Source of the DNA: a virus
DNA length: 64,000 nt
Direction: 5' to 3' (one strand)
IMG/VR virus record: IMGVR_UViG_3300045988_074874
Shown here: positions 1 through 64,000 of the stretch, in pieces
Layout: every line of letters begins with the position of its first letter
Numbering within the stretch: the stretch's first letter is position 1
Position numbers and translations under genes: made by a program
The notes under the pieces: generated by a model
What the model saw: the letters and a program-made list of their open reading frames with translations, nothing else
What the model was told of the DNA's origin: nothing
The model's database searches: none

Positions 1-72
1 TATAGTATAATAATATATATAGATATAGTATATGGCGTTATATGAGATTGACTAAAAATTTTAAATAAATAG

Positions 73-101
73 TTGACAGAACAACAACTTGTATGTTAAT
101 A
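73..101 (+). promoter_or_regulatory. candidate sigma70-type promoter (TTGACA, 17 nt spacer, TTAATA) upstream of terS-like gene
   Basis: TTGACA at 73-78 and TTAATA at 96-101 in an AT-rich leader ahead of the ORF at 246. Confidence 0.2.
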
Positions 102-245
102 CTGTTAATAGACACGAAAACGAAATATATTTTTTAACGCATTTTGCACAGGATAACAGGAGCCGGAACAATGGCTCACATGTTTTTCTGTGCTTTTTTA
201 TTTGCAATATTTTTATAGATTAACGTTGTAAAGTGAGGTGATACA

Positions 246-839
246 GTGAAAGATAATGCTATAAAAACAGAAAAGGAAACAGAAGTATATTTAAGCAATA
301 TTAATATATATGCTGATGAATATATTAATACAGTGTTATGTGTATCACCTGATAGTGAGAACTACAGAAAAGAAGTAGCTGACAGTTTTGTTGATATGAT
401 TTTTTATATCGCTGATCACATACAGAAACCTAGTAACGATGATATAGAATTATTAGATCATATGTTTAGCGTGTTTGTAAGGTTGTGCAGTAAGTATCAT
501 GTTTTGCCAACTCTGGAAGTATTTAGCTTTCTGGTAGGAATTAACCGTTCAACGTTTAGCGATTGGATGCGTGGGGATTATAGAACTGCCACAGCACATA
601 GCAACACGGTGAAAAAATGGTTCGATATTTGCAAAAACTGTACGCTTAATAGATTGCATAACCAGCCCGGAACAAATGCAAACTTAATTTTCGTAGCAAA
701 AGCTGCTTACGGCATGGCAGAGACGGCACCAATTCCAGCAGGACAGCAACAGGGCATACCACAGCAGACAGCGCAGCAGATCGCAGACAAGTACAAGGAT
801 GTTCTGGAGCTTCCAGAGATGGAAAAGCCGGAGTTATAA
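246..839 (+). CDS. terS: terminase small subunit-like protein (GTG start)
   Basis: 197 aa; C-terminal NANLIFVAKAAYGMAE matches the G-x-IF-x-LKN-x-GW signature of Terminase_2-type small subunits; RBS AAGTGAGGTGA; unusually far (8.5 kb) from terL. Confidence 0.45.
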   Translation: MKDNAIKTEKETEVYLSNINIYADEYINTVLCVSPDSENYRKEVADSFVDMIFYIADHIQKPSNDDIELLDHMFSVFVRLCSKYHVLPTLEVFSFLVGINRSTFSDWMRGDYRTATAHSNTVKKWFDICKNCTLNRLHNQPGTNANLIFVAKAAYGMAETAPIPAGQQQGIPQQTAQQIADKYKDVLELPEMEKPEL

Positions 840-1039
840 CAGCGTGGAACGTACACAAGATTGTTGAAATGTACGCAGATGGCGAACAAACAGACCGAAA
901 AGCGGTAGACATGGCAGTATTTAGTAAATATGCACATATATAACAGTTGAATTTGTGCATGATGTATAGCAGTCTATTTAAAAAACAAGTGTTTATTAAA
1001 TAGATGTAATATTCTGAAAATTGATACGCATTATAATTC

Positions 1040-1270
1040 CCTTGATTACCGCCGAAGGTATCCGAAAAACAGCGTTAAGACCGGGACAACGGGAACCCAT
1101 GGGGCAAAGGGTTGCCCGGTCAGCGTCACCAGAGACAGACCCGGGAGGGGGGTGTATATGGATGCCCCGAACGGCCTAATGAGTGCCCCGACCGCCCCAA
1201 AATTTAAAAAACGCCCTTTTAACAACAATCCCTCAACATGGCAGAGATAGTGATTGCAACATAACAAGCC
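1040..1270. other. GC-rich (~58% GC) structured non-coding element; candidate ncRNA or packaging site
   Basis: Compositional island in a ~37% GC genome; local hairpins such as GGGCAA-AGGG-TTGCCC and runs of GGGAGGGGGG/GCCCC; no plausible + strand ORF. Confidence 0.3.
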
Positions 1271-1322
1271 GTAAGCCTTAACGATTGATAATCACTGACA
1301 TCCGCAGAAAGGAAGGCACAAG

Positions 1323-1532
1323 ATGGAAAAAATAGTAAACAACGATGGTTATCTTCGGTCAGGCTTAATGGATATTGCCAGACAACTACTGAATGTCTGT
1401 AGTGAAACTGGAGTTTCCAATATTCAGATAGTCACATCTCCTTGGAAAGAGGGTAAAGGCATTACTCTTTTAGCGAAAACTGATGACAAACCGATTCTTT
1501 CAGTAAAGATGGATACTGCCTATGAAAAATAA
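1323..1532 (+). CDS. hypothetical protein (69 aa)
   Basis: ORF with RBS GAAAGGAAGG upstream; no recognisable motif. Confidence 0.4.
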   Translation: MEKIVNNDGYLRSGLMDIARQLLNVCSETGVSNIQIVTSPWKEGKGITLLAKTDDKPILSVKMDTAYEK

Positions 1533-1671
1533 TAATCCTCAAGGCGAATCCATCCGCATCCGGTTGCCGTACCAGCTAGAACGAAAACTCATAGCTGAGA
1601 AAAACCGAACCGGCAAGAGTGTATCACAGGTCACTCGTGAAGCATTGGAACAATATTTTCGAAAGAGGTAG
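1522..1671 (+). CDS. ribbon-helix-helix (CopG/Arc-like) DNA-binding protein, 49 aa
   Basis: Translation MKNNNPQGESIRIRLPYQLERKLIAEKNRTGKSVSQVTREALEQYFRKR is a typical RHH beta-strand plus two helices; overlaps the stop of the upstream ORF; below the 60-aa cutoff of the ORF track. Confidence 0.4.
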   Translation: MKNNNPQGESIRIRLPYQLERKLIAEKNRTGKSVSQVTREALEQYFRKR

Positions 1672-1675
1672 ACAG

Positions 1676-2119
1676 ATGTCTTTGCTTGAAAAATTTTTCA
1701 AAAATAAAAAAGGCTTTCAGGAAAAACTTGAGATGCATCCGCTTGAAAAACCTTTAATGCATGACAAGGTATATGAGTATCATCACAAGAAAGCTGTTCT
1801 GGAGGACGGAAGACTGTACGATACAGAATCGGCAAAAAAGGTTTTTACGGACGAATCAAGCTTGAAATATATCTCGTTTGGAGTAAGCACGCAAAGGGTT
1901 TATTTCTTAACTCCGAATAGGCATTGGTTCTCAGCTGAAGAGAGAATCGAAACTGAAAGTGGAATAACTGATGTTGGCGAATGCCGTATACAGGTTACTA
2001 AAACAATTTTTGTGTATAGCAATCTTCGAATGGAAAAAACACACAGAGTCAAAGATCTGATTGGCAAAAACGATTATGAATTATACAAGAAATATTTTGG
2101 GGAGGCAGAGGAAGCATGA
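1676..2119 (+). CDS. hypothetical protein (start moved to internal ATG with RBS AGAGGT)
   Basis: In frame with table ORF 1619-2119; the start at 1676 follows the RHH stop and a good RBS. Confidence 0.45.
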   Translation: MSLLEKFFKNKKGFQEKLEMHPLEKPLMHDKVYEYHHKKAVLEDGRLYDTESAKKVFTDESSLKYISFGVSTQRVYFLTPNRHWFSAEERIETESGITDVGECRIQVTKTIFVYSNLRMEKTHRVKDLIGKNDYELYKKYFGEAEEA

Positions 2120-2475
2120 ATAGTAACAAGAAAGTTTATTATGTGTACGTAGAAAACGGAAAAGCAGTTATTACAGAGGAAGCACCGGACTTCGATAAAG
2201 TTCACGATTACATGCTAGTGAAAGCGGATGGAATCGAGCTTTTTATGGGAGTACATAAGAACCAGGACGATTTGATGCTTCCAGATGAACCGATTGACGT
2301 AGCGACTATGTTGATTAATGCCGAAGCAAGTGTTGATTTAGGGGATAAAGGACCATTAACTTGCCCGAAATACGACCCAAATCAGCTCAGAGAGATTGCA
2401 GAACATCTTCTAGCGTATTGCAATGCACAAGAAAGGGGATGTGTAGATGCCTGTTGTAAGAATTGTGAACCCTAA
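2116..2475 (+). CDS. hypothetical protein; paralog of 4865-5170 (shared C-terminal L-x-QIA-x-HLL-x-YC motif)
   Basis: C-terminus LREIAEHLLAYC compared with LKQIAKHLLIYC in ORF 4793-5170. Confidence 0.5.
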   Translation: MNSNKKVYYVYVENGKAVITEEAPDFDKVHDYMLVKADGIELFMGVHKNQDDLMLPDEPIDVATMLINAEASVDLGDKGPLTCPKYDPNQLREIAEHLLAYCNAQERGCVDACCKNCEP

Positions 2476-2830
2476 ACCGTATGATTGGGCTGGAACTAAA
2501 TGCCTTATTGATGGTAAAACGATTCCAAGAGTGAAATCAGTGGATTTTCATGTTTCTGTTGACGAGGTTCCGACATTTGTATTCGAGATGATGGCAGAGC
2601 CGGATATTAAAATGGAGTGCTTGGCACAAATCAGTTTCACTTCTAAATCAATTACTGATGCAATTTCAGTTTTAAGGCATGAACTGTTACAACACGGGGA
2701 AATTTACCACGGCTTCAAAGCAAGCCTAAAATCGGCTTTAATTGCTTATAATTCATGTGGCTTACCATTTGAGCCGGAAGAAGAAATCGCAGAGAAGATA
2801 CTTAATTTCATGATTGGAGAGGAACAATGA
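2447..2830 (+). CDS. hypothetical protein
   Basis: ORF, RBS GAAAGGGG. Confidence 0.45.
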   Translation: MPVVRIVNPKPYDWAGTKCLIDGKTIPRVKSVDFHVSVDEVPTFVFEMMAEPDIKMECLAQISFTSKSITDAISVLRHELLQHGEIYHGFKASLKSALIAYNSCGLPFEPEEEIAEKILNFMIGEEQ

Positions 2831-3270
2831 GATTACCATTATCGCAGTAGCAATTAATATTCTGATATTTACTACATTAGCTGCATTTTTAATGAGCCGG
2901 AATTACAAAGGCAATCAATTTTCCACAGCATTCTTCTTGCTGATGGAAGCAGGAATGATACTTAATACAGTTTTGATTTGCACAGCGAGGTAAAAATATG
3001 CTTTTAGCATTTCCTACGAGGATTATTCCGTTTTTTATCATAGAACGGGTTAAACCTATAATTAAACCGGAAGGATACGCTTACCCGATTGTGGAGCGGT
3101 ACGCAAGCAAATATTCTTTACATCCGACTTAGCGTTAAAAAATTTCTGTAGTCGATTATATTAAATTTGATTTCCTCCACATATATTGTTTGCATTACAG
3201 AAATAGTAATTATATCACACACAATTCTTTCTCCTGCTTTTGTGATGGTGCGGAGTGGGAGAAAGATTTT

Positions 3271-3342
3271 AGGGCTATCGCCAAAAGGTAAGGTAACGGA
3301 CTTTGATTCCGTCATGTGTGGGTTCGAATCCCACTAGCCCCG
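3271..3342 (+). tRNA. tRNA-Gln (anticodon TTG)
   Basis: Hand-folded cloverleaf: acceptor AGGGCTA/TAGCCCC, anticodon stem ACGGA/TCCGT with loop CTTTGAT, T-arm GTGGG-TTCGAAT-CCCAC. Confidence 0.55.
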
Positions 3343-3398
3343 TTTGCTAGGTTGCGCATGTACCTGGCAATGGTTTATTTCACATAGACCCTCCGATA

Positions 3399-3451
3399 CC
3401 CATCTAGCTCAACGGAGCTGATTAAAGGGGCTTCAAATGTCCCGGATGGGA
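3399..3451 (+). other. tRNA-like mini-element lacking an anticodon arm (acceptor + D-like hairpin + T-arm)
   Basis: 7-bp acceptor CCCATCT/GGATGGG, hairpin AGCTC-AACG-GAGCT, T-arm GGGGC-TTCAAAT-GTCCC; only 53 nt. Confidence 0.35.
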
Positions 3452-3572
3452 ATCCTCGTAAAAACGAGGTACTCTATTTTGCCATGACCTTTGTTGCGGC
3501 TGGTGGCAAAGAACTGCAACAGTAGAAGCAAATCAACTCAAAATCTGCAATCCGGGAGACTGCTTCTACTCA

Positions 3573-3645
3573 GGAAATTTAGTTCAGCGGTTAGAACGCC
3601 CGGCTCATAACCGGGAAGCCCTGAGTTCGAATCTCAGAATTTCCA
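3573..3645 (+). tRNA. tRNA-Met/fMet/Ile2 (anticodon CAT)
   Basis: Clean cloverleaf: GGAAATT acceptor, GTTC-AGCGGTTAGAAC D-arm, CCCGG-CTCATAA-CCGGG anticodon arm, CTGAG-TTCGAAT-CTCAG T-arm. Confidence 0.8.
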
Positions 3646-4022
3646 TTTCTTCCGTATGCTACCCATCCGTTTTATGGGCAGAAAAAACTTTCGGATGAGC
3701 GTATGTGAATCAGAATGAGCAAAGGTATGTAACGGCATAGGCTTGTGCTTGATCTGATTTCCCGTCCGATAAATGCTTCTTAGTTTCAATAAGTCATCAT
3801 AAGTGCACGTTGATGGCAGGGAGTTTTCAAGAAGCATAAAGTTAAAAGGCATAATAATATCCGAAACAACTCCGTGGAGCATACCACGGTTACCAAAAAG
3901 CCGTCAGGTTGGCAAAAATACGATAGTCCAAGTTATGAAAAATTGCCTAGTGGAAAGCATAACACGAAAAAATCATTGCTAACCCGGAACAATCTCCGGG
4001 TTCTGGGGGAATAATACCATAA

Positions 4023-4075
4023 GGGGCAGAGGGCTGATTAACAGTACCAGAGCGGTTCAACTCCGCATTCTCCCA
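4023..4075 (+). other. possible second anticodon-arm-less tRNA-like element
   Basis: GGGGCAG acceptor-like 5' end, GCTG-ATTAA-CAGT hairpin, GCGG-TTCAACT-CCGC T-arm-like, TTCTCCC 3' end; pairing imperfect. Confidence 0.25.
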
Positions 4076-4175
4076 TTATCCAATCTGTAAATATTGGATA
4101 TGAGGAAGCTGTCCGAGATGTAAGAAACAGTCGGCTTGTGGATTGCCGGTACAAATACGCTGAAAATCCACACAA

Positions 4176-4247
4176 GGCAGGGTAGAGAAGTGGAATCTCA
4201 CAAGACTCATATTCTTGAGAACGGCGGTTCGAATCCGCCTCCTGCAA
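4176..4247 (+). tRNA. tRNA with CAT anticodon (Met/Ile2 type), G1-A72 mismatch
   Basis: GAGA-AGTGGAA-TCTC D-arm, CAAGA-CTCATAT-TCTTG anticodon arm, GGCGG-TTCGAAT-CCGCC T-arm, acceptor GGCAGGG/TCCTGCA. Confidence 0.55.
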
Positions 4248-4532
4248 CTTAATCCGCTTAGAGTTAAGTTGTTTGTATACAGGCGGTCTATGCCTCTGGT
4301 GGATTTACGCATGAGCGTAAACGTACAACTCACTAGGCGTTTGCGTAAAAAACTTTTTAGAGAGATGAGACCACTGGCCGTAAGAAGTGATAGTCGGCAA
4401 TTCTAAAAGAACCATCTAGTTCATGCGTTTTACGATGGAAAGGTTAATGCTTATCTGGATATTTGTGTCCAGTCCGAAAGCATATGAAGTGAAAATCAAC
4501 TCAGTTTTTTTAACTGACCGTGACAAGCGGTA

Positions 4533-4601
4533 CGGAATGTAGCTCAGGTGGGAGAGCGCACTACAAAAGTGAGGTCGCAGGTTCGAATCCTGCCTTTCCG
4601 A
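4533..4601 (+). ncRNA. tRNA-like RNA with truncated/non-canonical anticodon arm (69 nt)
   Basis: Canonical acceptor, D-arm (GCTC-AGGTGGGA-GAGC) and T-arm (GCAGG-TTCGAAT-CCTGC) but only 18 nt where 21-22 are needed, giving a 3-4 bp anticodon stem and a 5-7 nt loop. Confidence 0.4.
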
Positions 4602-4654
4602 TTCCTGCGGATTGCCATCGTAGGAATAAATTACTCCTAAGGTATAGTTTGGTT

Positions 4655-4706
4655 TCCAGTACTCCACGTTGGGTGGCTAGTTACGGTTCAAGTCCGTGTG
4701 CTGGAA
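4655..4706 (+). other. tRNA-like mini-element lacking an anticodon arm
   Basis: Acceptor TCCAGTA/TGCTGGA (extendable to 8 bp), CCAC-GTTGG-GTGG hairpin, T-arm TACGG-TTCAAGT-CCGTG; 52 nt. Confidence 0.35.
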
Positions 4707-4728
4707 TTTTTGTTTAGAGAGGTGGCTT

Positions 4729-4908
4729 ATGGAAGAAAAAAATTATTGTTGTACATGTAAATGGTACGCACTGGAAGAAGGAGTCTGCTGTAATGGTGAA
4801 AGCGAACATCGTGCAGATTTCAGATGCCTTGATGATAGTTGTGAATGTTGGGAGGGTATTGAAAATGACAGAACAAGAAGTAAAGAAAATGACAGAAGAT
4901 TTATCTGA
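4729..4908 (+). CDS. small Cys-rich protein (59 aa, putative Zn-binding)
   Basis: ATG with RBS AGAGAGGTGG; ten cysteines in CxC/CC spacing (CCTCKWY...VCCNG...CLDDSCEC). Confidence 0.35.
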   Translation: MEEKNYCCTCKWYALEEGVCCNGESEHRADFRCLDDSCECWEGIENDRTRSKENDRRFI

Positions 4909-5170
4909 TTATAAAAAAGTTTTTTCGGAGTTAGAAAAAAGATGCAGCCAAGGAGCATTAGAATACTGGAATCGCCATTTATGGTATGGGATTACGATTC
5001 AGTCCAATAAAGAAGCGGCATCGCCAAAGGATGGCGAGCCTCCTAAACAACCTTTGAAATTAGTAGATTGGCTGATTGACAGAGGATTAAAAGATGGGAT
5101 CCGATTATACGGAAAGAATGAGCTTAAACAAATCGCCAAACATCTTTTAATTTATTGTGAGGATGAATAA
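4865..5170 (+). CDS. hypothetical protein, paralog of 2116-2475 (start at internal ATG with RBS GGGAGGG)
   Basis: In frame with table ORF 4793-5170; C-terminal conserved motif shared with 2116-2475. Confidence 0.45.
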   Translation: MTEQEVKKMTEDLSDYKKVFSELEKRCSQGALEYWNRHLWYGITIQSNKEAASPKDGEPPKQPLKLVDWLIDRGLKDGIRLYGKNELKQIAKHLLIYCEDE

Positions 5171-5334
5171 TGCAAATAGCAGGAAAAGAAATTAAAGACG
5201 AGTGTTCCAGATGCGGAAATATCCTTGAATGCGAGTTGTTCCGCCAGGGACATGGAATAAAACAGGAACGTGAGAATGTAGCAAAGATGATCGAGTGTCA
5301 GATGAAACATAGGGAGGAAAGGAGTAAATTATGA
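5170..5334 (+). CDS. small CxxC protein (54 aa)
   Basis: ATG overlaps the upstream stop (TAATG); CSRCGN...C motif; below ORF-track cutoff. Confidence 0.3.
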   Translation: MQIAGKEIKDECSRCGNILECELFRQGHGIKQERENVAKMIECQMKHREERSKL

Positions 5335-5421
5335 CATATGATTTATTGAACAGAAGAATGTGTCCGCTATCCGGGATAACTACGACATGGAAATATTTAC
5401 CAAGATTTGAGGGAGGATGCC

Positions 5422-5781
5422 ATGAGAATTGAAGATTTGAAAAATTGGACAGTAGATCAGCTGAAAGAAGAAGTTGTTCGGTTGGCTGATGAGAGCGAAG
5501 CAAAGCAACATGAAATTCTGAACAAAAATAAGAAAATCAATGAGCTTCAGGATAAACTGGATAATATGCGTGCTTATAATAACGAGTTAAAAAGACAGGT
5601 GGACGAAAAGGCAGATACACCATTTTACGACGAATCTATAGAAATCGCAAAATATCACAGGCGGCATGAGTCCGATTGCATTACAATCAATCAGCTTCAG
5701 ACTGCATTGGACGTACTTGTTGACCGATATGCAACTCTGAGAAAGATTCATGGGGTGAGTTTATATGGGGGAGAAAAATAA
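5422..5781 (+). CDS. coiled-coil hypothetical protein
   Basis: RBS GAGGGAGGA; heptad-rich sequence. Confidence 0.5.
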   Translation: MRIEDLKNWTVDQLKEEVVRLADESEAKQHEILNKNKKINELQDKLDNMRAYNNELKRQVDEKADTPFYDESIEIAKYHRRHESDCITINQLQTALDVLVDRYATLRKIHGVSLYGGEK

Positions 5782-6067
5782 TCCTTGTTTTTACATTGGA
5801 GAACAGAGCGACAGCTTGCAAGAACTTTCTGAAATAGAAGATATATCAGATAATTCTTCGGAGAATAACAAACATATGCCAGATTTATTTGGACACAAAA
5901 ATAAATTTAAAGTTGACATTCCTTTCTTTATAAGCCCGTATGACAGAAGAAGACTATATGAATTGGTGTTTGGAATTTACTTAACCAACAATGACCGTAA
6001 AATGCACGGAGAACCTATGATACGCAGAATTGCAGGACGAAAAGAAGTGAGAAAACGTGAAAGATAA
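5765..6067 (+). CDS. hypothetical protein with basic C-terminal KMHG-x4-IRRIAGRK motif
   Basis: ORF; motif repeated in the next ORF. Confidence 0.45.
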   Translation: MGEKNNPCFYIGEQSDSLQELSEIEDISDNSSENNKHMPDLFGHKNKFKVDIPFFISPYDRRRLYELVFGIYLTNNDRKMHGEPMIRRIAGRKEVRKRER

Positions 6068-6329
6068 TATGCGTCTACGTAATATTCCTTGGATAGAAAC
6101 TGTACCAAAAAAATATTTTTCTCCGTTAATGAACGATATGTGTATTGTTCCGTATTGTAATAATTATCTTAAAATGCATGGAAAGCACAAAATAAGACAG
6201 ATTGCCGGGAGAAAGAGAAAAAGAAAATTCAATAATCAATTCAGTAAAAACATAAGAAGTAAAATGAGAATTTATCTCAAACGGAAACATAAAGGTATTA
6301 AACATAAAAAGAATAGGAGATTAACGTGA
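6057..6329 (+). CDS. highly basic small protein sharing the KMHG...IRQIAGRK motif
   Basis: ORF; Lys/Arg-rich, nucleic-acid-binding flavour. Confidence 0.45.
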   Translation: MKDNMRLRNIPWIETVPKKYFSPLMNDMCIVPYCNNYLKMHGKHKIRQIAGRKRKRKFNNQFSKNIRSKMRIYLKRKHKGIKHKKNRRLT

Positions 6330-6559
6330 GCATCAAATCAGCATTTGAATCTGAGGGGATAGATTTTTCTCAGGTAATGAATCCACCGGAGCCGTGGGAC
6401 GGACGGGCATTAATAAAAAATATCAATGGCAAACTGTGGTATTGTTGTCCTTTTTGTGAAAAGAAAGCACTTCTAATTAGCCCAGAGACAAAAATTCGGC
6501 ATCTTAAATTGAAATGCAAGGGTAGCAACTGCAAGAAAGAGTTTGAGGTGAATGTATGA
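6326..6559 (+). CDS. zinc-finger protein, Mu Com-like
   Basis: CCPFC ... KLKCKGSNCKK arrangement resembles Com-type Zn fingers. Confidence 0.4.
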   Translation: MSIKSAFESEGIDFSQVMNPPEPWDGRALIKNINGKLWYCCPFCEKKALLISPETKIRHLKLKCKGSNCKKEFEVNV

Positions 6560-7134
6560 GTACTTGTTATGATTGTGCATACTCAAAAATTGAAACCAAT
6601 GGTAGTCGCAGATTTCTTTCTTGTGGGATTTTTACAAAATATTTCCATGTTCCGTTCTCGTTTCCAACACCAGATATATGTGATGTATTTCGAAAACGAA
6701 GCGGATTCTCCGCATTAGAAGTATTTACTCCTGAGGAAAAAGAGAAATACTTCGCAATATATCGGAAATTACCTTCGTATAATCCAGATGTAAGTCCAGA
6801 AGAATTTTTCAAAGGAATGGACAGCGGATTTTTCGGGATATATCCGAAAAACACTTCGGACATTGTTAAAGCTATTGATTCTATAAAGGTGCCTGATGAA
6901 GATGTTATTAAAACAGTTGCCAGCGATGCGGAAGAACTTCAAAAAACTAAACCTGTGGAACTGGACGAACTTTCGGAAGAAACCAAGTTTAGAATTTATA
7001 AATTAATTGTAAATGAAATTGGAAAGCATTTTTACAATTGCGAGATGCGTATGTCATATAAAGACTTTATACTTGTTGAGGATTGCATCAGAAAAGTTTT
7101 GCAAGGAGAACAAGATGAACACAAAACGGATTAA
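6556..7134 (+). CDS. hypothetical protein
   Basis: ORF, translationally coupled to upstream gene. Confidence 0.5.
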   Translation: MSTCYDCAYSKIETNGSRRFLSCGIFTKYFHVPFSFPTPDICDVFRKRSGFSALEVFTPEEKEKYFAIYRKLPSYNPDVSPEEFFKGMDSGFFGIYPKNTSDIVKAIDSIKVPDEDVIKTVASDAEELQKTKPVELDELSEETKFRIYKLIVNEIGKHFYNCEMRMSYKDFILVEDCIRKVLQGEQDEHKTD

Positions 7135-7291
7135 ATGTATTCTGACAGGTGGTTGCAAGTTCAAAAGTTCGGATACAGAATCGAAATGTAATGATAAAGA
7201 AAAGACTTGCACTATTACGGAAACTTGTTACAAATGCGGGAAGAAGTATACAGCGGTATTTACTTACAAACAATTAGGTATTCCAGATTGA
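7115..7291 (+). CDS. small Cys-rich protein (58 aa)
   Basis: Internal ATG with RBS AAGGAGAA; CxxC/CxxxC pairs. Confidence 0.35.
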   Translation: MNTKRIKCILTGGCKFKSSDTESKCNDKEKTCTITETCYKCGKKYTAVFTYKQLGIPD

Positions 7292-7300
7292 GGTTAATGT

Positions 7301-7621
7301 ATGAGCAAATATTTTGTAGTAAATTTTCCAATAAAGATTTTTGCTAAAGACAAAAAAGTTGTCGATGCGTTGGCAAATATTGATGTGTACCATGAAAAAG
7401 ATAAGAGAATTATTTTTGTAGAATTTGTCACACTTTATACTGTTTTTCCAAAAGAATGTGTTTTTGAAATAGGATATCTTAAAAAGAAATTCAAATTCTT
7501 ACATGTTGAGCCACACGTATCTGATTCTGGACTATATAAAATAAAAATTCAATATAAACGAGAAGAAGATATAAAAGAAAAAGATGAGTGGTGGGATTCA
7601 CTTAGAAGTATTGTGAGGTGA
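7301..7621 (+). CDS. hypothetical protein
   Basis: ORF. Confidence 0.5.
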   Translation: MSKYFVVNFPIKIFAKDKKVVDALANIDVYHEKDKRIIFVEFVTLYTVFPKECVFEIGYLKKKFKFLHVEPHVSDSGLYKIKIQYKREEDIKEKDEWWDSLRSIVR

Positions 7622-7625
7622 GTAA

Positions 7626-8210
7626 ATGAAAAAGATACCAACATTATTTGAGCGAGAATTTAAAGACCATAAGGTTGTAAAGGTTCTTCCGAAAGTGCAT
7701 CCGGGCATGGAATGGGTACTTAAAGGAGAAGGTGTTGCAACAGTCAAATACGACGGTTCTTGCTGCGCGATAATTGACGGAGAATATTATAAAAGATATG
7801 ACTGCAAGAAAGGCAAGATACCACCAGAGGGATTTATTCCTTGTTGCAAACCAGATTCCATTACAGGTCACTGGCCGGGATGGGTAAAGGTTGATGAGAA
7901 TAATCCGTCTGATAAGTGGTTTTTGAAAGCGTATAGTCCGATAAAAGGAAATGTAACAATTTATCTAGCTAACGGAACATACGAAGCAATAGGAAAATAT
8001 TTCTGCGGAAATCCGTACAATATGGATTACGATACACTTGTTAAACATGGCGACGAAATCGTTAAAGTTGAAAGAACATTCGAAGGAATCAAGAAATATC
8101 TTTCCGAACACAAGATAGAGGGATTAGTTTTCTGGAAAGACGGAAGCCCACAATGTAAAATCAAGCGTTCAGATTTTGGCTTTGAATGGCCAGTAAAGGG
8201 GAATTTATGA
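7626..8210 (+). CDS. minimal nucleotidyltransferase of the ATP-dependent RNA/DNA ligase superfamily
   Basis: Motif I VKYDGS (Rnl-type KxDGS), motif IV EGLVFW, motif V CKIKRSDF; only 194 aa. Confidence 0.4.
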   Translation: MKKIPTLFEREFKDHKVVKVLPKVHPGMEWVLKGEGVATVKYDGSCCAIIDGEYYKRYDCKKGKIPPEGFIPCCKPDSITGHWPGWVKVDENNPSDKWFLKAYSPIKGNVTIYLANGTYEAIGKYFCGNPYNMDYDTLVKHGDEIVKVERTFEGIKKYLSEHKIEGLVFWKDGSPQCKIKRSDFGFEWPVKGNL

Positions 8211-8371
8211 ATCCAGTATTTATATTTCTAGTGATATGCGGAGCAGTGGCAGTATGGTTTCTGCTTTACAAATTATTTCAGCCACTAGGTAAATTATTGA
8301 ATCACATTGGCAAAAATGCCATTGATGAGTTAAATAAAGATGAAAGTCAAAATAAGGAGGACAAAGAATGA
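8207..8371 (+). CDS. small membrane protein (54 aa)
   Basis: RBS AAAGGGGAA; single TM helix VFIFLVICGAVAVWFLLY. Confidence 0.35.
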   Translation: MNPVFIFLVICGAVAVWFLLYKLFQPLGKLLNHIGKNAIDELNKDESQNKEDKE

Positions 8372-9321
8372 AAAAAGGACTTTTAGGTGGAATTGGATTA
8401 GCTGTTGTAATCATTGCAGGACTTATATGCGTTGCAAAGTGTAGTGTAAAGGTTCCAGCCGGTTACATTGCGGTCGAGTACAAAATGAACGGGGGAATCT
8501 CCAAGAATGTACTTACGCAGGGGTGGCATTTGATTTCACCTACAGTAAAAACTTCACTGTATTCTGTTGGAATCGAACAGTCTTATCTTACATCTGAAGA
8601 TAAAGGCGATTCTCCAAAAGATGAAAGTTTCAAGACACCAACGGCAGATGGCAAATCTCTTTTAGTTGATTTGGAATTTTCGTATAAATTCGATCAGAAC
8701 AGAGTAACTGATGTATTTACTCAGTTTAAAGGTCAATCCGGGGAATCTGTAAAAAACACCTTTATTAAGCCGAAAATGAAAGCATGGACGCAGGAAGTAA
8801 CTGCGAAGTATCCAGTAACAGATGTTTTCGGTGATAAGCGTCAGGAACTGAATGAAGCACTTGACGAATATCTTAAACGGAAGTTTGAACCATACGGAAT
8901 CATTATTGATACAGTAAACTTTACTTCTATTTCCACTGATGATGAAACACAAGCTGCAATCCAAAAGAAAGTAAATGCACAGCAAGAGCTTGAATTGGCC
9001 AATATTGAAGCTAAAACAGCCAAAGTACAAGCCGATAAAGATAAAGAAGTTGCACTGATTGCTGCTGAACAGGAAAAAGAAAAAGCAGCTATTCAGGCAG
9101 AACAAGCCAAAATTGATGCAGAAGGTAAAGCCGAAGCGATTAAGATTAAAGCTGAAGCCGAAGCGGAAGCAAATAGAAAAATTGCAGAATCACTTACTCC
9201 TGAACTGATTGAAAAACAGAAAATTGATAAATGGGATGGTGAAGTTCCGAAGATTCAGGGAAGTAACACTTCTACCATCGTAGACACAAGAGATATGACA
9301 GCCGATGAGAATGCTGAATAA
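8368..9321 (+). CDS. SPFH/band-7 (prohibitin/flotillin-like) membrane protein
   Basis: N-terminal TM helix, SPFH core, Ala/Glu/Lys-rich coiled-coil tail typical of the family. Confidence 0.7.
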   Translation: MKKGLLGGIGLAVVIIAGLICVAKCSVKVPAGYIAVEYKMNGGISKNVLTQGWHLISPTVKTSLYSVGIEQSYLTSEDKGDSPKDESFKTPTADGKSLLVDLEFSYKFDQNRVTDVFTQFKGQSGESVKNTFIKPKMKAWTQEVTAKYPVTDVFGDKRQELNEALDEYLKRKFEPYGIIIDTVNFTSISTDDETQAAIQKKVNAQQELELANIEAKTAKVQADKDKEVALIAAEQEKEKAAIQAEQAKIDAEGKAEAIKIKAEAEAEANRKIAESLTPELIEKQKIDKWDGEVPKIQGSNTSTIVDTRDMTADENAE

Positions 9322-9395
9322 TAAATAAATCAGTCAGAGAGCCACATGAGAGCCAGACTAAATCCTAAAAAGAAAGGAGGTCTGGCTCTATTTTT

Positions 9396-11132
9396 ATGCA
9401 AAAATTCACAGAAGGTTCGCTTGAATGGTATCGGGCAATTTTAAATCAAATCATTAATGATGATATGACAGTCTGTCAAAATCAGAAGGACTGCCTTGAT
9501 TTACTTTTGAATATGAATATTGACCTTCCTTTCAAGGATAATCCAGATGCACGGAATATGGCAATGAAAGTCAGCCGGTACGCTCATACAACTGCGGCAA
9601 GAAACGCGGCACTGACTGGAAGCGGTAATTTTGATGATATTTACTGGCAGTATTTATTATTGGAAGCACAGAACTATCAGGTTGACAGCGGGCTTCTTTA
9701 CCTTGAAAAGAACCGAATCCCGAAAGAACGATTCTATGAACCACGAAGAAATGTGTTCTTGCAGCATAACATCATAGGTTCACTGCAAGACCTGATGGAT
9801 GACAAATTAGATATATTTGCATTAAGCGTACCTCCGGGTTGTGGAAAGAGTACTCTGGAAGATTTCTTTTTATCATTGGTAGGTGGATGGTTCCCGAATG
9901 ACTTTAACCTGTCTTCGGCACACAGTAGCATTCTGACACGTTCCCTTTATGATGGTGTTCTGGAAATTATCAATGATCCCGTGGAATACACGTGGCATGA
10001 GATATTCCCTAACGTAGAAATTCAAGGAACAAATGCAAAGGAAACTACAGTCAATCTCGAAAGAAACGGACGATTTAAGACATGGACATTTCGTTCTATT
10101 GATGGCTCTTTGACTGGTGCCACTAGATGCAATAGATTCCTTACTGCCGATGACCTTGTGTCTGGTATTGAAGAAGCTTTGAATAAGAACCGACTTGATA
10201 CCCTGTGGACAAAAGTGGTAAATGACTTGCGTTCCCGTAGACTTGAGGGATGCAAAGAGTTTTATATTGCCACCAGATGGTCAGTACATGACCCTATCGG
10301 AAAACTGCAACAACTATATGCCGGAAACCCACGGGCAAGGTTTATTGCAGTTCCAGCACTTGATGAAAACGGAAAGAGCAATTTTCTGTTTACGGTAAAT
10401 GGATTCTCAGAGAAATATTTCAATGATGCTAAAGAATCCATGGATGAAATTTCTTACAACTGTCTTTATCAGCAACAGCCGGTAGAACGTGAGGGATTAT
10501 TATTACCACCGGACAAATTAAAACGATTCTTTTTCAGTAAAGAAGACGTGCCGGATGGATGCGCGGATGAATACATTATCATTCCAGATAAAGATGCAGA
10601 TGCGATATGGGCGGTATGTGATACAAAAGATAAAGGAACTGACTTCGAATCATTACCGATTGCATACCAATACGGAGATAAATTCTTCTTTCCCGATGTG
10701 GTGTTTGATGACACTACAGACTATGACATTTTGGATAGAAAGACAGCAGATATTTTGGTAAGACATAACCCACATAAGATTCGTTTCGAATCAAATAATG
10801 TCGGAAACCGTGTGGCACACAATATCCAGAAAATGATTACCGGAAAGTGTCGAGCTGAAATTGAGACAAAACCAACGTCAGCAAATAAAGAAACAAAGAT
10901 TCTTGTAAATTCGGACTATATAGCAAAACATTTTTATTTTCTGCATCCAAGTCAGTACAAAGCAAAGTCTGATTACGGATTGTTTATGGCTAATGTAACT
11001 ACGTACACTACTAGGGCAAAAGTACCACATGATGACGGAATCGATTCTTTGGCTATGATGGCTGAGTACATACAAAATCCATTAGGTGGTAAAGCAACGG
11101 CAATGCAGAATCCATTTTGGGGAAGGAGATAG
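9396..11132 (+). CDS. terL: terminase large subunit
   Basis: 578 aa; Walker A LSVPPGCGKST, nuclease-domain acidic motifs (ATRWSVHD, DDGIDSL), position upstream of portal. Confidence 0.85.
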   Translation: MQKFTEGSLEWYRAILNQIINDDMTVCQNQKDCLDLLLNMNIDLPFKDNPDARNMAMKVSRYAHTTAARNAALTGSGNFDDIYWQYLLLEAQNYQVDSGLLYLEKNRIPKERFYEPRRNVFLQHNIIGSLQDLMDDKLDIFALSVPPGCGKSTLEDFFLSLVGGWFPNDFNLSSAHSSILTRSLYDGVLEIINDPVEYTWHEIFPNVEIQGTNAKETTVNLERNGRFKTWTFRSIDGSLTGATRCNRFLTADDLVSGIEEALNKNRLDTLWTKVVNDLRSRRLEGCKEFYIATRWSVHDPIGKLQQLYAGNPRARFIAVPALDENGKSNFLFTVNGFSEKYFNDAKESMDEISYNCLYQQQPVEREGLLLPPDKLKRFFFSKEDVPDGCADEYIIIPDKDADAIWAVCDTKDKGTDFESLPIAYQYGDKFFFPDVVFDDTTDYDILDRKTADILVRHNPHKIRFESNNVGNRVAHNIQKMITGKCRAEIETKPTSANKETKILVNSDYIAKHFYFLHPSQYKAKSDYGLFMANVTTYTTRAKVPHDDGIDSLAMMAEYIQNPLGGKATAMQNPFWGRR

Positions 11133-11133
11133 C

Positions 11134-11556
11134 ATGGATATAAAGGAATATCTGAATCAAATTCAACGATATGAAAAAGTTATAAATAACAAACTGGAAG
11201 AAATCGAACACTTAAAATTGCTTGCTACTAGCATTAGTGCTTCGACGTATGGCATTGAACGCGTTCAAACTTCTGGAAGCCAAGATAAAATAGGCGATAC
11301 AATTGCAAAATTGGTGGATGCGCAGCGTGAACTGGCTGATAATGTGGTAGAACTTATGGATAAGAAGCAGAAACTTATAGATGTTATAGAGTCTGTGAAA
11401 AATCCCCAGTATTATGATTTTTTGTATAAACGATACGTAGAGGGAAAAAAGCTAACTGTCATTGCAGATGAAATGGAATACAATGAAGAATATATTAAAC
11501 AATTCCACGGGAAAGCAGTAAATTACGTAAAAGAAATGATTAATTTCAAAAGTTAG
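11134..11556 (+). CDS. putative late-gene regulator (ArpU/RinA or sigma region-4-like)
   Basis: 140 aa from ATG at 11134 (RBS GGGGAAGGAGAT); coiled-coil N-terminus and C-terminal HTH-like segment; sits directly before the first copy of the conserved motif. Confidence 0.35.
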   Translation: MDIKEYLNQIQRYEKVINNKLEEIEHLKLLATSISASTYGIERVQTSGSQDKIGDTIAKLVDAQRELADNVVELMDKKQKLIDVIESVKNPQYYDFLYKRYVEGKKLTVIADEMEYNEEYIKQFHGKAVNYVKEMINFKS

Positions 11557-11597
11557 CACCTTTTCTTACTGAATATAACTTTCCGATTATGTATAAT
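11555..11597 (+). promoter_or_regulatory. conserved motif AGCACCTTTTCTTACTGAATATAAC + 12 nt + TATAAT (copy 1 of 3), candidate late promoter
   Basis: Near-identical 25-mer at 23082 and diverged copy at 35641; each follows a stop codon and precedes a structural operon. Confidence 0.45.
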
Positions 11598-11672
11598 ATA
11601 TGATGAAAATGTATGAAGCATCGGGTGAAAACTCGGTGCTTTTTTCATGTCTAAAAATAGGAGGTATAGGCA

Positions 11673-13160
11673 GTGGGAAGAAACAAAAGCAATTTTGTTG
11701 ACCTATGCCAAGGCGATTTTGGCAGAAAAACTGCCTACACTGGCGTAGCTCAAATTACTACCGAAAATGTTGTTCAAGTTCTATCTGATACGATTGGTAC
11801 ACATAATCGAAACAGAATGATGATTAATTATCTTTATCGGTACTACAAAGGCGACCAACCAATCTTATATCGGGAAAAGCTTGTGAGACCGGAAGTAAAT
11901 AATAGAGTTGTCGAAAATCACGCTCTGGAAGTTGTCAAGTTTAAGGCAGGACAAATATATGGAGAACCTATTCAATATGTCTGCAAAAAGAAAAAAGCAG
12001 ATAAAAAGATAAATGAGCAGGTCGACCTGCTGAATGATTATCTGGACGAAGCAAATGCGGATGCCCGAAATATTCAGCTTGGAATATACCAGAGTGCCGT
12101 AGGAACTGCATACAAGGCAATTCTACGAGAAGACGATTGGACAAAAGACCGTGATTTACCACCATTTAGAATTTTTATTCCGTATCCGGGAGATGTTTAT
12201 ATTGTTTATTCCAGAAACACAGGAAAAGCAATGCTATCTGTTCAAATATTGAAAGATGAAGAGAATCAGCAATATTATCTTTGCTATTCTTCAAATCAAT
12301 ATTTCAAGATAAAGAACGGACAAGTAACCGTCAGCGGCATTAATGGCTTTGGCGGAATCCCAATTATCGAGTATCCAAACAACCATGACCGGCTATCTGA
12401 TGTCGAAATTGCAATTACAGCATTTGATGCGATCAACAAGTATCAGTCGGATAGATTAAACGGTGTTGAACAGTTTGTTCAAGCATTTATGAAATTCAAA
12501 AACTGTGAAGTTGACGAGAATGAATTTTTGAAAATGGTCAAGCTAGGAGCAATATCTGTAAAAGATGCTGGAAACGGTGTTCAGTCAGATGTTGACTTGA
12601 TGACTGCGGAATTAAACCAGTCGGAGAGCCAAGTTGCTAAAGACGACATTTACAATAATATGCTGATTGTAGAAGCAATGCCAAACCGCCAGAGCAACAC
12701 CGGTGGTGATACTGGTAATGCTGTATATTTGCGTAATGGATGGGATTTTGCAGAGCGAGATGCCAAACTTGTTGAAGCATTCACAAAAGAAGCCGAAAAA
12801 GCTTCTGTCAGAATTATTCTCAACATCATTCGCAAAACCTCCAATGATGTCAAGATTTCTACCAGAGATTTTGATGTCAAAATCACCAGAAACCCAACAG
12901 ATAACATGCTTGTTAAAGCACAGGCACTTGATTATCTGTTCAAGAATAAAATTCACCCGCTTATTGCATTGATTACTTGTGGATTATTCAGCGATCCGCA
13001 AAAGGTATATGAAATGAGCTTACCATATCTTGGAACTGTTTATCCCGAACTGGCAAACCCAGACGCAGAAATGAAGAAAGCACAAGAATTGATTAAAGAT
13101 TTTAGTCAGAAATCAATTCAAAATCAATCAGCAACAATTTCTTCCACTGGTGAAGAATAG
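11673..13160 (+). CDS. portal protein (SPP1 gp6-like), GTG start
   Basis: 495 aa, immediately after terL; portal-like size and composition. Confidence 0.7.
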   Translation: MGRNKSNFVDLCQGDFGRKTAYTGVAQITTENVVQVLSDTIGTHNRNRMMINYLYRYYKGDQPILYREKLVRPEVNNRVVENHALEVVKFKAGQIYGEPIQYVCKKKKADKKINEQVDLLNDYLDEANADARNIQLGIYQSAVGTAYKAILREDDWTKDRDLPPFRIFIPYPGDVYIVYSRNTGKAMLSVQILKDEENQQYYLCYSSNQYFKIKNGQVTVSGINGFGGIPIIEYPNNHDRLSDVEIAITAFDAINKYQSDRLNGVEQFVQAFMKFKNCEVDENEFLKMVKLGAISVKDAGNGVQSDVDLMTAELNQSESQVAKDDIYNNMLIVEAMPNRQSNTGGDTGNAVYLRNGWDFAERDAKLVEAFTKEAEKASVRIILNIIRKTSNDVKISTRDFDVKITRNPTDNMLVKAQALDYLFKNKIHPLIALITCGLFSDPQKVYEMSLPYLGTVYPELANPDAEMKKAQELIKDFSQKSIQNQSATISSTGEE

Positions 13161-13181
13161 ACGTTTTTACATCAATTATTT

Positions 13182-13214
13182 AAGGAATCTTGGAAAACTG
13201 AGATTCCTTTTTTA
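13182..13214 (+). terminator. rho-independent terminator after portal
   Basis: AAGGAATCT-N10-AGATTCCTT perfect 9-bp stem followed by TTTTTTAAT. Confidence 0.55.
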
Positions 13215-13319
13215 ATACTCAAAAATATTGCAACAGCCCGTGAGCGCAAATCGGGCACAGATCATGTGCGGAGCGAACCGTGTGAACAAAGTGTGTTGGT
13301 CTGGAAGAAAGGAGATTTC

Positions 13320-13961
13320 ATGACAAGAGAACAGGCAAAACAGGTACTTATCGGTATGGGAATTGAGGAACCATCTGATGAACAGGTGTCTAAATACCTT
13401 GATTCCGTTACAGGAGAAGTAAAGAAAGAAAAAGACAAAAATGCTTCATTACAAGAAAAAGCCAACAAGGCAGCAGAACTTGAAAAAGAATTGGAAGAGC
13501 TGAAACAGCAGAATATGACAGACGCTGAGAAAGCAGAACTGGAACGCCAGAAAGAAAAAGCTGCAAACGAGAAAAGAATTTCTGACCTTGAATCCGCACT
13601 TGCAACTTCCCAGAGAGAAGCACTGACAGGAAAAATCACTTCCATTTTTGCTAATGCAGGAATGCAAGGTGATGCCTACGCAGGAGCAATCAAAGCATTT
13701 TCCAATATGAATGAAGAAGATGCACTCAAAGAAGCACAGACTTTTGTTGATGGAATTTCCGAAGTAAATAAAACAACTCTCGATACTGCAAAAGCTGCAT
13801 GGGAAAAAGAAGCCCTTGAAAACACGCCTAATCCGGGTGGTGGAGCTGGCAACAGTAACGAGACAAAGAAAAGTGATGCATCTGAATATGCAAAAGCATA
13901 CTCAGCAAGAATGAACCCAGAAATCAAACCGGCGGACGATAACGCACCGGTAAATATTTAA
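13320..13961 (+). CDS. scaffolding protein
   Basis: RBS GAAAGGAG; Glu/Lys/Ala-rich coiled coil; between portal and capsid. Confidence 0.55.
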   Translation: MTREQAKQVLIGMGIEEPSDEQVSKYLDSVTGEVKKEKDKNASLQEKANKAAELEKELEELKQQNMTDAEKAELERQKEKAANEKRISDLESALATSQREALTGKITSIFANAGMQGDAYAGAIKAFSNMNEEDALKEAQTFVDGISEVNKTTLDTAKAAWEKEALENTPNPGGGAGNSNETKKSDASEYAKAYSARMNPEIKPADDNAPVNI

Positions 13962-13979
13962 GAAAAGGAGATTTAGATT

Positions 13980-14324
13980 ATGGCTTTTATGAAAACAGAG
14001 CAGTACGAATCCACACCTAATATCCTCGAATCCGAGGTAGGACTGGTACTTAAAACCTATACAGCAGAACAGACAAATGCTGAAACCGTTGGAACTAAGA
14101 AGATCATCAAAGCAGGTTCTGTATATCCGACAAATGCAACCGGTGCAAAAGGAATCGTATTTGAAGAGGTTGATATGACAGACGATGTAAAGAGACCAAT
14201 TTCCGTAATTGTTGCAGGACGTGTTCTTGAAAAAAGACTCCCGGTAACAGTTGATGAAACTGCAAAAACTGAACTTGAGAAATCAGGAATCGTTTTTGTA
14301 ACTACAGAAGACCCAGTATTTTAA
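13980..14324 (+). CDS. head decoration protein (lambda gpD-like position)
   Basis: 114 aa directly upstream of the capsid gene, the D/E arrangement. Confidence 0.4.
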   Translation: MAFMKTEQYESTPNILESEVGLVLKTYTAEQTNAETVGTKKIIKAGSVYPTNATGAKGIVFEEVDMTDDVKRPISVIVAGRVLEKRLPVTVDETAKTELEKSGIVFVTTEDPVF

Positions 14325-14337
14325 GGAGGTATAAAAG

Positions 14338-15372
14338 ATGCCATTTAATGTATTAGAATCAATTACACAGGAAGAAAGACTTAACTTCTCTCAGGATTTT
14401 AGCGTAAAAAGACCGGGTATTCTTGATACCATTTTCCCAGATGTTAAAACCCAGTACCTGAAAGCTGAATACTACAGACTTATGGCTGGACAGAGACTGC
14501 CAGAGGTAGCATTCGTTCATGCGCTTGATACTGAAGCAGAAATCGGAACAAGACCGGGCTTCGAAAAAGTTCTGACTGAAAAACTCTTTATTAAGAGAAA
14601 AATCAATCAGTCCGAAAGATTACAGCAGGCAATTGAAAACGGTGTGCCGGATAATGAAGCACTGAAAAACTTTGTATTTGATGATGCAGCTAACCTTTTT
14701 GAAGGTGTTGTTACCAGAGCGAATGTTATGAAAGGACAGTTCCTTTCTACAGGTGCCGTAAAAGTCAAAGAGAACAATGTAGATCTGAATATTGATTACG
14801 GCGTACCAGCAACTGCAAAAGTAACACTTGCCAACTGGGCTACGCCAGAAGCAGATATCATGGGAGATATCCAGAAGATGGTGGCCGCAGCAGAAGACAA
14901 TGGTTATGTAGTTAATAAAGCCCTTACATCCCTAAAGATGATTAACTATATGAGAAACAATACTGCTATGCAGACAGCGGTTCTGGGAGCAGCAAACAAA
15001 CGTCTTCTGACAAAACAGGAACTTGCAAATCTGCTTATGCAGGAATACGGAATCACAATTGATCGTTGCGATGAGAAATTCCACTTCAGAAAAGCAGATG
15101 GTTCTCTTAAAACAGGCAGATACTTCAAAGAAGATGTATTTACTCTGTATGAAGCAGATGCAAACGGTTCTTTCGGTACAGGACTCTGGGGCGTGACACC
15201 TGAGGAACTTGAATACAGACAGTTCATTCAGGAAGAAAACCGTTCTTTCGTAACACTGTCCATGTGGGCTACACAGGATCCGGTTGCAGTATGGACAAAA
15301 GCGTCCGGTATGTTCGTTCCGGTTGCTCCGAAAGCTAATGGCGGTATCGTTATCGGTACAAAGGGGGAATAA
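14338..15372 (+). CDS. major capsid protein (gpE-like)
   Basis: 344 aa after scaffold and decoration genes, strong RBS. Confidence 0.6.
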   Translation: MPFNVLESITQEERLNFSQDFSVKRPGILDTIFPDVKTQYLKAEYYRLMAGQRLPEVAFVHALDTEAEIGTRPGFEKVLTEKLFIKRKINQSERLQQAIENGVPDNEALKNFVFDDAANLFEGVVTRANVMKGQFLSTGAVKVKENNVDLNIDYGVPATAKVTLANWATPEADIMGDIQKMVAAAEDNGYVVNKALTSLKMINYMRNNTAMQTAVLGAANKRLLTKQELANLLMQEYGITIDRCDEKFHFRKADGSLKTGRYFKEDVFTLYEADANGSFGTGLWGVTPEELEYRQFIQEENRSFVTLSMWATQDPVAVWTKASGMFVPVAPKANGGIVIGTKGE

Positions 15373-15470
15373 CCGGGCATAGTCTCAATGAGAACAGCCG
15401 ATCACCGTCTGTAGCAAGTGTTAAATTCAAAGAACCAACACATAAATACACAGAAAGTGAGCTGTCTAAT

Positions 15471-15575
15471 ATGACTGTACCACAGTTAAGACAGCTTGCA
15501 AGTGATAATGGCTATGCCCTGACAGCAACTAATAAGGCTGGTATCATTTCTGAAATATTAGTTCAGCAAGGGTAG
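15471..15575 (+). CDS. tiny Rho_N/SAP-like peptide (34 aa)
   Basis: MTVPQLRQLASDNGYALTATNKAGIISEIL resembles the Rho N-terminal motif; very short. Confidence 0.2.
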   Translation: MTVPQLRQLASDNGYALTATNKAGIISEILVQQG

Positions 15576-15585
15576 GTGATTTTGG

Positions 15586-15912
15586 ATGAACGAAGAGCTT
15601 ATAAACGATTTGGTAAACTATCTGACCGATGATACAGAATCACCTGAAATGATTTCTCTTGCCGTAAAACGAGCAATTCGTTCGTTCAAGAATAAGAGAA
15701 ACTATCCTTCAAGTTATACAGATAAAAAAATAGATAGTGACATGGAAAAATGCTATGATTGCATATTTGATTTAGCCCTCTATTTTCTTGTGAAGCAGGG
15801 GGCTGAGTTCCAAGGATCACATTCTGAATCTTCTGTAAATAGAAGTTGGGAATCTGAAACCGAAATTTATATTAATCATGGTGTTTTTCCTTTTGCTGGA
15901 AGTTTGAGTTAA
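15586..15912 (+). CDS. head-tail connector protein (gp6-like)
   Basis: N-terminus EELINDLVNYLTDDTESPEMISLAVKRAI resembles Phage_connect_1. Confidence 0.5.
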   Translation: MNEELINDLVNYLTDDTESPEMISLAVKRAIRSFKNKRNYPSSYTDKKIDSDMEKCYDCIFDLALYFLVKQGAEFQGSHSESSVNRSWESETEIYINHGVFPFAGSLS

Positions 15913-15945
15913 AAAAGATGGGATGGAACGCAATGTGTTTTTCCT

Positions 15946-15972
15946 CCCGGTACATTGCAGGGTTGCTCATTA
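15946..15972. repeat. TCCCGGTACA...AGGGTT motif, copy 1
   Basis: TTTTTCCTCCCGGTACATTGCAGGGTT shares CTCCCGGTACA and AGGGTT with 23927-23948. Confidence 0.3.
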
Positions 15973-16022
15973 AAGTAGGGAAAGAGCAAAAATCTTATAG
16001 GGAGTGAAAGAAAGGAAAAGCG

Positions 16023-16334
16023 ATGGGATGTGAACATGAGTGCTTTAACAATCACCGCTTCGAAGAAATCGAAAAAAGTATTCATGATATGCAGGAAAAG
16101 CAGTCTGAAAGGCACAAAGAATTTTATTCAAGAATTAATAAGCTCGAACAGAAGACCGCCCTGTATAGCAATGACTTAGATCATATTAAAGAAACAGTCG
16201 ATGAAATGAACAACAATTTAAAAATCCTCATGGCAGTCCCTGGCAAACGTTATGACACTATTATTGTATGCATTATAACGGCAGTCGTGGGAGCAGTTGT
16301 AGGATTTATGTTGAGCGGTGTATTTCCTATGTAA
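16023..16334 (+). CDS. XhlA-like haemolysin/lysis-accessory membrane protein
   Basis: Coiled-coil N-terminus plus single C-terminal TM (IIVCIITAVVGAVVGFMLSGVF) as in the XhlA family. Confidence 0.45.
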   Translation: MGCEHECFNNHRFEEIEKSIHDMQEKQSERHKEFYSRINKLEQKTALYSNDLDHIKETVDEMNNNLKILMAVPGKRYDTIIVCIITAVVGAVVGFMLSGVFPM

Positions 16335-16373
16335 CAAATTGATTCCACTTGTAAGGGAGGACGGTGGAGTTAT

Positions 16374-16628
16374 ATGAATTATGCAGATTTTTCAGAAGAT
16401 GAAAGAAAATTTTACTTGCAAGAAGCAGGTTTTGATTCACGCGAAGAAAAATTATTTCGATTACGGGCTTATGACGAAAAGACATTATGGGAAGCATCTG
16501 AATTAATGGAGTACAGCCCCAGAACCATAGACCGAATCAATAAAAAAATAAAGCAGAAAATTACCAAAGTTGCCCCGATGTACATTCGGGGCTTTTCTTT
16601 GCATAATGGCGGAAATGTGGCGAAATAG
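16374..16628 (+). CDS. hypothetical small protein
   Basis: ORF with RBS GGAGGACGGTGGAG; its 3' end contains a terminator hairpin. Confidence 0.4.
   Translation: MNYADFSEDERKFYLQEAGFDSREEKLFRLRAYDEKTLWEASELMEYSPRTIDRINKKIKQKITKVAPMYIRGFSLHNGGNVAK
16572..16600 (+). terminator. rho-independent terminator
   Basis: GCCCCGA-TGTACAT-TCGGGGC followed by TTTTCTTT. Confidence 0.5.
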
Positions 16629-16684
16629 TGACGTTCAAATATAGTGCTTCTTCCTATATGATATAAGCATAAGGAGAAAACAGT

Positions 16685-16879
16685 ATGCTTATATTAGAGA
16701 ACCCTTATGAAGGATTATGGGAAAAGCATCTGTCTGTGGATGACATGGACATGATTCTTGAATCCCGGATGGGAGGAACATATTATGGCTTATCCGTATT
16801 ATCAGCCAATAATGGCAAATCCATATCAGCAACCACAAATACAGCCATATCAAGACAGATTGGCACAGCTACAAAATAG
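16685..16879 (+). CDS. hypothetical ORF overlapping start of next gene in another frame
   Basis: Strong RBS ATAAGGAGAAAACAGT-ATG; overlaps 16785-17291 by 95 nt. Confidence 0.25.
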   Translation: MLILENPYEGLWEKHLSVDDMDMILESRMGGTYYGLSVLSANNGKSISATTNTAISRQIGTATK

Positions 16880-17291
16880 TTATCAGCAAACAATGCCGTA
16901 TGGACAGGCGCAGATGCAACAGCCCATGCAGCAGATTCCGCAGATTTCCATGTTGCAAGGGCAAATGGTGGATGGAATTGATACTGTAAAAGCAAAGGAT
17001 GTTGATATGTCCGGCAATCCTGTTTACTATCCAAAAACAGATGGAACAGAAATATATAAAAAGCAATTACAGGCAGACGGAAGAAGCAGGATTTTTGTTT
17101 ACCGACTTGCAAATCCAGACGAACAGCAGCAACCGAAGCAGGAAGAAAAACAGATTGACATTGAGTCCATGTTTAACCAGCTTCGGAATGATGTTTGTTC
17201 TGAGATTTCCGGAATCAAAGATATGTTCCCGACATTTATGTCAGGAACATCGGAAGCTGCAAAACAGCAGAACGGAGGTAAGCAGAGATGA
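16785..17291 (+). CDS. Gln/Pro/Tyr-rich low-complexity protein
   Basis: RBS GGAGGAACA; N-terminal YPYYQPIMANPYQQPQIQPYQ...QQPMQQIPQ tract. Confidence 0.45.
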   Translation: MAYPYYQPIMANPYQQPQIQPYQDRLAQLQNSYQQTMPYGQAQMQQPMQQIPQISMLQGQMVDGIDTVKAKDVDMSGNPVYYPKTDGTEIYKKQLQADGRSRIFVYRLANPDEQQQPKQEEKQIDIESMFNQLRNDVCSEISGIKDMFPTFMSGTSEAAKQQNGGKQR

Positions 17292-17533
17292 ATTTCAACC
17301 CAAACGCCATGATGAAAAAGCAACTTGAGAAAATGATTTCTCAGAGGTTCGGAAGTGTGAATAACATGATGAACGATATGAGTAAATTTGCAGGAAATAA
17401 TCCGACATTGAAAAATGCATTGGATTTATACAAAAAAGGTGATACAGATCAGTTACATCAAATACAGCAAAATGTATTTAATGAAAAACACTTATCACCA
17501 GACGGAATTATCCAGAAGTTCCTTGGATTATAA
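17288..17533 (+). CDS. hypothetical protein
   Basis: ORF coupled to upstream gene. Confidence 0.4.
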   Translation: MNFNPNAMMKKQLEKMISQRFGSVNNMMNDMSKFAGNNPTLKNALDLYKKGDTDQLHQIQQNVFNEKHLSPDGIIQKFLGL

Positions 17534-17629
17534 CATTTCCCCATAATTGGGTGATTCAAAATCGCTACAATTTGGGATGACAGCCGCGGATGTCTCCTAT
17601 TGTAAATAAAATTTAAGGAGACTAAAAAC

Positions 17630-18430
17630 ATGATGAATGGTTCAAATTACAGTCTTAGTGACATTGCTGCCGCTACAGGCTCTAATAATCGCGCCAATGA
17701 TATGTGGGGCGGTGATGGCTTTTCACTTATCTGGCTTGTCTTGATCTTTGCTATCTTTGGATGGGGAGGTTTTGGCGGCTGGGGCGGCGGCTTCGGTGGA
17801 AATGGTGCAAATGGTGCTGGATTCCAAGGATGGGCCACACGTGCAGATATCAATGAGAGCTTTGCTCTTAATGATATCCAGAATGGTATCAGAGGTATTC
17901 AGCAGGGTATCTGCGACAGCACATATGCTCTCAACAATACCATGCAGAGTGGCTTCAACGGCGTGAACGTTGGAATGCTTCAGGGCTTCAATGGTGTTCA
18001 ACAGGCAATTAACGCTGATACCGTAGCTGGTATGCAGAATACCAATGCATTACAGTCTCAGTTAGCAAACTGTTGCTGTGAAACAAGAGAAGCTATACAG
18101 GGTATCAACTACAACCTTGCTACCAACACTTGTGCTCTCCAGAACACAATGAACAACAACACCAGAGATCTTCTGGAAAACCAGAACAGCAACACAAGAG
18201 CAATCCTTGACTTCCTGACTAACGATAAGATTGCAACATTACAGGCAGAGAACTCTGATCTGAAGCGTGCTGCATCTCAGGATCGCCAGTCCGCGCTGAT
18301 TGTAACTGAAATGAATGCACAGACGCAGCGATTAATCAATTCAATCAATCCATCCCCGATTCCTGCATTTCAGGTACCGGCTCCGTATGCATACGCAGGA
18401 TGCAACGGATATGGAAACGGTTGCTGCTAA
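17630..18430 (+). CDS. membrane protein with Gly/Trp-rich segment and Cys-rich C-terminus
   Basis: TM helix LIWLVLIFAIFGW followed by GGFGGWGGGFGGNGANGAGFQGW, then CCC and CNGYGNGCC clusters; RBS AAGGAGA. Confidence 0.5.
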   Translation: MMNGSNYSLSDIAAATGSNNRANDMWGGDGFSLIWLVLIFAIFGWGGFGGWGGGFGGNGANGAGFQGWATRADINESFALNDIQNGIRGIQQGICDSTYALNNTMQSGFNGVNVGMLQGFNGVQQAINADTVAGMQNTNALQSQLANCCCETREAIQGINYNLATNTCALQNTMNNNTRDLLENQNSNTRAILDFLTNDKIATLQAENSDLKRAASQDRQSALIVTEMNAQTQRLINSINPSPIPAFQVPAPYAYAGCNGYGNGCC

Positions 18431-18460
18431 GTAACTCACCCTTAGAGGTTGACTAATTCT

Positions 18461-18491
18461 AAGAGGTGGGTTACGGCTCACCTCTTATTTT
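18461..18491 (+). terminator. rho-independent terminator
   Basis: AAGAGGTG-N10-CACCTCTT then ATTTTG. Confidence 0.55.
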
Positions 18492-18508
18492 GATTGAGAG
18501 GTAAAAAT

Positions 18509-18934
18509 ATGAGTTGTAAAAATGTTTGTAAGCTCTGCAACCATCTTGTAATCAGCCAAGCCGTTGCATTTACAGGAGGCAATCTTGTAATCACACTCCC
18601 GGCAGGCAGTTATTCCAATGGAGAAAAGTATTGCATTGTGATCGCACAAAGTATACCAACAACCACTACGATTACCGCCCCGGTAATGATTCAAATAGGA
18701 ACAGGAACAACTTTGTATCCGCTAGAGAATCGTTGCTGTGCACAGGTTACAGCTTGTGGCGTAAGAACCAGAACGAAGTACGCAACAAGAGTAGCTACAA
18801 GTGCAACTGGTGGAGTATTCAAGATGTTAGGAAATCCAGCTTGTAGTCCGAGTAACAATTTGACAGCAATTAATGGTACAGCCCCAACGACAGACACACC
18901 TGTTACACAGGCTGTTAGAAAGGGGGAACTGTAA
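18509..18934 (+). CDS. Thr/Cys-rich hypothetical protein
   Basis: RBS GAGAGGTAAAAAT; CKNVCKLC N-terminus, Thr-rich beta-like body. Confidence 0.45.
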   Translation: MSCKNVCKLCNHLVISQAVAFTGGNLVITLPAGSYSNGEKYCIVIAQSIPTTTTITAPVMIQIGTGTTLYPLENRCCAQVTACGVRTRTKYATRVATSATGGVFKMLGNPACSPSNNLTAINGTAPTTDTPVTQAVRKGEL

Positions 18935-19560
18935 TGCATAAAGTTGCAATGGAAATGGGAAAATGGGCTATGGAAAAAGCCAAAACACATGGCTTCGACA
19001 ATCTCAGTGCTCAAGACTGGGACGATCTGAAAGACTGCATGGAATCCGTAAAGTGTGCGATTTGTGCAGATAAAGATTACAGAATCGTAGAAGCTATGGA
19101 CGAATGCGAACAGGAAGAGAAGTATCTTGGACGCATGGGATATGACAGGTATCGTTACGCAAACGGCAGATTTGCCCCGAAAGGCAAAGGAAGTCGCATG
19201 GGATATAAACCGTATCTGTACATGGAAGATGATGATTGGATGGAAGAGTATCTGAACAATCCAGAGTTTGAACGTAATATGTACCGCATGGGATATCATC
19301 CAGACCGTAGTGATATGAGAATGGATGGAATGAACCATAAGCAGTCCAGATATGGTGAAAGCTATGACAGATACAGCGAAAACCGCAGACATTACCATGA
19401 TTCCAATGATACAGAATCTAAGAGAAAAATGGATGATTCCATGAAAGAGTATACATCTGACATTATCCGTAATCTTACAGAGATGTGGTCAGATGCAGAC
19501 GCGACTCTTAGACAGTCGATGAAAACCGACTTAACCCGTCTGATACAGCAGATGAATTGA
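18934..19560 (+). CDS. hypothetical protein with three (G/S/Y)RMGY repeats
   Basis: GRMGYDRYRY, SRMGYKPYLY, YRMGYHPDRS; Asp/Arg/Tyr-rich. Confidence 0.5.
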   Translation: MHKVAMEMGKWAMEKAKTHGFDNLSAQDWDDLKDCMESVKCAICADKDYRIVEAMDECEQEEKYLGRMGYDRYRYANGRFAPKGKGSRMGYKPYLYMEDDDWMEEYLNNPEFERNMYRMGYHPDRSDMRMDGMNHKQSRYGESYDRYSENRRHYHDSNDTESKRKMDDSMKEYTSDIIRNLTEMWSDADATLRQSMKTDLTRLIQQMN

Positions 19561-19579
19561 CAAATAAGAATTAAATTTT

Positions 19580-19612
19580 GCCCTTGTTACAGAAATGTAG
19601 CAGGGGCTTTTT
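19580..19612 (+). terminator. rho-independent terminator
   Basis: GCCCTTG-N14-CAGGGGC then TTTTT. Confidence 0.5.
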
Positions 19613-19638
19613 AGCTGAGAAAAGGATGGTGATAAACC

Positions 19639-20025
19639 ATGCTAAGACAATTTTATATGAACGGGGACTTATGGAGAGTGCAGTTCGTATCTCCGCACGA
19701 CAGTGTGTTAATTGATCGCACAGGTAATAGAACACTTGGAGTATCGGATTATTCCACCCATGTTATTTCAATCGCAAATAACCTTCACGGGGAACTTCTG
19801 AACCGTGTGTTTATCCATGAATTAGGTCATTGCGTGATGTTCAGCTACGGTCTATTACCAGAACTTCACCGCATGGTCAAAAAACGATACTGGGTGGACG
19901 CAGAGGAATGGTGTTGCAATCTTCTAGCTGACTATTCTTGTTTCGTGATTGGCACAGCTAGAGATGCTTTAGGAAACCAGTTCACATATGTATCTCCTGT
20001 TGGGGTAGAAAGGATGATAGCTTAA
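19639..20025 (+). CDS. small HExxH zinc metallopeptidase-like protein
   Basis: FIHELGHCV motif in 128 aa. Confidence 0.5.
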   Translation: MLRQFYMNGDLWRVQFVSPHDSVLIDRTGNRTLGVSDYSTHVISIANNLHGELLNRVFIHELGHCVMFSYGLLPELHRMVKKRYWVDAEEWCCNLLADYSCFVIGTARDALGNQFTYVSPVGVERMIA

Positions 20026-21713
20026 TGGCATTTGCAGACAATAATATCATACCAATACAATTAGATTATAGATTCGTGACAACCCGTAAAATCTGGCAAT
20101 ACGACTACGGTCAGATATTGAGCATCACAGGACAGAATCTTCCAACAGCTACGGAGGTACATTTTAGCCTCGATATAAGAGGTGGAAGCACACTGTCAAG
20201 AGTTGGAACAACAATAGATGGCGTGACAACTGTTAAGATTCCAGACGAATTACTGAAAAACAATGGAAAGTCTGGTGATTTTTCTATCTATGCGTTCGTA
20301 TACGTGGCTGATGAGGAATCCGGCAATACAGAGTACAGAATTACTATTCCGGTGTACAGTCGACCAAAGCCAGAGAATCCAAGCGTAGATCCAGCACCGG
20401 AACCGAATATTTTCCATGAAACGGTTACTGCGGTCAATAACGCGGCTGATCGGGCAGAAAAAGCAGCGAAAGATACGGAGCAAATACGTGACAATCTGAA
20501 TCTTGACCTGTCAGAGAAAATTACTCGACCACAGTCCGCAAAGGTTGGACAGGTAATAGCGGTAAAAGAAGTCGGTACAGACGGCAAACCGACAGATTTC
20601 GAAGCAAAGGACATGACAGGCGGTGCGTCTACGGAAGAAATCAAAGAAGCTGTCGGTGCGTATATGCAAGAACACCCGTTTGAAGAGACCGACCCAACAG
20701 TTCCAGACTGGGCGAAACAACCAGAAAAACCGACATATACTGCAGAAGAAGTTGGTGCATTACCAGATAATACAAAGATTCCAACAAAGACATCTGAACT
20801 AGAAAATGACAGCGGATTTCTTTATTCTCCCCCAACTCCCGAAGTTGGCAAAATCCTCAAAATCAAATCAGTCAACGAAGATGGCACATTCGTCTGTGAG
20901 TGGGCGGATGGTGGAAGTAACTTGGATGTGCGGATTAATGGTGAGAGTATTGTGCAGGATGGGGTTGCGGAGATACCGATATCTTCGCATGATACTCTTG
21001 GATTGGTATACACCGACAACTCGGCCGGAGGCTATACTACTGGGCTAATGAATCAACAAGGAAGATTAAAAGTAAATACCGCAAGCATTGACGATGTAAA
21101 TAAGAGACGTCTTAGAAAAGAAATTGATTGTTCCAACTTTGATTACGCCGTCAAAGCCGCCATGTGCGATGGAAAAGGTGCTGCATGGACAGCAGAGGAA
21201 CAGGCGGCAGCTAGGGAGAGGATGGGGATTATTTCAGAAGATGATTTTGAATTAATAGCAACTGTGAACCCATCCAAAGAAGAAATTGTCAGTTCTATGT
21301 TAATAGATTTAGCCGAACCTATAAAAGCAAATTTTTATATTGTTTGTAACATAGGAATCACAGACAAATCACTAAATTATGTGAACATTCCACGACTTCA
21401 ATTGACGATTAATGATTACACTACATGGATGTATCAATCTCTACAAAAAAATAGTACAGAATTACGATATATGTTAATGCAGATACCGATATGTAAAAAA
21501 AGCGGGCTTGTTATTTTATCCAATCCTATACCTATAAATAATGATTTTCAGTCAGGTACAAACCTTGTTGGAAATGGATTAGGAATAGCACCATACAGTG
21601 ATCGTAATTATTCAAAAGGAATAACCAAAATAAACATTACAGCGAAAGATAACTACTCAGCAGGATATTTTTCGAAGAATACTGTGTTCACAATATATGG
21701 AAAACGTATATAG
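20025..21713 (+). CDS. tail fibre / receptor-binding protein with BppU-like N-terminal domain (XkdV-like)
   Basis: N-terminus IIPIQLDYRFVTTRKIWQYDYGQ resembles baseplate upper protein N domains; followed by XkdW/XkdX-like genes. Confidence 0.5.
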   Translation: MAFADNNIIPIQLDYRFVTTRKIWQYDYGQILSITGQNLPTATEVHFSLDIRGGSTLSRVGTTIDGVTTVKIPDELLKNNGKSGDFSIYAFVYVADEESGNTEYRITIPVYSRPKPENPSVDPAPEPNIFHETVTAVNNAADRAEKAAKDTEQIRDNLNLDLSEKITRPQSAKVGQVIAVKEVGTDGKPTDFEAKDMTGGASTEEIKEAVGAYMQEHPFEETDPTVPDWAKQPEKPTYTAEEVGALPDNTKIPTKTSELENDSGFLYSPPTPEVGKILKIKSVNEDGTFVCEWADGGSNLDVRINGESIVQDGVAEIPISSHDTLGLVYTDNSAGGYTTGLMNQQGRLKVNTASIDDVNKRRLRKEIDCSNFDYAVKAAMCDGKGAAWTAEEQAAARERMGIISEDDFELIATVNPSKEEIVSSMLIDLAEPIKANFYIVCNIGITDKSLNYVNIPRLQLTINDYTTWMYQSLQKNSTELRYMLMQIPICKKSGLVILSNPIPINNDFQSGTNLVGNGLGIAPYSDRNYSKGITKINITAKDNYSAGYFSKNTVFTIYGKRI

Positions 21714-21722
21714 AGCGGGGTA

Positions 21723-22028
21723 ATGATAGTGAGCAAAATAGCAGAATACAAACAAATCAATACAAGAACAGAATCTTACACAGTAACCGTTCCAGCCGAG
21801 TACGATGAAGACGGTAACCTCATCTCTGAAGAACATGAAGAAACCCGTACCCGTGAAGTCCCAGTGATGGGAATGGTCTACAGAGATATGACACCCGAAG
21901 AGATTGCCGAACTGGAGAAGATTCAGACGGAACTCCCAGAAGAACAACCAACTCAGCAAGATCGTATCGAAGCACAGGTTATGTATACGGCACTGATGAC
22001 AGACACATTATTAGAAAGTGAGGAATAG
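21723..22028 (+). CDS. XkdW-like small acidic protein
   Basis: Position between fibre protein and XkdX homologue. Confidence 0.35.
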   Translation: MIVSKIAEYKQINTRTESYTVTVPAEYDEDGNLISEEHEETRTREVPVMGMVYRDMTPEEIAELEKIQTELPEEQPTQQDRIEAQVMYTALMTDTLLESEE

Positions 22029-22030
22029 AA

Positions 22031-22156
22031 ATGTTTGAGAAAATTAAGAGATTTTTCAACCTGCATCTGTACACAAAGAAGCAGATCAGACAGTTTTGTG
22101 ACAAGGGCGTAATCACCCCGGAGCAGTATAAGCAGATCACCGGAGAAGAGTACTAA
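22031..22156 (+). CDS. XkdX family protein (41 aa)
   Basis: MFEKIKRFFNLHLYTKKQIRQFCDKGVITPEQYKQITGEEY matches the XkdX pattern (ITxEQYxxITGE); below ORF-track cutoff. Confidence 0.5.
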   Translation: MFEKIKRFFNLHLYTKKQIRQFCDKGVITPEQYKQITGEEY

Positions 22157-22173
22157 CATGAGTGAGGTATATT

Positions 22174-22560
22174 ATGAGAGGGTTAAAGCGACAGCAACAG
22201 ATAGTATACTGGTCAAAAGTAACCGAAGCACTTGATGGGATAGATACCGTATCGTCCTACAGTCAGCCACAAAGTTTTAAGTTTTCCGTATCATCCACCG
22301 CAGGAACACCAGAGGAAATATCGGCAGGAATTGTGCCGGATTACGACAGGTACATTACTTCATTCAACCGTTCTTTCCATCCGCAAGAGGGAGATGTATT
22401 TTGGATTGATACCGTGCCACAGGTTGACACACTCGGAAATCTGGTTCTGGAAGATGGTATTCCTACAACACCGCCAGATTATCGTTTGAAGAAAATCCTT
22501 GATACGCAAAGAGGGAATCTGGCTAGATATGGAATTAAAAAGATAGGTGCAGAAGAATGA
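22174..22560 (+). CDS. head-tail adaptor / head closure-like protein
   Basis: ATG with RBS GTGAGGT; size and position typical. Confidence 0.4.
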   Translation: MRGLKRQQQIVYWSKVTEALDGIDTVSSYSQPQSFKFSVSSTAGTPEEISAGIVPDYDRYITSFNRSFHPQEGDVFWIDTVPQVDTLGNLVLEDGIPTTPPDYRLKKILDTQRGNLARYGIKKIGAEE

Positions 22561-23075
22561 GCGGACGAGTAATCAAATGCAATCTGAGTCAAAAATCTAT
22601 TGGAAATGCAATCAAAGAGTTGAAAGCATATCAAAACAGCCTTCGCGATAAAAATGAAGTATTTCTTAAAAGACTTTGCGAATTGGGAATTCCTGTCATA
22701 GACGAAAATATTATGTTGGCACAGGGAGATTCTGATAAAAACCACAATACCTACATCAAAATCAACAGGTTCGGAAATTACGCGCAGGCAACTCTTGTGT
22801 GCGAGGGTTCTGGGATTTTATTCATAGAATTCGGTGCAGGTATTTCGTACAACACTCCGGCAGGAACAAGCCCCCATCCAAAAGGAGAAGAATTTGGATA
22901 TACTATTGGTTCTTACGGACAGGGTAAAGGAGAAAATGAATCGTGGGTATATGTGGCAGATTCTGGCGAATGGGTACGTTCTTACGGTACGGAGGCTACA
23001 ATGCCCGTTTACAAAGCAAGTGTAGAAATTATGCAGAACATCCGTAGAATCGCAAAAGAAGTGTTTTCTGCATAA
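22557..23075 (+). CDS. tail-completion / neck protein candidate
   Basis: 172 aa coupled ORF ahead of major tail protein region. Confidence 0.4.
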   Translation: MSGRVIKCNLSQKSIGNAIKELKAYQNSLRDKNEVFLKRLCELGIPVIDENIMLAQGDSDKNHNTYIKINRFGNYAQATLVCEGSGILFIEFGAGISYNTPAGTSPHPKGEEFGYTIGSYGQGKGENESWVYVADSGEWVRSYGTEATMPVYKASVEIMQNIRRIAKEVFSA

Positions 23076-23081
23076 AAACAT

Positions 23082-23124
23082 AGCACCTTTTCTTACTGAA
23101 TATAACGTCTGTTTTATGTATACT
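23082..23124 (+). promoter_or_regulatory. conserved motif copy 2 (AGCACCTTTTCTTACTGAATATAAC + 12 nt + TATACT)
   Basis: Identical 25-mer to 11555-11579. Confidence 0.45.
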
Positions 23125-23193
23125 GTAAGATATAAAAGCATCTACCGGAATGGTGGGTGCTTTTTCTATGCTCAAAACAAGGTGGTGACAGAG

Positions 23194-23595
23194 ATGCCAG
23201 ATGTAGTAAAAAATCCAGTTTCGGATGTATTTGAACGATGGATAACAACTATTGAACCTGTTGTAGGAAAAGGTAACTTTTCTAATGATGAAAGCCAGAC
23301 GGTAGCTTCAAGCAAAAAGGTTTACGCACGTTTGTTCTTGCTTGGAAATCCAACATCACGTGGCAATCTTGAGGGAGACGAGTGCGCGACAACGCCATCT
23401 TTCCAATCAGAATCCTATGCGACTGGTTCAAAAGCTTCTTCAAAAGTATATGAAATTGACGCTGCCAGTCACAAGGCTATGGTTGGCATGGGGTTCCGTA
23501 GAATATATGGGCCCGTAAGACAAAATAATGCTGATAACAGCATAAAACGTGTTGTTAGCAGATATAGCCGGATATATACCGGCACATTACTCTAG
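23194..23595 (+). CDS. hypothetical tail-module protein
   Basis: Internal ATG with RBS AAGGTGGTGA chosen because the table start (23116) would overlap the conserved promoter motif. Confidence 0.4.
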   Translation: MPDVVKNPVSDVFERWITTIEPVVGKGNFSNDESQTVASSKKVYARLFLLGNPTSRGNLEGDECATTPSFQSESYATGSKASSKVYEIDAASHKAMVGMGFRRIYGPVRQNNADNSIKRVVSRYSRIYTGTLL

Positions 23596-23612
23596 GAAAG
23601 GAGTGAAAAAAC

Positions 23613-23906
23613 ATGGAACAGATTATGAACTATGTGAAACCGGAACTTCTTATTGTCGCGGTTGTACTGTACTTTATCGGAATGGGTATTAAAAAGTCCG
23701 AAGTCATACCGGACAAATATATCCCGGCAATCCTTGGTGCTTTAGGCATTCTGATTTGTGGAATTTATGTTATTGCTACATGCGCTATATCTGGCGCACA
23801 GGAAATCGCAATGGCAATTTTTACCGCAATCACACAGGGAATCCTCGTTGCAGGACTTAGTAATTATGTAAATCAGATCGTAAAGCAGGCAAGCAAAGAA
23901 GACTAG
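23613..23906 (+). CDS. holin-like small membrane protein
   Basis: 97 aa with two or three TM helices and a charged C-terminus; RBS GGAAAGGAG. Confidence 0.5.
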   Translation: MEQIMNYVKPELLIVAVVLYFIGMGIKKSEVIPDKYIPAILGALGILICGIYVIATCAISGAQEIAMAIFTAITQGILVAGLSNYVNQIVKQASKED

Positions 23907-23926
23907 AAGGAGGTGATCCTTTTATC

Positions 23927-23948
23927 TCCCGGTACAGGGTTAAGTATC
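23927..23948. repeat. TCCCGGTACA...AGGGTT motif, copy 2, preceded by orphan perfect SD GAAGGAGGTGATCC
   Basis: ATCTCCCGGTACAGGGTTAAG; compare 15946-15972. Confidence 0.3.
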
Positions 23949-24016
23949 AGAACCAGAGCCATTAAGGCTCTTTTTTATTGCAATAATTCATAGCCGAAAG
24001 GCAGAAAGGAGCCAAA

Positions 24017-24496
24017 ATGGCACGATTAACTACACTTGGTGTGAAATTTTCATATGCCGTTGAAACCGTGAAAGGCACAAAGCCTACCAAATTCACACAG
24101 CTGGAAGAAGCCTCTTCCATCGGCGGTATTTCTCTTGAAACAGAACAGATTGACGTTTCTGCACTGGAAGATTATCTGACACAGTATGCAGCTGGTAGAC
24201 AGGATACTGGTGGTACATGGGAAATTGAATTCATCATGGATCCAGACAAATCTGTTAAACAGATTAAAAAACTGTACGAAGATTCTAAAGCTGCAAAAAC
24301 TACAGGACTGGCAACCTGGTTCCAGGTGTCATTCCCGGATATGTCCGACGCATTCTTTGTTATTGCAGAATGCGGTCGTGAAATTCCAATGCCAGAAATT
24401 GCACAGAACGAAGCAGCAACCATGTCTATTTCTCTTATCATCAATACATATAAGGGACTGGATACCAAAATTGAGCCGACAGCGGCTGCTGAATAA
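24017..24496 (+). CDS. major tail protein (TP901-1-like)
   Basis: 159 aa, strong RBS, followed by two chaperone-sized ORFs and the tape measure gene. Confidence 0.5.
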   Translation: MARLTTLGVKFSYAVETVKGTKPTKFTQLEEASSIGGISLETEQIDVSALEDYLTQYAAGRQDTGGTWEIEFIMDPDKSVKQIKKLYEDSKAAKTTGLATWFQVSFPDMSDAFFVIAECGREIPMPEIAQNEAATMSISLIINTYKGLDTKIEPTAAAE

Positions 24497-24520
24497 GATG
24501 TAAAACAGGGAGGATAATTC

Positions 24521-24934
24521 ATGTTTAGTTTCTCAGTAAATGATAAAACATACAAAGTAAAATTCGGATACGGAGTGCTTACTCAGTCGGACATTCTTAC
24601 ACAGGTGTCTTCTATGGGGGCAATCACCAATCCGAAAGATATGATTAAAATGCTTCCAGAACTGATTCTGGCAGGACTGCAAAGAAAACACAAAGATGAA
24701 TTCGGATACGAAACCGAAGAGGAAAAGAAAGTTGCATATGAAAAGGTATGTGACCTTCTGGACGACTACGAAGATGAATCCACAGAGGAAAATCCTCATA
24801 ATGGATTTACTTTATTCGAAAAAGCGAGTAAGGAGCTTGAGAAGAACGGTTTTTTATCCGGCATGATAAATGCAATGGAGAAGGCAGAGACGAAACTTCC
24901 GAAGACTCCACAGGATCACAAGAAGAAGAGCTGA
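24521..24934 (+). CDS. tail assembly chaperone (gpG-like)
   Basis: Position between major tail protein and tape measure, acidic C-terminus. Confidence 0.4.
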   Translation: MFSFSVNDKTYKVKFGYGVLTQSDILTQVSSMGAITNPKDMIKMLPELILAGLQRKHKDEFGYETEEEKKVAYEKVCDLLDDYEDESTEENPHNGFTLFEKASKELEKNGFLSGMINAMEKAETKLPKTPQDHKKKS

Positions 24935-24975
24935 GCTTTCCTGAGGTAGTCCACAAAAAGCTACTTCCACTTTAT

Positions 24976-25338
24976 TTGTCTATTGGCGTTTCTGAGGAAA
25001 AGTTTTGGGATTCCACACCATATGATTTAGAACCATACATGGAAGCCTACAAATTAAAACAAAAAATGGCTGATTCGCAAGCATGGCAGTTCAACATGTA
25101 CACGATGTGTGCAGTTCAGACTGCGGTTGCAAATGTGCTTATTGGTAAAAAGTCAAAGGCTGAATACCTTAAAGAGCCATTTTCACAAACAGCTGAAAAG
25201 CAAAAGCAAGAGGATGAAGAGAATCTTTCTGAAGCAGAAAAGAAACGGCAACGTGACAGGTTGCTCATGACATTGCAACTCATGCAAGCAAATTTTGAGT
25301 TGAATCATGGTAATAATGACGAGGGCAGGCAGGATTAA
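24976..25338 (+). CDS. tail assembly protein (Gp15-like)
   Basis: Position and size. Confidence 0.4.
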   Translation: MSIGVSEEKFWDSTPYDLEPYMEAYKLKQKMADSQAWQFNMYTMCAVQTAVANVLIGKKSKAEYLKEPFSQTAEKQKQEDEENLSEAEKKRQRDRLLMTLQLMQANFELNHGNNDEGRQD

Positions 25339-25366
25339 AAGTCTTGTCTGCCCTTTATTTTTTTTG
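25323..25366 (+). terminator. strong hairpin plus T-run immediately upstream of tape measure gene
   Basis: GGGCAGGCAGGA-TTAAAAG-TCTTGTCTGCCC (12 bp with 2 G-T) then TTTATTTTTTTT; the stop codon of the upstream gene lies in the loop. Confidence 0.45.
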
Positions 25367-25385
25367 ATTAAAAGGAGGTGCTTTA

Positions 25386-28052
25386 ATGGCCGATAATACC
25401 ATAGATACCCTCAATATACAAATAGAGAGTAGTTCTTCCAGAGCTGTTCAATCTATCAACGACCTTATTAAAAAGCTAGATGTATTGAATAAATCTTTGA
25501 ATGGCATTAATACTGGTGGGTTGAGAAATTATGCTAAAGAGCTTGGGCGAGTTACCGTTGCTTTCAGTTCTCTTGGAAATGTCAATACGTCTGGCTTAGA
25601 TCGTACCATAGCAAAACTGAATGCTCTCAGCAAAATCAACCTGAGTAATCTGCAAAATCAGAAAATAAGTCTTGACCTCGAAATTAAAGGTGGAGATCAG
25701 ACGCAAAAATTGCAGTACGCCATCGACAAAACCATTCGAGATATAAAAGTTGACACGTCATCATTATCTGAACAACTCATTAAGTCATTTGACCTTAAAG
25801 GTGGAGCGGCGGCTAAAATTCGCGCTCAGATGAATGAGCTGTCCAAAGCTATGGCAAGCTCTTATGACGGAACAGATATGTCTGCAAAACTCAACGATAC
25901 GCTTAACAGCATTGCTAACACTATTATCAAAAGCGGAAGTGTTGTTAAGGGAAATTTAGGATCATATCTTGATGGTGCTGAACAGGAATGGATTGATTTC
26001 TATAATTTCTTTAAGAATAAAAGAATTTATATTTCTGACATGCTCAAAGCAGATGTCGGAAACGGTGAATTCAATAGCTTACTGAAGGAAAATCTGAGCA
26101 ATATTGTGCGTGATGCCGCAAAAGGAATAAATCTCAATGAATCATGGGAAGAATTGGCAGACAGATTTCCTACTCTGATTCCTAAAGATACAATCAATGC
26201 CGCAGATCAGTTGATTGCTGTTCTTGAAAACCTCAAAAAAGTAAGAGATTCTATTAAGCCTGTTTCAATTCAAGACCTTACCGGCAAGGATTCAGCTATA
26301 GCATCAGATAAGGCATGGGGGTTCAGCACAGACGCATACAATCAATTAGCCGAGAGTGTAAAGAAACACATTGAAAGTGCTTTAAGTACCGCAAACGGTG
26401 AACTTCCAATTGATGTAAAAATCAATACAGATAAAATTGTCCTTGATATTCAGAAAGCAATCAATAAAGCGGCAGACCTGAAATACAATACTGTCAATGT
26501 AACTCTGGATGCAGATGTTACGACAGTAAAAGACGCAATCACAAAGAAATTAAAAGATATTGATGCCGGAGAAATGACTGATTTATCTACCAGTATGGCA
26601 AAATTTGCAACCTCTCTCCGCGATCTGGGAAGTGTGAATTTCAAAGGGACTGGATTGAACGCAGTGATTAATTCCATTAATCGTCTTGGAAAATCCGATT
26701 TCAGTCAGTTTGATACAGGGAAATTGGGTGAAATTCTTACTGAGATGCAGAAACTTGATACTATTCCAGACGTTTCTCCGAGCGTTAGCCGGTTCACAAC
26801 CGCTATAGCTAAACTTGCCGACACAGGACAGTATATCGGCAATGTATCAAAGGAACTTCCGAATCTTGCGACAGGTTTAAATAATACGGCTGCTAAATTA
26901 AGCTCTATGAGCGAGGTATCAGCATCCACCAATGCTTTTATTACTTCTCTTGGAAAATTAGCTAGTGCAGGAGATAAAACTGGAAAGACTGCAAGCCAAT
27001 TATCAACTCTTGCACAAGAGGTTTTGAAGTTTTTTGACGCAATGAAAAGCGCACCAGATATCAGCTCAAGCACAATAAGAATGACAGAAGCTCTTGCAGT
27101 ATTAGCATCGTCTGGAAGCAAAGTAGGGCGTGCTACAAATAGCGTTTCGAATTCATTTAACACGCTTTCTTCGTTAGGTTCGAAAGCAAATACTGTAATC
27201 CATGGGTTGACAAATGCTTTTCAAAAATTTGCTTCAAAAGCTATTTCTTTAGGCGGAAAAGCCGTATCTGCAATCGCAGGTATTGGAAATGCATCTTCTG
27301 AAGCCGGCGAAAAAATAAGAAGATTGTCAAATCCTCTGAGTTCGGTAACGAATAAGTTGAGTGCTCTTTATGCCAAAGGTTTCCTCGCAAAAAGAGCATT
27401 AGATGTTCTGACATCGCCAGTAGAATCCGCAATGAACTATGTAGAGACCCTGAATTACTTCAACTCTGCATTCAATCAGGTGGCAGAAGGAATCGACACT
27501 GACGAATGGAAGAAAAGTGGTATAAAATCTGCTGAAGCATATGCAAATTCATTCCAAGAAAGAGCAAAACAGCTTTCGCAGAAACTGACAGGATTCGAAA
27601 TTTCAGATACTGGCGAATTGGCTAGAACCAATACCGCCAGTCTTGGACTTGACCCAGAAAAGACTATGCAGTATCAGGCAACATTTGCGCAGATGGCATC
27701 ATCTATGGGCGATACATCAGAGACTGCATTAAAATTGTCTAATGCACTCACTATGATTGGTGCAGACCTTGCATCTGTAAGAAATATGGACTTTGAAGAT
27801 GTATGGCAGGACATGGCATCTGGTTTGACTGGTATGAGCCGCGCTATGGATAAGTACGGCATTAATATCCGTAATGCCAACATGCAACAGGAACTGTATA
27901 ATCTTGGAATTAATACCAGCATATCGAATTTGTCTCAGGCAGATAAAACGATTCTGAGAACGATTATATTGCTGAACAACTCTAAGTATGCGTGGGCTGA
28001 TTTATCAAACACGATAGACGATGGTTTTTGCGAACTATCATTTGTCGCCTAA
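25386..28052 (+). CDS. tape measure protein, N-terminal part (exon 1; last ~9 codons probably intron read-through)
   Basis: Long Ala/Ser/Leu/Lys-rich helical protein; ends ...YAWADLSNTIDD just before the canonical PANQ-x-R motif that resumes at 29276. Confidence 0.55.
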   Translation: MADNTIDTLNIQIESSSSRAVQSINDLIKKLDVLNKSLNGINTGGLRNYAKELGRVTVAFSSLGNVNTSGLDRTIAKLNALSKINLSNLQNQKISLDLEIKGGDQTQKLQYAIDKTIRDIKVDTSSLSEQLIKSFDLKGGAAAKIRAQMNELSKAMASSYDGTDMSAKLNDTLNSIANTIIKSGSVVKGNLGSYLDGAEQEWIDFYNFFKNKRIYISDMLKADVGNGEFNSLLKENLSNIVRDAAKGINLNESWEELADRFPTLIPKDTINAADQLIAVLENLKKVRDSIKPVSIQDLTGKDSAIASDKAWGFSTDAYNQLAESVKKHIESALSTANGELPIDVKINTDKIVLDIQKAINKAADLKYNTVNVTLDADVTTVKDAITKKLKDIDAGEMTDLSTSMAKFATSLRDLGSVNFKGTGLNAVINSINRLGKSDFSQFDTGKLGEILTEMQKLDTIPDVSPSVSRFTTAIAKLADTGQYIGNVSKELPNLATGLNNTAAKLSSMSEVSASTNAFITSLGKLASAGDKTGKTASQLSTLAQEVLKFFDAMKSAPDISSSTIRMTEALAVLASSGSKVGRATNSVSNSFNTLSSLGSKANTVIHGLTNAFQKFASKAISLGGKAVSAIAGIGNASSEAGEKIRRLSNPLSSVTNKLSALYAKGFLAKRALDVLTSPVESAMNYVETLNYFNSAFNQVAEGIDTDEWKKSGIKSAEAYANSFQERAKQLSQKLTGFEISDTGELARTNTASLGLDPEKTMQYQATFAQMASSMGDTSETALKLSNALTMIGADLASVRNMDFEDVWQDMASGLTGMSRAMDKYGINIRNANMQQELYNLGINTSISNLSQADKTILRTIILLNNSKYAWADLSNTIDDGFCELSFVA

Positions 28053-29272
28053 CATAGTAATGTGTTAGTGAAAATCGAGTAAAATCGGTAAAACCTGTAC
28101 TGAATACTGTATTTGTGTTATAATAAATACAGGTGATATGATTGAAAAAAGAATTTGTAATTTATACAGCAACTAATAAAATCAACGGGAAAATATACGT
28201 TGGAAAAACTTATAATTTTGAAAAAAGAAGAAAAGAGCATTTTTATGACATTAATGATGATATTCCTTTCCATAGAGCTTTAAAGAAATATGGAATTGAA
28301 AATTTTGAATGGAAAATCATTGATTGTGCCAAAACCGATGATGAAATAAAGGAAAAAGAAATATACTGGATAAAAAAGCTTAATACATGTATTCATTCAA
28401 AAAACTCAAATGGGTACAATATAACATTGGGTGGCGAAGGCGGTGTTTCGTGGAATTCACTTCCGGTTATTCAGTATGACTTAGATGGGAATTATATTCA
28501 AGAATTTCTAAGCTGCCAACATGCTTCAGTATGTACTGGAATAGGGCGCCATAATATAGGAGATTGTGCCAATGGAATTACTAAACAATCTGGTGGTTAT
28601 CAATGGAGATACAAAGTCGAAAATAAAATTGACTCCATAGAAGCGTATCAAAGGGCAGAATCACCTCGCAAAAGAAGTATCATACAGCTAGATCTTGATG
28701 GAAATTTTATAAACACTTTCAATTCCGTAACAGAAGCAAGCAAAAAGATTGGAATAGGAAGAGCTAATATATCTTCTTGTTTAACTGGTAAAATAAAAAG
28801 AAGTGGTGGTTATCAATGGATTTACGCAGATAACTATGACGAAAATCAAAATTATAAGTTTAAAGGAATATCAGAGGGTAATGGAATATTCCAATTAGAT
28901 CAGAACAAGAAAATAATAAATCATTTTAATAATTGTTCTGAAGCAGCGAGGTTTCTAGGAGAAGAAACAAAAGTACACAAACAAATTCATAAAGCAATAA
29001 ACACCGGCCACAAATGTAGAGGATTCTACTGGTGCAAGTGTGATGATTATATCAATATTCAGCATGGCAATACCGAGGTAATCGCATAGATAGCGAAAGG
29101 CTATGCGACACCGTAGAGCGTAGGAGATGAATAAATATAATTCTCCCAAGAGTGCTCGACAACCATAAGACGTAGAAATACGTCTTATTTTTATGGTTGA
29201 AAATGTACGCCGACCTTATGGGAAACCATAAGAAGTAGAGGATAAAAAGCCTTTACGATAACAAAGTGAAAT
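28023..29272 (+). mobile_element. candidate group I intron carrying a GIY-YIG homing endonuclease, splitting the tape measure gene (boundaries approximate)
   Basis: The conserved TMP motif ...TIDD | (N)QPANQIRMLQSNFASLGRTIG is restored across a 1.25 kb interruption; ~300 nt of non-ORF sequence with hairpins flanks the HEG ORF. Confidence 0.35.
28142..29089 (+). CDS. GIY-YIG homing endonuclease with repeated GGYQW DNA-binding modules (TTG start)
   Basis: FVIYTATNKINGKIYVGKTYNFEKRRKEH is the GIY-YIG motif; three NUMOD-like repeats (SGGYQWRYK, SGGYQWIY); embedded in the TMP gene. Confidence 0.7.
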   Translation: MKKEFVIYTATNKINGKIYVGKTYNFEKRRKEHFYDINDDIPFHRALKKYGIENFEWKIIDCAKTDDEIKEKEIYWIKKLNTCIHSKNSNGYNITLGGEGGVSWNSLPVIQYDLDGNYIQEFLSCQHASVCTGIGRHNIGDCANGITKQSGGYQWRYKVENKIDSIEAYQRAESPRKRSIIQLDLDGNFINTFNSVTEASKKIGIGRANISSCLTGKIKRSGGYQWIYADNYDENQNYKFKGISEGNGIFQLDQNKKIINHFNNCSEAARFLGEETKVHKQIHKAINTGHKCRGFYWCKCDDYINIQHGNTEVIA

Positions 29273-29293
29273 CAACCGGCAAATCAGATTCGC

Positions 29294-32200
29294 ATGCTTC
29301 AATCTAACTTTGCATCCCTTGGTAGAACAATAGGTTCCTTGTTCATTCCTATACTGCAAACAGTACTTCCATATATCAATGCAATTGTAATCGCATTACA
29401 AAGAATGTTTGCTTATATTGCAAAATTGCTTGGAATCAAACTGTCAAACTTTGTATCATCTACTGGTGGTATTTCTGTAAATACCGGAGATATTGCAGAT
29501 AATATGGATAATGCCAGTGGTGCAATTGACAATGCCAATACCAGTGCAAAAAAACTCGAAAAAACATTGTCAGTTCTTTCATTTGATGAACTGAATCAGC
29601 TTAATGACAATTCTGATTCTGGTAGTACAAGTAATCCATCTTCTGGCTCTGGCGGTGGCGCATCACATCTTCCGGCGCTTGATGCTGCTTTAGATGATGC
29701 TTTATCTGCATATCAAAAAGCATGGGACGAAGCTTTTAAAAAGATGTCCAATAGGGCAAATGAAATGGCAGATGCCATTGTAAATGCCTTTAAGAGAAAA
29801 GACTGGAAAGGTCTTGGAAAAATCATGGCTGATGGCATCAACTGGGGGATGCAAAAGCTTTATGATTTCATTAACTGGAATAACGTAGGTCCTTACATCA
29901 CTAAATTCACCAGTGCGTTCACCCAGACTTTCAACAGCCTTGTTGATAATATCAACTGGGATTTGATGGGACGTACCGTTGGAGCTGGTATTAATACAAT
30001 AGTTAATACAGCCAATCAGTTACTTGAGGGAACGAATTTCAAAAACCTTGGTAAGAAATTTGCAGAAGGTATTACAGGCTTAGTTCGTGAAGTTGATTGG
30101 ACTAATTTTGGAAACATGCTTGGAAACAATTTTATGAAAGCATGGGATGTGCTTACGGGATTTGTCGAAAACCTTCCATATAGTGAAATTGGTCAGTCTG
30201 TAGCAACTGGATTAAATGGAATCTTTGAGAAAGTAGATTTTGGAGAAATAGCACATGCGCTTGCAACAGGTTTAAACGGAGCTTTTGATTCGTTAGATGC
30301 ATTTACAGAAACATTCGACTGGAATGAACTGGTTGATAATATTACAAATGGTATTGTGACATTCATGCAGGAATTTGACTGGAAAGAGAATGGACAGAAA
30401 CTTGAAAATTTTATCAATCATCTCTTAACATCATTAATTGACATCGCAGAAGGTGTTGATTGGGAAGCGTTTGGACACAATGTAGGCGTATTCCTCAGTG
30501 AAATTGACTGGGGAAAACATCTTGCACAGTTACTTACGGTTATCGGAGACGTTCTTGGTGGAATCTGGGAAGGACTTGGAACAACATCTGCTGGCACATT
30601 TGTTCAGGCAATGGCTGTTTTTGCTATTGGTGACAAATTAATGCCACTCGTTGACACCATTACCAAATTCTTTACAGGCGATACTGTTTTTGGAAATCTT
30701 TCTAAAGCTGTACAAGGTATGCTGAGTCCCGCAATCACAGAAGCTGTAGCGACAACTATTCCAGCTCTTGGTACTTCCTTGGGTGCGCTTGTGGCAACTG
30801 GTGGTGGAATTGCTCTTGCAGTAGGTGGTGCAGTATTACTTACCAAGAAATTAGCAGGACTTTTTGAGACCATGCAAGGTGGTAATGGAATGACTACACA
30901 GTATGGTGGTTATCTCCATGATTACGCAACACAGCTGACTGATGTAGCGAATCTTACAAACGATCAATCGGAAGCGTTGTGGCAGCTGATTGAGAAGGAT
31001 GAAGAACTTGGAAAAACTCACGATGAAATGTACTCTGATATGGTTGAAAAGCTTAAAGAATACGGAGTGTCCACAGATCAGGCAAAAACCGCTCTTGAGC
31101 AGTATGGCGCACAGGCAGGTGTATCGGCTGAATTTGTTGAAGGCATGACCGATCAAATTTCTGCTCTTGGAGAAGGTGTGTCTGAAGCTGCAAGTAAATT
31201 TGATACATCAAAAATAAGTGTCGATAATTTGAAAGATACTCTGTACGCATTGAGCCTTTCTTCTACAGAATTCGGAGGTAATTATACGACGGCATGGAAT
31301 GCAATAAGCGAAGTACCTTATAGCAACACAAAAGATGCATTAGACGCGGTCTACACTTCTCTCAAAAACGCAGGTGTTCCACTTGACGAACTTGATAAGA
31401 AGTTAAGAGAAGATTTTCCAGAAGCAACTGTAGCTACTAAATCAGCAGTAGACAAGAATATTGTTGGAGCGCAGCAGACTATTTCAACATCAGTTGGACA
31501 AGCATCTAAAGATACAAAGACAGCCACAAATGAAATGGCAAAAAATGCCACAGATGATTTCTCGGAAATTCAGAAACAAGCCGATACTTACATGAAAGGC
31601 ATGGAAAGCACAACTACTAGCTCATGGGGCAACTCTTCCAGAGAAGCTACATTGAAAGCCAGGGAAATGAAGAATGCCGTAAGCACAGAACTCGGGAACA
31701 TGGACAAATCTGTAACAAGCCATTTCCAAAGTCAGTACAACATTGCTTATAAGAAATGGGAGAATATCGGAAGAGATATTTCTTCCTACATTTCAAAGGA
31801 CATGAACAACAAAATTGGCAGTTCCTTGAACAGTGTTGTAGATACAATCAAGAGCAAGTTTGCCGGGTTGTATAATGTCGGCAAAAATGCAATGCAAGAA
31901 CTGTCAAACGGCATGAAATCTGTCCATATCAGTACACCGCATATGTGGATGAACATGAACGCTTCCACAAGCGGAAACCACTATTCCTACAACTGGGATT
32001 CTGGTGTAAACTGGTACAAGAGAGGCGGTCTGTTTGATTCCGCATCTGTTATCGGTGTCGGTGAAGCCGGAAAAGAAGCTGTATTACCGCTTGAAAACCA
32101 AAAGGCTATGAAGGATATAGCCGACAGCATTATGTCTGGCTATGACGGCAATATGGGTCTCAGCAAGGAAGACATTATGGAAGCTGTTGAGCGTGGCGTA

Positions 32201-32353
32201 GTTACTGCTTTGATGAACAATGGTGGCTTTGGTGGTTCTTCACCAGAGTACATCATGAACAGCATAAAAGTGAACGAGCGTGAACTGGCACGAATCGTCA
32301 CAAAAGCGCAAAATAATACAGATTACCGTATGAATCCGTCACCTGTGTATTGA
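29294..32353 (+). CDS. tape measure protein, C-terminal part (exon 2 probably begins near 29270)
   Basis: In-frame upstream codons read NQPANQIRM, the canonical TMP motif; TM helices then a long repetitive region. Confidence 0.55.
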   Translation: MLQSNFASLGRTIGSLFIPILQTVLPYINAIVIALQRMFAYIAKLLGIKLSNFVSSTGGISVNTGDIADNMDNASGAIDNANTSAKKLEKTLSVLSFDELNQLNDNSDSGSTSNPSSGSGGGASHLPALDAALDDALSAYQKAWDEAFKKMSNRANEMADAIVNAFKRKDWKGLGKIMADGINWGMQKLYDFINWNNVGPYITKFTSAFTQTFNSLVDNINWDLMGRTVGAGINTIVNTANQLLEGTNFKNLGKKFAEGITGLVREVDWTNFGNMLGNNFMKAWDVLTGFVENLPYSEIGQSVATGLNGIFEKVDFGEIAHALATGLNGAFDSLDAFTETFDWNELVDNITNGIVTFMQEFDWKENGQKLENFINHLLTSLIDIAEGVDWEAFGHNVGVFLSEIDWGKHLAQLLTVIGDVLGGIWEGLGTTSAGTFVQAMAVFAIGDKLMPLVDTITKFFTGDTVFGNLSKAVQGMLSPAITEAVATTIPALGTSLGALVATGGGIALAVGGAVLLTKKLAGLFETMQGGNGMTTQYGGYLHDYATQLTDVANLTNDQSEALWQLIEKDEELGKTHDEMYSDMVEKLKEYGVSTDQAKTALEQYGAQAGVSAEFVEGMTDQISALGEGVSEAASKFDTSKISVDNLKDTLYALSLSSTEFGGNYTTAWNAISEVPYSNTKDALDAVYTSLKNAGVPLDELDKKLREDFPEATVATKSAVDKNIVGAQQTISTSVGQASKDTKTATNEMAKNATDDFSEIQKQADTYMKGMESTTTSSWGNSSREATLKAREMKNAVSTELGNMDKSVTSHFQSQYNIAYKKWENIGRDISSYISKDMNNKIGSSLNSVVDTIKSKFAGLYNVGKNAMQELSNGMKSVHISTPHMWMNMNASTSGNHYSYNWDSGVNWYKRGGLFDSASVIGVGEAGKEAVLPLENQKAMKDIADSIMSGYDGNMGLSKEDIMEAVERGVVTALMNNGGFGGSSPEYIMNSIKVNERELARIVTKAQNNTDYRMNPSPVY

Positions 32354-32403
32354 TTTTACGGTATGGATGTGGTAATATGATAAATGCATAAACGTTAAGA
32401 AAA

Positions 32404-32464
32404 GAGCACACTAAAGATGAAACGAGGGAAAAAACTCACGATTCTTTGGTGTGCTCTTTTTTTG
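32404..32464 (+). terminator. terminator after tape measure (14-bp stem, 25-nt loop, T7)
   Basis: GAGCACACTAAAGA pairs with TCTTTGGTGTGCTC, followed by TTTTTTTG. Confidence 0.55.
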
Positions 32465-32578
32465 TTTGGTAAAACCAACAGGCTAGACCGATCATCGAAA
32501 AGCGGAAATGCCTTGCCGCCTGCCTGTTGATTTACATACATTTCAAGGCATCTTATATACGAAAGGCAGGTATTTTCT

Positions 32579-33784
32579 ATGGAAAGAATTCCTATTAGTA
32601 AGAAAATTAGATTTGAAGTATTTAAAAGAGATCAATTTACATGTCAGTACTGTGGACGCATGGCTCCAGATGTAATATTAGAAGTTGACCATATCGATCC
32701 AGTGGCAGAAGGCGGCACCAATGATATTATGAATTTAATCACATCATGCCGGGATTGTAATAGAGGGAAAGGCAAAAATAAACTTTCCGATAAAAAAATT
32801 ATATCATTGCAACAACAATCTTTAAAAGAATTAGCTGAAAAAAGAGAGCAGCTCGAAATGGTTGCTGAATGGAAGAAAGAATTGTTGAATTACAACACCC
32901 AAGCAATTAATATGCTTTCAGATTATTTTGAGCAATTAACTGGTTCTAGTGTGAACGAACATGGCAGAAATAATATTAATGTATGGTTAAAACGTTTTGG
33001 AGTAGAAAAAATAATGACTGCCATGGAAAATTCTGTAAAAACATATTGTAAAGAGTTTTCATATGAAGAAATTGAAAAAGCTTTTAAAAAGATTCCTGGA
33101 GTTTGTATAAATTGTGAAAAAGGAAATAGTTCGCAAATTTATTATTTTAATTACATAAAGAAAGTCCTTAACTCCAAGAATATAAAATTTGATTTGAAGT
33201 TATTGAAATATTATGTCGATACTTATTTGGTTTCCGATGATGCTTTCGAAGAAGAGAAAAAAACGAAAAGATATATTAAAATGTTCGAAAATAGAAAATT
33301 TGATATTAGCATAAAAAAAGTACAAGACAGAATTATGCAAAATTGTTATATACCTATGGGTGACATTGACTGTAAGAAAACGATTGAAAATCTTAAATAT
33401 GGTTTAAATACGAATCATAAAGGATATTTTTTCTCGGACAGGTATTCGCTTCAGAACAGAATTGATTTAAAACCATACGTTAAAAATTTTATTGAATTTA
33501 TTGAAGAATTTTACAAAGAATATTACAACACATTTAACGAACCTCATCCCAAATTAACCATCGAACAATGTTTAAAATTATTGAACAGATATGCTTGGAA
33601 TGCGTATTGGGGCTTAGCGACCAAAGAAACTTATCGTAATATGTCTTTTGTTCTTTCGATTGGAAAAGAGATGAATTCGAAAGTTCGAATAATGGAAGCC
33701 ATGTCCGCTTGCGGCACGGGGATATGCCGGGAAAAATATGAAGAATATGAATCAGAAAAGGGTACACATAAATTTGAATGTTGA
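32579..33784 (+). CDS. HNH endonuclease (free-standing, 401 aa)
   Basis: N-terminal CQYCG...DHIDPVAEGGTNDIMNLITSCRDCNRGKG HNH motif. Confidence 0.65.
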   Translation: MERIPISKKIRFEVFKRDQFTCQYCGRMAPDVILEVDHIDPVAEGGTNDIMNLITSCRDCNRGKGKNKLSDKKIISLQQQSLKELAEKREQLEMVAEWKKELLNYNTQAINMLSDYFEQLTGSSVNEHGRNNINVWLKRFGVEKIMTAMENSVKTYCKEFSYEEIEKAFKKIPGVCINCEKGNSSQIYYFNYIKKVLNSKNIKFDLKLLKYYVDTYLVSDDAFEEEKKTKRYIKMFENRKFDISIKKVQDRIMQNCYIPMGDIDCKKTIENLKYGLNTNHKGYFFSDRYSLQNRIDLKPYVKNFIEFIEEFYKEYYNTFNEPHPKLTIEQCLKLLNRYAWNAYWGLATKETYRNMSFVLSIGKEMNSKVRIMEAMSACGTGICREKYEEYESEKGTHKFEC

Positions 33785-33952
33785 TAATCATATTTTATAG
33801 ACGCAACAAAGACGCACTCAGGTAAAGGTTTAGGTATAGATATAGGTAAAGATATAGATAAAGAAAAAGATATAAATAATATAATAGTATCTAAGGATAC
33901 TATTCGTTTAACAAATCAATTATGTAAAGCAGAAATGAGAGGAGAAAGTTGA

Positions 33953-34240
33953 ATGCCAGTAGACAGACCATTGTTTGAACCGGGGGACATAGTAAAACAT
34001 TTCAAGAGAGAAACCGTCAGTGATTTGCGGAGCAATGATTACCTGTATAAGATTGTCGGCGAAGCAAAACATACAGAGACAGACGAACCGCTGATAATTT
34101 ACCGTGCTTTGTATGGAGAAAGAAAACTATATGCCAGACCACAAAAAATGTTTTACAGTTTGGTTGATAAAGAAAAATATCCAGATATTTCACAGAAATA
34201 CAGATTTGAAAAATATGAAGGACAGATATTCATTGAATAA
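33953..34240 (+). CDS. DUF1653-like small protein
   Basis: 95-aa ORF; family assignment by recollection only. Confidence 0.35.
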   Translation: MPVDRPLFEPGDIVKHFKRETVSDLRSNDYLYKIVGEAKHTETDEPLIIYRALYGERKLYARPQKMFYSLVDKEKYPDISQKYRFEKYEGQIFIE

Positions 34241-34352
34241 AACAACCTAAAATCTGTTTTAAATACAGAGGGCGATTATTTCCTCACATAGATGCTTCAA
34301 ATGGATTTTAGATGGAAAACGATACAATAATTAATTAGAAAGCGAGAAAGAA

Positions 34353-34682
34353 ATGAGTAGACTTGGAAAAGAAATGCCGGCAGAGTATTCAGACAGGTTT
34401 GATGAACTGAGACAAAATCGAGTAGAAGTCAGTTTTTACAAATATGACACGGCAAAAGATAATTTCGGTGAGAAATTGGTAAACGCCATAGAATCTCATG
34501 ATATGTGCGTCAAAAAATATCTTAAAACCGGCAACACGGAGTATCTTTGCGATGCTGCGAATTATTTGATGTTTGAATTCATGTATCCATCAATCAAAGG
34601 TGCATATTTCAAAGCTACTGACAGCGGAGAAAGTGCCGGAGTAGCTGGAACACCAATTAATCAGTTAAAGGAGAAGTGGTAA
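34353..34682 (+). CDS. hypothetical protein
   Basis: ORF. Confidence 0.4.
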   Translation: MSRLGKEMPAEYSDRFDELRQNRVEVSFYKYDTAKDNFGEKLVNAIESHDMCVKKYLKTGNTEYLCDAANYLMFEFMYPSIKGAYFKATDSGESAGVAGTPINQLKEKW

Positions 34683-34683
34683 A

Positions 34684-35316
34684 ATGAAAAAATTCAAAAA
34701 TGTGCTACTTGCAATTTTATGTTTGTTCCTCGTTACGGGAGCCACAGGATGTGCCCTGTTGGACGATACGCTCAATGATATCAAAGGCGATCTTGCTGGA
34801 AATGGATATACCATCCGCACATATGACAACTATGGCGAAAAGGTTATGACTACAGTCGGGGACAAAATCAACGTAAAAGGAAATCCGGTCAAAACAACAT
34901 CATACGACAGTGACGGTTCTGTGATTACTGGATATGAAATGTCGTCTGTAATTACCATCAACATTGACGGAAAAGAAATTCAGAGCTGCGGAGACACCTG
35001 TATATTCGAGCAAGACGGATTGGAACCGGATGTAGATTTTGAACAGACAGATATTTACAGTCAATCCACCGGAAAGATTGATGAAAATACATATATTGCC
35101 GGAATCGTAAACCAATATAAAAATTATTTTGGAAAATCCCGAGTGGTAGTTATTAAATCGCAACTCGGACAACCTATCACAGCATATTCTGGTGACGAGG
35201 TGTATTGGAAGATTCCGAAGAAATTACCTAAAATGACAAAACTTATGATCGACGGGAAAGCCCTTTATATTCACAGGGCAAACTTCCAGATTATTGACAC
35301 TGCGTTATTGAATTAA
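34684..35316 (+). CDS. lipoprotein (possible superinfection-exclusion type)
   Basis: Signal peptide with lipobox LVTGATGC. Confidence 0.5.
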   Translation: MKKFKNVLLAILCLFLVTGATGCALLDDTLNDIKGDLAGNGYTIRTYDNYGEKVMTTVGDKINVKGNPVKTTSYDSDGSVITGYEMSSVITINIDGKEIQSCGDTCIFEQDGLEPDVDFEQTDIYSQSTGKIDENTYIAGIVNQYKNYFGKSRVVVIKSQLGQPITAYSGDEVYWKIPKKLPKMTKLMIDGKALYIHRANFQIIDTALLN

Positions 35317-35332
35317 TAAGAGGTATATAAAA

Positions 35333-35641
35333 ATGCAGACTAATTATATTGAACTTGGAAGAAGTCGCTTTTTCAGGAACAAACAATTTGCCTACATAGA
35401 CACAATGGGATTTCTTGCTGATCGGATTTTTATAGAGAATAAAGTCCGAGTAAAATTCTGTGGGGACTACAAACACAGAGAGAAAAATTATGTTGTCGTA
35501 ATCTGCAAAGTAAAGGAAAAAGATGTACCTATGTTTTTGCAGGCACTGAAAGAATTAAAGAATCGGGCACTTCTTATGGGGAATACGGATTATGAGACAT
35601 TTTGCAAAGAACAAATCCGTTTAATGCAAAGCAAAATATAA
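35333..35641 (+). CDS. hypothetical protein
   Basis: ORF, RBS GAGGTATATAAAA. Confidence 0.4.
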   Translation: MQTNYIELGRSRFFRNKQFAYIDTMGFLADRIFIENKVRVKFCGDYKHREKNYVVVICKVKEKDVPMFLQALKELKNRALLMGNTDYETFCKEQIRLMQSKI

Positions 35642-35663
35642 CTTTTTCTTACTGAATCTCACC
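35641..35663 (+). promoter_or_regulatory. conserved motif copy 3 (ACTTTTTCTTACTGAATCTCACC), diverged
   Basis: Shares CTTTTTCTTACTGAAT with copies at 11555 and 23082; upstream of the tail-fibre/endolysin operon. Confidence 0.35.
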
Positions 35664-35750
35664 TTGTATATGTGATAAAATAAAGAATCATAAAGCGTCT
35701 ATCAGAGCGATAGGCGCTATTTTTATGCGATTTTTAAGGAAGGTGACAAA

Positions 35751-36149
35751 ATGTCGATTATATTTGTAAAACCAATGGGTGCTCCCGAAAACCAAAAACA
35801 GGGTTTTTCGCCTTCTGGATTTTCATGGGGGCTTCAAGACATATCAGCCCCAAAGTCTGGAAGATCTGATGATACAGACATGCACAAAAACAGAATTGGA
35901 CAAGCCCGAAAAATTGGTTTGTCTTGGAATGGGCCGGATAAAGATGAAACAAGTCGCATATTAAAAGCATTTAATCCTGAATATGTGGATATGTATTACG
36001 AAGACGATATGGACAATAAGTGGGAATGGCGAACATTTTACGTTGGAGATAGAAGTGCGATGCGTAAATGTTGGTGGATTGGAAATAAAAGGCATGAAAC
36101 GGTGTCTTTTGATATTATCGAAAAACATGGAAGGAAAGGCGCGTTTTGA
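35751..36149 (+). CDS. hypothetical tail protein (small, Dit position)
   Basis: ORF coupled to the large fibre gene. Confidence 0.4.
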   Translation: MSIIFVKPMGAPENQKQGFSPSGFSWGLQDISAPKSGRSDDTDMHKNRIGQARKIGLSWNGPDKDETSRILKAFNPEYVDMYYEDDMDNKWEWRTFYVGDRSAMRKCWWIGNKRHETVSFDIIEKHGRKGAF

Positions 36150-39100
36150 GAAATTTATCATCTAACTGGAAAGAAAAAGTTAAGAACGGAATGGACGTGC
36201 AGTACCTCAAGTATGCAGATATCACACTTACAGACGGAACTGTACTCAATCTGACCAGTGCCGATCTGTGGCAAAACGGATTAAGCTTTGAAGATTCAGT
36301 GTCTAGTGATAGTACTTTTGATATCGGTTCTGCAATCGTTAATGTGTTGGATTTAAGTATTAATAACTTTAATGGCGAATACTCTGGTTATGATTTTGAA
36401 GGCGCAGAAGTAGTTACATATGTTGGATTGGAACTGGACAATGAAACTACTGAGAAAATCCGCATTTGTACAATGACAGTTGTTGAACAGCCGGAAGATG
36501 AAACAGTAACCATCGACCTGACGTGCGAAGATAACATGCGGAAATTTGATCGTAATTATTCTGACAGTAAGCTGAAATATCCGGCAACCAGAGGGCAAAT
36601 TATCAGGGATGCCTGCGAAGTATGTGGAGTAACCTTACAGACAACGTCTTTTGACAGAGATGATTATATTGTACAGATACGTCCTGACAATGAGGCTTTG
36701 ACGTTCCGACAGGTATTACAATGGGTAGCTCAGATCGGATGCCAGTGGTTAAGATGTGATGAATATGGCAGACTTTGCGTAAAGTGGTACGATACAGAAA
36801 AAACAGATGCACAGGAAATTGATACGACTTATAGTTTTACGCCACAACACACAGATGTTGTAATTACAGGTATTCAAGTAACTGAATACAGTGATTCTTC
36901 AAATGAAGAACCAGAAAGCTATATGGTTGGTACGCAGGGATATGTACTGGCCATTTCTGATAACAAATTAATCAGAAAAGGCGATGGACAAACGATTGCT
37001 TCGATGATTGCCGAGAAATGCGTTGGAATGATATTTAGACCATTTGAATCTCAATGTCCTACAGATGTAGCCTTGGAAGCCGGAGATGCAATTACAATAG
37101 AAGATCGAAATGGAAATCTGTATAACACCTACCTCACGACTACCACTTTGCAACCGGGAGCTGGACAAAAGATTGCTTGCAATGCAAAAAGCGCAGCAAA
37201 AAACAGCACTGTGCGGTACGGACAACTTACTCAGGTGTATGTTGAAGCTCGAAAACTTGTCAAAAAAGAACAGACTGCAAGAGAACGTGCTATACAAAAT
37301 CTTGAAGAATCTCTGTCTATTGGAAGCGGACTGTTCGCAACTTACGTTCAGCAAGAAGACGGAAGTACAATTTCGTATTTCCATGACAAGGCAAAGCTCG
37401 AAGATTCTACGAATGTAATCAAGATCACGTCAGAAGCGGTAGGCGTGTCAAATGATGGTGGTAAAACATATCCGTTTGGTTTCCAATTAACCGGAACCAT
37501 GATAGCAAAATTGTTATACGCAGAGGGAATTAATGCGGATTTTATCAACGCCGGTGCGCTTACTATTAAGGACGGGAAAGGAAATATAATCTTTTCCGTC
37601 AACATGGACACAAATTCTGTGTACATCAACCCGGAATATCTGATGATTGGAGATGTAAGTCTGTCTGACAAAATCAAAGAATTGGATGCAAATGTTGCCG
37701 CAGCTAAGAACATGACCATGACACTTTCAAATGAGTATCAGGCGATTTCTACTGATGAGAACGGAAACATTCCCGGAGAGTTTCCACAGGTGCAGACCAC
37801 TGCACAGGTAATGTACGGAACGATGGACGTAACGGACGATTGCAGTTATACGATCACGGAATCTGAAAATGTGACCGGAATCTGGGATAAAACTACGCAC
37901 ACTTATACTGTTAGCGAAGTTACGGCAGACAATGTATGGGTTGACATCAAAGCAGTGTATCTGAATACCATCACCATAACCAAAAGATTCAGCGTATCTA
38001 AGCAGAAATCTGGTACTCCCGGAAGAACTTATGTGTTAGAATCATCTACTACAATTTTGAAGAAAGAAAGTGAAAACAGCATAACACCGAATGTTGTGAT
38101 ATTTAGCGCGTACTACCGTGATGGCAAGAACACAGGTAGAACAGATTATGCCGGAAGATTTGTTATTGAGGAAACGTCCGATGGAAAGACATGGAAGACA
38201 GCTTATTCGAGTGTAGCAGATGAGACCAGCGTTAACTACTATGCAGATTACGTTTTTGCGGATTCTGATGGAGTATTGGTTGCAGACAGCGACGGTTCAC
38301 TGATTGGTGTCCGTTCAAAAGATATCGTAGGATTACGGTGTAGCTTGTACGCATCGGGCGGAACCACGAATCTGATTGACACAGTCAAACTTGATGTTAT
38401 CACAGAAGTCACGGCTCTGACACAGGAAGATATTTTGAAGCTCCTGACCAATGATGGAGAATGGAAAGGTATTTACAGGGGCGCGGATGGGGAACTGTAC
38501 ATTTCATTCAGTGCCGCAATGGGCGGTTTGCTGAAGCTGGGAGGCAAAAACAATGGAAATGGTGTTCTGAAAGTGTTTGATGAATCTGGAAGATTAATTA
38601 ATATTTTGGAAAATAGAGGATTTATGTATGGCTATGACCTAAATGATAAAAACTTGGAATTTACACAAGTCAATCAGAACGGTTGTCAACTATATATATG
38701 GGATGAAAAAAATAAAGAAATCATCAGACAATTAGATGTTGGAATAAATTGGCGTAAAAGCAGCGACGGCAATAAATATGTTGTTGAAATCAATGCTGAT
38801 AAAGAATTTACAATAATCCTAAATGATGGTATTGATTCGGATACGAATCCGTATAGTCCATTTTCTTGTGATTACAATTACAGCACAATTTACAACAAAT
38901 TCAGATGTTATAAGGGAGAGGTAACACTTGACAGCCTTACATCGAAAGCCACAAAGCTCCTAAACGTCAAGCAGAATACGAATGCTTACAATCTGTTGCT
39001 TATGACAGATGGAACTGTAACCAGAGCAGCGTCTTCGTCCAAACGCTATAAGGATATTGGAGACGCCATTTCGGAAATGGATATTGATAATTGGTACAAA

Positions 39101-39373
39101 ATAGAACCAGTCTGGGCGAAATACAAAGACGGTTATCTTGCAGAAGGCGACGAAAACGAAGGACGCTATCTGCCTATGTTCATTGCGGAGGATGTAGAAG
39201 AACATTTTCCACAGGCAGCTACACATGTGAACAATCAGATAGAAGACTGGAACTATCGTATGATGATCCCGGCAATGTTCGCAATGATTAAACAGCAAAA
39301 ATCCGAAATAGACAACCTAAAAGAGGATATCAAAGAACTGAGAAAAATTATAAAAGAAATGAGAGGTGAATAA
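36146..39373 (+). CDS. Tal-like tail tip / fibre protein with C-terminal intramolecular chaperone (peptidase S74-like) domain
   Basis: N-terminal region resembles phage minor structural protein N-terminal (Tal) domain; C-terminus ...MMIPAMFAMIKQQKSEIDNLKEDIKELRKIIKEM matches the S74 chaperone pattern. Confidence 0.55.
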   Translation: MRNLSSNWKEKVKNGMDVQYLKYADITLTDGTVLNLTSADLWQNGLSFEDSVSSDSTFDIGSAIVNVLDLSINNFNGEYSGYDFEGAEVVTYVGLELDNETTEKIRICTMTVVEQPEDETVTIDLTCEDNMRKFDRNYSDSKLKYPATRGQIIRDACEVCGVTLQTTSFDRDDYIVQIRPDNEALTFRQVLQWVAQIGCQWLRCDEYGRLCVKWYDTEKTDAQEIDTTYSFTPQHTDVVITGIQVTEYSDSSNEEPESYMVGTQGYVLAISDNKLIRKGDGQTIASMIAEKCVGMIFRPFESQCPTDVALEAGDAITIEDRNGNLYNTYLTTTTLQPGAGQKIACNAKSAAKNSTVRYGQLTQVYVEARKLVKKEQTARERAIQNLEESLSIGSGLFATYVQQEDGSTISYFHDKAKLEDSTNVIKITSEAVGVSNDGGKTYPFGFQLTGTMIAKLLYAEGINADFINAGALTIKDGKGNIIFSVNMDTNSVYINPEYLMIGDVSLSDKIKELDANVAAAKNMTMTLSNEYQAISTDENGNIPGEFPQVQTTAQVMYGTMDVTDDCSYTITESENVTGIWDKTTHTYTVSEVTADNVWVDIKAVYLNTITITKRFSVSKQKSGTPGRTYVLESSTTILKKESENSITPNVVIFSAYYRDGKNTGRTDYAGRFVIEETSDGKTWKTAYSSVADETSVNYYADYVFADSDGVLVADSDGSLIGVRSKDIVGLRCSLYASGGTTNLIDTVKLDVITEVTALTQEDILKLLTNDGEWKGIYRGADGELYISFSAAMGGLLKLGGKNNGNGVLKVFDESGRLINILENRGFMYGYDLNDKNLEFTQVNQNGCQLYIWDEKNKEIIRQLDVGINWRKSSDGNKYVVEINADKEFTIILNDGIDSDTNPYSPFSCDYNYSTIYNKFRCYKGEVTLDSLTSKATKLLNVKQNTNAYNLLLMTDGTVTRAASSSKRYKDIGDAISEMDIDNWYKIEPVWAKYKDGYLAEGDENEGRYLPMFIAEDVEEHFPQAATHVNNQIEDWNYRMMIPAMFAMIKQQKSEIDNLKEDIKELRKIIKEMRGE

Positions 39374-39374
39374 T

Positions 39375-39785
39375 ATGGCAGATGCATTAAATGTAAAGAA
39401 AATCAGCGCATTCGCAGACAACACAACACCGGCAGATACAGATTGTTTCTTGACAGCTACGGGAAATGTGGCAAAGAAAACAACCGTGGCGCAGGCAAAA
39501 GAGCTTTTCGGTGTATCTTCTGGATTGAAATTATTGGCAGCCACAACGGTTAAATTCAAAGTTGCATCTACTGCGAGCGGAGCGTCTACAGGCACCATAA
39601 CTACGGCATTTAATGTTGCTGATGGAGCAACTGTATTCGTTCCGGTGTATCTGGCAAGTGGATGGCTTACACCTGCAAGCTGTTCGGCTGTTGCTGGCAA
39701 ACTCAATGTAAGTTTCATCAATGCCACAACCGCAGTACATAGTACCGATGTAACATTTCTTGTTTTACAATTTGCTGAATTTTAG
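39375..39785 (+). CDS. small Ala/Thr-rich structural protein
   Basis: RBS GAGAGGTGAATAAT; beta-rich composition. Confidence 0.4.
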   Translation: MADALNVKKISAFADNTTPADTDCFLTATGNVAKKTTVAQAKELFGVSSGLKLLAATTVKFKVASTASGASTGTITTAFNVADGATVFVPVYLASGWLTPASCSAVAGKLNVSFINATTAVHSTDVTFLVLQFAEF

Positions 39786-39802
39786 AAAGAGAGGACAAAA
39801 GA

Positions 39803-41470
39803 ATGCTCAAAGAAAATATCACAGTACTCAGAAAAATCCTGTATGCGGTTGAAACTGGTGGACAGGTATATGGAAAACAACGTTACAATGCGTTCATTGG
39901 CGCCGGCGCAAACACTCCGAATGAAAAAGCAATCACTATCGGAGCTGGTCAGTGGTATGCAGGCGAAGCCAAACGGCTCTTACAGAAAATACAGAGAGGA
40001 AATCCGGCACTATTCAAAAAAATGGACACTCAGGGGCTTGAATCCGACCTGTTGAAAAAGAACTGGTCTACCTATGCGATTTCCCCGTCATCCGCAAAAG
40101 CAAAATGTATCATTTCTATCATCAGTTCCAATCTCGGTATCAAGTGTCAGGATGAGCTGATGGAAGAACAGATCACCGAGTATTCTGAAAGTATCGCGAA
40201 GAAATACGGAACCATGCCGGACGATGCCATGATGGAATGTATCAACATTATTCATCAGGGCGGCGCATCTGCATTACAGAGGATACTGAGTAAGGCTAAA
40301 AAGCCTTATACTTCAGAAACCATCTATGCAGCATTATGCACAGACCCAGCAGACCCGAGATCGAATCAGGTTGGTGACTACACAACAAGACAGAAGAAGG
40401 TCATCGAGATGATTCGGGTATATGCAAAAAAGGAGGCAACGACAGTGGCAAAAACAAAATTACAAAAATTCACAGAACTCGGTGATTATTACGCAAACAA
40501 TGGCGGCAATAAACCGTATCTGGAAAAACGCACAAACGCTTATCTTGATGATTTCCAGAAAAATGCCGGATATAACAATTACACCAAATTTGCCCGTGAT
40601 GTAGATAATTGGGGACAGCCGGGATGTCAGGGACAGCCATGGTGCGCAGAGTTCCAGTTCTGGAAATTAGTCAAAATTCTCGGCATTACAAAAGCGTTGC
40701 AGATTATGGGCGGCGGTTTCTATAATTGTCAGAGCATTACACAGTGGGCGAAGAAAAATGGTACATGGCACAGCACGCCAAAAGATGGAGCACTTGTTAT
40801 CTTCCGTGATGGCTCTCACATCGGATCTGTCCGCTCTTATAGCAATACGTACATCTACACCAACGAAGGAAACACTTCAAGTGCAGCAGGAGTCATTGCA
40901 AACGGCGGATCCTGCCGAAATAAACGCTATCTTCGCAGTGATCCGGTAATCGACGGCTATATCTGGATTACATGGGGAGATGAGAAAACTTCTACAGAGA
41001 CATGGAAAGCAACCGGCACGGTTACATCTACAGTTGATGCCCTGTACATCCGCGAGGAACCGAATGGTTATGTCCTCGGACAGATCAACAAGGGAAATCG
41101 CGTAGAAATTAACGGTGAGAAATCCGGTATGTGGACGAAAGTCAAAGTTGTTGGAATCGGCATTGGATGGGCGGCAACTAAGTATTTGCAAGTTGACGGA
41201 GCTGAAAACAAACCGACTACAATCACCAACAAGCAGAACAAGACGCAGCGTCTCTTTGTCGGAAAAGTATCTGCGGCATCTACGGTTGTACGCACGTGGG
41301 CCGGTGGCAACTATCCGTCTATTAAGAAATGGCCTAAGCTTGTGAGAGGCAACCTTGTTGACGTGATGAATTTCACTCAGAAAGCAACAAACGGTGCTTC
41401 ATGGCACTATGTCCGCATTGCAGGCAAGTACTACGGATTTGTGGCTGCAAAAGATATTTGCAAAGTGTAA
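39803..41470 (+). CDS. endolysin: N-terminal catalytic domain, CHAP-like Cys peptidase region, two C-terminal SH3b domains
   Basis: PGCQGQPWCAEFQFW (CHAP Cys motif), ...HIGSV... His, and two SH3_3/SH3b-like repeats (YIREEPNGYVLGQINKGNRVE...; VRTWAGGNYPSIKKWP...). Confidence 0.6.
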   Translation: MLKENITVLRKILYAVETGGQVYGKQRYNAFIGAGANTPNEKAITIGAGQWYAGEAKRLLQKIQRGNPALFKKMDTQGLESDLLKKNWSTYAISPSSAKAKCIISIISSNLGIKCQDELMEEQITEYSESIAKKYGTMPDDAMMECINIIHQGGASALQRILSKAKKPYTSETIYAALCTDPADPRSNQVGDYTTRQKKVIEMIRVYAKKEATTVAKTKLQKFTELGDYYANNGGNKPYLEKRTNAYLDDFQKNAGYNNYTKFARDVDNWGQPGCQGQPWCAEFQFWKLVKILGITKALQIMGGGFYNCQSITQWAKKNGTWHSTPKDGALVIFRDGSHIGSVRSYSNTYIYTNEGNTSSAAGVIANGGSCRNKRYLRSDPVIDGYIWITWGDEKTSTETWKATGTVTSTVDALYIREEPNGYVLGQINKGNRVEINGEKSGMWTKVKVVGIGIGWAATKYLQVDGAENKPTTITNKQNKTQRLFVGKVSAASTVVRTWAGGNYPSIKKWPKLVRGNLVDVMNFTQKATNGASWHYVRIAGKYYGFVAAKDICKV

Positions 41471-41537
41471 CAAGTGTGATATAATAAATATACCATAATT
41501 CAACTCCTCCCCAGAGTTTAAGCATGGACTCAAAAAA

Positions 41538-41580
41538 AGAGATGGTCTGTTTCTTCCTTGACAGACCATCTCTTTTGCTT
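41538..41580. terminator. bidirectional rho-independent terminator between endolysin and the minus-strand island
   Basis: AGAGATGGTCTG-N12-CAGACCATCTCT flanked by an A-run upstream and TTTTGCTT downstream. Confidence 0.6.
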
Positions 41581-42287
41581 CACTTAATAATGTATTCCCA
41601 ATATTGATTTTTAATATCCGCATATCCGTTCTTACGAATCAACACTTTATCCCCGGAAAACATCGTAAAATCAGAATCCAGCTTTTGCACATAATCCATG
41701 TTTACAACAAATGACTTATGGCAACGCAAAAACCGTTTATCAAGGTAAGGCTCAACCGACTTTAAAGTTGCATACATACTGTGCATAATCCCGTTCGTGC
41801 AATGAACAAAAACTTGCTTATCCCGTGCTTCGAGGTACTCGATTTTGTTCAATGGAATCCTTATAATGCAATCTCTGTGTCTGATTGTGAGCATCTTGTG
41901 TTTCATATCACTCAAGGTATTGTCAATCATAGAAAACATTCTTCCGTGTTCATTTCCCTTGATGATATAATGCGTAAATTCAACATCCAACGCATCAAAA
42001 ACAAAATCCTTGTGAGCTGTCCAGAAAGCAATTTTGCCCTTATATCCACACTCTCGGAGTTCTTTGGCAATATCCACGCCATTTTCGTTTTTAAGTATTA
42101 CATCCAAGACAATCATATCAAACCATTTTCCGTCCTTAACATCATCTATCAAGGGTTCCCCACTGAAATAACCGTCTATCGTATAATTCCGGTCACCGTT
42201 TTGCTTCAAAAACGGTTCAATCCGATGCTTAAAATACTCAACCTGTAGTTCACAATCGTCACAAATAGCAATTTTCATAGTAATCAC
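41580..42287 (-). CDS. LytTR-family response regulator (REC + LytTR DNA-binding domain)
   Basis: N-terminal IAICDDCELQ...MIVLDVIL receiver with Asp, C-terminal LytTR-type domain; no cognate kinase in window. Confidence 0.75.
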   Translation of the reverse strand: MITMKIAICDDCELQVEYFKHRIEPFLKQNGDRNYTIDGYFSGEPLIDDVKDGKWFDMIVLDVILKNENGVDIAKELRECGYKGKIAFWTAHKDFVFDALDVEFTHYIIKGNEHGRMFSMIDNTLSDMKHKMLTIRHRDCIIRIPLNKIEYLEARDKQVFVHCTNGIMHSMYATLKSVEPYLDKRFLRCHKSFVVNMDYVQKLDSDFTMFSGDKVLIRKNGYADIKNQYWEYIIK

Positions 42288-42491
42288 CTTCCGTTTATCG
42301 CCTACGCTTCAACTTTCATCAGATTATCCTCATCTAATCAATTAATTATGGTAATATAGTAGCACTGAAACGGAAATGTGTAAATAGTTCAGCAGAAGTT
42401 CGAAAAAAATCGACATCTTAATACGTTGGTACAGCCTGCCAGATTACTCTGGGGAGGAGATGTGATCGTGAATGCAGGTTTTGCCATAAAA

Positions 42492-42525
42492 AGAGCCGGG
42501 GAGTAAAATCCTCGGCTCGTTGCTG
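42492..42525 (-). terminator. rho-independent terminator of the lipoprotein/Zn-ribbon operon
   Basis: GAGCCGGGGA-GTAAAA-TCCTCGGCTC, T-run on the minus strand. Confidence 0.45.
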
Positions 42526-42526
42526 T

Positions 42527-42676
42527 TTATCCTTTGAAAATACGACCGCAACTTTTACATTGGTATTTTGTGGAGAACAATCCTTTACTAACGATCTGAA
42601 CATTAGCACTACGACAAGTAAGAGCAGGGCATTTTATCTTTTGAGTCACTTTATCTATTTTCTTTCTTTTCCTCAT
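42527..42676 (-). CDS. Zn-ribbon protein (49 aa)
   Basis: MRKRKKIDKVTQKIKCPALTCRSANVQIVSKGLFSTKYQCKSCGRIFKG; ATGA overlap with the upstream lipoprotein stop; not in ORF track. Confidence 0.35.
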   Translation of the reverse strand: MRKRKKIDKVTQKIKCPALTCRSANVQIVSKGLFSTKYQCKSCGRIFKG

Positions 42677-43191
42677 TTAACATCCCTCACGTTTTCGATA
42701 TATTTTGGCATAAACCACGCTGAATTGTGACCGCTCCAATAGTCGATACCATAATCAATAATTTCCCCATAAAGTGTCAAGTAAGTCCCTGGAACATAGT
42801 CTGTATTTTTGAAATCATAATCATTGGAGTATAGAATACCCACGTCATTGCCGCTTCCGTAGCTGTCGGTATCTTTTGAATAAATGCCAACAAGACTGCA
42901 ATTACTGCTAAGATTATACTTTTCAGTCTTGTCGGAGATCATTAAATCATAAGGGTCTATTGTTGCAGTGCCTTCAACGTAAAGATCTATTTTGACAAAC
43001 TGACCTTCCAGACTTTTCTTTGAGAAAGTAATATCTTCATACCACATTTCGGTACATTTTTTCTTGTATTCTTCCTCTGATAAAGAATTCATGTCTGTTT
43101 CTTCTTGAGTCATTTCAGCGTCTGCATAGACTTCTATGGGGCAAGCGCATAAAATTCCTGACAGCATTGCAACTATAAGTTTTCTTCTCAT
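42673..43191 (-). CDS. secreted lipoprotein of unknown function
   Basis: Signal peptide MRRKLIVAMLSGILCAC with lipobox; Tyr/Asp-rich mature part. Confidence 0.5.
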   Translation of the reverse strand: MRRKLIVAMLSGILCACPIEVYADAEMTQEETDMNSLSEEEYKKKCTEMWYEDITFSKKSLEGQFVKIDLYVEGTATIDPYDLMISDKTEKYNLSSNCSLVGIYSKDTDSYGSGNDVGILYSNDYDFKNTDYVPGTYLTLYGEIIDYGIDYWSGHNSAWFMPKYIENVRDVK

Positions 43192-43377
43192 GGTGCATTC
43201 CTCCTTGGTAAAATTTGCATATATTATACCGCAAGAATCGACAATAGCATAGTCAAAACCGAAATATTTTTCATATTTTTATCCATTAAAAATGCAGTTT
43301 TATCGTTTTGCCCGATTAATTTGCACAAAAAGTGGTATAACTAAGTACATAAATTATAGACTAAAGAGGTATATATT

Positions 43378-43722
43378 ATGAGGAAGATTGAGAGATTGCT
43401 GATCACAGCAGGAGTAATCTTCTTTGCAAGCTACATCATTCACTTGCCGATGTGCAATCAAGATTATTTACGTAAAAGCTTCATCCGCTTGGCAGATGAT
43501 ATGTGCAAGCATTCAACTTTAAGCCAGAGCACAAAAGAGGTTCTAAGAACGAACGATATTGTAAAAAACACAGAAAATCCGGTAAATACGAACTTTATAT
43601 TTGCGAAAGTAAAGGTCATATTTGAAATCACAAATATTCCAGTTTATCGCTGGCAACTGGCGAGGGGGAATTTGAATGCATCCCGTTTTACTCCACTTTA
43701 TTGGACATATCATAAGGTATAA
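43378..43722 (+). CDS. membrane-anchored hypothetical protein
   Basis: N-terminal TM helix; RBS AAAGAGGT. Confidence 0.35.
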   Translation: MRKIERLLITAGVIFFASYIIHLPMCNQDYLRKSFIRLADDMCKHSTLSQSTKEVLRTNDIVKNTENPVNTNFIFAKVKVIFEITNIPVYRWQLARGNLNASRFTPLYWTYHKV

Positions 43723-43914
43723 TGAAAACATAAGTTCGAGACATATTTCCCACTGTCCAGACATATACTGTAGTAAAGTTTCGATTGGGAGGGTTATTTA
43801 TGGATTATAAGAAAGAGATTATAAAAATGATAGATGAAATTGAAAGTCAAAAGATTTTGCGTTATATATATCTTATACTACTCGACATTCCGAAACGATA
43901 TTGGAGGTGAAATA

Positions 43915-44214
43915 ATGCTTTTTAAAAGAAAGAAAAAAGCAAAGCCTTACCGCATAGATACATCGCAGAAAGGCTTTGAGTACGTTGGTATTAAATTGAC
44001 AGATCAACAGTTCCAAGACGTATGTGATTTGAATTTGTTGTGGTCGGATGAAAGAAAAGATATTCCTGCTTTTAATATGCTTGTCCTTATGAAAGTATTA
44101 GGATTACTGCCACCCGAAATGGTGTGCGATAGCAGAAGCAGCGACACCGATAATAATTCCAGTTCCGATATCTACGAGACGTTGGAACGTAAATTTGGTA
44201 AAGTTATAAGATAA
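43915..44214 (+). CDS. hypothetical protein (3' end overlaps convergent minus-strand gene)
   Basis: RBS GGAGGTGAAATA; overlaps 44104-44481(-) by 110 nt. Confidence 0.3.
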   Translation: MLFKRKKKAKPYRIDTSQKGFEYVGIKLTDQQFQDVCDLNLLWSDERKDIPAFNMLVLMKVLGLLPPEMVCDSRSSDTDNNSSSDIYETLERKFGKVIR

Positions 44215-44481
44215 TTTTATCGCAAATCGTTTGGTTTTTTCGGATTTTGATGGATATGCTTTATGATATTCGGCAATTCCTAAATCTGTGATGTGTATAT
44301 CGTAAGTAGAAGTCTGAATTGTATAATGCTTGGAATTTAATGAATCGAGTAATGGTATTAGTGAAAAATCATCACAGTCCAGTTTATATCTAACCGTTAC
44401 GAGCATAGCATTATGTTCTTCGTTCATACATTCAATAATTGCTTTTAATACAGCTGCTTCTGATAACATAACGCACCTCAC
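44104..44481 (-). CDS. hypothetical protein with C-terminal TM helix, coupled to repressor gene
   Basis: ATGA overlap with the XRE gene stop. Confidence 0.4.
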   Translation of the reverse strand: MRCVMLSEAAVLKAIIECMNEEHNAMLVTVRYKLDCDDFSLIPLLDSLNSKHYTIQTSTYDIHITDLGIAEYHKAYPSKSEKTKRFAIKLSYNFTKFTFQRLVDIGTGIIIGVAASAIAHHFGWQ

Positions 44482-44819
44482 TCACTTAAAAGATTAATCA
44501 ATTCTATAATGTGTTTCTTTTTGGCATCGGACAGTCCGAAGTATTTCTTTAATGCATCGGACAGTTCGGTGTCTTTTCTTATCTGTGCAATCAAATGTGC
44601 AGATTCATCGGAAAAATCTTGTTCCGGCTCTTTTCCTGTCATCAGATAATCTACAGATACGTGAAAGAAATCTGCGATTTTTCGCAAATTTTCAGCATTA
44701 GGAGTACTTTTATCCAGTTTGCTTGCGTATCCCTTTGCGAAACCACATTCAGTTTCTAACGCATTTAATGAAGTTTTCTGTTCTTTACAAAGTATTTTAA
44801 CTCTTTCTCGTAATGTCAT
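44478..44819 (-). CDS. XRE-family HTH transcriptional regulator (CI-like repressor candidate)
   Basis: HTH_3 pattern (TSLNALETECGFAKGYASKL); divergent from the Cro-like gene. Confidence 0.65.
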   Translation of the reverse strand: MTLRERVKILCKEQKTSLNALETECGFAKGYASKLDKSTPNAENLRKIADFFHVSVDYLMTGKEPEQDFSDESAHLIAQIRKDTELSDALKKYFGLSDAKKKHIIELINLLSE

Positions 44820-44862
44820 TTTTGTTTCCTTTCAATTCTGAAAAAAAACGCAAAAATAGTAC

Positions 44863-44890
44863 TTGACATTCTGAAAATATCGCTTATAAT
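44863..44890 (+). promoter_or_regulatory. consensus sigma70 promoter (TTGACA-16-TATAAT) reading rightward toward cro-like gene
   Basis: Exact hexamers; spacer contains operator half-site TTCTGAAAATA. Confidence 0.5.
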
Positions 44891-44977
44891 GTAACTATCA
44901 GTACTGAAAATAACGCAACAAAATAAGGACATAAAGAATGCCCAAGTTTATTTTTTATGATTTTGTGTGGTAGCTTG

Positions 44978-45006
44978 ATTATAGAATATATTCAGAAGTA
45001 TGTCAA
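44978..45006 (-). promoter_or_regulatory. consensus sigma70 promoter (TTGACA-17-TATAAT) on minus strand reading leftward toward repressor gene; face-to-face with the 44863 promoter
   Basis: TGTCAA at 45001-45006 and ATTATA at 44978-44983 on the + strand. Confidence 0.5.
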
Positions 45007-45050
45007 TAATGTTGTGATATTTTCAGTAAAAATATGAAAGGAGGTATCGA

Positions 45051-45242
45051 ATGATGATTTACGACAAGGTGAAAGCCTTGGCAAAAAAGCGAAATGTTTC
45101 CATTCGCAAAATCGAAATAGATTGCGGATTTTCGCAAGGTAGTGTTTGTAAATGGAATGAAGTTTCTCCATCTGCCGAAAAAGTGAAAAAGGTCGCTGAT
45201 TATTTAAAAACTTCGGTAGATGAAATTTTGAAATCCGATTAA
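45051..45242 (+). CDS. Cro-like XRE-family HTH protein
   Basis: 63 aa, HTH_3 pattern, RBS AAAGGAGGT. Confidence 0.6.
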   Translation: MMIYDKVKALAKKRNVSIRKIEIDCGFSQGSVCKWNEVSPSAEKVKKVADYLKTSVDEILKSD

Positions 45243-45258
45243 CAAGAAAAGGAGATAT

Positions 45259-54196: not shown

Positions 54197-55216
54197 ATGG
54201 ATAAAGAAATTGTTGCAAATTTTGAGAATTTATATCGTTCTTACAAAAAGGTTAAGAGCGGTAAGAAATTTAATTCAGGTACTGCAAGATTTTCTAATTT
54301 GTCTCTTGAAGGCATTCATCTCTTGAAGGAACAATTGGAAAGTCAAACGTATACCATAAATCCGTATAATAAATTTCAAATTCATGAGCCAAAAGAGCGA
54401 ACGATAGAATCATGTGCATTTAAGGACAAAGTAGTGCAGAGATGCTTTTCTGATTACATTCTGACACCAAAACTTGAAAATATCCTGATTAAATGGAACA
54501 CTGCCGGGCAGCAAGGAAAAGGACAACATATGGCGATGGATGGATTAAGAGATCAGATGTTGAATTTCTATAAAAGAAATGGAATGAATAGTTGGATTGT
54601 AAAATGTGATATTCATAAATATTTTTACAACATAGACCATGAAATTATGAAAGACGTGCTGGACTATTATTTTGATGATAGTTTTACGACTTGGCTGAAT
54701 CATTTGTTTATCGATAGTACAGATAATCCGGGAATTCCATTAGGGAATCAGGTAAATCAGAAATACGCTCTTTTGTTGTTACATTCATTGGATCAAATGA
54801 TAACGATTGAATTTGGAAATCCATATTACGGACGATACAACGATGATTTTTATGTGATTTGTAAAACGAAAGAAGATGCCAGAGAAATTCTTGAAGCAAT
54901 CCGAATGATGATTGAAAGCCTTAGACTGGAACTAAACCCTAAATCACAAATTGTACCGTTTCGCATGGGATTGTGTTATCTGGGCTTTCATCATTACGTG
55001 ACTGATAAAGGAAAATATATCAGAAAATTGCGTGGCGATAAGAAAAGAAAAACACAGAGAAAAATCCGCAGGTGGGTACGGACAGTAAATGACGGAAAGA
55101 TGTCAATGGAAAAATTTAATGAAAAGTATGGAGCATGTAAGAACCATATGCTTCATGGGGACTGCATTAAATTATGCCACAGTATGGATTTAGAAATTGA
55201 AAGGAGAATGAAGTGA
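54197..55216 (+). CDS. reverse transcriptase, DGR type
   Basis: Motifs: VKCDIHKYFYNIDHEIM (RT motif 1/2), PLGNQVNQ (DGR-type I/LGxxxSQ variant), RYNDDFYV (YxDD), LELNPKSQI. Confidence 0.8.
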   Translation: MDKEIVANFENLYRSYKKVKSGKKFNSGTARFSNLSLEGIHLLKEQLESQTYTINPYNKFQIHEPKERTIESCAFKDKVVQRCFSDYILTPKLENILIKWNTAGQQGKGQHMAMDGLRDQMLNFYKRNGMNSWIVKCDIHKYFYNIDHEIMKDVLDYYFDDSFTTWLNHLFIDSTDNPGIPLGNQVNQKYALLLLHSLDQMITIEFGNPYYGRYNDDFYVICKTKEDAREILEAIRMMIESLRLELNPKSQIVPFRMGLCYLGFHHYVTDKGKYIRKLRGDKKRKTQRKIRRWVRTVNDGKMSMEKFNEKYGACKNHMLHGDCIKLCHSMDLEIERRMK

Positions 55217-55563
55217 GATTAATTAGTCAGAATGGGGAATTTGATGTTCCTTATGAAATCGCAGCATTAAGTAGAACAGAAAATATCATAAGAGTATATG
55301 TGCCAATAGTTGGTGAAAAAGGAACAGTCATGGCTCGTTATTCGACAAATGAAAAAGCCAAAAAAGCTATGAAAGCGTTGCACAAAGTGTATGCAGGAAT
55401 GTTTCTTGCACAAAACGTTGAAATGAGCGATGACGATTGCGAAGAATGCATAAAAATGGCTGCAAGAGGTTTTGGAATCATCAAAACAATGGTTAACAGC
55501 CCAGATATGAAATTCGAACCGGCAAACATCGTGTTCAGATTCCCGGAGGAGGATGGAGTATGA
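55213..55563 (+). CDS. hypothetical protein downstream of RT
   Basis: Coupled ORF; not obviously Avd-like. Confidence 0.4.
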   Translation: MRLISQNGEFDVPYEIAALSRTENIIRVYVPIVGEKGTVMARYSTNEKAKKAMKALHKVYAGMFLAQNVEMSDDDCEECIKMAARGFGIIKTMVNSPDMKFEPANIVFRFPEEDGV

Positions 55564-55790
55564 GAGAAATAAAAGAAATAGACTTAAACCAAAACGTCAA
55601 AATTGATATTACTTTAAAAGAATTGGACGTCATTAGAGTATGTTTAGCGGTGGCGAACGATTCTGAAATAGAGTCAGTTTTTGAAAGTGGCAATATAAAA
55701 TATGAATCTCAAGAAAAATATACATTGATAAAGGATTGCCGAAATATTTTAGAAAGTTATGGGGTTCTAAGAAAGAGTGATGAAGCATGA
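55560..55790 (+). CDS. hypothetical protein
   Basis: ORF. Confidence 0.4.
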   Translation: MREIKEIDLNQNVKIDITLKELDVIRVCLAVANDSEIESVFESGNIKYESQEKYTLIKDCRNILESYGVLRKSDEA

Positions 55791-55990
55791 AGAGAGTAGA
55801 CAGCAAGAAGGACTGGGAACATGTAATAACCATTGAACTTACGTTGAGGGAACTCAAATTAATGCGAGATAGCATGTGCAAAGTAAGTTATGCGGAATTA
55901 GAGAGTCTAAATAGAGGAAAAGACATACCATATGCCTATTCCGATTTAGAGAAAGCCATAGATGAAGTTGAAAATATCTTAGAAGCATAA
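55787..55990 (+). CDS. hypothetical protein
   Basis: ORF. Confidence 0.4.
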   Translation: MKRVDSKKDWEHVITIELTLRELKLMRDSMCKVSYAELESLNRGKDIPYAYSDLEKAIDEVENILEA

Positions 55991-56021
55991 ATGCAATGCA
56001 CAGAAAGCGAGGTGATGCCAT

Positions 56022-56789
56022 TTGTTCATGCGAGTAATTTCAACAGGAAGTACTAAAGGAAATTGTTACGCTTTGCAGTCAAGTACAGGCGAGATTGTTC
56101 TTCTTGACTGCGGATGCAACTACAAGAAAATCCTTAGAGGGATTGACTACCAGATAAGCAATGTTTCCGGTGTGCTTCTTTCACATGAACATGGCGATCA
56201 CACAGAGTCTTTTAAAAAAATAATGGACGCAGGTATTCAGATTTACACTAATGACGAGACAGTTGAGAACATGAATGTCCGAACTGGTGAACTGATGAAA
56301 GGTGTTCCAGAAAGATATCCGTTCAATGTAGGTTCATTCAATGTGATTCCATTCAATCTCCCACATACGACATACGATAAAGATACGAAGCAGCTTGTAC
56401 CTTGTCCGAACTATGGATATCTGGTAGGACACAATGAAATGGGTAGACTTCTGTGTATGACTGATTTTGAGTACAGCAAATATAATTTCCAGAAAATGAA
56501 CATACATCATATGGTAATTGAATGCAACTACTGCGAAGAATTGGTGGACAAAACAGAAGTTAACTACAGGCATAGATTAAAAGGGCATTGTTCTTTGCCA
56601 ACTTGTAAGCAATTCATTAAGCAAAATCGCACAGAATCGCTTCGAACGGTAACACTTGTACATTTAAGCGGTCAGGCATCAGATGCCCGTAAAATACAAA
56701 AAGAAATACAGGAAGTCACAGGAAACAATGTTCTGGTTCAGATTGGACGGGCTGGATTAGAAGTTGACTTGAATTTGTGCCCGTTCTGA
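56022..56789 (+). CDS. metallo-beta-lactamase-fold hydrolase
   Basis: LLSHEHGDH motif. Confidence 0.6.
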   Translation: MFMRVISTGSTKGNCYALQSSTGEIVLLDCGCNYKKILRGIDYQISNVSGVLLSHEHGDHTESFKKIMDAGIQIYTNDETVENMNVRTGELMKGVPERYPFNVGSFNVIPFNLPHTTYDKDTKQLVPCPNYGYLVGHNEMGRLLCMTDFEYSKYNFQKMNIHHMVIECNYCEELVDKTEVNYRHRLKGHCSLPTCKQFIKQNRTESLRTVTLVHLSGQASDARKIQKEIQEVTGNNVLVQIGRAGLEVDLNLCPF

Positions 56790-56904
56790 AAGGAGGAATT
56801 TTTATGGAGATGGCAGACTGTAGCAAATGTAGATTCCGTAATTGCTGTACGTTGGCGTGGGATTACGGTTCACTTTACTGTAACGACTATGAGGAGGAAG
56901 ATAC

Positions 56905-57279
56905 ATGGAACATTTTTTAGAATCACTTAAAAAATTAAAGAAGCCGTCAACTCACAGTAATCCAGAGGAAGTTGACCCACTGTTTTGTCGGTACAACAAG
57001 GGCTGGAATGATGCAATCGAAAAGGTTGAGAAACTGATTAATTCATATAGCTTATCGGATATGTGGATTCCAGTAGACGTGAAACTGCCACCGGAACCAA
57101 AACCTAATCATAATTTTAAAGGAGACATATATTTGATTGCTACCGAAAAAGAAACAATTCCATTCAGAGCAATGTGGAATGGAGAATATTTTACAGACGG
57201 TTTCGAAAAATTGAAAGTAATTGCATGGATGCCTTTGCCAGCTATGCCAGAACCGTACAAGGAGAACAAACATGAATAA
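56905..57279 (+). CDS. DUF551-like protein
   Basis: WIPVDVKLPPE...IAWMPLP pattern typical of DUF551. Confidence 0.45.
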   Translation: MEHFLESLKKLKKPSTHSNPEEVDPLFCRYNKGWNDAIEKVEKLINSYSLSDMWIPVDVKLPPEPKPNHNFKGDIYLIATEKETIPFRAMWNGEYFTDGFEKLKVIAWMPLPAMPEPYKENKHE

Positions 57280-57694
57280 AGTAATTTTGATCGGACGTTT
57301 GGCAAAAGACCCAGACATCCGAATGGGAACAAACAATACAACGATTGCCAGATACACACTTGCAATCAACCGTAAGTATCACAAAAATAATGAACCCACG
57401 GCTGATTTTATCGGTTGTGTGGCTCTTGGGAAGAACGGTGAGTTCGCTGAAAAGTATCTGCATCAAGGAATCAAAATCGCAGTCATCGGAAGAATCCAGA
57501 CTGGCAGTTATACTAACCGCGATGGGAAGAAAGTGTACACCACTGATGTATTAATCGAGGACCAGGAATTTGTGGAGAGCAAGAAGAGCCAGTCAGAAGA
57601 GCAGTCGCAGCCACCAGTTCCAAGTCCAGAACAGGACACAAGCGGATTCATGGATATGCCATCAATTATGGATGACGAACTTCCGTTTAATTAA
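57272..57694 (+). CDS. ssb: single-stranded DNA-binding protein
   Basis: MNKVILIGRLAKDPDIR... canonical SSB N-terminus, C-terminal acidic tip DDELPF; RBS AAGGAGAA. Confidence 0.8.
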   Translation: MNKVILIGRLAKDPDIRMGTNNTTIARYTLAINRKYHKNNEPTADFIGCVALGKNGEFAEKYLHQGIKIAVIGRIQTGSYTNRDGKKVYTTDVLIEDQEFVESKKSQSEEQSQPPVPSPEQDTSGFMDMPSIMDDELPFN

Positions 57695-57705
57695 GGAGTG
57701 ATGAA

Positions 57706-58134
57706 ATGAAACCAGTTTTAGAAACAAAATTCGCATACAAAGGTTATCCATGTGTAGTTCTGTTTATGCCCGGAGCATACAGATGCGGATATGTTGGAGT
57801 ACCTTACAGCCACAAGTTAGCAAAGAAAAGAGTTGTCGATTTAGGCTATCTTAACTGTCATGGTGGAGTTACTTATGCAGAACCATCACTATATGATTGC
57901 AACGATGATAACACATGGTGGATTGGATTTGATTGTGCTCATTGTTTTGATGGATATGATGTTGATACAGCAAAACAGTATTTTGGAGATGACCCAGACT
58001 TTAAAAGACTTTTTCATACAATGGAATACTTCTGGAGAGAGTCTTTCGGCTTCGAAACGGATTTCAAAATCTGTTCACTTGCTTATGTCAAAGATGAGTG
58101 CAAGAAACTTATTGACCAGATTGAAAAGGAGTGA
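57706..58134 (+). CDS. hypothetical protein
   Basis: ORF. Confidence 0.45.
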   Translation: MKPVLETKFAYKGYPCVVLFMPGAYRCGYVGVPYSHKLAKKRVVDLGYLNCHGGVTYAEPSLYDCNDDNTWWIGFDCAHCFDGYDVDTAKQYFGDDPDFKRLFHTMEYFWRESFGFETDFKICSLAYVKDECKKLIDQIEKE

Positions 58135-58140
58135 TACCGG

Positions 58141-58719
58141 GTGGGCTATAAAAAGCTTCGTCAGGTTAAGGCTATCGAAGCAAGTAATAAGAAAAGGCTT
58201 TTAAAAGTCAATCCCAAATTGGATGATGAAGCTGGGATATACATGTTGTGGCGAACGGAAACCCACGGGTACGTAGGACAGTCGAAAGGAATATTAACCA
58301 GGCTATCACAACATATGACTGGATACGAGCAACATATTGACCTTTCTATGAAAGCTCATGGGCTGTATTCAGAAAGCAATAAGAGCGGTTATAAGATCGA
58401 TTTCTTTCATTGCCCGATTGATGAACTTGACAAGAAAGAGAGAGAGTACATTCAAAGAGCGATTGATGCTGGGTGGATTATAAAAAACAAGACAGGTGGC
58501 GGACAGGATGAAGGGAAAGAAAAGATCGCTGATTACCGACCAGCAAAAGGTTACCGCGATGGGTTGAAGCAAGGTAAAATTGTCCTTGCAAGAGAATTAA
58601 AGCATATCATTGATACTCACTTAAATGTGTCAATCAAACCAGAAAAATCAAACAATAAAGTGTCTATAAAGGCACTTGAAAAATTCAACAATCTTCTTGA
58701 TGAAGAATCTTACAAATGA
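58141..58719 (+). CDS. GIY-YIG domain nuclease (GTG start)
   Basis: GIYMLWRTETHGYVGQS GIY-YIG motif. Confidence 0.5.
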   Translation: MGYKKLRQVKAIEASNKKRLLKVNPKLDDEAGIYMLWRTETHGYVGQSKGILTRLSQHMTGYEQHIDLSMKAHGLYSESNKSGYKIDFFHCPIDELDKKEREYIQRAIDAGWIIKNKTGGGQDEGKEKIADYRPAKGYRDGLKQGKIVLARELKHIIDTHLNVSIKPEKSNNKVSIKALEKFNNLLDEESYK

Positions 58720-58846
58720 TAAAGCTGCCGGTTCTGGCAGAAAATTCCAATTAAATAAATGAAAGGAGCTTGCCTTCATATGACGCAAGGGTGCACCGGG
58801 CTTCTTTTAAAAGATGAAATTAAAATGTGAAATCTATAGAGATTCT

Positions 58847-59647
58847 ATGCAGAATTATAAAAAATATGCAATTCCAAGAGCACAACTTGTAATTGCGGAT
58901 GTGCCTTACAATGTTGGCAACAATTTTTATGGTAGCAACCCTATGTGGTATACAGGGGGCGATAACAAAAACGGTGAAAGTAAATTAGCCGGAAAAGCAG
59001 CTTTTAACTCAGACTTCAATTTCAACTTGTATGAGTACTTTCATTTCTGCTCAAGAATGTTGAAGAAAGAAGATAAAAAGCCCATACAAAGAGGAAGAAG
59101 CAGCAATTCACCGTGTATGATCGTATTTTGCTCATTTGAACAAATTCAAACTCTGATTAATGCAGCTGCAAAACATGGATTTATCCATTATATCCCCCTT
59201 ATATTTATCAAAAACTATAGTCCACAGGTGCTAAAAGCGAATATGCGTGTAGTTGGTGCCACGGAATATGCGCTTCTGTTTTACAGAGACCGACTTCCAA
59301 AATTCAGAAACGGCGCACAGTTTGACGAAAATGGAAAGACAATCAGAGGAACCGGACACATGGTATTTAACTGGTTCCAGTGGGAAAGAGACCCAAAAGA
59401 TATCCCGAAGATTCACCCTGCGCAGAAACCAGTTGCACTTTTAAAGAAACTGATTAAAACGTTTACTGATTCCGGCGATGTAGTTATTGACCCATGCTGT
59501 GGAAGCGGAGCCACATTGCGAGCCGCGTATGAGCTTGGAAGGAATGCTTACGGATTCGAAATTGATCGGACATTTTACGAAAGAGCAAAGAATGAAATGC
59601 TTATCTTCGAGAAATATTCGCAAATGAATATTAATGATCTTATCTAA
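58847..59647 (+). CDS. N6-adenine/N4-cytosine DNA methyltransferase (beta class)
   Basis: Motif IV ADVPYN before motif I DPCCGSGAT. Confidence 0.6.
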   Translation: MQNYKKYAIPRAQLVIADVPYNVGNNFYGSNPMWYTGGDNKNGESKLAGKAAFNSDFNFNLYEYFHFCSRMLKKEDKKPIQRGRSSNSPCMIVFCSFEQIQTLINAAAKHGFIHYIPLIFIKNYSPQVLKANMRVVGATEYALLFYRDRLPKFRNGAQFDENGKTIRGTGHMVFNWFQWERDPKDIPKIHPAQKPVALLKKLIKTFTDSGDVVIDPCCGSGATLRAAYELGRNAYGFEIDRTFYERAKNEMLIFEKYSQMNINDLI

Positions 59648-59739
59648 AAAGCGCACGCCCTCTGGGATTGGAACAGTGAAACTTGTTTCCCGGCATATCA
59701 CGCTATCCGGTTCCAGAGGTAAAAAGAAAAGAGGTAACT

Positions 59740-60009
59740 ATGGTAAGTAAATATAACACCGAAAGAAAGTATCTCGAGGGACAAGAGAACAGAAAAGAAA
59801 TTTATCTGTTTCTTATCAGATATTTTACAAAATATGGATACGCGCCGTCATTTAAAGAAATTGCCGAAAGCCTTGGCATATCAAAAGCAACTGTGCAACG
59901 ACATATGAGGCAGCTTGAACTTGATGGATTGATTGCTACTGCACATCCGAATACTCCACGAGCGTTTCGCCTTGTAGGGTATGAATATCGAAAGGTGGCG
60001 GAAGTATGA
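59740..60009 (+). CDS. LexA-type winged-helix DNA-binding protein (no peptidase domain)
   Basis: YLFLIRYFTKYGYAPSFKEIAESLGISKATVQRHMRQLELDGLI matches the LexA N-terminal DNA-binding domain. Confidence 0.5.
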   Translation: MVSKYNTERKYLEGQENRKEIYLFLIRYFTKYGYAPSFKEIAESLGISKATVQRHMRQLELDGLIATAHPNTPRAFRLVGYEYRKVAEV

Positions 60010-60257
60010 GACTATACAGTGTTTTCGAGAATGAACAATGGATTGGCGATATGACCGCTGATGATATTTCGCAAATGCTCAAATGTACCAGAAAAGAAGT
60101 CTTAAATGCAGTTACAAGTGCAAATCTAATTGCCGGAAAATACGCAGTTGTCTATGACGGTGATAATACCGTGACTGGAACCACGCCATTAGACAGAAAA
60201 CTTCTGAAAGAATTTGTTCTAATCACAAACCAGTTGAAAGGGATGATGGGAGTATGA
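60006..60257 (+). CDS. hypothetical protein
   Basis: ORF. Confidence 0.4.
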   Translation: MRLYSVFENEQWIGDMTADDISQMLKCTRKEVLNAVTSANLIAGKYAVVYDGDNTVTGTTPLDRKLLKEFVLITNQLKGMMGV

Positions 60258-60709
60258 ACAGGGCAGAACGCAGAAGACAGCAGAAAGCGGCTGAAAAGTC
60301 ACGGAATCCAATTCCATACAATTTTAGTAATTACAGTTTGGAACAGATTTCCAAAACGACAGGCGCAAGAGTCGAAACACTAAAACTGTACTTGAAGCAA
60401 CGTGAAGATGAAATGCGCAAGGAAATATCGGAAGAACTTATTTCAGAATCACAAGAAAAGCTGTGGAAAGCAGAGGATTATATCGCAGTTGCAAATGTTC
60501 TAATCAGTTTGTTTGCAATTAAGAAAACATGGGGATTTACAAAATCCAATCAGAGATTCTTAGAAAACCTAAACTCTGCCAAAGAACATATTGAAGAAGT
60601 TGGAATTGAAAAAGCATACCAGGAAGCAAAAGAAACAATGGGAATTAAACTTGAATTTGATTCCATAAATATAAATAAAGAATTTGGATTTGGAGAAAGT
60701 GAGGACTAA
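60254..60709 (+). CDS. hypothetical protein
   Basis: ORF. Confidence 0.4.
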   Translation: MNRAERRRQQKAAEKSRNPIPYNFSNYSLEQISKTTGARVETLKLYLKQREDEMRKEISEELISESQEKLWKAEDYIAVANVLISLFAIKKTWGFTKSNQRFLENLNSAKEHIEEVGIEKAYQEAKETMGIKLEFDSININKEFGFGESED

Positions 60710-60711
60710 TC

Positions 60712-61287
60712 ATGGCAGAGAATTGCAATGAATGCAGCATTGCGTGGATTCGCGGTGGTGAGTACGCAGAAGTATCAGCGCATAACGGCAGTAAGATGAA
60801 AGGAAGAGTCCTGAAGCTTGTAGAACAGCATCCAGAAGATGTGAAGATTCTGGCTACGAACAAAGATGGTTCCATATTTGCTCATGTCCCAGTTAAGTAC
60901 GTGAAACTACGAGCGCCAAGAGAATTAACAGAAGAACAGAGAGCCGAACTGGTGGAACGTGGAAAGAATATGTCCAGAAATAAATCAGTTGATTACGAAG
61001 AAACGTCAGACTTCGATTCTGATGATGAAGATGAGAAATGTTCGATGTTTAATGAAAGAATGGGAATTAATGTTGAAAATGGTAAAAGTAGGATTTGTCC
61101 TAAATGCGGGAATCGTTTTCATGTTTTCGCAGATTATAACCGGCATTGTGGAGGAGATTTATATTGGTGCGAATGTACAGAATGTAAAACCATAGCAAAA
61201 ATACATCACAGTAAGGAAGCTGCAATAGTGGCTTTTAAGGAAGGATTGGTGCACAAAAATGAGCAAAGTGAACATATATGGGCTTAA
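60712..61287 (+). CDS. Cys-rich hypothetical protein
   Basis: Several CxxC pairs (CNECS, CPKCGN, CECTEC). Confidence 0.4.
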   Translation: MAENCNECSIAWIRGGEYAEVSAHNGSKMKGRVLKLVEQHPEDVKILATNKDGSIFAHVPVKYVKLRAPRELTEEQRAELVERGKNMSRNKSVDYEETSDFDSDDEDEKCSMFNERMGINVENGKSRICPKCGNRFHVFADYNRHCGGDLYWCECTECKTIAKIHHSKEAAIVAFKEGLVHKNEQSEHIWA

Positions 61288-61486
61288 AGCATATATAAGT
61301 AAAACGTTTGATTTGCATGTTGGCAAAAGAATCAAATACGTAGAACGTGGCGGGGAAGAAAAAGAGCATATCTATGAGGTAAAACAACTTTTTCCGCATT
61401 GCGTTTTACTGGAAGATATTTTTGATCATACAAGAATTTGTCCTTGTTACAGCGAATTAAGCTTGATGTTAAGAGGGATTGAATAA
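61259..61486 (+). CDS. hypothetical protein
   Basis: ORF overlapping the upstream gene end. Confidence 0.3.
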   Translation: MSKVNIYGLKAYISKTFDLHVGKRIKYVERGGEEKEHIYEVKQLFPHCVLLEDIFDHTRICPCYSELSLMLRGIE

Positions 61487-61515
61487 AAATCTGGTTAAGA
61501 AGATGGGAGTTTAAA

Positions 61516-62955
61516 ATGAAATTTATAGATTTTTTCGCAGGAATCGGAGGATTTCGTAGGGGAATGGAATTGGCGGGGCATGAATGCGTTGGTTTTTGCG
61601 AATTTGATAAATTTGCTACTGCGAGTTACATCTCAATGCACTTGCTGACAGACGAGCAACGAAAGGCATTGGAAGATATTCCTATCAAGAAAAGACAGAA
61701 AGAAATATTAAAGGAGGAATACAGAAATGGAGAATGGTACGCAAATGACATTAGAAGAGTGTATGCCGGAGACATTCCAAAAGCAGATTGCTGGTGTTTC
61801 GGATTCCCTTGCCAGGACATATCCGTTGCAGGAAAGCAAGCCGGATTTCAAGGAAATCGTTCAAGCCTGTTTTTCAGAGTTATGTACCTTGTCGGACAGC
61901 TCAAAGAAGAAGATAAACCCACTTTCCTTTTCATTGAGAACGTTAAAAATCTGCTTAGTGTTAATGGGGGATGGGATTTCGCCAGACTGCTCATTGAAAT
62001 GGAGCAGGAGGGGTATGATGCAGAATGGCAAGTGCTCAACTCCAAAGATTTTGGAGTCCCACAAAATAGAGAAAGGTGCTTCATTATCGGACATCTTAGA
62101 GGGAGAAGTACCTCAAAAATATTTCCTATCGAAGGAACAGACGGAAAAAATAGTGTTTCGTTAAATCTTCTTGGTTGTCTTAATGGTAGAAATTCGCAGC
62201 GAGATAGAGTTTATAGTGACAATGGATTAGCACCAACAATCAGTACGAAGCCGGGAGGAAATACAGAACCCAAAGTATCCATATTATTTGATACAAGTTA
62301 TATTGGTCAAGATGGAAAAGCACGCATATATGAAAATATTTGTCCAACACTAACAAGCAGAGATTATAAAGAGCCTAGAAGTGTCGGAGTAGTATGCAAT
62401 GTGAACCCGTCAGGAAAAGGAATGAACGGAAATGTGTATGATTCGACTGGCTTAAGCCCTACTTTAACAACAAATAAAGGAGAGGGAAATAAGATTGTAA
62501 TCCCAGTATTGACACCAGATCGTATAGAAAAACGTCAGAATGGAAGAAGATTCAAAGAAAATGGTGAACCAATGTTCACATTAACATCTCAGGATAGACA
62601 CGGGGTCGCAATTGATCCGCTCGGAGTATTGCGTAACGTTCGCACAGAATATGGAAAAGAAGTTGCCAACACACTCGACACGAGTTGCAATCAAGGAATA
62701 TTTGTGCAGGTATCGGAAGAATTAACGGTATATGCAGTGTGGTACGAAAAATATCAGTGTTACATAGCAATTCGGAAGCTGACACCGAAAGAATGTTTTC
62801 GGCTGCAAGGTTGGTCTGATGATTATTTTGAAAAAGCACAGTTCGTAAATTCTGACAGTCAGTTATACAAGCAGGCAGGAAACGGAGTAACAGTGACAGT
62901 TATAGAAGCTATAGCAAGAAAAATGAAGGTGGAGAGCGTAAAGCTGCACCGGTGA
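61516..62955 (+). CDS. DNA (cytosine-5) methyltransferase
   Basis: Motif I FAGIGG, motif IV GFPCQDIS, motif VI ENVKNL. Confidence 0.85.
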   Translation: MKFIDFFAGIGGFRRGMELAGHECVGFCEFDKFATASYISMHLLTDEQRKALEDIPIKKRQKEILKEEYRNGEWYANDIRRVYAGDIPKADCWCFGFPCQDISVAGKQAGFQGNRSSLFFRVMYLVGQLKEEDKPTFLFIENVKNLLSVNGGWDFARLLIEMEQEGYDAEWQVLNSKDFGVPQNRERCFIIGHLRGRSTSKIFPIEGTDGKNSVSLNLLGCLNGRNSQRDRVYSDNGLAPTISTKPGGNTEPKVSILFDTSYIGQDGKARIYENICPTLTSRDYKEPRSVGVVCNVNPSGKGMNGNVYDSTGLSPTLTTNKGEGNKIVIPVLTPDRIEKRQNGRRFKENGEPMFTLTSQDRHGVAIDPLGVLRNVRTEYGKEVANTLDTSCNQGIFVQVSEELTVYAVWYEKYQCYIAIRKLTPKECFRLQGWSDDYFEKAQFVNSDSQLYKQAGNGVTVTVIEAIARKMKVESVKLHR

Positions 62956-62985
62956 TTTATATGCAGAATAACGGGCAGGTAGCGT

Positions 62986-63582
62986 TTGGATAAATCAATC
63001 ATGGAGGACTGCACAATAGCGTGTCAGTTGCTTACATGGGGAAAGGGAATAAGAAAAATGAGAGATAAAGAACGCATTTTGATGATTATTATTTCAAGGA
63101 TCATACCGGGACTGACTTTTTGTACGGCAAAGAAAGAAGATTATATTCGACCGTTTATATTTAACACGCATGAATTAAAAGCCGGTGATCTAGTTATGGC
63201 GAATACTACTACTTTCCCGAATGAATTTATGGTCGGTTTCGTGCATGAGGTAAAAAGTGATTGCGTCGTTATCCGGGAAATAGGCTCTAAAAAGTTGTGC
63301 AATTATTATAACGAAGCTTTTTCGGTCATTAACAAGGAAAAACTGGGGTACGAAATTCTTGAAGGTGTGCAGTATAAAACGTATCAGAAAGTTTTGAAGG
63401 CATTTTCAAAATACACAAGCTATTCAACCAGATTTCGAAGTATAGAATTTTCTGGTAATACTTGCACGGTAACAAGCAGGATAATGTTCAAGAACGACAA
63501 AAACGGCGAAATTTCTTTCGAGTACAACCAGAAGACGAAAATTTCCGATATAGGTAAATTGTTGGAAAAAGCCGGGTTATAA
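62986..63582 (+). CDS. hypothetical protein
   Basis: ORF. Confidence 0.4.
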   Translation: MDKSIMEDCTIACQLLTWGKGIRKMRDKERILMIIISRIIPGLTFCTAKKEDYIRPFIFNTHELKAGDLVMANTTTFPNEFMVGFVHEVKSDCVVIREIGSKKLCNYYNEAFSVINKEKLGYEILEGVQYKTYQKVLKAFSKYTSYSTRFRSIEFSGNTCTVTSRIMFKNDKNGEISFEYNQKTKISDIGKLLEKAGL

Positions 63583-63611
63583 TACGAAAACGGGGAAAGT
63601 GAGGATGAGAA

Positions 63612-64000
63612 ATGAGAAAGAATAATTATACTTCATTTTTTAAAATCAAGCCAAAGAAAGTGGAAAAATATATTCGTTGTAAAAAATGCGGCGGGAATAT
63701 GGAATGGGTTGAATACTATCCACCACAAATCAAATGTCCGAAGTGCGGATATACGGTATATCCAAAACCTTATGAGCCAGATTGTATCAAACTACCAGAA
63801 ACATGGGAAAAATATTCTGAATTATACGAGAAAGCGAGAATGAAAATGAGCTTTATGTCGGAAGTAATATGGGAAGGATACGCAAATACATCATCTTCAG
63901 AAGCATTGAAAGAACAGTTCAATAAATTTTGTAATTGGTGTTGGGGGCATAGCTATGGAAACTGTGATATTTGTAGAAGAGAATACCATAAATTGTACAT
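63612..64000 (+). CDS. Zn-ribbon protein, 3'-partial (runs off window end)
   Basis: RBS GGGGAAAGTGAGGATGAG; CKKCGG...CPKCG...CNWCWGHSYGNCDIC; no stop before 64000. Confidence 0.4.
   Translation, partial: MRKNNYTSFFKIKPKKVEKYIRCKKCGGNMEWVEYYPPQIKCPKCGYTVYPKPYEPDCIKLPETWEKYSELYEKARMKMSFMSEVIWEGYANTSSSEALKEQFNKFCNWCWGHSYGNCDICRREYHKLY

Follow-up and report, generated by a model that had tools for sequence, protein, structure and literature searches.

The window, that is, the whole stretch of 64,000 nucleotides analysed here, comes from a gut phage of about 78 kb whose closest relatives are in Lachnospiraceae; related viral contigs in IMG/VR measure about 77-80 kb. Almost all open reading frames (ORFs) of the window run rightward, and a cassette encoding a cI-like repressor belongs to the sole leftward block. 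Downstream of this cassette, the same block contains a LytTR-type response regulator composed of receiver and LytTR domains (41580-42287, minus strand), which may be a lysogenic-conversion or sensing gene. No integrase was found among the window ORFs scanned; the integrase gene may lie outside the window, or the phage may persist without integrating. Elsewhere, four tRNA genes (Gln, Met, Met and Cys) are clustered at 3270-4601 on the plus strand, and a DUF7666 protein (46297-47274, plus strand) carries a repeat array (46653-47061) of 15 tandem 27-nt units with 95% matches, which encodes the 9-residue repeat NTG[NDY][RC]SAAT and makes this early protein unusual in being repetitive. A reverse transcriptase (RVT_1, 339 aa, 54197-55216, plus strand) follows two adjacent ORFs in the block 52934-55216, the first of them (52934-53539) matching DUF6273 and the second (53536-54159) giving no match. 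A 77-nt repeat with 78% identity links 53424-53500 to 54026-54101; its mismatches are not adenine-specific, so that no pair could clearly be taken as template and variable repeat of a diversity-generating retroelement.

The genes of the lysogeny locus are the following.

44104-44481, minus strand: ORF of 125 aa from the ORF list, overlapping the cI stop codon and ending in a hydrophobic C-terminus
44478-44819, minus strand: cI-like repressor of 113 aa, probably SinR-like, with an N-terminal XRE HTH and a presumably helical C-terminal part (Pfam and PDB matches)
45051-45242, plus strand: Cro-like HTH protein of 63 aa (weak Pfam matches to HTH_26 and HTH_3)
45259-46041, plus strand: AntA/KilAC antirepressor, second gene of the rightward operon (Pfam ANT, 3.6e-35; AntA, 1.3e-21)

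The repressor matches Pfam HTH_3 with an E-value of 7.9e-5 and 23.1 bits, against a cut-off of 23, and otherwise only HTH_19. Its sequence matches in the PDB are SinR and one unnamed regulator: Bacillus SinR (1b0n) aligns over residues 4-94 at an E-value of only 2e-3, and 9sf2 is matched at 1.4e-5. In the same search the 186 CI chain gave no match at E-values up to 0.01, and no Pfam match to Peptidase_S24, the LexA-like self-cleavage domain, was obtained for the 113 residues. The Cro-like protein is a paralogue of the DNA-binding domain of the repressor (35% identity to cI residues 1-60, E 1e-16). Beside the repressor no ImmA/IrrE metalloprotease was detected, and the 125-aa ORF has no Pfam match; it is probably co-transcribed with cI and so co-expressed in lysogens, and could be a superinfection-exclusion candidate. 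A blastn search of deposited phage genomes with 44100-46100 retrieved matches to the antirepressor only (66-76% identity), none of them covering the switch.

Between the divergent cI and cro genes lies an intergenic region of 231 bp holding both predicted promoters, named P_R and P_L, together with the repeats considered below as operators.

44836-44851, plus strand: putative operator O0, TTCTGAAAAAAAACGC, at -61 to -46 of P_R and beside the cI ribosome-binding site
44863-44890, plus strand: P_R, predicted rightward lytic (cro) promoter, TTGACA-16-TATAAT, 12/12, start near 44897
44869-44883, plus strand: putative operator O1, TTCTGAAAATATCGC, zero-mismatch, filling the P_R spacer (-28 to -14)
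44897-44971, both strands: stretch of 75 nt predicted to be transcribed off both strands, by arithmetic from the two -10 hexamers
44902-44920, plus strand: putative operator O2, TACTGAAAATAACGC plus AACA, its 15-mer (44902-44916) at +6 to +20 of P_R
44924-44944, minus strand: conserved central block with a weak hairpin, GGGCAT/ATGTCC (-6.9 kcal/mol), then a T-rich run
44997-44983, minus strand: putative operator O4, TTCTGAATATATTCT, 11/15 to consensus, filling the P_L spacer (-26 to -12)
45006-44978, minus strand: P_L, predicted leftward cI promoter, TTGACA-17-TATAAT, 12/12, start near 44971
45010-45028, minus strand: putative operator O3, TACTGAAAATATCAC plus AACA, its 15-mer (45028-45014) at -57 to -43 of P_L

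Both promoters proposed in the initial annotation are thus present, each with perfect hexamers. They are the sole 12/12 sigma-70-type matches on either strand of the 64-kb window, in which two further matches reach 11/12; shuffling (30 windows) gave a mean of 0.13 such perfect matches per window, and here the two lie 116 bp apart at the repressor/cro junction. Start sites were placed by assuming the usual 7 nt from the -10 hexamer, which predicts leaders of 154 nt for cro and 152 nt for cI and reproduces the transcript overlap of about 75 nt that had been proposed. P_R adjoins cI and P_L adjoins cro; the two therefore point at each other, and polymerases leaving either must cross the opposing promoter. 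The gap between the cI ATG and the -35 hexamer of P_R is 43 nt, partly taken up by the ribosome-binding site, which leaves no room for a back-to-back cI promoter; the gap between the cro start and P_L is 44 nt. Near cI, every other leftward promoter candidate scores below 9/12 in the immunity types A, A', B and D described below, and an alternative cI promoter close to the gene was rejected for that reason; the best candidate, GTTACA-16-CAGAAT, scores 8/12 and overlaps P_R. The contrast with the back-to-back lambda type drawn in the initial annotation holds good, since each promoter adjoins the opposite gene and cI has no alternative of at least 9/12. Sequence and comparative evidence likewise agree on a lysogeny switch region with facing promoters, which are predictions.

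The repeats show a regular arrangement around these promoters. CTGAAAATA occurs in three exact copies in 64 kb, all within 44871-45026, and the 15-mer WWCTGAAAAWAWCRC has zero-mismatch sites in the window only at 44869, at 44902 and, on the minus strand, at 45014-45028. The starts of O0, O1 and O2 are spaced by 33 bp, O2 and O3 (44902-44920 and 45010-45028) form the arms of a 19-nt inverted repeat, and O3 sits 22 nt ahead of the cro ribosome-binding site. At both promoters one site occupies the spacer and another precedes the -35 hexamer; P_R has a third, just past its start. O0 carries a run of A residues in the middle of the motif, 8 in this phage against 7 (15 nt) in all 14 other distinct relatives. 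The four motifs first listed for the region are all there; a fifth and weaker copy, O4 in the P_L spacer, had been missed. Their label of half-sites is a misnomer: the motif measures 15 bp and has a weak dyad (CTGA-N5-TCRC), and in other immunity types the corresponding sites are plainly palindromic (CTAAG-N4-CTTAG and TAGGA-N2-TCCGA), for which reasons each copy is best read as a complete, if putative, operator.

Comparison with relatives allowed the layout to be separated from the sequence that fills it. Scanning IMG/VR with the repressor and Cro-like proteins yielded 71 loci, which were sorted into immunity types: type A has the same repeats as the window, and at least four further types (A', B, C and D) keep the geometry with repeats of their own. 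In type A' (Cro 81% identical) the A repeats and both promoters are kept and changes fall mainly in the linkers, and in type D (Cro 52% identical) a related repeat, TCTGAAwwAwTTaCG, accompanies a P_R of 12/12 and a P_L of 11/12. The repressor HTH differs in type B, where Cro identity drops to 26%; here the repeat is CTAAGAAAnCTTAG, found at five positions, one of them the spacer of a leftward promoter that is a perfect TTGACA-17-TATAAT. Type C represents a further HTH type, with the repeat TTAGGAAATCCGAAA at equivalent positions and a perfect P_R; its P_L is a hand-picked 9/12 match, and an equally weak leftward candidate overlaps P_R. The P_R hexamers are conserved across A', B, C and D, and the position of P_L is kept throughout, with scores of 11-12/12 in A', B and D and 9/12 in C. 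The distance from P_R to the repressor start codon is 46-50 nt in A', B, C and D, and the predicted overlap ranges over 62-75 nt across types, resting in C on the weaker hand-picked promoter. Types B, C and D each have their own repeat at the O0 position and a good copy in the P_L spacer. The initial annotation had proposed comparing promoter arrangement among related prophages, and the face-to-face arrangement is indeed kept in A', B, C and D. Not one of the 24 promoter-hexamer columns varies among 15 distinct intergenic sequences of types A and A', nor do O1 and the +1 region of P_L (44967-44977); of the linker columns, 18%-43% vary.

The repressors of these loci are mosaics in which HTH types A, B and C are combined with C-terminal types 1 and 2. 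Repeat sequence follows the N-terminal HTH type whatever the C-terminal type, and because it tracks the HTH in these natural domain swaps, the repeats are likely operators of that HTH; this bears out, at the level of co-variation, the earlier reading that the XRE repressor and/or Cro would use these repeats as operators. The mosaic junction falls at a conserved KIADFFHVSVDYLMTGKEPE segment in the repressor genes of five loci (L003, L019, L023, L033 and L039). This suggests recombination at the KIADFFHVSVDYLMTGKEPE linker, and a C-terminal domain with a swappable partner of its own, perhaps an antirepressor.

The prevalence of the layout was assessed by a repressor-alignment scan of one genome per bacterial species. 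The 80 loci recovered came mostly from Lachnospiraceae and other Clostridia, with a few from Streptococcus, and none was above 61% identity, the nearest being from Lachnospiraceae. A small divergent ORF was present in 67 of the 80, and in 31 of those a promoter of at least 10/12 was found on each strand; these pairs were face-to-face in every case (31/31) and back-to-back in none. On inspection, each surveyed locus had its own repeat at equivalent positions. Words from the P_R spacer recur at the other operator positions of 35 loci above the level in shuffles, a measure that is noisy in AT-rich DNA and is also raised in a central control segment. Six deposited phage genomes that encode related repressors were examined in addition. 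SpSL1, 315.6, LP-030-2 and bIL312 (three isolated phages and, for bIL312, a prophage of IL1403) are face-to-face with at least 10/12 on both strands, Dulem virus 39 is likewise face-to-face, and phiETA2 has the rightward promoter only. The identical scanner called TP901-1, phi11 and A2 back-to-back, with promoters beside their own genes, and the call for A2 agrees with the promoter and operator features of its record; the 31-to-0 result is therefore no artefact of the scanner. As defined by predicted promoters, two architectural classes exist among Gram-positive cI/cro-type switches, and for a large family the predicted face-to-face layout is the rule.

Several features of the transcribed region were considered as possible RNA elements. 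The P_L transcript start ACCACACAAA (44967-44977) belongs to the invariant positions in close relatives, and versions of it, ACCA(C/G)AC..AAA, lie shortly after the leftward -10 hexamer in many loci whose operators are unrelated (L072-L145). On the transcribed strand, CATAGTTAAA is found at the equivalent place in SpSL1, LP-030-2, bIL312 and phiETA2, and 315.6 has a variant; its carriers are thus among the Streptococcus, Listeria, Lactococcus and Staphylococcus phages examined. Both leaders fold somewhat better than shuffled sequences (z about -2.5), the cro leader being predicted to pair O2 with O3 and the cI leader to pair O0 with the ribosome-binding site; as these stems are built from operator repeats, they do not constitute independent evidence of RNA function. 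Among known RNA families only RAGATH-30 was matched in the region, at 22.6 bits, which is far under its cut-off of 59.5 and was taken as chance. A leader peptide encoded by a mini-ORF at 44938 (MPKFIFYDFVW) was discarded, its frame and sequence changing in A' and the ORF being absent from B, C and D. The hairpin at 44943-44927 was also rejected as a terminator in the P_L leader, being weak and without conservation outside type A.

We favour, with more confidence than doubt, the reading of this locus as a bistable immunity switch built on two facing consensus promoters, with 186-like logic and lambda-like parts. P_R would read through its leader into cro, ant and the early genes, and P_L through its own into cI and the ORF beyond. 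The SinR-like repressor would bind the in-phase O0, O1 and O2, located upstream of, inside and just past P_R, and thereby shut P_R; with P_R shut, neither polymerase traffic nor antisense RNA would act against P_L, whose polymerases would reach cI unopposed, and repressor synthesis would become self-sustaining. O4 and O3 mirror O1 and O0 and would provide negative autoregulation of P_L at high repressor levels; they are also likely targets of Cro, through which P_L would be shut in lytic growth. Starting from what was obtained directly (sequences, statistical rarity, conservation and operator/HTH co-variation), we infer promoter activity, the assignment of proteins to sites and the contribution of interference.

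Some features of the locus complicate this scheme. Repressor on O0-O2 would lie ahead of polymerases coming from P_L and could halt them; since more than 92% of polymerases read through lambda CI and Cro bound at a promoter (PMC5001618), repressor at these sites need not block its own synthesis. Moreover, O3 equals O1 and O2 in its fit to the consensus, so that P_L might be repressed as readily as P_R, at odds with a simple self-sustaining loop. Modelling indicates that sitting-duck interference peaks with unequal promoter strengths and collisions at long distances (PMC5001618); as both promoters are of consensus type and their starts are 75 nt apart, interference could here be modest.

This modelling lends weight to the strongest alternative, which we nevertheless regard as rather unlikely, namely that operator occupancy alone sets the switch in a lambda-like manner, repressor and Cro competing for the five sites, with the convergent geometry contributing little by way of interference or antisense RNA and perhaps being tolerated or serving to give both genes long leaders. 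With promoters of equal consensus strength and starts so close together, the model predicts weak sitting-duck and collision interference (PMC5001618), and the operator in the spacer of each promoter would be sufficient for direct repression. However, the face-to-face layout is found in all 31 loci and in at least five immunity types although the sequence between the promoters has diverged, which argues for selection on the geometry itself; nor is the geometry forced, because back-to-back switches occur in the same host groups. Quite improbable, in our estimation, is a second alternative, by which transcription from P_L would stop at the hairpin at 44943-44927 and yield nothing but a short antisense RNA that damps cro, cI being expressed from a weak promoter overlapping P_R in an effectively lambda-like arrangement. 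The minus-strand hairpin with its T-rich run does resemble a terminator (-6.9 kcal/mol, z -2.35), the block that bears it is conserved in A and A', and the 8/12 candidate overlapping P_R could be such a promoter. Yet the hairpin is a short one with 6 pairs, of which one is G-U, lies outside the minimum-energy fold of the full leader, is marginal in A' (-3.5 kcal/mol, z 0.07) and is missing from B, C and D, and alternative cI promoters of at least 9/12 are lacking in A, A', B and D. That one or both consensus matches arose by chance and are not promoters would fit an AT-rich intergenic region and the fact that hexamer scans do not show function, but with 0.13 matches expected per 64 kb, a pair 116 bp apart at this very junction, and hexamers invariant in relatives and kept across immunity types, it is extremely improbable.

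The preferred reading, a switch governed by facing promoters, invites comparison with known systems. The likeness to P2 and 186 proposed in the initial annotation stands for geometry and logic and fails for the proteins, which are unrelated according to Pfam, the PDB matches and the Cro paralogy. The lysogenic promoter of 186 is held down by interference from the strong lytic promoter opposite, and repressor bound to three operators set at regular intervals at the lytic promoter relieves the interference with its own promoter (PMC3675496). As in 186 and P2 (pR/pL and Pe/Pc), the lytic and lysogenic promoters are directed at one another and give briefly overlapping transcripts, in the present case as predicted from sequence, and as in 186 three regularly spaced operators accompany the lytic promoter. 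In contrast, the repressor is here a 113-aa, probably SinR-like XRE protein and no homologue of the 186 CI wheel or of P2 C, and the second regulator is a paralogue of the repressor HTH instead of an excisionase of the Apl/Cox type. The phage further differs from 186 in that both promoters are consensus by sequence, unlike the strong pR and weak pL of 186; in that operators start 33 bp (three turns) apart and not two turns; and in the mirrored operator pair at the leftward promoter. We therefore propose a switch that is predicted to work like those of 186 and P2 without belonging to that family.

With lambda-type switches the locus shares divergent cI and cro HTH genes and copies of one 15-bp motif, five in number, that repressor and Cro would both bind; unlike in lambda, the repressor is devoid of the S24 self-cleavage domain. 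The switches of A2, TP901-1 and phi11 resemble it in their divergent HTH repressor and cro-like genes, in the several operators within a short intergenic region and in the antirepressor gene downstream of cro, but they are arranged back-to-back in 147-174 bp with promoters beside their own genes, compared with 231 bp and promoters beside the opposite genes here. A convergent-promoter switch is also known from another mobile element of Firmicutes, the Enterococcus plasmid pCF10, in which prgQ/prgX forms a bistable system of two convergent promoters with mutual inhibition by interference and antisense RNA. That system controls plasmid conjugation through a peptide-sensing RRNPP regulator, has a much longer overlap and has no cI/Cro pair. 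The related switches of SpSL1 and LP-030-2 carry an ImmA/DUF955 gene, as in ImmR/ImmA modules, whereas none was detected in the present cassette.

Within the host group itself the idea of convergent promoters is not new, since it was noted in Clostridium clostridioforme LM41: in prophages phi5 and phi12 a program predicted a convergent pair between a leftward ImmR-like HTH gene and a rightward HTH gene, and the authors of that 2024 report pointed to 186-like interference (PMC11318856). That case differs in being a software prediction for two prophages, without operators, conservation analysis or experiments, and in the presence of an ImmA-like protease gene, for which Pfam detected no equivalent here. 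In the limited literature that was covered, we came across no experimental work describing cI/cro promoters that face each other in phages of Firmicutes, and no published analysis of the operators, conservation or prevalence of such switches. The present analysis adds a corrected operator anatomy and the predicted layout as a rule for a large family.

A bolder reading, which we put forward tentatively and hold to be somewhat doubtful, is that face-to-face promoters are the standard design of a very large class of Firmicutes cI/Cro switches, found in phages of Lachnospiraceae, Streptococcus, Listeria and Lactococcus. Interference of two near-consensus promoters with each other, and antisense pairing of their RNAs, would then supply much of the bistability in place of cooperative positive autoregulation by the repressor, and the class would be distinct both from the back-to-back class of lambda, A2 and TP901-1 and from that of 186 and P2.

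Little experimental work exists on lysis/lysogeny switches in phages of gut Firmicutes, and annotators tend to assume the back-to-back arrangement of lambda for cI/cro pairs. The data point to a second widespread architecture, in which the promoters lie beside the opposite genes and transcription of the two arms would collide. If this is true, whether prophages of many gut, oral and dairy bacteria stay stable or are induced would depend in part on transcriptional interference and antisense RNA. The share of interference in bistability has so far been studied mainly in 186, in lambda PR/PRE and in synthetic constructs, and the family would offer a natural test bed, with many immunity types on one geometry and both promoters near consensus. 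Predictable positions of promoters and operators may also serve prophage annotation and provide orthogonal repressor/operator sets.
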